DNA from: Aliivibrio fischeri ES114
GTDB lineage: Bacteria > Pseudomonadota > Gammaproteobacteria > Enterobacterales > Vibrionaceae
Reading direction: 5' to 3' (one strand)
Assembly: GCF_000011805.1 (NCBI RefSeq)
Contig: NC_006840.2
Length of the DNA stretch: 32,000 nt
Positions within the stretch are counted from its first letter, which is position 1; every line of letters starts with the position of its first letter. The notes below the pieces were generated by a model that searched no databases, was not told where the DNA came from, and was given only the letters and a program-made list of their open reading frames with translations. The translations under genes were made by a program, and so were the position numbers. Below, piece by piece: positions 1 through 32,000 of the stretch.

Positions 1-1
1 T

Positions 2-616
2 AAATCATACTTTGGCCGTGGAGCGAAGCAGTTAAGTTATAACTACAACTACGGACCGTTTTCTGATGCGATGTTTGGTACCGTTCGAACTTTGTTAGAT
101 AACCCTGAAATGGTGGCAGATACGTGGTTAAACCTGTCTTCAGCGGTCTTTTTCTTTGTTTATCCACAACCACCAAAGCCAAGCATGTTGCATGTTATTG
201 ATGGAACATGGCAACCAAACCAAGCAGATTTAAATAATGGCTTAGTTCCTGGGTTTGGTGTAACGACTCAGATCATTAATGGTGGTGTTGAGTGTGGTGG
301 CAGTATTGAAGTAGCACAATCGTTAAATCGTATTAAATATTACAAAGAAATGGCAAATTACCTAGGTGTGCCAATTGAAGATACCGAAATACTTGGTTGT
401 AAAGGCATGAAGCAGTTTGATGCTGCAGGCGCTGGAGCGGTTAATATTTACTGGGAGCAAGATTGGGGATGGTCAAGTGAAACGCCAGATGGTAAAGCTT
501 ACGCATGTCAATTAGTAGGTTATCAAACACCTCATTCGGCATTTAAGTTCCGCGATTATACTAAATGTGTAGAAGCGAACTTCCCGAATATTGAAGTAAT
601 TAATGATGTAGATTAA
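2..616 (+). CDS. Glycoside hydrolase family 19 chitinase, C-terminal part (5' end outside window)
   Basis: The frame is open from position 2. It reads KSYFGRGAKQLSYNYNYGPFS, which matches the GH19 signature (RGPIQLSWNYNYG-like), and continues with GFGVTTQIINGGVECGG, typical of the GH19 C-terminus. A hairpin terminator follows the stop. Confidence 0.85.
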   Translation, partial: KSYFGRGAKQLSYNYNYGPFSDAMFGTVRTLLDNPEMVADTWLNLSSAVFFFVYPQPPKPSMLHVIDGTWQPNQADLNNGLVPGFGVTTQIINGGVECGGSIEVAQSLNRIKYYKEMANYLGVPIEDTEILGCKGMKQFDAAGAGAVNIYWEQDWGWSSETPDGKAYACQLVGYQTPHSAFKFRDYTKCVEANFPNIEVINDVD

Positions 617-633
617 TTAGTTAAATAAAGATA

Positions 634-670
634 AACACCTTCCAGATGATTTTGGAAGGTGTTTTTTATT
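634..670 (+). terminator. Rho-independent terminator after the chitinase gene
   Basis: 11-bp stem aacaccttcca (634-644) / tggaaggtgtt (653-663), 8-nt loop, followed by a T-run. Confidence 0.7.
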
Positions 671-781
671 TTTGCAATATAAATAACCATTTTTATATTG
701 TGGTTATTGAGAGAGTAGTCACTTAAATAAGATGGAGAGTTTGTAATATCGTTGTTTTATCAATCGTTTTGGATTAAAGCA

Positions 782-2011
782 ATGAATGTAGTAGAACGTT
801 TCTTAGGTTACACAAAGATTAATACGACAACAAACCAAGCTAATGGGGCAGCGGGCATTATGCCTTCAAGTGAAGGGCAATATGAATTGGCTTGTTTGGT
901 TAAAAAAGAATTAGAAGCGCTAGGTTGTACAGATATTCTTCTTCGTGATACCGCTATTCTTACGGCAACTCTGCCATCTAATACCGAAAAAAAATTACCA
1001 ACCGTTGCTTTCTTTGGGCACCTTGATACCAGCTCTGAACGTACAGAAGACACCCATGCCGTAGTGGTTCATTATAAAGGTGGCGATATTCCTCTCGCAA
1101 CAGGACCTGTTTTATCTTTAGCTGAATATCCAGAACTAACTAATTATATTGGTCAAGACATCATTGTAAGTGACGGTCAATCATTATTAGGCGCAGATGA
1201 TAAAGCAGCCATTGCCGCTATCTTAAATGCGTTACAGTTTTTTAAAGACAACCCAGATGTTGAACATGGAATGGTTAAGGTTGGTTTTGTTCCTGATGAA
1301 GAACAAGGTCTTTTAGGGGCGAATGCTTTTGATGTTGACGGTTTTGGCGCTGATTTTGCGTACACTTTGGATTGCTGTGGTATTGGTGAGTTTGTATGTG
1401 AAAACTGGAATGCAGGTAATGCGGTTGTTACGTTTACAGGGCAGTCTGCACACCCTATGAACTCTAAAGGTAATTTGATTAACTCTTTGCTACTGGCTAA
1501 TTCATTCATGTCCCGTTTTCCTGAGAAAGAAACTCCTGAGCATACAGAAGGAAGAGAAGGCTATTACTGGATGAAGAAGTTGGCGGGAAATTCTGCCAAA
1601 ACAGTGCTTAATATGGATATCAGAGATTTCACTGAATCAGGATATATGTATCGTAAAGCCTTTATTGCTGAACAAGTTCGAATGTTCAATGAAGAAAACA
1701 ATAACCGTGCAACTCTTGAATTAAGTGATCGTTACAGTAACGTTCATAACTTCTTAAAAGGCTCCATGCTGCCAGTTGATCTTGCAATGGAAGCATATAA
1801 GGAAAATGACATTGAACCTAAAGTTATACCGATGCGCGGCGGCTATGATGGTGCAGTTTTGTCTGAAAAAGGTTTGCCATGCCCTAACATTTTTACCGGC
1901 GCACATAACTTCCACTCTATATTTGAATACCTTCCTGTCCCATCTTTAATTGCTGCAAGTAATGTTGTGAAAACAATCATTATTAACTTAACGAAACATG
2001 AAGAGGTGTAG
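782..2011 (+). CDS. pepT: Peptidase T (tripeptide aminopeptidase, M20B)
   Basis: MNVVERFLGYTKINT... aligns with the E. coli PepT N-terminus (MDKLLERFLNYVSLDT). Metal and catalytic motifs FFGHLDTS, LLGADDKAAIA, FVPDEE and RGGYDGA..LPCPNIFTGAHNFHS are present. I prefer the ATG at 782 over the track's TTG at 752. Confidence 0.85.
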   Translation: MNVVERFLGYTKINTTTNQANGAAGIMPSSEGQYELACLVKKELEALGCTDILLRDTAILTATLPSNTEKKLPTVAFFGHLDTSSERTEDTHAVVVHYKGGDIPLATGPVLSLAEYPELTNYIGQDIIVSDGQSLLGADDKAAIAAILNALQFFKDNPDVEHGMVKVGFVPDEEQGLLGANAFDVDGFGADFAYTLDCCGIGEFVCENWNAGNAVVTFTGQSAHPMNSKGNLINSLLLANSFMSRFPEKETPEHTEGREGYYWMKKLAGNSAKTVLNMDIRDFTESGYMYRKAFIAEQVRMFNEENNNRATLELSDRYSNVHNFLKGSMLPVDLAMEAYKENDIEPKVIPMRGGYDGAVLSEKGLPCPNIFTGAHNFHSIFEYLPVPSLIAASNVVKTIIINLTKHEEV

Positions 2012-2013
2012 TC

Positions 2014-3381
2014 ATGGCTTCGTTATTACTTGTTCTTATCGTTGTTGTTATTGCGGCAAGGATGATTTTAAAGGGGTATAAAGCTGAACCTACTTTATTA
2101 ATGTCAGGGACGATATTGATTTTCGCAACTGGACTTTTTGGCTGGGGCCCAATGTTGCCAGCTTCGGTTACATCGACTAATTTTTCAGGATTTGAGCCCT
2201 TTAAATACATACAATTTTTAATGGGGTATCGAGCGGGAGCGCTGGGGTTAATGATTATGGCTTTGGTCGGTTTTGCTGATTATATGAGTCATATTGGAGC
2301 TAACGATGTTGTCGTTCGTTTAGCCACTAAGCCACTAAGTCGTATTCAAAATAAAAACATTATGTTGTTCTTTGCTTACTGTATGGCAAGTATCTTACAA
2401 CTGGCAATTCCTTCAGCTACCGGTCTTGGCGTGTTATTGATGGGAACACTTTATCCTGTGATGTTGGGATTGGGTATTTCTCGTGGTAGCGCCGCGGCGG
2501 TTATTGCTAGTTCATTAGCGGTAAGTTTTACGCCAACAGGGGTGGATGCAATACGTGCAAGTGAAGCTTTAGGTATGGACTTGATGAGTTATGTTTCTCA
2601 TTATCAAGCTCCAACATCGGTAGCAACTATGGTGGTTATCGGTATTATGCATGTTATTTGGCAGACACAGGTTGATAAAAAGCATCCTGAACAATTCGAA
2701 CAAGCATCAATTGAACAGACACAAAAAGAGGAAGTGTTAGCACCTAGTTATTATGTCATTTTACCTTTGCTTCCTATTATTATGGCTGTTGTGTTTTCTA
2801 AACTCGTCATTTCAACGATCAATATGGATGTGACGACGATTGTATTTGTTTCAATGTTTGTTGCTATGTTGTGTGAATGCATAACGAAAAGAAGTTTAAA
2901 AACGGTTTTTGATGGTTTCAATGTGTTCTCAAAAGGAATGGGGAGTGCATTTAGCAGTGTGGTTGTATTATTAGTTGCTGCTGGTGTTTTTGCTTATGGA
3001 ATTCAAGCGACAGGAGCGATTACCAACCTAATCATGATGGCTAAATCAGTGGGCTTACCAAGTGTAGCGATGACATTTGTTTTTGCTGTTGTGACGTTAA
3101 TGGCTGCGGTGATTATGGGGTCGGGGAATGCGCCATTCTTGGCGTTTGTTGAATTAATTCCTACTATAGCTTCCAGTATGGGAGCCAACGCAGCGGCAAT
3201 GCTAATGCCAATGCAACAAGCCTCAGCAATAGGTCGAGCAATGTCTCCTGTTTCTGCTGTTGTTATTGCTTCAGCAACGGGTGCCAAGTTAAGTCCATTT
3301 GAAGTTGCAAAGCGAACATCTGTTCCAGTCTTAGTAGGCTTTGTGTTTCATTTTGTTATTGTTTACGCTTTTTATAGCTAA
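2014..3381 (+). CDS. DcuC-family (C4-dicarboxylate anaerobic carrier family) membrane transporter; substrate uncertain
   Basis: Polytopic membrane protein with blocks matching E. coli DcuC as I recall it: ARMILKGYKA, FADYMSHIGANDVVV, SATGLGVLLMGTLYPVM, GSGNAPFLAFVE, SPFEVAKRTSVPVLVG. The start lies 2 nt after the pepT stop, with GAAGAGG inside the pepT 3' end. Confidence 0.8.
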   Translation: MASLLLVLIVVVIAARMILKGYKAEPTLLMSGTILIFATGLFGWGPMLPASVTSTNFSGFEPFKYIQFLMGYRAGALGLMIMALVGFADYMSHIGANDVVVRLATKPLSRIQNKNIMLFFAYCMASILQLAIPSATGLGVLLMGTLYPVMLGLGISRGSAAAVIASSLAVSFTPTGVDAIRASEALGMDLMSYVSHYQAPTSVATMVVIGIMHVIWQTQVDKKHPEQFEQASIEQTQKEEVLAPSYYVILPLLPIIMAVVFSKLVISTINMDVTTIVFVSMFVAMLCECITKRSLKTVFDGFNVFSKGMGSAFSSVVVLLVAAGVFAYGIQATGAITNLIMMAKSVGLPSVAMTFVFAVVTLMAAVIMGSGNAPFLAFVELIPTIASSMGANAAAMLMPMQQASAIGRAMSPVSAVVIASATGAKLSPFEVAKRTSVPVLVGFVFHFVIVYAFYS

Positions 3382-3410
3382 ATAGTTAATCAAATAAATA
3401 CTATCATAAT

Positions 3411-3460
3411 AAAAAGCCACACTACCTAAAATTCCCAAAATAGGTATGTGTGGCTTTATT
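3411..3460. terminator. Bidirectional hairpin between the convergent DcuC-like and purA-like genes
   Basis: gccacactaccta ... taggtatgtgtggc stem (one bulge), with an A-run on the left and tttatt on the right. Confidence 0.55.
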
Positions 3461-3471
3461 AGTTTATTAGA

Positions 3472-4728
3472 TTAACGGATGATCATTTGCTCACGCTCAG
3501 GACCAACAGATACCATGCTTACTGGTACTCCCATTAACTCTTCAATACGTAATACATAAGCTTGAGCCGCTTTTGGTAGGCTTTCAAAAGTACGACAACC
3601 TGTAATATCTTCTTCCCATGCTTCCATTTTTTCGTACACAGGACTTAATGCTGATGTTTGAGGCCAAATAGGGTTCTCTGTGTGCTCACCAGCATAAGAA
3701 GTACAGATTCTAAGATCTGCCATACCACTTAAACAGTCGATTTTTGTTAATGCGATTTCCGTTGCTGCTTGCAGTTCAACACCGTTGCGTGTTGCTACGG
3801 CATCAAAGTAACCCATGTCACGTGGACGACCTGTTACTGCACCATACTCGTTAGCTGCTTCACGGAAGTTATCTTGCTCTTCCATTGCAGTAACTAATGT
3901 ACCTGTACCAACCGAAGAACTGAATGATTTCGCCACAGCAATAACACGCTCAGGACGTAACGCAGGTAAGCCACTGCCGATACCAGCATAAGCCGCTGTA
4001 ACATTGGAAGACGTAGTCCATGGGTATTCACCGTAAACTAAATCACGGCCTGCACCTAGTTGTGCTTCAAACAATAAGTTTGCGTCGTTTTTCTGCATTA
4101 CTTTTAGTGGTTCAGTAACATTACAAATAAATTCACGCCAAGGAGCAGTTACTTCTAATAGCCATTCTGTCATTTCTTCAGCGGTTTGGCTGAAGTCACA
4201 AGTAGGATAAAGCGCTTTCAGTTGTGGCATTTTCCAATCAAGCATGAATTTAATACGCTCAAGAAGTACATCAGGTTGTTTTAGCCAACCAACAAGAATG
4301 CCTTTTTTCATAACACGGTCGCCGTATGCAGGAGCAATACCTTGACGAGTAGAACCGTAAGCACCATCACCTAAACGTAATTCCTCCAATGTATCTTCAA
4401 GTGCATGGATTGGAAGACAAAGTGTTGCACGATCAGAAATGTGCATTTTAACTTCGATGCCTGCGGCTTTTACTTCAGCAATTTCTTCACTTAATGCAGC
4501 AGGGCTAATAACCATGCCAGGGCCAAGAACCGCTGTACAGTTTGGGTTAAAAATACCGCTTGGAAGTTGGTGAAGCTTAAAGGTACCAAAGTCATTTACA
4601 ACAGTATGACCGGCGTTATTACCACCTTGAAAACGAATACTTGCAGCCGCTTCAGCAGCAAGAAAATCAACGATGCGACCTTTACCTTCATCGCCCCAAT
4701 TAGCACCAACAACAACAATAGACGGCAT
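3472..4728 (-). CDS. purA: Adenylosuccinate synthetase paralog (divergent PurA)
   Basis: All PurA motifs are present but variant: GANWGDEGKGR (P-loop), GGNNAGHTV, STRQGIAPAYGDR, GAVTGRPRDMGYFD, TKIDCL, SVGPEREQMI. AAGGAG lies 8 nt upstream of the ATG. Confidence 0.85.
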   Translation of the reverse strand: MPSIVVVGANWGDEGKGRIVDFLAAEAAASIRFQGGNNAGHTVVNDFGTFKLHQLPSGIFNPNCTAVLGPGMVISPAALSEEIAEVKAAGIEVKMHISDRATLCLPIHALEDTLEELRLGDGAYGSTRQGIAPAYGDRVMKKGILVGWLKQPDVLLERIKFMLDWKMPQLKALYPTCDFSQTAEEMTEWLLEVTAPWREFICNVTEPLKVMQKNDANLLFEAQLGAGRDLVYGEYPWTTSSNVTAAYAGIGSGLPALRPERVIAVAKSFSSSVGTGTLVTAMEEQDNFREAANEYGAVTGRPRDMGYFDAVATRNGVELQAATEIALTKIDCLSGMADLRICTSYAGEHTENPIWPQTSALSPVYEKMEAWEEDITGCRTFESLPKAAQAYVLRIEELMGVPVSMVSVGPEREQMIIR

Positions 4729-4857
4729 AACACAAACTCCTTAATGATTAAGACACTATCCTAATATCAGATTTGCAATATGAGAAATTAATTATAATTA
4801 TCGACTTGATAAGAAATCCATATATCATATTGAGTGAAATATATTCAAAAAGAGAGT

Positions 4858-5754
4858 ATGAGCATGTTAGATCTTCACTGGCTGAAAACCTTCGTGACAT
4901 TGGCAGAGTTAAAGCATTTTGGTAAAACAGCAGCAGCATTACATATGACACAGCCCAATGTTAGTTTGCATATCAAACAGTTAGAAGCTGCAACCCGCGT
5001 GAAATTGATAGAGAGAAATCCTTTTCATTTAACGGAAGCGGGCAATCGCTTATTAATGACGAGCCAAAATACGTTAATGGAGTTGCAAGTATGCCAAGCG
5101 GATTTGAATGCGATTAATGATTTGAGTCGAGGAACGTTAACCATTGCAGCAAGCGATATTATCTCGCGTTTATTATTGATAGGGCCATTTCAATTATTTA
5201 AGCAAGAATTTCCAGGAATTGATTTCTCATTGCTTAATACCACCTCTTCACAGGCATCTGAGTTAGTAAAAAGTGCAGAGGCTGATTTGGGCTTTGTTAT
5301 TGCCCAGAAAGAGAGCCAACCTCTGCATTTTACCGAATTGCAGCAAATAAAATGGTGTGCATTAGGTAATCACCTTGAAGAGTGGCAACAAGCGTATTTG
5401 GATCCTACAATTGTTGTGGATGAAGAACCAACTTTGATTTTGTTAGGGCATGATACTAGAACAAGAGACTTGTTAGACTTGGCGTTACCTTCATTGAAAT
5501 TACCCAAATATCGAATCATGGAAGTGGGTAGTGTCGATGCCCAAATAGATTGGGCTGAAGCTGGGTTTGGGGTAGCGATTGTGCCTGAGTTTTCTATTCA
5601 TCCAAAGAGAGATCTTAAAACAAAAGTAACGCCATTACCTGAATTCCCGACAACAAGTTTAGGCTATATAGTTCGTCAAAATCAGATTTTATCTAAGGCA
5701 ATTAAACAATTATTAAAGTGGGTGGATGACGAGATTATTCGCTCTCAAAAGTAG
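4858..5754 (+). CDS. LysR-family transcriptional regulator
   Basis: N-terminal wHTH reads LHWLKTFVTLAELKHFGKTAAALHMTQPNVSLHIKQLE, followed by a LysR substrate-binding region. It is divergent from the purA paralog. The start could be ATG 4858 or 4864; the track's GTG at 4834 is less likely. Confidence 0.85.
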   Translation: MSMLDLHWLKTFVTLAELKHFGKTAAALHMTQPNVSLHIKQLEAATRVKLIERNPFHLTEAGNRLLMTSQNTLMELQVCQADLNAINDLSRGTLTIAASDIISRLLLIGPFQLFKQEFPGIDFSLLNTTSSQASELVKSAEADLGFVIAQKESQPLHFTELQQIKWCALGNHLEEWQQAYLDPTIVVDEEPTLILLGHDTRTRDLLDLALPSLKLPKYRIMEVGSVDAQIDWAEAGFGVAIVPEFSIHPKRDLKTKVTPLPEFPTTSLGYIVRQNQILSKAIKQLLKWVDDEIIRSQK

Positions 5755-5875
5755 ACATTATTTATCGTTTTACATTGAATTTAAACTGTCTGGTTTGTCA
5801 GAAATGGTGTGGCATTTATGATACTGATTATCATTTTAAAGACAGTTATGCTCTAAAAAAGGCTGCGAAAGAACG

Positions 5876-5960
5876 TTGACAATGCTCATTAAAGGGTCTA
5901 GAAATGTAACTAAATATTAATGAGTAACTAATTGACAGTATTGTAAATTGCTCATTAATT
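5876..5960 (+). promoter_or_regulatory. Candidate promoter/operator region upstream of the glutamate decarboxylase gene
   Basis: Two perfect TTGACA hexamers (5876-5881, 5932-5937). Each is followed by the motif TGCTCATTAA (5883-5892, 5949-5958), with one inverted copy TTAATGAG (5917-5924) between them. A possible -10 TAGAAA lies 17 nt after the first hexamer. Confidence 0.3.
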
Positions 5961-6029
5961 AAGGCCGAATTTAGTTAATTCGACAGTTTGTATTCTTATT
6001 GTATGTTCAATTCAATGGAGCTAAAACGT

Positions 6030-7424
6030 ATGCCTCTTCATTCCAAAAACGCAGTCAGAGATGATCTTCTTGATGATATTTATTCATCAGCTGACCTTTC
6101 GTTATCCATGCCAAAATATAAAATGCCTGAACAAGAACATGACCCACGTCATGCCTACCAAGTCATTCATGATGAGCTCATGATGGATGGTAATTCTCGA
6201 CAGAACTTAGCAACGTTTTGCCAAACTTGGGTTGAAGATGAAGTCCATAAATTAATGGATGAATGTATCGATAAAAATATGATCGATAAAGATGAATACC
6301 CTCAAACTGCTGAATTAGAATCTCGCTGTGTGCATATGCTAGCGGATTTATGGAACTCTCCTGACGCAGAAAACACACTAGGTTGTTCCACTACAGGTTC
6401 AAGTGAAGCCGCTATGCTAGGTGGTATGGCATTAAAATGGGCTTGGCGAGAAAAAATGAAAAAACTTGGCAAACCAACAGATAAGCCAAATATGATCTGT
6501 GGTCCCGTTCAAGTATGTTGGCATAAATTTGCACGTTATTGGGATATTGAATTACGTGAGATCCCAATGGAAGGCGATCGCTTGATCATGACGCCTGAAG
6601 AAGTGATTAAACGTTGTGATGAAAATACCATTGGTGTTGTTCCAACACTGGGGGTGACTTTTACTTGTCAATATGAGCCTGTGAAAGCGGTACATGAAGC
6701 GCTAGATAAGTTACAAGAAGAGACGGGTTTAGATATTCCAATGCACATTGATGCGGCGAGTGGTGGTTTCTTAGCTCCGTTCTGTGATCCTGATTTAGAG
6801 TGGGACTTCCGTCTTCCTCGAGTTAAATCGATTAATGCATCAGGTCATAAATTTGGCCTAAGCCCACTAGGTGTGGGTTGGGTAATTTGGCGTGACGCAT
6901 CAGCCTTGCATGAAGATTTGATTTTTAATGTGAACTATTTAGGTGGCAATATGCCGACCTTTGCATTGAACTTCTCTCGCCCAGGTGGCCAAATTGTAGC
7001 GCAATACTACAATTTCCTACGTTTAGGAAAAGAAGGGTATCGTAAGATCCACCAAGCGTGTTATGACACTGCTGTTTATTTATCATCTGAAATTGAAAAA
7101 CTGGGTATGTTTGAAATTATCTATGATGGTAAAGGTGGTATTCCAGCAATGAGTTGGTCATTGAAGGAAGGAGTTGATCCTGGTTTTAATTTGTTTGACC
7201 TATCGGATCGAATTCGTTCTCGTGGTTGGCAAATTGCGGCTTATGCAATGCCACCAAAACGTGAAGATTTAGTCATCATGCGTATTTTAGTACGTCATGG
7301 ATTCAGTCGAGATCAAGCGGATTTATTGGTTGCGGACTTAAAACATTGCGTTGAGTTTTTTGCTAAGCATCCTATTTCCCATGGTAGTGATGAGTTGGAA
7401 TCATCAGGATTTAACCACGGCTAA
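6030..7424 (+). CDS. gadB: Glutamate decarboxylase (PLP-dependent, GadA/GadB type)
   Basis: Near-collinear with E. coli GadB as I recall it: [90 protein letters not shown] (PLP lysine), [21 protein letters not shown] chose the ATG at 6030 because GGAG lies 9 nt upstream. Confidence 0.92.
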
Positions 7425-7458
7425 TCCCTTTCGTCGTGATATAGACATTTTGCTTTTT

Positions 7459-7486
7459 AGATCCTCTATTGTTCTGTAGAGGATCT
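7459..7486 (+). terminator. Intercistronic hairpin (possible partial terminator or mRNA stabiliser) between gadB and the transporter gene
   Basis: Perfect 10-bp stem agatcctcta / tagaggatct with an 8-nt loop. It is followed by cttcttcc, which is only a weak T-tract. Confidence 0.35.
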
Positions 7487-7514
7487 CTTCTTCCTAAAAA
7501 TATAGGAAATAATT

Positions 7515-9392
7515 ATGAATATCGGTCAAATAGGTCGTCCATTTACTTGGGTTCGCTCCAAAGGTTGGGTTCAGTTATTTACTTTACTATGTGTTACTTT
7601 CTTCAGTCATTTGGCTTTGGCTGAATCATTAGAAAATCAAGCAACTCAAGATGCATCTAGTGTCTTTGGTTTTCTCTTTTCTTATATTGCACAAAATCCG
7701 TTTGTGTTTCTTTTCTTAAGCATCGCCATTGGTTATCCATTAGGTAAAGTAACAATAAAAGGGGTTAATTTAGGCCCAACAGCAGGCACCTTAGTGGTTG
7801 GTGTGGCTATTGCTTTACCTGCTTTTTCTATTTATGGATTACATATTAATGCACCGGGATTAGTCTCGGACATATTCTTGATGATGTTTATGTATGCAAT
7901 TGGTATGAAAGTTGGGCCGCAATTTTTCTCTGGTTTAGCTCGAGGCGGTTTAGACTTTGTAGTTATTGGGTTAATTGTTGTTTTTAGTAACTTTCTTATC
8001 GTGTTCTTTGGTTCTAAATTATTGGATTTAGCACCGGGTTATGCGGCTGGGATAATTTCAGGAAGTTACACAGTAACTGCTGTTATGGGCGTTGCTCAAT
8101 CTGCGATTAATTCAGGAGCCGTTAAAGCTCCTGCAGGTATGACACTTGATCAGATCAGTGCCAATATCGCTGCGGGCTATGCTATCAGTTACATTTTATC
8201 AAGTGTATTCATCATCTTACTTATTAAGTATCTGCCTGCTATGTTTGGAATTGATCCAGTAAAAGCAGGTAAAGACGCCGAGGCTGAATTTGGTGCTGGC
8301 GGGGATACAGAGGCGTTACCAAGTACCAATGGTTTCTCGAATTTAGGTGTGCTTCCTTTGGATATTCGTGCCTATCGTGTTGATCACCAAGAGTTGGTTG
8401 GTCAAGATGTTGAATCATTATTTCATCGTTACCCTCATGCTGCGATTCTTAAAGTTGTGCGTGGTGAGGATGTTTATGAAGCATCAGATAATCCAATACT
8501 TCAACTTGGCGATATTATTGGTATTCGTGGTGATTACCATGTCTTGATTGAAGGAGGAGAATCATCTGTAGGTATTGAGGTAGATGAACCGAGAGCACGT
8601 AATGTTGATATTGAAGTTGCGGATATTCACCTAGGTAAATCGGAATATACAGGTAAAACGATAGAAGATATCAGTAAAGAAGTTGGCTTTGGTATTTATA
8701 TGAAAGCTTTGTTTAGACAAGGGCATCAACTTCCTATTTTACCTCAAACCATTGTCGAAGTAGGCGATGTGATACGTGTGGCAGGGTCTGATTGGTGCGT
8801 TAAGCAAGCCGGTAAGAAACTGAACAGTAATCCAATTGTAGAGAGCACGCTAACGGAGACTTTTTACTTGGCACTTTCTTTATTGATTGGTTACGTTTGT
8901 GGTCACTTTAGCGTTACGTTAGGGGGGATCCCATTTGCTTTAGGCACATCTGCTGGTTGTATGTTGACAGGGATAATATTCTCGTTTTTACGTACTCGTA
9001 ATCCTGCTTTTGGTGGACCTATGAGTGAAGGGGCTCGTAGCTTCTTACAAGATATTGGTTTGAGTCTATTTGTTGCGGTATTAGCAGCAACTGTGGGCCC
9101 TAAAATATTAGCGTCTTTCCAAGGCATTGTTGTGATTAAAATTGCAGTGTTAGGGTTGGTTGCTGCTTTACTTCCTCCATTATTGGCGTGGATTTATGGT
9201 TTATACGTCAGAAAAATGAACCCTGCAATTCTGGCTGGTGCTTGTGCTGGTGGACGTAATAGCACACCTGCAATGAAAGGTGCTCAAGATGAATGCCAAA
9301 GCGATATGCCTGCAGTAGGCTACCCTGTTCCTTATGCATTAACATCAATGATTGTTCTTGTATTAGGTTATTTGGCGATGGTGCTGTATTAA
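7515..9392 (+). CDS. AAE (aspartate:alanine exchanger; AspT/YbjL/YidE) family transporter with two central TrkA-C/RCK_C-like domains
   Basis: Matches E. coli YbjL blocks as I recall them: IRAYRV...ELVG, GDIIGIRGDYH, GDVIRVAGSD, and the C-terminal GGRNSTPAMKGAQ...MPAVGYPVPYALTSMIV. There are two hydrophobic halves flanking a soluble middle. AGGAAA lies 6 nt before the ATG. Confidence 0.85.
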   Translation: MNIGQIGRPFTWVRSKGWVQLFTLLCVTFFSHLALAESLENQATQDASSVFGFLFSYIAQNPFVFLFLSIAIGYPLGKVTIKGVNLGPTAGTLVVGVAIALPAFSIYGLHINAPGLVSDIFLMMFMYAIGMKVGPQFFSGLARGGLDFVVIGLIVVFSNFLIVFFGSKLLDLAPGYAAGIISGSYTVTAVMGVAQSAINSGAVKAPAGMTLDQISANIAAGYAISYILSSVFIILLIKYLPAMFGIDPVKAGKDAEAEFGAGGDTEALPSTNGFSNLGVLPLDIRAYRVDHQELVGQDVESLFHRYPHAAILKVVRGEDVYEASDNPILQLGDIIGIRGDYHVLIEGGESSVGIEVDEPRARNVDIEVADIHLGKSEYTGKTIEDISKEVGFGIYMKALFRQGHQLPILPQTIVEVGDVIRVAGSDWCVKQAGKKLNSNPIVESTLTETFYLALSLLIGYVCGHFSVTLGGIPFALGTSAGCMLTGIIFSFLRTRNPAFGGPMSEGARSFLQDIGLSLFVAVLAATVGPKILASFQGIVVIKIAVLGLVAALLPPLLAWIYGLYVRKMNPAILAGACAGGRNSTPAMKGAQDECQSDMPAVGYPVPYALTSMIVLVLGYLAMVLY

Positions 9393-9402
9393 TTTCGTTT
9401 AA

Positions 9403-10311
9403 TTACTTATCCCAGTAGGGCTCGTTACCAAAATATTCACTTAAAAAGTCGATTAACATTCGAACTTTTCGAGGTAGGTAGCGGGTCTCTGGGTAAACGG
9501 CATAAGCCTTAATAGAGTTGAAGCGATAATCGGTCATGATTGGTATTAGGGAGCCATTTGCTAGCTCTTCCCAGACAATAAATTTTGGTGTGAATAATAC
9601 GCCATGTCCAGATACCGCCATTGTTTTTAGAAAATCCCCATTATTTGCGATACAAAAGCTTTCCATCGGAACGGTCATTGTTTTGTTATTGTTATCTATT
9701 AACTCAACACCGGACAGTGGTTGTTGGCTATACCTTAATAATTTATGAGATTTTAGATCATTAGGTGTTGTGATATGTCCATGTTCCGTTAGGTAATCTG
9801 GACTTACACATAATACATGATGGATAGGGGCGAGTGGTTTCGCTCGTAAAGTTGAATTACTCAAAGAGCCAATTCGAATCGCCAAATCAACCCCATCTTC
9901 AACCAAATCTATTTTTTTATCCGAAAAATCGATATCTAATTTTAGCTCAGGATGTAACTTTGCAAAATTGTCGAGGGCAGGAACAAGGTGCTTGAGTCCA
10001 AAGGTCAATGGAACCGCTAGCTTTAATACACCATTTAATTTGCTACTAGTCGATGATATATGACAATGTAGATCGTCCACTTCATCCAAAATTAATTTAC
10101 ATTTATTCAAATAAACTTGACCAGCTTCAGTCAAGCTTGATGTTCGGGTTGTTCGATTAAGTAGTTTAACTCCGAGTTGGTGCTCTAACTCACTAAGACG
10201 TTTACTGATGGCTGATTTGGCAAGATTAAGGCGCTCTGCTGCTTTGGTTATACTGCCAGTTTCAACAACAGTAATAAAAATTCGCATGCTTTCTAATTGC
10301 CCCATATCCAT
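9403..10311 (-). CDS. LysR-family transcriptional regulator
   Basis: HTH reads MRIFITVVETGSITKAAERLNLAKSAISKRLSELE, followed by a LysR effector domain. It is divergent from the DoxX-pirin pair. Confidence 0.85.
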   Translation of the reverse strand: MDMGQLESMRIFITVVETGSITKAAERLNLAKSAISKRLSELEHQLGVKLLNRTTRTSSLTEAGQVYLNKCKLILDEVDDLHCHISSTSSKLNGVLKLAVPLTFGLKHLVPALDNFAKLHPELKLDIDFSDKKIDLVEDGVDLAIRIGSLSNSTLRAKPLAPIHHVLCVSPDYLTEHGHITTPNDLKSHKLLRYSQQPLSGVELIDNNNKTMTVPMESFCIANNGDFLKTMAVSGHGVLFTPKFIVWEELANGSLIPIMTDYRFNSIKAYAVYPETRYLPRKVRMLIDFLSEYFGNEPYWDK

Positions 10312-10327
10312 TCCTTTATTTTTTTAT

Positions 10328-10346
10328 TGTTCTCTAAATGAGAACA
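10328..10346. promoter_or_regulatory. Candidate LysR-type operator (inverted repeat containing T-N11-A)
   Basis: Perfect 7-5-7 inverted repeat TGTTCTC-TAAAT-GAGAACA, 17 bp upstream of the lysR start, in the divergent intergenic region. Confidence 0.45.
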
Positions 10347-10457
10347 GTGTTTCCTCAGTATTGCTGTTTATCAAGATTTCTTCAATGACTATTCTTTATA
10401 CCAAGTGATGAGACATGAAAGACTTATGTCTAATTTAATGTATGAAAAGGAAAAATC

Positions 10458-10850
10458 ATGAATAAATTACAGCAACTGGCAGCACCAACAGGGCGTTTCT
10501 TTTTATCTCTAATATTTGTTACATCGGGTTTAAGTAAAATTACACAATATGAAGGGACGCAAGGTTATATGGAAGCGATGGGCGTACCTGGAGCGTTATT
10601 ACCATTAGTTATTTTAACCGAAGTTGTTGGTGGTTTAGCCGTGATGTTAGGTTGGAAAACGAGATATGCAGCGTTTGCATTGGCAGGTTTTAGTGCATTA
10701 TCTGCGTTACTTTTTCATGCCGATTTTTCCGATCAATCTGAAATGACAAGCTTTATGAAAAATATCGCCTTAGCAGGTGGTTTTTTAGTGATATTTGCAC
10801 AAGGTGCGGGCTCGTATGCGATAGATAATCGTAATAAAAACGAGTCATAG
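10458..10850 (+). CDS. DoxX-family inner-membrane protein
   Basis: 130 aa with four hydrophobic segments. It carries the typical DoxX N-terminus GRFFLSLIFVTSGLSKI and the motif LLFHADF. AAGGA is present as an RBS. The LysR/DoxX/pirin neighbourhood is a classic arrangement. Confidence 0.8.
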   Translation: MNKLQQLAAPTGRFFLSLIFVTSGLSKITQYEGTQGYMEAMGVPGALLPLVILTEVVGGLAVMLGWKTRYAAFALAGFSALSALLFHADFSDQSEMTSFMKNIALAGGFLVIFAQGAGSYAIDNRNKNES

Positions 10851-10859
10851 GAGGTTTAT

Positions 10860-11726
10860 ATGTCCGAAGTAATGCAAAAAAACAGAACAGTTGTACAAAC
10901 CATTTCTGGAGTCGAAACATCAGATGGTGATGGTGTAAAACTCACTCGTATTATTGGTACACAAAAGCTAGATGTGCTTGATCCTTTTTTATTGCTGGAT
11001 TGTTTTGAAAGTGATGATGCTTCAGATTATATAGGTGGTTTTCCAACGCACCCGCACCGAGGATTTGAAACTGTCAGTTATCTACTAAATGGCAAAATGC
11101 GCCATAAAGACAGTGCTGGGCATGAAGGTGTTGTTGAATCCGGTGGCGTGCAATGGATGACCGCAGGAAAAGGTGTATTGCATTCCGAAATGCCTGAGCA
11201 GGAAGAGGGATTACTGAAAGGATTTCAATTGTGGGTTAATTTACCAAAAGCATCAAAAATGATTGAGCCTGCTTATCAAGAGTATCCACCAGAAACGACA
11301 CCTTTAGAAAAGCGAGAAAATGGTATTGAGATCCGAGTTATCGCAGGTTCAACAAATCTAGGTACAAAAGGACCAGTGAATAATGTTCATGTTTATCCTA
11401 CGTATATGGATATCAATATACCTAGAGGACAAATGTTAGAACAAAGCTTACCGTTTGAGCACAATGCTTTTATCTATGTTATTGAAGGTAATGTGGGTAT
11501 TAAGAGTGATGATAATCAAGTTCAAACTGTTGATATGCGGTCACTCGCAGTATTTGGTAAGGGGCAGAACGTTTCCTTTGTTGCTGATGACTCTTCAGCC
11601 CGATTTTTACTTGTTGCTGGTAAACCATTAAATGAACCGATTGCTCGAGGTGGTCCGTTTGTAATGAATACTCGTGCAGAAGTATTACAAGCATTTGATG
11701 ACTTTAACCAAGGTCGATTCCACTAA
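10860..11726 (+). CDS. Pirin-family protein (YhhW/quercetinase-like bicupin)
   Basis: The metal motif FPTHPHRGFETVSYLLNG...H...G is present, together with VQWMTAGKGVLHSEMP and the C-terminal GGPFVMNTRAEVLQAFDDFNQGRF. AGGAGG is present as an RBS. Confidence 0.9.
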   Translation: MSEVMQKNRTVVQTISGVETSDGDGVKLTRIIGTQKLDVLDPFLLLDCFESDDASDYIGGFPTHPHRGFETVSYLLNGKMRHKDSAGHEGVVESGGVQWMTAGKGVLHSEMPEQEEGLLKGFQLWVNLPKASKMIEPAYQEYPPETTPLEKRENGIEIRVIAGSTNLGTKGPVNNVHVYPTYMDINIPRGQMLEQSLPFEHNAFIYVIEGNVGIKSDDNQVQTVDMRSLAVFGKGQNVSFVADDSSARFLLVAGKPLNEPIARGGPFVMNTRAEVLQAFDDFNQGRFH

Positions 11727-11756
11727 GGTTGAAAAGTCATGTTATTTAATATGGTT

Positions 11757-11954
11757 TTATTTTTTTCTTCGTTTTTTAGGTCTTTTCTTATTAAGAACTT
11801 TATTTAATAGTTGTATTTGTTCTTCAGAGAGAGGGTATTTATCCATCATTTGGTTTTGAGTACTTAATAGCATGGTTTTTTCCCAAGGCTTAAACACATC
11901 AAATTCAAGTAGAATAGCGTCATTGATTTTTATGAAAAGCTCATAATCGTTCAT
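11757..11954 (-). CDS. Small hypothetical protein (65 aa) with a polybasic tail
   Basis: AGGAG lies 4-5 nt upstream of the ATG at 11954 (revcomp aaggagccttATG). The product MNDYELFIKIND...NKKRPKKRRKK matches no family I recognise. Confidence 0.4.
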   Translation of the reverse strand: MNDYELFIKINDAILLEFDVFKPWEKTMLLSTQNQMMDKYPLSEEQIQLLNKVLNKKRPKKRRKK

Positions 11955-12047
11955 AAGGCTCCTTATTGTTGAGAAGAACCATAACATAAGAAATGTATAG
12001 ATGAACGTTTTATAGCAATCTAAATGAATAACGGCGCATTTTGTTGA

Positions 12048-12083
12048 TAAAAAAGCCTTCTAGTTTTAGTAACCAGAAGGCTG
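12048..12083 (-). terminator. Rho-independent terminator downstream of the DUF1254/DUF1214 pair
   Basis: Stem gccttct (12055-12061) / agaaggc (12075-12081), followed by a T-run on the minus strand (aaaaaa at 12049-12054 on the plus strand). Confidence 0.6.
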
Positions 12084-12101
12084 TTATTTAAATATTATTT
12101 T

Positions 12102-13580
12102 TTATTTCACTTCTTCAAAGTTTGGAAGCAAGGTTTTTGGTTCTTCATCAACAAAAGCTTTTTTCGGTGAGTACGCTCTAAAGTAAACAAACCAACCTTC
12201 TTTTTCGTTAGTTTGAACCCAATTTGCCTCAGCAACACCTTTAGGTTTCTTTGGAGAAAAGTGTAAGGTGATTGAGCCGTCTTTATTATAGACCGAACCT
12301 TTGATATTGGAGCCTACATCTGCACGACCTAAATCGTTTTCAATTATTGCTCTATTTTCAACATTATAAACGGTTATCGTCCAGAACAAATCAGCGTACG
12401 TATTTGGGTTTTTGATGGTTAATGTGTAGTGTTTACCACCATCTAAGCCGTGATCTTTTTCTCCAGAATAGTAATTATCTAGATATACTTGTCCCCAACC
12501 ACCATTGTCCATACCGTGCATGGCAATGTCATTGGTTACGGCTTCATAAAACCATGCTGCACGACCATCTAAATCCATGCCATTATTTCGGTCTTGGTTA
12601 GGTGTTGATGCGGTTGCTATTTCCCAAGGATTACCTTTTGGACCATATTCTGCATGATCAAGACGACCGGTTTTATTAAAATCGATATTTTTTGTCATAG
12701 CTTCACCAACGATAGCAGCCTCTTTTAATAAAGATTGCTGTTTTGGGGTTGGTATAAATGGTTTTCCTTTTTCAATGCCTAAAGGGCGTAGCATATCCAT
12801 CATCATACGATCACGTTCTTGTACTGGATTCGCTTGAATAGCTTGATTAACGACTTCCCAGAATTCCATTCCTCGTGGTTGTTTATGGTCAATCCCACGT
12901 TTTACATGATAAATTCCTTTGTTTGTTAATTGGTTACCATTTATATCCGTAATGCCTTTTTGAATGGAATTCATCATAGTTGAGCGTACTTTGGCATCTT
13001 TATTCATTAAACGCACACCAAAAAAGAAGTCATTAGTATCCATTGCAATTAATGTTGCTCCTTTTACTTTTGGTGCGACATCTCCAGCTTTGTAAATGAC
13101 ATATTTCCCAGGCTTAGTCATTTGTTCTTTACCAATTTGCCACATGTTATGAACGGCACCACGTAATTGCGTATCTGGAAGATTAATTACAATTGGTCCA
13201 TTATTTAAGTTCATATAACCAATTAAATAAGGTGTTGAAGTGTTATAAGTTAAGCCTCCTAATTTAGACTCGTAGCCTGCTTGGTAAACGAGTTGGCCAT
13301 TTTCTGTTCCCCAAGTTTGGTAGTGATCGTTTTTCCATTTATAGAAACTTACGATCGGTGTTGCCCAAATATATCCTTGTACTGCACGTTGATAATCCAA
13401 TTCATCAAATAATTTCTGTGATGTTTTGTTAGTTGGTACGCCATGCTCAAAGCCATTTTCAAAGGTGAGTTGGCCACTGCGTGTTTCTAGAGTTTCATAA
13501 CCTCCAGATGGAAGGTAATCATTAGCGAATGTAGTGAAACTTATTGTGCCTAGCATTAAAGCGATGAGTGTTTTTTTCAT
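12102..13580 (-). CDS. Secreted DUF1254/DUF1214 domain protein (paralog 2)
   Basis: Signal peptide MKKTLIALMLGTISFTTFA|ND. DUF1254-type block YQRAVQGYIWATPIVSF and DUF1214-type block LFWTITVYN...NWVQT..GWFVYFRAY are present. The size (492 aa) matches my memory of the V. parahaemolyticus VPA0735-type structural-genomics protein. Confidence 0.75.
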   Translation of the reverse strand: MKKTLIALMLGTISFTTFANDYLPSGGYETLETRSGQLTFENGFEHGVPTNKTSQKLFDELDYQRAVQGYIWATPIVSFYKWKNDHYQTWGTENGQLVYQAGYESKLGGLTYNTSTPYLIGYMNLNNGPIVINLPDTQLRGAVHNMWQIGKEQMTKPGKYVIYKAGDVAPKVKGATLIAMDTNDFFFGVRLMNKDAKVRSTMMNSIQKGITDINGNQLTNKGIYHVKRGIDHKQPRGMEFWEVVNQAIQANPVQERDRMMMDMLRPLGIEKGKPFIPTPKQQSLLKEAAIVGEAMTKNIDFNKTGRLDHAEYGPKGNPWEIATASTPNQDRNNGMDLDGRAAWFYEAVTNDIAMHGMDNGGWGQVYLDNYYSGEKDHGLDGGKHYTLTIKNPNTYADLFWTITVYNVENRAIIENDLGRADVGSNIKGSVYNKDGSITLHFSPKKPKGVAEANWVQTNEKEGWFVYFRAYSPKKAFVDEEPKTLLPNFEEVK

Positions 13581-13604
13581 GTGTTTATCCTATTGAACTG
13601 TTGG

Positions 13605-15203
13605 TTATTTCACGCAGTTAATTTTTTCAAATTCCCCAGGGACCCAAGAACCATCAAATAAACTTTGCTGAGGACCATAAAAACGGATCAAGGAGAACCA
13701 GCTGTCATTATCAAATTGCAACCAGTTATTTTTGGCTAATTGCGCATTCTCTGGCGCGGTTGGACCAAAGAATAATGTGACAGAGTCATCACTGTTTTTA
13801 ATTGGATTATCACGATCGCCAAGTGAAGGCCATTGATGATTTTCAACATTAACACCCGCAGCCGTTGCTGCATCATAAGCGGTGACCGACCAGAATAAGC
13901 TAGCTGGTACATCTGCAGGAATGTGTAAAGAGTAATTACAAGAGCCAATTAACGGATTGAGGTCTTTATCTTTATATGCACCAGCGTATTTAGCTCCAGC
14001 TCCTATTTTGGCGTTAATCATTCCTGAAGACATAGAATAATGGTTGGTGTACATATGAGTGATAGCATCGACATTGGTGTAGCCGGTTTTTATATTGTGA
14101 TAATAAGGGTCTGATAGCGCATGATATTGATTCCCTTTGTCAGTTAATGCGTGAGCAACCCACGATGGTGCTTCTTTCCAAAACCATGTATCACCAGTGG
14201 TTTTACTTGATTTCTCATCAAAGTTAAGGGCAATCTCTTTGCTAATTTTCCAACCAGTTTGAGCGGCTTTTGTTAGCATCTCTTTTTGCTTTTCAGTTGG
14301 TGTAAATTCAACGCCTTTGCTTATCCCAATTGCGGCCATGACACCATTCATATATGGATCAAACGTAGCCAACTCCATATTTTGAACGGCTCTGTTTAAT
14401 GTTTCATAGAATCGATAATCGTTATCCCAAATCGATTTAGAAGGAACATCAGAGACATTAAAGAATTCCATTGACTCAGCACTGCCATTTAGTGGATATA
14501 CTTTGATTTCTTTTACTCGATTAACTGCAGGCTCAAGGTTATTCATGTCTTTAAAGAAAGAGCGAAGGAATAAGAATACTTCAGAAGTATTTGATTCATA
14601 AATAAAGTATTTATCTGCTAGCTGTGCGTAATCTTCACGCTTTTTATTTGGCGGTAAAATAAGAAATTTCGCCGCTTTACCTTTGTCAGGACCAGCATTA
14701 CCAATATCACCTAAATATTGTCCACCCGGTTGGTTTTTATCTAATGGACCTCGTAATGGGTGGTGGTACATATCATCCATTAATGATTGTAAACCTGCGG
14801 GATGTTCTATAATTAAAGGACCTGTTTCTTTCATATCTAGCCAGCCCATTGCGTAGATAACATCTGAGTTTGGTGTGGTTATTAATGAATTGGGTTTTAA
14901 ACGATCTTGGTAAATGGCTATTTTATTATAGGCGGTACCATTCATTAGTTCTGCGTGACCTTCTTGCATCGCTTTCATATTTACAATAGGCAGAGCCCAT
15001 TGATATAGCATGGATGCACGTTGAAAATAGCTTTCATTTTGAAGAATTTTTTGACTGGTTTCTGTCGGAAATCCACCGTTCATTTCTAAGTTAGCCAATG
15101 TTGAATATCTATCTGACATAGAAGATACGGCATCAGGTGAACTGCTCGCAGATGCATTACACGTGATAGCGAAAATTGATATAGCAAGTAAGGTTCTTTT
15201 CAT
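13605..15203 (-). CDS. Secreted DUF1254/DUF1214 domain protein (paralog 1)
   Basis: Signal peptide MKRTLLAISIFAITCNASA|SS, starting from the ATG at 15203 (GGAG 6 nt upstream; the track's start at 15224 is TTG). Blocks YFQRASMLYQWALPIVN and LFWSVTAYD...NWLQF..SWFSLIRFY parallel the downstream paralog. The gap to that gene is 24 nt. Confidence 0.75.
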   Translation of the reverse strand: MKRTLLAISIFAITCNASASSSPDAVSSMSDRYSTLANLEMNGGFPTETSQKILQNESYFQRASMLYQWALPIVNMKAMQEGHAELMNGTAYNKIAIYQDRLKPNSLITTPNSDVIYAMGWLDMKETGPLIIEHPAGLQSLMDDMYHHPLRGPLDKNQPGGQYLGDIGNAGPDKGKAAKFLILPPNKKREDYAQLADKYFIYESNTSEVFLFLRSFFKDMNNLEPAVNRVKEIKVYPLNGSAESMEFFNVSDVPSKSIWDNDYRFYETLNRAVQNMELATFDPYMNGVMAAIGISKGVEFTPTEKQKEMLTKAAQTGWKISKEIALNFDEKSSKTTGDTWFWKEAPSWVAHALTDKGNQYHALSDPYYHNIKTGYTNVDAITHMYTNHYSMSSGMINAKIGAGAKYAGAYKDKDLNPLIGSCNYSLHIPADVPASLFWSVTAYDAATAAGVNVENHQWPSLGDRDNPIKNSDDSVTLFFGPTAPENAQLAKNNWLQFDNDSWFSLIRFYGPQQSLFDGSWVPGEFEKINCVK

Positions 15204-15367
15204 GTGTACTCCAATATAAGGCAAAGGTATTTGCTCAACTGAATTACATTGTTGTTTATTTTTGATAACCTAGATAATGAATTGAAGGGATATGAGATAT
15301 ATCATTTAGTCATTATTGGTGGCGTGATTCGTTTATGGTACTAATTTGGATAAGTAAGTAGGACAAA

Positions 15368-16306
15368 ATGAAGCATAAAATTCATCAGCTGGATCTTAAT
15401 TTACTCAAAGTGTTTACGGTTTTATTAGAAGTTCGTAATACCCGAAAGGCATCTGAACGTTTGTTTTTAAGCCAACCTGGTGTCAGTAGGGCACTTGCTC
15501 GATTAAGAGACTTCTTTGAAGATGAATTGTTTATACGCAGTCATTATGGCTTAACGCCAACCCCTAAGGCATTAGAGATTGGAGATAATATTGCGCCTGC
15601 AATGACTTTACTTTTTTCTGCTTTAGAACCATCAGATAAATTTGATAGTTCACAGTTAGAGGGAAGAATAAATATCGCTATGAATGGTTTTATTGCTCCG
15701 TCCATTGCTTCTAATTTGTGTGGCATTATTCTAGAAAAAGCACCAAATGTTGAAGTGGTATTTTCTAATTGGGACAGAGCAACGCCTGAAAATATTTTGC
15801 ATGATCAAATACAGTTAGGTTTAAATTATTTTCCATTAGAAATTTCAAAACAGCTTTCTCAGTCGGTACTGACCACCGATCGTTTTGTATTGATTGGACG
15901 TAAAGAACACCCTCTAATTACGGGTGAAGAAAGCTTTGAAAATGCAGCTCAATTAGATATTGCGACACTTGTTATCCCAAATTGGAATGAGCATAAAGCT
16001 TATGTGGTTAATTCTTTAAAATCATTAAATAAAGAATGTCGCATGAGGCTGAGAAGCAGCTACCTTGATGTCATCTTAAATTCAATACAACGAACGGATA
16101 TGCTTTTTCCATGCTCAGAATCATTAGCAAATACCTTAGGTAGTGACTTTCAGAAACTACTATTGCCAGATGATGTTATTCAACCGGGTGGAGAAATAGG
16201 GCTTGTTGTAGCGAGTAAAAATCGGAGAACTCCTTTAATTAAATGGTTAAAGGAGTGTACTCAAGAGGCGGCCGCTGAGATTAAAACTTATAATTTAAGC
16301 CAGTAG
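15368..16306 (+). CDS. LysR-family transcriptional regulator
   Basis: HTH reads LNLLKVFTVLLEVRNTRKASERLFLSQPGVSRALARLRD. It is divergent from the DUF1254/DUF1214 pair. TAGGA is present as an RBS. Confidence 0.85.
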   Translation: MKHKIHQLDLNLLKVFTVLLEVRNTRKASERLFLSQPGVSRALARLRDFFEDELFIRSHYGLTPTPKALEIGDNIAPAMTLLFSALEPSDKFDSSQLEGRINIAMNGFIAPSIASNLCGIILEKAPNVEVVFSNWDRATPENILHDQIQLGLNYFPLEISKQLSQSVLTTDRFVLIGRKEHPLITGEESFENAAQLDIATLVIPNWNEHKAYVVNSLKSLNKECRMRLRSSYLDVILNSIQRTDMLFPCSESLANTLGSDFQKLLLPDDVIQPGGEIGLVVASKNRRTPLIKWLKECTQEAAAEIKTYNLSQ

Positions 16307-17234
16307 AAATAATGTATTCAGAGTTATCGTAGAAAGTGATATTTGATTGTTCTGTGCCATATCCTGCAAAAGCAACGAGCGACCAATCTTTCCAATCCAT
16401 GATATTTTTGTATTCATAAGCAGCAAACAAACTGAGTTTATTATTCTCACGTGTTTTATTATAAATCGGATTTGTCGATTCATATTGACGTTGAGCATAA
16501 CCGGCAGTTAATACAATTTGATGTCTTTGCATTAATTTAAATACGCTGACTTCTACACCGTATTGGTCGTATGAATTTGCTTTACCCTCGGCAGAAGAGG
16601 ATTGATAAATAATCGATGGCATCACAAGCATTGTTCTGCTTAGTGGTTGTCTATATTGTCCTTTTAAATAAATCGTATTAGCGTCGCGTTTTAACTCATC
16701 GATAACCTTGTCGGTGTCTATTTCTTTTGTTGCAAAGGCACTATCAAGGCTAAAGTTTGAACCTGCAATATTTTTCAATTGAAAACGAAATGCATTGCCT
16801 GATTCATCTGTTTTTGTTCGAGATTGATTGACTAAATATGGGTTTTCCCACGTCTCACTTGACATGATAGTAGGAAGAATAGCGAAATCCATGACCATTC
16901 TGGATTCAAATTGATATCTATAACCTACCTCTAACACAACAATACCTGTTGCCACATCCTGACGGCTTGTACCTGTATATACTTGCTGATTTAGTGCATC
17001 ACCAAAGGTGTAAGTGATGCTTCCTAGTGGGAACGCAAGAAAACTATCTTCAGAGGTTGGTGCTTGAGTGTTAGATGAAATTGTGTCACTTCCTTCAGTA
17101 TTGAAGTTAGATGTCGATGAAGCAAAGCCTGCGGTAATTGCTATTTCACCACTGACACCTTCTTGATCTGCAAGTTGAGCCATTGCTGGAGATGCTGTTA
17201 CACATAACATAAGCGATAACTTACGTAAATTCAT
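16281..17234 (-). CDS. Putative outer-membrane beta-barrel protein (possibly DUF2860-like)
   Basis: Signal peptide MNLRKLSLMLCVTASPAMA|Q. The sequence shows alternating beta-strand-like patterning and the C-terminal OMP signature ...GLNYKF. Confidence 0.6.
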   Translation of the reverse strand: MNLRKLSLMLCVTASPAMAQLADQEGVSGEIAITAGFASSTSNFNTEGSDTISSNTQAPTSEDSFLAFPLGSITYTFGDALNQQVYTGTSRQDVATGIVVLEVGYRYQFESRMVMDFAILPTIMSSETWENPYLVNQSRTKTDESGNAFRFQLKNIAGSNFSLDSAFATKEIDTDKVIDELKRDANTIYLKGQYRQPLSRTMLVMPSIIYQSSSAEGKANSYDQYGVEVSVFKLMQRHQIVLTAGYAQRQYESTNPIYNKTRENNKLSLFAAYEYKNIMDWKDWSLVAFAGYGTEQSNITFYDNSEYIISTGLNYKF

Positions 17235-17323
17235 GAATAGTCAATCCTAGTGTTATTATTATTTAATTAACTATATTGAAACAGTAACGCAGAAATATAT
17301 CAACAAAGAAGTCGAAGTAAAAA

Positions 17324-18145
17324 TTATAAACTTTGTTTATATTGCTTTGGAGTAGCAGCAACAACACTTTTAAAATTGCGATGGAAGTGGCTTTGGTCTG
17401 TAAAACCAAGATCTGTCGCAATAGATGCAATGTTTTCCCCATTTTTTAATAAGGCCTTAGCTTTATTAATTCGCATTACAATTTGGTAAGCATGAGGTGT
17501 AATTCCGTATTGTTTTCTGAATGAGTGGATAAGGTAGAATTCACTTAATCCAGATACTTCAGCAATCTCAGAAATAGAAATATTCTTATCAAAGTTATCT
17601 GAAATATATTGATATGCACAATCGATCGCCTTTTTAGAAATGACATCAAGAGAAGGGTTGTTTGTATCTTTTAAAATCAATTCAGAAAAAAAGTTGATTG
17701 CTGTTTGTTCTACTTTTATTTTTGATTCATCTTCTATAAGAGTATGAGACAGAGATTGAAAACCTCTATAAATGAAAGGGCAATCAGTATGGGTGATTTG
17801 AAAGGGTCTGAATGTATTGTTGTTATCATTTAATATTTGAGATTGTAACTTTGCAATCCACTCTGGTTCTACGTAGAGCATTTTATAACTCCAATTGGTT
17901 CCTTTCTGTGGATTACAGGAGTGAACTTCTTCAGGGTTAACTATTACCGTAGAACCAGGGGATATCGTTTGTTTTTTATTTTGATTGAAATACTCACTAA
18001 TCCCACTATCCACGACACCAATTGAAAATTCTTGATGTGTATGTTTTTTATAGCAGGCGCTTGAATTACTTGAATAACGTAATTCAAACGGAAGAATTGA
18101 TGATCTTAAAAAGTGAGGATTTGAATTAGCCAACATAACGTCCAT
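17324..18145 (-). CDS. AraC-family transcriptional regulator (N-terminal cupin-like sensor plus C-terminal double HTH)
   Basis: The C-terminus reads ISISEIAEVSGLSEFYLIHSFRKQYGITPHAYQIVMRINKAKALL...IASIATDLGFTDQSHFHRNFK. It is the last gene of the operon, with its ATG 2 nt after the LysE stop. Confidence 0.85.
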   Translation of the reverse strand: MDVMLANSNPHFLRSSILPFELRYSSNSSACYKKHTHQEFSIGVVDSGISEYFNQNKKQTISPGSTVIVNPEEVHSCNPQKGTNWSYKMLYVEPEWIAKLQSQILNDNNNTFRPFQITHTDCPFIYRGFQSLSHTLIEDESKIKVEQTAINFFSELILKDTNNPSLDVISKKAIDCAYQYISDNFDKNISISEIAEVSGLSEFYLIHSFRKQYGITPHAYQIVMRINKAKALLKNGENIASIATDLGFTDQSHFHRNFKSVVAATPKQYKQSL

Positions 18146-18147
18146 TA

Positions 18148-18753
18148 TTATTTTGATATAAAGAATACATACACTACTGTTAGTGCGAGCAACCCTCCCA
18201 TAATACGATTAAATAACTTATAGTGGATAGGATGTTCGAGATACTTTCCAATGGTAAGGCCTAATAAAGCCCAAGTTGATATACAGCAGTAACATACGAT
18301 AAAAAATATCACACTAAATGCCCCGAGATCTTCGAGTGGAATCACACCGTTGCTAGAAAATACGGTTACCCCTGAAAGTGAAACAATCCAAGCTTTAGGG
18401 TTAAGCCATTGACACAAAAGGCCTTGGAACATAGTAGGAGCGTCGTTTTTCTTTGTTTCATCCTGTTCAGTTTTACTGCTTGTTGCAACCTTATAAGCCA
18501 AATAAAGTAAGAAAGCACTGCCAAGATAATTAAGTACTTGTGTTGCAGTATGTGAACCATCAAAGGCTTGTATCAATCCTAAACCTAAAATAATAAGAAT
18601 AGACACAAACCCAATAGTAGCCCCAAAAATATGTGGAATAGTCCTTACATAACCGTGATTTGCCCCAGTAATAGTTGCTAGAATATTTACAGGCCCAGGG
18701 GAGAGTGAAGTAACCAAGGCGAACATCGCCATAGCAAGAAATAAAGTCATCAT
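18148..18753 (-). CDS. LysE/RhtB-family amino-acid exporter
   Basis: 201 aa with about six TM segments. N-terminus reads FALVTSLSPGPVNILATITGANHGY, followed by QWLNPKAW; both are typical of the LysE family. Confidence 0.85.
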   Translation of the reverse strand: MMTLFLAMAMFALVTSLSPGPVNILATITGANHGYVRTIPHIFGATIGFVSILIILGLGLIQAFDGSHTATQVLNYLGSAFLLYLAYKVATSSKTEQDETKKNDAPTMFQGLLCQWLNPKAWIVSLSGVTVFSSNGVIPLEDLGAFSVIFFIVCYCCISTWALLGLTIGKYLEHPIHYKLFNRIMGGLLALTVVYVFFISK

Positions 18754-18759
18754 TTGTCC

Positions 18760-19401
18760 TTAAAATTCAGTGACCTCACCGGTTCCATCAATGAAACGGT
18801 GCTCTTGTAAATCAACAATTTTGTAGCGTTTTGCTTTGATTTTCCCTTCTTTACAATATCCTGCTTTTGCTTCCCAAAAGCCCGAGTTAAATTCGGTGGT
18901 GAAGTGTAATTCAGAAAGGCATTTAACCCCTTTGTAACGGTAAAGTGAAAAGTCGATTAGCCTAAGAGGGTATCCTTCTTCAAGGCTTAATGGCTCTCCA
19001 TCTACATCCCAAACCAACATCGCTCGATTTGTTATAGCTTGTGAATAAGACAGTGTCGAATCGTATTGTCCTTTATCTGTACCAAAGCTTAATTGCTTTA
19101 AAAAATGGCCAGTGTATTTGTTCGGATCGATGTCGAGATATTCCATTACATCAGCCAGTAGTACACCAGTCCACGTACGACGAATACTCCAATTACATAC
19201 GCACACAACACGGCGATTCTCAGTGATTGGCGCTATATTTTTAAGTTCATCTAATGTGATTTCTAACGGTTTACTTTCATTAGGTAAAAAGACTTTTAAT
19301 ACCTTGGGTGCATTTTCATGCGTTTCTTGTGGCCCTTCTTGATAATATCTTAGAGACGACGGTTTTTTCTCAATAAAAGGGGTCTTTTCAAATTGTTCCA
19401 T
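18760..19401 (-). CDS. Small molybdopterin-dependent oxidoreductase-fold protein (sulfite oxidase/YedY-like catalytic domain), cytoplasmic
   Basis: RRVVCVCNWSIRRTWTGVLLADVMEYL resembles the Moco-cysteine block C-x-x-WS....W.GV.L.D.L. GYPLRLIDFSLYRYKGVKCLSELHF resembles G.P.RL..P...G.K..K.L..I.F. No Tat or Sec signal is visible. GAGG is present as an RBS. Confidence 0.6.
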   Translation of the reverse strand: MEQFEKTPFIEKKPSSLRYYQEGPQETHENAPKVLKVFLPNESKPLEITLDELKNIAPITENRRVVCVCNWSIRRTWTGVLLADVMEYLDIDPNKYTGHFLKQLSFGTDKGQYDSTLSYSQAITNRAMLVWDVDGEPLSLEEGYPLRLIDFSLYRYKGVKCLSELHFTTEFNSGFWEAKAGYCKEGKIKAKRYKIVDLQEHRFIDGTGEVTEF

Positions 19402-19414
19402 ACAACCTCACAAC

Positions 19415-20173
19415 CTACTCTGTAATGTTTTTTACACAACGAAAACCAACAATATTATCTCTTACCGTTGGGGGATAATTATCTCTGCTGGTGCTGCGCA
19501 TATAATTTTCATCGTGTAAGCCTGAACCGCCTCTCACCACATGATCAAAAGAGATGTCTAAAATACAAAGTGGATCAACATGGTTATCATCCCATGCATA
19601 ATTCGGTAAATAATTATCTAAACACCACTCTGCAAGGTTTCCCCCCATGTCTATACAACCAAAAGGAGATCGATTTTGTGGATGAGCATCCCAGTCTGTT
19701 GAGCTTCGATTAAATTCAACTGGTTCACAATCGGGAGCGAAATTCGCGATATTTAAATCTGGCTCTGTATTTCCCCAAGGATACATACGGTTATCATTTC
19801 CTTTTGCCGCGTATTCCCACTGCGATTCAGTTGGAAGTTCTTTACCAACAAAACAAGCAAAAGCTTGAGCTTCATACCAACTGATCCCTGTGACTGGTTT
19901 TTTATCCCCATTCCAATTGGGATCATTCCAATATAAAGGTTCAGTAATATTGTGCTCTTGGATGAATTTGAATCCAGTTGTTGACCAATATCTAGGGTCT
20001 GAATAACCACCTTGCTCAATAAAAACACGGTAATCTTTATTTAATACTGGGTGTATATCCATAAAGAATGGAGAGAGTGAGATGGTTTTTATTGGTTGCT
20101 CATCAGAACTTAGAATCGACCCTCTTTGGTAAGGTTGACCTGAAATTAGTACCATATTATTCATTATACTCAT
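19415..20173 (-). CDS. FGE-sulfatase (SUMF1/EgtB/PvdO) fold protein, non-FGE subtype
   Basis: PVTGISWYEAQAFACFVGKELPTESQWEYAAKG, MYPWGN, GNLAEWCLD, VVRGGSG and IVGFRCVKN are present. The start overlaps the upstream stop (ATGA). Confidence 0.8.
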   Translation of the reverse strand: MSIMNNMVLISGQPYQRGSILSSDEQPIKTISLSPFFMDIHPVLNKDYRVFIEQGGYSDPRYWSTTGFKFIQEHNITEPLYWNDPNWNGDKKPVTGISWYEAQAFACFVGKELPTESQWEYAAKGNDNRMYPWGNTEPDLNIANFAPDCEPVEFNRSSTDWDAHPQNRSPFGCIDMGGNLAEWCLDNYLPNYAWDDNHVDPLCILDISFDHVVRGGSGLHDENYMRSTSRDNYPPTVRDNIVGFRCVKNITE

Positions 20174-20574
20174 CTTATTAACCCCAAGTTTCCCGTGTGT
20201 TTATTGATGATTTTTTTGGTGCCATAAATTGCGATACCAAGGTATTCAATATCTTCAGGTCTTGTTGCAGCAAGTTTGTCTGAATAGTCTTGGTAGTTTT
20301 TGGTTGTTTGAGCTACATTAGAAAAATCAACTAATGTGGCTTCTTCTTTTAAAGATGCTCTTATTTCTTTTATTTTATGAGAAGAGCTCGCCAATATAGG
20401 GATCGGAATCGATGTGATTCCAGTATGGATCTCCCCATTTTTATTGACGTTATCAGCACCAATCAGTTCGGGGTGCAATTTACCTAGCGATAATGTTAGA
20501 ACGGCCGCAGTATTCGCAATTAACCCTTGTGGTAGAGCTTTATCTATTACGAGTACGCATTTGTGGTTATCCAT
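20170..20574 (-). CDS. DUF2000-family protein (PTH2-like fold, function unknown)
   Basis: 134 aa. KCVLVIDKALPQGLIANTAAVLTLSLG....P.LIG.D....G..H.G and the C-terminal YGTKKIINKHTGNLGLI fit my memory of the DUF2000 pattern. The RBS GGAAAAGG lies inside the 3' end of the upstream gene. Confidence 0.55.
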   Translation of the reverse strand: MDNHKCVLVIDKALPQGLIANTAAVLTLSLGKLHPELIGADNVNKNGEIHTGITSIPIPILASSSHKIKEIRASLKEEATLVDFSNVAQTTKNYQDYSDKLAATRPEDIEYLGIAIYGTKKIINKHTGNLGLIR

Positions 20575-21206
20575 TTAGCCTTTTCCTTTTGACGTTGTTG
20601 GTTTTTTATAAAAAGTGCCCATGTCATATTTATTGTTAGGGGCGCTGAAATTTTCTTTAATTGGTATAGTGCGATTGAATCCGAGTTAACAAGACAGCAA
20701 TCAGAATGTCCTTCAGCAACATGAATGGCAGCTTGACTAGTTGACGTTGAAAGACGGATGTTAAAGCGAGCGTTTGATAAATCGATAACGCTTGGATTGG
20801 CTGTTTTTATCAAGTCATCTAAACGAGAAAGTGGAGCATGATGTGTATCTATATTGATGATTTCGTTATTGTTCACTTTTTGCTGTAGTGCATTTATGTC
20901 TTTACAGCAAAGATGATAAGCAGGGGGAGAAAAAAAGAAGGAACCAGAAAGTAATGTCTTTGGGTTCATATAGAAAAAGTCAGTTTTTTGATATGCATTT
21001 GCAACTAATAAGGCTGCGCTATCGGATAACTCAACATAGTCTGATGCCTCTTCAAACGTATCGAAAAGCAGTATTTTTAATGGGCGATTGATAAGAGTCG
21101 AAAAATAGTTTGCGGCGGCTTCACTGCTTGAGCTCTTAGGGCCAAGCGTAGCAACCGTGCTGATATCGTTATTATCTCTAAGCCAAAAATAATTTTGATC
21201 CATCAT
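20547..21206 (-). CDS. BacA/AerD/SalX-like prephenate decarboxylase (PDT-fold, no ACT domain)
   Basis: Block-by-block similarity to B. subtilis BacA as I recall it: ATLGPKSSSSEAAANYF vs NTLGPEGTSSEYAAKNF; FDTFEEA vs HDTFESC; NAYQKTDFFYMNP vs HAYDGIKHFYMRP; STSTSQAAIHVAEGHSDCCLVN vs NSTSAAAKRVKDGLSDIALTN; INMTWALF vs IPMSWSLF. At 219 aa it lacks the ACT regulatory domain of PheA. Confidence 0.7.
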   Translation of the reverse strand: MMDQNYFWLRDNNDISTVATLGPKSSSSEAAANYFSTLINRPLKILLFDTFEEASDYVELSDSAALLVANAYQKTDFFYMNPKTLLSGSFFFSPPAYHLCCKDINALQQKVNNNEIINIDTHHAPLSRLDDLIKTANPSVIDLSNARFNIRLSTSTSQAAIHVAEGHSDCCLVNSDSIALYQLKKISAPLTINMTWALFIKNQQRQKEKAKWITTNAYS

Positions 21207-21390
21207 TTTTTACTAATCCATTTGTAATTTTTATTAGATTAATTCAATGAGATAGAGTGATATTGTACAAAATTGCTTTTTGAATCTAATTAATAAATAA
21301 CTTTTAAAGCGGAAGATAAAGGCAGATACTTCGACTCTTGTTAAGCACTGTTGTCTATAAACAGTGTTCATCGTTATAAAAGAGAAAAAC

Positions 21391-21864
21391 ATGAAAGTAG
21401 TAAAAAAAGGGTTGCGAGCCGTTGCGGTATTAGAGGCTTGTAAAGGTATAGCATCTCTTTTGGTTGGATTTGGTTTGCATGTTCTTGCTGGTCATAATAT
21501 GCGCCAACTTGCTGAAAATATCGTTAGTCGTTTACATTTGAATCCGGCAGGGCATCTTCCTAGTATTTTTATTCATGCTGCTAGCGGATTAACTGATGCA
21601 CGAATGGGGTTATTAGCTATTGGCGCATTAGTTTATTCTGTAATTCGGTTAGTTGAAGCTTATGGTCTATGGCAAGGTCTTGTATGGACTGAATGGTTTG
21701 CTTTGGTTAGCGGAGCGATTTATTTACCTTTTGAAATTTATGAAATGATTTTTCATACAAATTTATTAGGTATTGGTGTCTTTTTTATTAACGTATTTAT
21801 TGTGGCTTATATGGCATATGCGCTGTATAACGAAAGAAAAATGCAAAGGGAACACTCACTATAA
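21391..21864 (+). CDS. DUF2127-family membrane protein
   Basis: KGLRAVAVLEACKGIASLLVGFGLHVL...LHLNPAGHLP is followed by further TM helices. I chose the ATG at 21391 over the track's GTG at 21364. Confidence 0.6.
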   Translation: MKVVKKGLRAVAVLEACKGIASLLVGFGLHVLAGHNMRQLAENIVSRLHLNPAGHLPSIFIHAASGLTDARMGLLAIGALVYSVIRLVEAYGLWQGLVWTEWFALVSGAIYLPFEIYEMIFHTNLLGIGVFFINVFIVAYMAYALYNERKMQREHSL

Positions 21865-21957
21865 TCTTTAGTTCATTGTTGTTCATCTGTGCTGATATTT
21901 TACTATCCGAGCATTTATATGTTCGGATAAGTATTGTTCCACACAAGTAAATGATAT

Positions 21958-22542
21958 TTAGAATGGGTAGTGACTAAACATATTATCCAGCATGTTCTGT
22001 AATGGAAGATCGCTATCTACAGTGCGTGCATACGTTCTTAATCCTGCTATTTGGACCTGAACAAATTGAGCAAGCTGTTTTGTATCTTTCTCTTTCTCTA
22101 TTTCTCCAATTTCTTGCGCTTGTCTTAATACCTTTTCAAACTCAGATTCCATTATCTTCAAAGAACGTTTTGCTTCAGTTAATAATTCTTCATTTTCATT
22201 TGTTAACTCAGTGACCGTTTTTACTAACATGCACATGCCACTTGGCGCACTAGAGCGTTTCTCTACAACAATGTTATGAATAAATGACTTAAGCCCCAGT
22301 AAAGGAGATTTTTGTTCATGACAGCATTGTTCTAAATGCAAAATACCAGATTGAGTGTAACGCTGTAACGATTCTTTAAATAATCCTTCTTTGCTGCCAA
22401 AGGTGGCATAAATACTTCCTGGACGCATATCTATCACTTCTTGAAGATTACGCATTGATGTCCCATGGAATCCTTTCTCCCAATAAAGATCAACTGCTTT
22501 ATCAACAACTTGTACGCGATCAAACTTCGAATTTTTAGCCAT
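21958..22542 (-). CDS. TetR/AcrR-family transcriptional regulator
   Basis: N-terminal HTH reads VVDKAVDLYWEKGFHGTSMRNLQEVIDMRPGSIYATFGSKEGLF. It is divergent from the GST pair. Confidence 0.85.
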   Translation of the reverse strand: MAKNSKFDRVQVVDKAVDLYWEKGFHGTSMRNLQEVIDMRPGSIYATFGSKEGLFKESLQRYTQSGILHLEQCCHEQKSPLLGLKSFIHNIVVEKRSSAPSGMCMLVKTVTELTNENEELLTEAKRSLKIMESEFEKVLRQAQEIGEIEKEKDTKQLAQFVQVQIAGLRTYARTVDSDLPLQNMLDNMFSHYPF

Positions 22543-22566
22543 AAGAATATGCCTTTAATAACTTTC

Positions 22567-22607
22567 TTGAACATTTGTTCAAATATTATCTTGAACGATC
22601 GTTCAAG
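22567..22607. promoter_or_regulatory. Two palindromic candidate TetR operators sharing the half-site TTGAAC
   Basis: TTGAACA-TT-TGTTCAA (22567-22582) and the perfect 18-bp palindrome CTTGAACGATCGTTCAAG (22590-22607), both in the TetR/GST divergent intergenic region. Confidence 0.55.
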
Positions 22608-22686
22608 TCTAGTTATATTGTTTTTAGCCCAACGAATACCAGTCGGTTGTAATGCTGGTTTATTTTGTCATTAGAAGGATATCAAT

Positions 22687-23379
22687 ATGCTTAAGTTTTA
22701 TTTTCATCAAACACCTAACCCAATGAAAATTGCATTATATTTAGCTGAAACTGAATTGCCGTTTGAGTTAATGCCCGTAGATACATTAAAAGGTGAGCAG
22801 CATACAAAGGAATACCGAGCGATTAATCCAAATGGGAAAGCACCTGCAATTGTTGATGATGGAGTTCGTGTTTTTGATTCAAGTGCGATTTTACTTTACC
22901 TATCAGAAACGAGAGGAAAGCTTGGTGGCAAAGCAGAAGACCGCGCCGAGATGCTTTCATGGCTATTATTTATCGCTTCGGGTCTAGGTCCATTTTCCGG
23001 TCAGTCGGTACATTTCCGTCATTTTGCACCTGAAAAATTACCCTATGCAATCAACCGCTATTTATCTGAAGCACAGCGTCACTATGACGTTTTGGATAAA
23101 CACCTTGAAGGTCGTGAATATATTGTCGGTGATGAGTTTAGCATTGCGGATATTTCGGCATGGGGTTGGATTGATAAAGCGACAGTTGTGTTAGGTGAAG
23201 AGGGATTAGCTTCTTACCCAAATATTCAACGTTGGTTTGATGGTATCAATAGTCGTCCTGCTGTTGAAAAAGCACGGAATATAGCAAACAACGTTGAGTT
23301 TAAATCAGAGTTTGATGAAGAGGCTAATCGTTCTCTTTATCCGCAAAATTTTGCCAAAAGCGGAAGTGCTAAACACTAA
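22687..23379 (+). CDS. Nu-class glutathione S-transferase (YfcG-like)
   Basis: FHQTPNPMKIALYLAETELPFEL..VD..KGEQ, NPNGKAPAIVDD, FDSSAILLYLSE and LPYAINRYLSEAQRHYDVLDKHL...FSIADISAWGW parallel E. coli YfcG. Confidence 0.8.
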   Translation: MLKFYFHQTPNPMKIALYLAETELPFELMPVDTLKGEQHTKEYRAINPNGKAPAIVDDGVRVFDSSAILLYLSETRGKLGGKAEDRAEMLSWLLFIASGLGPFSGQSVHFRHFAPEKLPYAINRYLSEAQRHYDVLDKHLEGREYIVGDEFSIADISAWGWIDKATVVLGEEGLASYPNIQRWFDGINSRPAVEKARNIANNVEFKSEFDEEANRSLYPQNFAKSGSAKH

Positions 23380-23423
23380 TATTATTTTTATAAAAATAGT
23401 TATATCGTTTTTTAGGAGTCAGT

Positions 23424-24284
23424 ATGGAACAACAATATATCCCACCTAAAGTGTGGTCCTTTGATAGTGAAAGCGGTGGTGAATGGGCGAAAATTAATCG
23501 TCCGGTTTCAGGTGCTACACATAAAAAGCAGCTACCAGTCGGCAAACATTATTTACAACTTTATTCGATGGGGACACCAAACGGACAAAAAGTGACAATC
23601 ATGCTTGAAGAGTTGCTAGAGCTAGGAATAAAGAAAGCGGAATATGATGCGCATTTAATTAAAATTAGTGAAGGCGATCAATTCTCATCTGGTTTTGTTA
23701 ATGTAAACCCTAACTCTAAAATTCCAGCTCTTGTTGATTCTTCTGGAGAAGAGCCAATAGAGGTCTTTGAATCTGGCTCTATCTTGTTATATTTAGCAGA
23801 AAAATTTAATGCGTTTATACCAGAAGCACCTGAAAAGCGCGTAAAAGTGATGAACTGGTTATTTTGGTTACATGGTTCTGCACCATATCTTGGTGGTGGT
23901 TTTGGGCATTTTTATGCTTATGCACCAGAGAAATTTGAATACCCAATTAACCGTTTTACGATGGAAGTAAAACGTCAGCTAGATGTATTAGATAAGCAGT
24001 TAGCTAAGAATCAATATATTGCGGGAGATGAATATACTATTGCAGATATGGCTATCTGGCCGTGGTATGGCAATTTGATTCTTGGTTATTTATATAATGC
24101 TGAAACGTTTTTGGATGTAGGTAGTTATGTTCATGTGAGACGTTGGGCGAAAATGATATTAGCGAGAACTGCTGTCCAGCGTGGACGTGTTGTGAATAGA
24201 ACATGGGGAGAACCATGGGAGCAAGTTCCAGAGCGTCATAGTGATAAAGATATTACTGAAGTTTTAGCGCTTAAACCTGAATAA
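23424..24284 (+). CDS. yghU: Nu-class glutathione S-transferase YghU
   Basis: Near-collinear with E. coli YghU as I recall it: YIPPKVWSFDSESGGEWAKINRPVSGATHKKQLPVGKHYLQLYSMGTPNGQKVTIMLEELL, GDQFSSGFVNVNPNSKIPAL, FESGSILLYLAEKF, GGGFGHFYAYAPEK.EYPINRFTME, GDEYTIADMAIWPW. Confidence 0.9.
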   Translation: MEQQYIPPKVWSFDSESGGEWAKINRPVSGATHKKQLPVGKHYLQLYSMGTPNGQKVTIMLEELLELGIKKAEYDAHLIKISEGDQFSSGFVNVNPNSKIPALVDSSGEEPIEVFESGSILLYLAEKFNAFIPEAPEKRVKVMNWLFWLHGSAPYLGGGFGHFYAYAPEKFEYPINRFTMEVKRQLDVLDKQLAKNQYIAGDEYTIADMAIWPWYGNLILGYLYNAETFLDVGSYVHVRRWAKMILARTAVQRGRVVNRTWGEPWEQVPERHSDKDITEVLALKPE

Positions 24285-24303
24285 CTTATGGTTACTATAG
24301 TTA

Positions 24304-24345
24304 AGCCAAGGATTTGATGTGAGGCATTAAATCCTTGGCTTTTTA
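24304..24345 (+). terminator. Rho-independent terminator after yghU
   Basis: 12-bp stem agccaaggattt / aaatccttggct, 13-nt loop, then tttt. Confidence 0.75.
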
Positions 24346-24378
24346 GATTTAATATATAGATAAGACAACTAATCATTG

Positions 24379-24406
24379 TTGAGATAATAATATTTTTAAC
24401 TATAAC
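24379..24406 (+). promoter_or_regulatory. Candidate sigma70 promoter for the leader-brnQ transcript
   Basis: TTGAGA, a 16-nt spacer, then TATAAC. It lies about 70 nt upstream of the leader ORF. This is a sequence match only. Confidence 0.3.
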
Positions 24407-24476
24407 AGTGTTTACAACGAGAGTTATTACTTATATATTGATTTGGTTACCACGATAAATAACTAGGAAATTTTCC

Positions 24477-24587
24477 ATGCTTTCTCTAACAGTCCAACAA
24501 TCTGCTGCTTTGTGCAAAATGATGCTCGGATCTGTATCGCGTGTAACATCAACAATTATTGCAGTCATTCTAGTGATTATTAACTAG
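24477..24587 (+). CDS. Candidate 36-aa leader peptide rich in Ile/Val/Leu
   Basis: AGGA lies 8 nt upstream of the ATG. The translation is MLSLTVQQSAALCKMMLGSVSRVTSTIIAVILVIIN*. Eight of the nine codons before the final Asn encode Ile, Val or Leu (five ATT Ile codons). The stop codon abuts the first hairpin arm. Confidence 0.4.
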   Translation: MLSLTVQQSAALCKMMLGSVSRVTSTIIAVILVIIN

Positions 24588-24647
24588 GCTGGCGGCACTT
24601 CCGTCAGCCGGGCTGACGGAGAATAGTCAAACTCCTTCTTATATTTT
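24587..24647 (+). promoter_or_regulatory. Candidate attenuator: three mutually exclusive hairpins upstream of brnQ
   Basis: A = ggctggcgg (24587-95) pairs with B = ccgtcagcc (24601-09), 9 bp including one G-U. B (with t24600) pairs with C = ggctgacgga (24611-20), 9 bp. The 3' part of C, gacggag (24615-21), pairs weakly with ctccttc (24632-38), which is followed by ttatatttt. Confidence 0.35.
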
Positions 24648-24717
24648 CCCAGCCAAACTGACGGTCCATAATAAAAGCTACTAGGGTATAGCCCAATAGC
24701 AAAAGAGGACTTGTACA

Positions 24718-26043
24718 TTGAAAAAACACAACTTGCTTGCGATTGGTCTAATGACTTTTGCCATGTTTCTTGGCGCAGGGAATATCATCTTTCCTCCTTT
24801 TCTTGGTTTAGAGGCAGGAACACAATACTTACCAGCAATGTTAGGCTTTTTGCTTACTGCTGTTGGTTTACCATCTTTGACATTAATTGTATTAGGTCGA
24901 TTAAGTAGTAGTGCTCAGCTAACACAGGCATTACCAAAGCCACTTTCCATTGCCTTTTGGGTTCTTTTGTTTACCGCTATTGGTCCCGCATTTGGTATGC
25001 CAAGAGCAGTAACGGTTGCTTACGAAATGGGAATTAAGCCATTTGTTGAAGGCGATCACTTACTTATTTTCTCGGTATTATTTGTTGGTGTAACATTATT
25101 GCTTGCATTTCAACGTGGAAAGTTAGTCGATTATATTGGTAAGGTGATGACACCTTTACTTGTACTAATGTTGGCCGCTTTAGCTGTTGCAGCTATCGTC
25201 ACGCCTTTAGGCGTCTTCAATACACCGAGTGCTGATTATCAATACAAAGCCGTGACGAGTGGTTTAATTCAAGGCTACATGACAATGGATGCCATTGCAG
25301 CAGTTGGTTTTGGTTGGATCATTATCAAAGCAATTCAAGATAAAGGTTGTGAGTCACCAAAAGAGATTTTCCATGCAACGCTTAAAGTAACGTTTGTTTA
25401 CGCTCTTTTGATGTCTGCATGCTATTTAGCGATGGCATACGTTGGCGCTACTTCTGCTTCTATTTCAGAAGGGGCAACGAATGGTGGTGAGCTACTAACT
25501 CGTTATGTTGCAGAGATCTTTGGCCCATTAGGTCAGTATTTATTGGCTGGCATTATTATTATGGCTTGTTTAACTACTACTGTCGGTTTAACCAATGCAT
25601 GTGCTGAATATTATCAACAAACATTTCGTTCACCATTTGCCGTTACTGCGATCATCGTAACGGTACTTACTGGCGTTATTGCTAACTTTGGTTTAGAGCA
25701 AATTTTAGCGATCAGTTTACCAGCGATTCTGATCCTTTGTCCGATAGCCATTGCACTTGTTTTAACCGCATTGTTTGTGCCGACAACGAAACAAAATTTA
25801 GCGGCTTACGTAGCAATTGTATGTATAACGCTTGTATTTGGTAGCTTAGATGCATTACATATTCTTGGTTTATTACCAGAATCATTGGCAACATTGTTAA
25901 ATGAGTATGTACCTTTGTTTGAAGCGCACGCAAGTTGGTTCTTACCTGTATTCGCAGCTATTGCTATTAGTAAGTTATTAACGAAGAAAGTGATGAACGG
26001 TGATGCGGTAGAATTATCAGAAAAAGCGGTAAATCTAAAATAA
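24718..26043 (+). CDS. brnQ: Branched-chain amino acid transport system II carrier (LIVCS family)
   Basis: KKHNLLAIGLMTFAMFLGAGNIIFPPFLGLEAG matches the BrnQ N-terminus. The protein has about 12 TM segments. The start is TTG at 24718 with AGAGGA 9 nt upstream; an internal ATG would delete the conserved N-terminus. Confidence 0.9.
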   Translation: MKKHNLLAIGLMTFAMFLGAGNIIFPPFLGLEAGTQYLPAMLGFLLTAVGLPSLTLIVLGRLSSSAQLTQALPKPLSIAFWVLLFTAIGPAFGMPRAVTVAYEMGIKPFVEGDHLLIFSVLFVGVTLLLAFQRGKLVDYIGKVMTPLLVLMLAALAVAAIVTPLGVFNTPSADYQYKAVTSGLIQGYMTMDAIAAVGFGWIIIKAIQDKGCESPKEIFHATLKVTFVYALLMSACYLAMAYVGATSASISEGATNGGELLTRYVAEIFGPLGQYLLAGIIIMACLTTTVGLTNACAEYYQQTFRSPFAVTAIIVTVLTGVIANFGLEQILAISLPAILILCPIAIALVLTALFVPTTKQNLAAYVAIVCITLVFGSLDALHILGLLPESLATLLNEYVPLFEAHASWFLPVFAAIAISKLLTKKVMNGDAVELSEKAVNLK

Positions 26044-26062
26044 ACAACAATCTTTTTTTAAT

Positions 26063-26094
26063 AAAAAACGGGTAGCTTTTGGCTACCCGTTTTG
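26063..26094. terminator. Bidirectional terminator between brnQ and the convergent OMP gene
   Basis: Stem cgggtagc (26069-76) / gctacccg (26082-89), flanked by an A-run and a T-run. Confidence 0.75.
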
Positions 26095-26119
26095 ATTTGT
26101 ATTCGCAATAAGTCTTAAC

Positions 26120-26734
26120 TTAGAACTTGTAAGTTGCACCTGCGTAAAAAGTACCAATATTCATTGCGTAGTCATCAGAGTAGCTGTAGTAACCGTAATC
26201 TTGATATACGTTCTCTTCAATAAACATATCACCTTCATAAGCGACACGGAAAGCCAATCCACTTAGTGCTTTTGGTGCATATTCAACACCTACACCGTAA
26301 TGGAAAGATGTATTATTTTCACTTAGAGAGTGGCCTAGTACATTCGTTGATGATTCTAATGAACCTAAACCAACGATACCAAATGGGCGCCAGCCGCTAT
26401 CAAATGTATAACCTAGGTTTGCAGCTAGTGAGATAGACGTTGATTCAATATCAATACCTTTAAAGCCAGCTGCTTTAGCAGTAGGATGGTTTACATTGAT
26501 GTCACCATATTTTGTGTATTGAAGTTCAACAGCAACAATACGATTGAATTGGTAGCCACCCATGAATTTAAGGGTTGAATCATCAGCATTGATAGAAGCG
26601 CCTGTGTAATCAAATGCGCCACCATCATCAAAAGTGGTTGCACCCAAGCCAGCACCTAAGTAAAAGCCGGAAATGTTATCGTTAGCATTAGAAAATGCTG
26701 AAAATAATACCAATAAAAGTGCAATTTTTTTCAT
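26120..26734 (-). CDS. Small outer-membrane beta-barrel protein (OmpA-like barrel / OMP_b-brl type)
   Basis: Signal peptide MKKIALLLVLFSAFSNA|ND, starting from the ATG at 26734. The sequence has Gly/aromatic-rich strands (GFYLGAGLGATTFDD) and the C-terminal ...GATYKF. Confidence 0.7.
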   Translation of the reverse strand: MKKIALLLVLFSAFSNANDNISGFYLGAGLGATTFDDGGAFDYTGASINADDSTLKFMGGYQFNRIVAVELQYTKYGDINVNHPTAKAAGFKGIDIESTSISLAANLGYTFDSGWRPFGIVGLGSLESSTNVLGHSLSENNTSFHYGVGVEYAPKALSGLAFRVAYEGDMFIEENVYQDYGYYSYSDDYAMNIGTFYAGATYKF

Positions 26735-27070
26735 GGGATTCTCATTTATAAATTGGGAAGGAAAAGTAGGGGGCATTATAAGAAAGCTGCTTATAGAGTC
26801 TAAATGGAAAACTCACATTTGTTTTTTGTTTGTTTTTTTATTTGCTTTAACTAAAGTTGTTGAAGGTTTTTTTGTCTCAACTTGATGTTTAATAAGCATT
26901 TATTTTACTAAATAGTGATATGGCTCTAAGAATTATTGATTTGTCAGTTTTTTTAGGTAGACTCCAGAGTTTTATAAATGAAACCAATGCCTCTTATTTG
27001 AAGATGTATTTTTTGTGTCATTTATATGAATCAATTTTCTTCTACTTATATTTTTCACTATAAGGCTTAA

Positions 27071-27928
27071 ATGCATAAAATAATTATTGCTAATTTAGTG
27101 TTAGAACCTGAAAGCAGAACGTTAACAAACCAGTTTGGTCACAAAGTAATGTTAAGACCATTACCTTATGAAGTGTTTAGATTATTGCTTGATCAGCAAG
27201 GAAAAAGTGTATCTCGTGATCAACTATTTAATGTTTGCTGGGAAGGTATGGTTGTTACCGATCAGGCATTAACGAATGTTATTTCGAATTTAAGACGTAA
27301 TTTAGTGCAATTAAAAGCAGAGAACGTAACGATTAAAACAGTAAGTAAAATCGGTTACTTACTTGCTATAGAGCAGCCAATCACAATCGTTGAAAATACG
27401 AATGAAATTGCACCTTTAAAAAAACAATCAGAACCATCATCTGTTGCCAATAAGATAAAGAAAAAAGAAGCGTTTAATAGAAAAACAGCTGATGCAATAC
27501 TTAAACAATTATTGACCAAACCTTCTGTTAAATCAGTAAGTTGTTGTTTTTTCCTAGTTGCGATGATTATTGTTGGTGTCGTGTACCAAAGGTACATATC
27601 AATACCGCACTTTTTAGTGAGCAATAATTATGAGCACTTTAGTGTCAATAACACGGATTTTTATTTGCTAAATAAGACAAAAGAAAAAACAGATATAGAG
27701 AAGATCAAATCTGGTATTGAATCTTTGAATTTGGCTGAATGTAATGCAAATGTTTACATTAGGATGTATGACTCAGTTTATGAAGATGATACGTACTCCT
27801 TAAAAGGATACATAGAAGCAAAAAATAATAATAGAAATGGAAACTATTCGTTAAGTCAATTTTCATATGATGATTTGCCAAACATCATTGGTGAAGCATT
27901 AAAAAGGGCGAAATTAGTATGCGATTAG
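27071..27928 (+). CDS. ToxR/CadC-like bitopic membrane transcriptional activator (OmpR/PhoB wHTH - TM - periplasmic domain)
   Basis: N-terminal trans_reg_C-type block reads LEPESRTLTN..GHKVMLRPLPYEVFRLLLDQQGKSVSRDQLFNVCWEG.VVTDQALTNVISNLRRNL......IKTVSKIGYLL. A single TM segment VSCCFFLVAMIIVGVVY is followed by a tail of about 110 aa containing exactly two Cys. Confidence 0.8.
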   Translation: MHKIIIANLVLEPESRTLTNQFGHKVMLRPLPYEVFRLLLDQQGKSVSRDQLFNVCWEGMVVTDQALTNVISNLRRNLVQLKAENVTIKTVSKIGYLLAIEQPITIVENTNEIAPLKKQSEPSSVANKIKKKEAFNRKTADAILKQLLTKPSVKSVSCCFFLVAMIIVGVVYQRYISIPHFLVSNNYEHFSVNNTDFYLLNKTKEKTDIEKIKSGIESLNLAECNANVYIRMYDSVYEDDTYSLKGYIEAKNNNRNGNYSLSQFSYDDLPNIIGEALKRAKLVCD

Positions 27929-28398
27929 TTAATTTGGTTTTACTGTTTATACTAGTGGGATTGGCATTTTATAAATTTAGCTTTAATGATACTGAGCTTG
28001 CTGGTTCTCGTTGGGCATGTAATGAATTATCTAAAAATTTCATTTCAGAACCGTATAAAAAATACCAAGAAATAACAGAGAAAGATGTACTCTATTTTGC
28101 TTCATCATCTAATTTAACTATTTTTCAAACCGGTGAGTTAGTTTTCAAAAATGGAGAGCGTCATAAGTATGAAGTTATTATTGATGCGAGCTATAAGGTT
28201 AAAAAGAATAAAATATCACTAAAGTATACAAATATAGACTGGCATTATAAACCCGCTAAATCTCCAGTTTTTGTTCAAGATTTGGACTCATTAAAAGGTT
28301 TTGAAACAGATCTTAACTATATTATTAATGACGAACAATTGTATTTTTATAATCGAAAAAAACATGAAAATACAAACTATCTTTGTTTCTCTTTATAA
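27919..28398 (+). CDS. ToxS/VtrC-like partner protein (N-terminal membrane anchor plus periplasmic domain)
   Basis: The ATG overlaps the regulator's 3' end by 10 nt. N-terminal anchor MRLVNLVLLFILVGLAFY. At 159 aa it is close in size to ToxS (about 170 aa) and VtrC (about 160 aa). The call rests on architecture and synteny; sequence similarity is weak. Confidence 0.45.
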   Translation: MRLVNLVLLFILVGLAFYKFSFNDTELAGSRWACNELSKNFISEPYKKYQEITEKDVLYFASSSNLTIFQTGELVFKNGERHKYEVIIDASYKVKKNKISLKYTNIDWHYKPAKSPVFVQDLDSLKGFETDLNYIINDEQLYFYNRKKHENTNYLCFSL

Positions 28399-28408
28399 AG
28401 TAACAATT

Positions 28409-28456
28409 CACTAAATTTGGTTATTTGTTAAATAAAATAACCAAATTAGTGTTTGA
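28409..28456 (+). terminator. AT-rich hairpin after the ToxS-like gene (possible terminator)
   Basis: cactaaatttggttatt (28409-25) / aataaccaaattagtg (28436-51), with a one-base bulge, followed by tttgatttg. Confidence 0.4.
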
Positions 28457-28670
28457 TTTGTATTCTCTTTGTGAAATAAAACTGCTTTAATTACAGTGAT
28501 TTATCTGTTTTCGCATTAACTTAAATTAATTTGAGTGATGTGTGATCTAACACTATTTATCAAATCAATAACCCGATTATTATTCGCTCGATTTTGGAGT
28601 TTAAATTGCAGACGAATAACGTAGCAATTTAAAAATTTATTATATAAAAGCTATCATCAGGGAGATTGAT

Positions 28671-29984
28671 ATGTTTTTAATTGAGTTTTTAATCGTACTA
28701 GTATGTATTTTAATCGGTGCTCGAATTGGTGGTATCGGTTTAGGTGTTATGGGTGGTATTGGTTTAGCCATACTAAGTTTTGTTTTTGGTTTACAACCGA
28801 CAAGTCCGCCTATTGATGTAATGTTGATGATCATGGCTGTAGTAGCTGCTGCTGCTGCAATGCAAGCTGCTGGTGGTCTTGAATATTTAATCAAAATTGC
28901 TTCAAATATTCTTCGTAAAAATCCTCGTCATATTACTTTTATTGCCCCTTTAGTGACGTACATGTTTACTTTCTTGGCAGGTACTGGACACGTAGCTTAT
29001 TCAGTTTTACCTGTTATTGCAGAAGTAAGCCGTCGTAGTGGTATTCGCCCAGAACGTCCACTTGGAATGGCAGTAATTGCTTCTCAATTTGCAATTGTAG
29101 CGAGTCCAATTGCTGCTGCGGTTGTCGCTGTTGTTGCCTTTTTAGAGCCACAAGGAATTACTTTAGCTGATGTATTAATGGTAACGATTCCGGGCACATT
29201 CTGTGGTTTAGCACTAGCTTGCGTTATTGTTAACAAGATTGGTAAAGAGCTAAAAGACGATCCTGAATACCAACGTCGTATGCAAGATCCAACGTTCCGT
29301 AAGGAAATGGAACAAGAAGTACAAGTAGAAGAAATTGAAATTAAACCAGAAGCTAAAAAAGCGGTAGGACTATTCCTATTTGGTGCATTCGCCGTGGTTA
29401 TTATGGGTGCATTCCCTGCATTACGTCCTAACTTCAATGGATCTCCAATGGGCATGGCTCATACTATTGAAATCGTAATGTTAGCAATGGCAGCTTTAAT
29501 TATTTTACTATGTAAGCCTGATGGAAATGAAATAACACAAGGTTCAGTTTTCCATGCAGGTATGCGTGCAATCGTAGCTATATTTGGTATTGCATGGTTA
29601 GGTGATACGTTTATCGCAGGTCATGACATCATGGTAAAAGAAGCGGTATCTGGCTTAGTTGAAGTTGCTCCATGGACATTTGCTTTTGCATTGTTTGGTT
29701 TATCTGTAATGGTAAACAGTCAAGGCGCAACAACGGCAGTATTAGTACCTGTAGGTATTGCATTAGGCTTACCACCAGAAGTGATTATCGCAACATTTGT
29801 TGCTGTAAATGGTTACTTCTTTATTCCTAACTATGGTCCGATTATCGCATCTATTGATTTTGACCGTACAGGCACAACTAAGATTGGTAAATACATTTTT
29901 AACCACAGCTTTATGCTTCCTGGTCTATTAAGTATGATCTTCAGTATCGTGTTCGGATTTATTTTTGCAAGCATGGTTTTATAA
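28671..29984 (+). CDS. dcuB: Anaerobic C4-dicarboxylate transporter, DcuA/DcuB family (closest to DcuB by motif)
   Basis: [110 protein letters not shown] and [24 protein letters not shown] are close to E. coli DcuB. Confidence 0.9.
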
Positions 29985-30021
29985 CGCTTAATCAAAAATA
30001 TAAATACACTTTAATTAGAAC

Positions 30022-30053
30022 AAAGGCGAGCCTTAATGGCTCGCCTTTTTTTG
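30022..30053 (+). terminator. Rho-independent terminator after dcuB
   Basis: Stem ggcgagcc (30025-32) / ggctcgcc (30038-45), 5-nt loop, then a T7 run. Confidence 0.8.
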
Positions 30054-30226
30054 TTTGATTTCTCAAATGTGAAAAGATTAACATTAAGATTACATTGACT
30101 TCACATTTGCGGCGTTATTTGTTGGACTTTAATTTAACCATGAGTAATGTGAACTTGCTAATAAATGAATCTATTATAAAAACGATAGTTAGGTATTTAT
30201 CTAAATAAAGTTTAATAATCAAGGAG

Positions 30227-31159
30227 ATGATTGTGTTTAAACGTAATTTTATACTTGCTCTACTCTTTATCATTCCATCAGTTGTTAATGCTGAAAATTA
30301 TACTATTGGCACCGGTGGTCAAAGTGGTATTTATTATCCATTTGGAGGTGCATTAGCGAAGGTTTGGACTGAACATGTTCCAGATGTAACAGCAAAAGCA
30401 GAGGTGACTGCTGCGTCAGTTGAAAATACCATTAAGGTTGTTCGTGGCGATATGATAGCAGGTATTGCAATGGGGAATGTGGTACTTGATGCCTATAATG
30501 GTGAGGGGAAATTTCCACAAAAAATGCCAGTTAAAACCCTTTTTGCACTATACCCAAATTTAGTTCATACCATAACTCTTGAAAAATCTGGTATTACATC
30601 ATTATCGCAATTAAAGGGTAAACGAGTGTCTTTAGGCGCTCCTGCAAGTGGTACTGCTGTAACTTCAGCTGCTCTACTTGAGTCTTTAGGTATTGATGTG
30701 AAAAAAGACATTAAAGCGGTGTATTTAAACTACTCTGAAACTACGAATGCATTAGCAAACGGACAAATTGATGCTGGTTTTATTGTCGGTGGACAAGGGG
30801 TTGGTGCTGTAACACAAATTGCATTAACACATAAAATAAAAGTGCTTTCAATTACACCAGAAGAAAGTGCACTGTTTATGAAAAAGTACCCAGCCTACAG
30901 TACATACAATATTCCTGGAGGCGTATATAACAACGTTGATGAAGTGTCGACATTAAGCGTTTGGAATGTATTAGTGGTGAATGCAAAAATGAGTGATGAC
31001 ATGGCATATAACCTGACAAAAGCAGCATATGAAAATATAGGTGACGTTCGTAAAGTTGTAAAAATGGCTGAAATGACAACACCAGAAAATGCAAACAGTT
31101 TACAGGGTGTACCTCTTCATGCGGGAGCTCAAAAATATCTGGATTCAATCTTGAAGTAA
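30227..31159 (+). CDS. TRAP transporter solute-binding protein, TAXI family
   Basis: Signal peptide ...LLFIIPSVVNA|EN, then TIGTGGQSGIYYPFGGALAKVW, GKRVSLGAPASGT and NGQIDAGFIVGG, all typical of TAXI receptors. The start may instead be GTG at 30233, which is 6 nt after AGGAG. Confidence 0.85.
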   Translation: MIVFKRNFILALLFIIPSVVNAENYTIGTGGQSGIYYPFGGALAKVWTEHVPDVTAKAEVTAASVENTIKVVRGDMIAGIAMGNVVLDAYNGEGKFPQKMPVKTLFALYPNLVHTITLEKSGITSLSQLKGKRVSLGAPASGTAVTSAALLESLGIDVKKDIKAVYLNYSETTNALANGQIDAGFIVGGQGVGAVTQIALTHKIKVLSITPEESALFMKKYPAYSTYNIPGGVYNNVDEVSTLSVWNVLVVNAKMSDDMAYNLTKAAYENIGDVRKVVKMAEMTTPENANSLQGVPLHAGAQKYLDSILK

Positions 31160-31187
31160 TTAAACTGTTTTACTCAATATTAAATGG

Positions 31188-31212
31188 AAGGGTAAGAGTT
31201 CTGCTTACCTTT
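31188..31212 (+). other. Intercistronic hairpin between the TAXI receptor and permease genes
   Basis: 9-bp stem aagggtaag / cttaccttt (one G-U), 7-nt loop, followed by cttctttt. Confidence 0.3.
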
Positions 31213-31245
31213 CTTCTTTTCTGACTTTATCCTACAGGCATTAAT

Positions 31246-32000
31246 ATGGACATTATAACTGATAAAAACCAAAGCGATGTCGATGAGTATTTACCTCATG
31301 AAAGAACGGTCACTGTATTTGGATTCTTAATTTTAAGCATTGCTGTTGCATTATCCGCTTTTCAAATATGGCAGGGAATAAGCTCGACAATCTCTGCTAC
31401 TTATTTTAGGCCTATCCACTTATGTTGGGTTCTCATTCTCATCTTTTTGCATTACCCGTTAATTAATAATCGAAAGAGTTCTTTGTATTTAGCTGGGAGA
31501 GTTATCGATCTTATTTTGTGTGGTTTGATTGTTTTTGCTGCTTATCGAATGACGATATTTGATTATAACGATATCAACCATCTCTTTTATGGGTTGCAAT
31601 TACCCGATATGGTTGCGGGTTGTTCATTGATTATTTTATTAATGGAAGGCTGCCGTCGTACTGTTGGATGGGTAATGGTACTTATTGCTGTGTTATTTTT
31701 ATCTTATAGCGCATTTGGAGATATGTTACCTGCAGGTTTCGCAATTAAATCATATACCTTACAAGAGCTTATTCAGTTTCAAATTTTTTCTGCTAACGGC
31801 ATATTTGGTTCTGCATTAGGGATTGCTGCAACCACCGTTTTTGTCTTTGTTTTATTTGGAGCTTTTCTTGAGGTAACCGGGGCCGGGAAATTTTTTATTG
31901 ATTTAGCCTTTTCTATTGCGGGTAAATATCGAGGTGGTCCAGCAAAAGCGGCGGTATTAGCATCGGCCGGATTAGGTTCTATTTCTGGTTCTGCAATTGC
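31246..32000 (+). CDS. TRAP transporter fused (4TM/12TM) permease, TAXI-associated; 3' end outside window
   Basis: My own translation from the ATG at 31246 is MDIITDKNQSDVDEYLPHERTVTVFGFLILSIAVALSAFQIW...LFGAFLEVTGAGKFFIDLAFSIAGKYRGGPAKAAVLASAGLGSISGSAI. This is the typical fused-permease block. The frame is open to the window edge. Confidence 0.85.
   Translation, partial: MDIITDKNQSDVDEYLPHERTVTVFGFLILSIAVALSAFQIWQGISSTISATYFRPIHLCWVLILIFLHYPLINNRKSSLYLAGRVIDLILCGLIVFAAYRMTIFDYNDINHLFYGLQLPDMVAGCSLIILLMEGCRRTVGWVMVLIAVLFLSYSAFGDMLPAGFAIKSYTLQELIQFQIFSANGIFGSALGIAATTVFVFVLFGAFLEVTGAGKFFIDLAFSIAGKYRGGPAKAAVLASAGLGSISGSAI

Follow-up and report, generated by a model that had tools for sequence, protein, structure and literature searches.

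A conserved gene cassette around a BacA-family protein in Aliivibrio fischeri ES114, putatively for synthesis and export of a prephenate-derived compound

Prephenate decarboxylases open a small, pharmacologically rich metabolic branch leading to bacilysin, aeruginosins, salinosporamide, and dihydrophenylalanine. BacA acts in the bacilysin/anticapsin route, AerD in formation of the aeruginoside Choi unit, SalX in that of salinosporamide cyclohexenylalanine, and Plu3043 in that of 2,5-dihydrophenylalanine. To our knowledge, all characterized members of the BacA family are non-aromatizing (Mahlstedt et al. 2010, as cited in PMC10157211).

The DNA analyzed here, hereinafter referred to as the window, was a stretch of 32,000 nt from Aliivibrio fischeri ES114 (NC_006840.2). 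It contained a 3.9-kb cassette of six genes, including its own regulator and exporter (Table 1). Like the product of gene 1, the first enzyme of the BacA, AerD, SalX, and Plu3043 routes is a stand-alone, PDT-fold protein with a length of about 200 aa, and both belong to the same sequence family. The downstream genes were different. An earlier note on this DNA had stated that the cupin isomerases, SDRs, aminotransferases, or ligases encoded in the known clusters were missing, and searches with Pfam and NCBIfam confirmed their absence from the operon. Instead of the BacB/AerE cupin isomerase, BacC/BacG/AerF SDR, BacF/IlvE aminotransferase, and BacD ligase of the known pathways, an invariant trio of DUF2000, FGE-fold, and small Moco proteins was present. 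No cupin or SDR was found among the accessory genes at the selected loci checked, and no description of this cassette was found in the literature searched.

Organization of the locus

All six minus-strand ORFs were intact, with the order and domains claimed earlier (ORF list and Pfam). The junctions were also as described: starting from gene 1, the first two pairs of neighbors overlap by 28 nt and by 4 nt (ATGA), and the remaining three are separated by 13, 6, and 2 nt.

Table 1. Features of the cassette and its upstream region (positions in the window)
Feature	Position	Strand	Remarks
BacA-family protein, 219 aa (gene 1)	20547..21206	-	ORF list; stand-alone, PDT/PBP-II fold, ACT absent
DUF2000 protein, 134 aa (gene 2)	20170..20574	-	PF09391, PTH2-like fold
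FGE-sulfatase-fold protein, 252 aa (gene 3)	19415..20173	-	PF03781; stand-alone
Small, cytoplasmic sulfite-oxidase-family molybdopterin-binding protein, 213 aa (gene 4)	18760..19401	-	PF00174
LysE/RhtB-family amino-acid-type exporter, 201 aa (gene 5)	18148..18753	-	PF01810
AraC-family regulator with cupin-type ligand-binding domain, 273 aa (gene 6)	17324..18145	-	AraC_binding + HTH_18
AT-rich intergenic region, 157 bp	21207..21363	.	Separates cassette from divergent DUF2127 gene

A ribosome-binding site had been proposed ahead of every gene. Upon inspection of the sequence, this was borne out for four of the five internal genes, with Shine-Dalgarno-like motifs ahead of the genes for DUF2000 (AAGGAAAAGG), FGE (GGGG), Moco (GTGAGGT), and LysE (TAAGGA) proteins. 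No clear motif was seen ahead of araC (AAAATAATAATG), and the proposal is therefore only mostly true. A consensus scan detected no excess of internal promoter- or terminator-like sites over shuffled sequence, which is compatible with a single transcription unit for the six genes but does not prove it. The intergenic region upstream of gene 1 is presumed, by inference only, to contain the promoter and AraC operator. No sigma-70 consensus was found there in the consensus scan; activator-dependent promoters commonly lack one. Compared with Aliivibrio sp. S4MY1, dN/dS values were 0.05-0.08, covering only the four genes with unsaturated dS, which indicates that the cassette genes are under purifying selection.

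Proteins encoded by the cassette

The 219-aa protein proved to be BacA-like and not an ordinary prephenate dehydratase, as the earlier note had held. Its family profile matched a protein (P0066) named 'bacilysin biosynthesis protein BacA' in NCBI and UniRef (E = 1.5e-35), which is 64% identical to the BacA sequence of B. subtilis. A search of 1.84 billion proteins with the same profile gave only 481 cluster representatives; among the 150 of these that were listed, nearly all were stand-alone and about 200 aa long. Prephenate dehydratase models scored far below their cut-offs, both in Pfam (PF00800, 16.4 bits vs 25.2) and in NCBIfam (equivalog PRK11898, 15.1 vs 219). No Pfam match to a C-terminal ACT regulatory domain was obtained, and the protein stops after the catalytic domain. 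A PheA-type prephenate dehydratase was rejected as the identity of gene 1 on the basis of these scores and the missing ACT domain. The AF2 model (pLDDT 85.6) matched best the PDT domains of prephenate dehydratases (6vh5/3mwb; E 6e-11, TM 0.58, about 200 columns), and the motifs TLGP..SS, LLVANAY, THHAP.S, STS..A, and M.W..F were invariant in the alignment. Gene 1 belongs to the BacA prephenate-decarboxylase family; non-aromatizing decarboxylation of prephenate to dihydro-4-hydroxyphenylpyruvate is an inference that sequence alone cannot establish, and its sole indirect support comes from the chorismate mutase and DAHP synthase of variant clusters (see below). The clade of gene 1 shared only about 30-40% identity with other members of the family. 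In an NJ tree (no support values), all decarboxylase homologues linked to the cassette core fell into one clade of their own, with authentic BacA outside.

Gene 2 matched PF09391 (DUF2000) over the full length of the model (2e-44, 151 bits, positions 1-133 of 133). Its AF2 model (pLDDT 95.2) had 2GAX/Atu0240 (2gax_A, TM 0.89) as top Foldseek match, followed by archaeal and human PTH2 (TM about 0.55), so that its fold is common to DUF2000/Atu0240 and PTH2 peptidyl-tRNA hydrolases. Unlike those proteins, gene 2 is tied genetically to a BacA-like enzyme and sometimes fused with it. In the loci compared, the DUF2000 gene always adjoined the BacA-like gene or lay within about 3 kb of it, and a natural BacA-like::DUF2000 fusion was identified (P0104/L023). 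The DUF2000 protein is thus an obligate partner of the BacA-like protein, the two genes being genetically locked together. We know of no DUF2000 protein with a known function, and no mention of the family was found in the literature searched.

Gene 3 matched PF03781 (FGE-sulfatase) at residues 6-248 of 252 (3e-48, 165 bits). The top matches among NCBIfam models and PDB sequences were EgtB (2.6e-38) and OvsA (1.2e-21), and bacterial and human FGE were matched in PDB at 1e-15 to 1e-19. The NCBIfam EgtB model aligned at model positions 194-412 only (132 bits vs a cut-off of 360). The FGE-like (C-type-lectin-like) fold of gene 3 is shared with the C-terminal domain of the sulfoxide and selenoxide synthases EgtB, OvoA, SenA, and OvsA, but the entire N-terminal DinB domain, which bears their three-His iron site, is lacking; when gene 3 is aligned to OvsA, 'TSR' stands in place of the 'TYR' segment. 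EgtB/OvoA sulfoxide synthase was rejected as an identity given the missing DinB domain and the partial model match. SUMF1/FGE shares the PF03781 fold over the full length with gene 3, which differs in being cytoplasmic, in having no sulfatase nearby, and in lacking the catalytic Cys pair. No internal Cys was found between RGGS and GFRC (segment RGGSGLHDENYMRSTSRDNYPPTVRDNIVGFRC), the stretch in which FGE carries its two catalytic, Cu(I)-binding cysteines. FGE was rejected accordingly, although the fold criterion was met. Across 18 orthologues, C149, C173, C184, C246, H211, and H220 were invariant. His220 falls roughly where the first Cys of FGE would lie; this position is approximate and the equivalence is inferred. 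Genes 3 and 4 had been described as two redox-type folds. Since the catalytic machinery known from FGE and that known from EgtB are both missing in gene 3, this description of the FGE-like protein is an assumption and not a finding.

Gene 4 matched PF00174 (Oxidored_molyb; 1e-20, 74 bits vs a cut-off of 24), and the profile of its clade matched SorA (4e-15) and YedY (2.4e-14). It was far under the cut-off of every NCBIfam equivalog. Cys67 (VVCVCNWS motif), invariant across 17 orthologues, aligned to the Cys of RMRCVEAWS in YedY (1xdq), and LRY(18) aligned to VRY of SorA. Gene 4 thus retains the Mo-ligand cysteine; Moco binding and oxygen-atom transfer are only predicted. The Moco-binding domain, the Mo-ligand Cys, and a neighboring Arg-Tyr motif are common to gene 4, YedY/MsrP, and SorA. 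Unlike these, gene 4 is short, has no evident signal peptide and no dimerization domain, and lacks a YedZ or heme partner, its partner being the FGE-fold protein. The Moco gene was always immediately downstream of the FGE-like gene in the loci compared, and full-length FGE::Moco fusions were found at two loci (L042 and L034).

For gene 5, PF01810 (LysE) was matched at residues 14-191 (1e-19, 70.9 bits). The nearest NCBIfam models were the cysteine/O-acetylserine exporter (5e-16) and the homoserine lactone exporter (1e-13), both far under cut-off; as no equivalog cut-off was reached, the export substrate cannot be assigned. Gene 6 matched AraC_binding (PF02311, 3e-16), HTH_18 (PF12833, 3e-20), and PF00165 (2e-18), an N-terminal cupin plus C-terminal double HTH architecture that meets the AraC/XylS criterion.

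Conservation of the gene neighborhood and variant clusters

The earlier note had proposed a check of the gene neighborhood across Vibrionaceae and beyond, and the outcome was strongly positive, extending far outside this family. More than 45 loci had the BacA-like, DUF2000, FGE-like, and small Moco genes in this order; they belonged to Gamma-, Beta-, and Alphaproteobacteria, to Bacillaceae, to cyanobacteria, and to high-GC contigs. It was kept in 17/17 genome loci where the contig permits, and was also found in V. mangrovi, Anaerobacillus, Rhodoferax, Lichenibacterium, and a megaplasmid of V. halioticoli. In a reciprocal test anchored on the Moco clade, counting only loci whose upstream sequence extended for 2.4 kb or more, BacA-like, DUF2000, and FGE genes were present in 19 of 20 loci. 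Near more distant Moco relatives, this linkage was found at none of 40 loci, and is thus specific to the Moco clade. The same order in dozens of unrelated genomes argues that the arrangement is not due to chance. The cassette is conserved and has probably spread horizontally. There were two exceptions: L053 had FGE-Moco without BacA-like and DUF2000, and L005 had BacA-like and DUF2000 without FGE-Moco. Among its hosts are the squid symbiont Aliivibrio, the insect pathogen Xenorhabdus, Bacillaceae, and cyanobacteria.

A transporter accompanied the core in every lineage (LysE, EamA, APC, MFS, or ABC), and one protein was a BacA-like::EamA fusion. LysE was directly downstream of the Moco gene at most loci carrying LysE or AraC, and at all such loci assigned to proteobacterial genomes. 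An orthologue of the AraC gene, not always in the same orientation, was linked with the cassette in Gamma-, Beta-, and Alphaproteobacteria and in one cyanobacterium. In Bacillaceae, the core was accompanied by genes for a MocR regulator and for an APC permease whose nearest match was BcaP, a BCAA importer (7.7e-73, still under cut-off).

If the cassette makes a prephenate-derived amino-acid building block, genes for chorismate mutase, DAHP synthase, aminotransferase, and NRPS would be expected, as in the BacA, AerD, SalX, and Plu3043 routes. These genes were found in variant clusters (L024/L050/L058), together with GNAT and specifically an NRPS C-domain. The DAHP synthase was bona fide (493 bits vs a cut-off of 343). 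At another locus (L017), an NRPS A-T-TE and an ABC exporter adjoined the core. Together with the transporters, these genes indicate biosynthesis from chorismate followed by export. The claim of a biosynthetic route from prephenate to an amino-acid-like product thereby gained independent support, with the product itself unproven.

Proposed pathway and competing explanations

We consider it probable, though far from settled, that the cassette serves biosynthesis and export of a small molecule derived from prephenate; neither activity nor product has been proven. An antimetabolite or building block resembling an amino acid is the most likely product. Judging from homology and context, the BacA-family protein would draw prephenate from primary metabolism and decarboxylate it to a cyclohexadienol keto acid, probably avoiding aromatization. 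The PTH2-like DUF2000 protein may cooperate with the decarboxylase, either by handling or isomerizing the labile product, in the slot of the cupin BacB/AerE, or as a protective hydrolase; this step is inferred with low confidence. The FGE-fold and YedY-like Moco proteins are inferred to form one two-part enzyme, which might perform a redox or oxygen-atom-transfer reaction on the intermediate, a chemistry not yet described. A housekeeping aminotransferase, or a dedicated one in variant clusters, could then convert the keto acid into an amino acid. By family-level inference, LysE would export the product, with EamA, APC, MFS, or ABC transporters in other lineages, and the AraC-type regulator would control the operon. 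As the six-gene proteobacterial form has no aminotransferase, the exported product could also be a keto acid or another compound.

Several points speak against this pathway, among them the missing aminotransferase and the incomplete gene sets of L053 and L005. The sulfite-oxidase-family Moco enzymes known to us transfer oxygen atoms at S or N, not at carbon, and prephenate suggests no obvious S- or N-oxide substrate. Moreover, the FGE-like protein has no recognizable catalytic metal site. The most specific version, in which the FGE-fold and YedY-like proteins form an unrecognized two-part molybdoenzyme that, with the BacA-clade decarboxylase and DUF2000, carries out new cyclohexadienyl-intermediate chemistry leading to a widespread exported antimetabolite amino acid, remains tentative and, on balance, doubtful.

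If the pathway is correct, the cassette would add a further branch to prephenate decarboxylase metabolism, phylogenetically much wider and with entirely different downstream enzymes. It would give DUF2000 its first function and the FGE fold a new role, and secondary metabolism would gain a molybdoenzyme of the sulfite oxidase family. As an amino-acid antimetabolite that is exported, the product may be important for symbiosis or competition, and in some clusters from cyanobacteria and other metagenomic sources it may be used by NRPS assembly lines. The compact cassette and its tractable hosts (Aliivibrio fischeri, Xenorhabdus, and Bacillaceae) make heterologous expression and metabolomics straightforward, and we rate it a good experimental lead.

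The fold of gene 1 is that of a PDT domain, and a Thr/Ser is kept, as M(T/S)W, at the position taken to correspond to the catalytic Thr in the 'TRF' motif of PDT. The 219-aa protein could accordingly be an aromatizing, dehydratase-type enzyme in which ACT has been lost, the cassette yielding an ordinary aromatic product (e.g., a modified phenylpyruvate or phenylalanine derivative) on which the FGE-like/Moco pair acts. We regard this as very improbable in view of the sequence affinity to the BacA family instead of PheA, and of the non-aromatizing character of the family members characterized so far.

The MocR and APC permease pattern of Bacillaceae, with a permease nearest to an importer, is also typical of uptake or catabolism and counts against a biosynthetic reading, and cupin-type AraC and MocR regulators often govern catabolic operons. 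The cassette might therefore take up, degrade, or detoxify a cyclohexadienyl or aromatic amino-acid-like compound from outside the cell; a degradation intermediate would then be decarboxylated by the BacA-like protein, and AraC or MocR would act as substrate-responsive activator. However, LysE/RhtB and EamA are exporter families, the DAHP synthase, chorismate mutase, and NRPS modules of the variants supply or consume a biosynthetic product, and no ring-cleavage or beta-oxidation-type genes were linked to the cassette in the loci checked. This explanation appears rather unlikely.

It is also unlikely, though conceivable, that the cassette is biosynthetic but that the BacA-like protein acts on arogenate, 4-amino-4-deoxyprephenate, or another cyclohexadienyl carboxylate, in which case the product would be no simple prephenate derivative. 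The separation of the clade from authentic BacA and its low identity to other family members would fit such a change of substrate, and a substrate already bearing an amino group would explain the missing aminotransferase. Against this, none of the loci checked contained genes of the aminodeoxychorismate type, and chorismate mutase, which makes prephenate, was encoded by a gene adjoining the decarboxylase gene in L024 and L058.

Organization of the cassette and identity of the BacA-like protein

The earlier note had described six closely packed minus-strand ORFs (hereafter the cassette) as an apparent single unit, and all six were identified with the claimed junctions, i.e., overlaps of 28 nt and 4 nt followed by gaps of 13, 6, and 2 nt. 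A ribosome-binding site had been claimed for each gene; among the five internal genes, only araC lacked a preceding Shine-Dalgarno-like motif. No significant internal promoter or terminator was detected by a consensus scan of the cassette, which gave fewer matches than shuffled sequence. Pfam searches supported five of the domain assignments, whereas the PDT family was matched only below threshold by the 219-aa protein (16.4 bits, cut-off 25.2).

ORFs of the cassette in A. fischeri ES114 (positions within the window)
ORF	Position	Strand	Length (aa)	Pfam
BacA-like	20547-21206	-	219	
DUF2000	20170-20574	-	134	match
FGE-like	19415-20173	-	252	match (FGE-sulfatase)
Moco	18760-19401	-	213	match (Oxidored_molyb)
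LysE	18148-18753	-	201	match
AraC	17324-18145	-	273	match

Close homologues of the 219-aa protein were scarce, forming 12 clusters in a search of 5.8 billion proteins. The profile of these homologues matched 481 proteins at E ≤ 1e-3 among 1.84 billion cluster representatives. Nearly all of the 150 listed among these matches were stand-alone proteins of 190-240 aa, and PheA-type dehydratases, which are ubiquitous and longer, were essentially missing from the 150. The profile also matched a protein annotated by NCBI and UniRef as bacilysin biosynthesis protein BacA (P0066, E = 1.5e-35), which was 64% identical to a B. subtilis BacA sequence. In the AlphaFold model of the 219-aa protein (pLDDT 85.6), the closest structures were the catalytic PDT domains of prephenate dehydratases (6vh5 and 3mwb; E 6e-11). 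Based on the BacA-profile match and the modeled fold, the proposed BacA-like identity was upheld, and the protein is therefore a member of the BacA family on a PDT fold. In a neighbor-joining tree without support values, every decarboxylase homologue linked to partner genes fell in one 61-leaf clade, and authentic BacA was placed outside it.

Natural fusions of the BacA-like domain were also observed, to an EamA/DMT transporter in P0085 and, in P0098 and P0119, to long N-terminal extensions that resembled isopropylmalate/homocitrate synthases (HMGL-type) by eye only. These proteins suggest that the prephenate-decarboxylase family may have additional branches that are still unexplored.

Conservation and modularity of the core genes

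Conservation of the gene neighborhood was confirmed for the BacA-like, DUF2000, FGE-like, and Moco genes (hereafter the core), whose order recurred in Vibrionaceae and far beyond. A decarboxylase-profile search gave 17 genome loci, from three Aliivibrio, seven Xenorhabdus species, three cyanobacteria, and four Bacillaceae, and the core order was kept at each sufficiently long locus. The same order was found in V. mangrovi, Anaerobacillus, Rhodoferax, Lichenibacterium, and a 244-kb plasmid of Vibrio halioticoli, and the organism names attached to homologues of DUF2000 and FGE added Yersinia enterocolitica, V. mimicus, V. alginolyticus, Pseudoalteromonas, Streptomyces marincola, and others. The reciprocal test was performed on metagenomes with the Moco clade as anchor; among 20 loci that extended 2.4 kb or more upstream, BacA-like, DUF2000, and FGE genes were present at 19. 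Around more distant Moco relatives (24-32% identity), no cassette partner was found at any of 40 loci. Across phyla, the identity of DUF2000, FGE, and Moco was approximately 45-55%, while that of the decarboxylase fell to approximately 30-38%. Within the Aliivibrio cassette, dN/dS was 0.05-0.08, except for two genes that gave no value because dS was saturated.

The core was also encoded in fused forms. P0104 is a fusion of BacA-like and DUF2000 proteins, with FGE and Moco genes after it, and full-length FGE-Moco fusions were encoded at L042:1267-2640 and L034:2047-3423, with both Pfam domains confirmed for the former. The core thus consists of two functional pairs. Further, one locus (L005) carried only BacA-like and DUF2000 genes without FGE-Moco, and another (L053) only FGE and Moco without the other pair; therefore, the two pairs can occur apart. 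Another candidate FGE-Moco fusion, P0207, was rejected as a truncated or chimeric product, since neither the C-terminal end of FGE nor the Cys motif of the Moco protein was present.

The cassette is mobile, as judged from its surroundings at several loci. The cassette at L030:6704-10419 was adjoined by resolvase-like and large Tn3-type transposase-like ORFs (N-terminal sequence only), that of V. halioticoli was located on the plasmid (L107, AP024877.1 196043-212792), and that of V. mangrovi (L001:12462-16633) adjoined Imm49/DUF637 toxin-immunity genes. The BacA-like gene was split or frameshifted in Lichenibacterium and X. khoisanae (L026:8960-9610; L015:8001-8653), as were Moco in L023:9749-10385 and FGE/Moco in L061:5814-6590, reflecting either decay in some lineages or sequencing error.

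Partner proteins, accessory genes, and a putative pathway

The match of the FGE-like protein to EgtB was confined to the C-terminal FGE-like domain, with the DinB iron domain absent, and the region in which FGE carries its two catalytic cysteines was free of cysteine. Without the DinB domain, an EgtB-type sulfoxide synthase was ruled out; without the Cys pair, a true FGE was likewise ruled out. The FGE-like protein did have invariant residues of its own, namely C149, C173, C184, C246, H211, and H220. The Moco protein was alignable with YedY and SorA and kept the Mo-ligand cysteine, Cys67. The DUF2000 model (pLDDT 95) was similar to 2GAX (TM 0.89) and less so to PTH2 hydrolases (approximately 0.55), a likeness of fold from which function is not transferable.

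Accessory genes linked to the core by lineage (L-numbers denote loci elsewhere with cassette genes)
Lineage or group	Regulator	Transporter	Other linked genes
Proteobacteria	AraC	LysE	none
Bacillaceae	divergent MocR	APC permease	none conserved
High-GC contigs	TrmB	EamA or MFS	truncated ValRS-like paralogue (L052/L053)
L053 (high-GC)			adds aminotransferase, Cys/Met-type PLP enzyme, amidohydrolase
Cyanobacteria	AraC (one case)	ABC exporter (L017)	methyltransferases (L004, L016); NRPS A-T-TE terminus (L017)
L024/L050/L058 group	not identified	not identified	chorismate mutase, bona fide DAHP synthase, aminotransferase, GNAT, NRPS condensation domain

From homology and gene context, prephenate would be decarboxylated by the BacA-like enzyme together with DUF2000. 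We infer that the product may then be altered by the FGE-like/Moco pair through redox or oxygen-atom-transfer chemistry, that transamination of the keto acid by a housekeeping or cluster-encoded aminotransferase could yield an amino acid, and that LysE would export the product under operon control by AraC. The most informative accessory set is that of the L024/L050/L058 group, in which dedicated prephenate-supply genes and the nearby NRPS genes favor a biosynthetic route from chorismate over catabolism. A catabolic system is less well supported, as are a BacA-like enzyme acting on a substrate other than prephenate and one that is aromatising.

As a role for DUF2000, a trans-editing or deacylating self-protection factor was considered, prompted by its PTH2-like fold and the truncated ValRS-like paralogue of the high-GC variants; when DUF2000 was compared by hhalign with a human PTRH2 sequence, the C-terminal motif alone was aligned (probability 6%). 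For the second pair, the YedY-like Moco protein, the similarity of LysE to a cysteine exporter, and the Cys/Met PLP enzyme in L053 prompted the idea of a sulfoxide synthase plus sulfoxide reductase leading to a thioether, but the loci share no conserved gene for a thiol donor and the protein lacks the iron site; this idea is retained only as speculation.

The ValRS-like class-I aaRS paralogue was encoded directly after the Moco gene (L052:1771-3771 and L053:4108-6111), followed at L053 by the aminotransferase, Cys/Met-type PLP enzyme, and amidohydrolase genes. The 666-aa protein covered only positions 23-562 of the 860 in the ValRS model (338 bits, cut-off 704). A part in self-resistance or in tRNA-dependent tailoring is possible, an intriguing prospect next to a DUF2000 protein with a PTH2-like fold.

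The searchable literature (8 million papers, with subscription literature outside its scope) contained no mention of DUF2000, PF09391, Atu0240, or this gene combination, and the suomilide papers did not mention cassette-type genes. The first step of the cassette pathway belongs to a known family, while the partner set and presumed chemistry are undescribed.

Genomic surroundings in A. fischeri

The cassette is flanked in the window by unrelated chromosomal genes, encoding DUF2127, TetR, two GSTs, a DUF2860 outer-membrane protein, LysR, two DUF1254/DUF1214 proteins, and BrnQ. DUF2127 and DUF2860 genes also flanked the cassette in other Aliivibrio species. The window was 99% identical to A. fischeri strain emors.2.1 (L006), in which the cassette was separated from DUF2127 by approximately 1.1 kb, compared with 157 bp in the window (21207-21363), and LysR and DUF2860 were approximately 1.8 kb apart. 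In the window, LysR (+) and DUF2860 (-) are convergent and their 3' ends overlap by 26 nt (16281-16306). The longer gaps in emors.2.1 are strain-specific insertions of unknown content.

The two DUF1254+DUF1214 proteins (492 and 539 aa) are tandem paralogues (12102-15224, -). The G+C content dropped to 0.30 at 27001-29000, compared with approximately 0.37 elsewhere; this local dip covers a 285-aa winged-helix regulator (Trans_reg_C) and an overlapping ORF of 159 aa without Pfam match. In addition, 5988-9392 (+) encodes a 478-aa group II PLP-dependent decarboxylase and, after it, a 625-aa Asp-Al_Ex/TrkA_C transporter, a pair resembling an amino-acid decarboxylation/antiport module.
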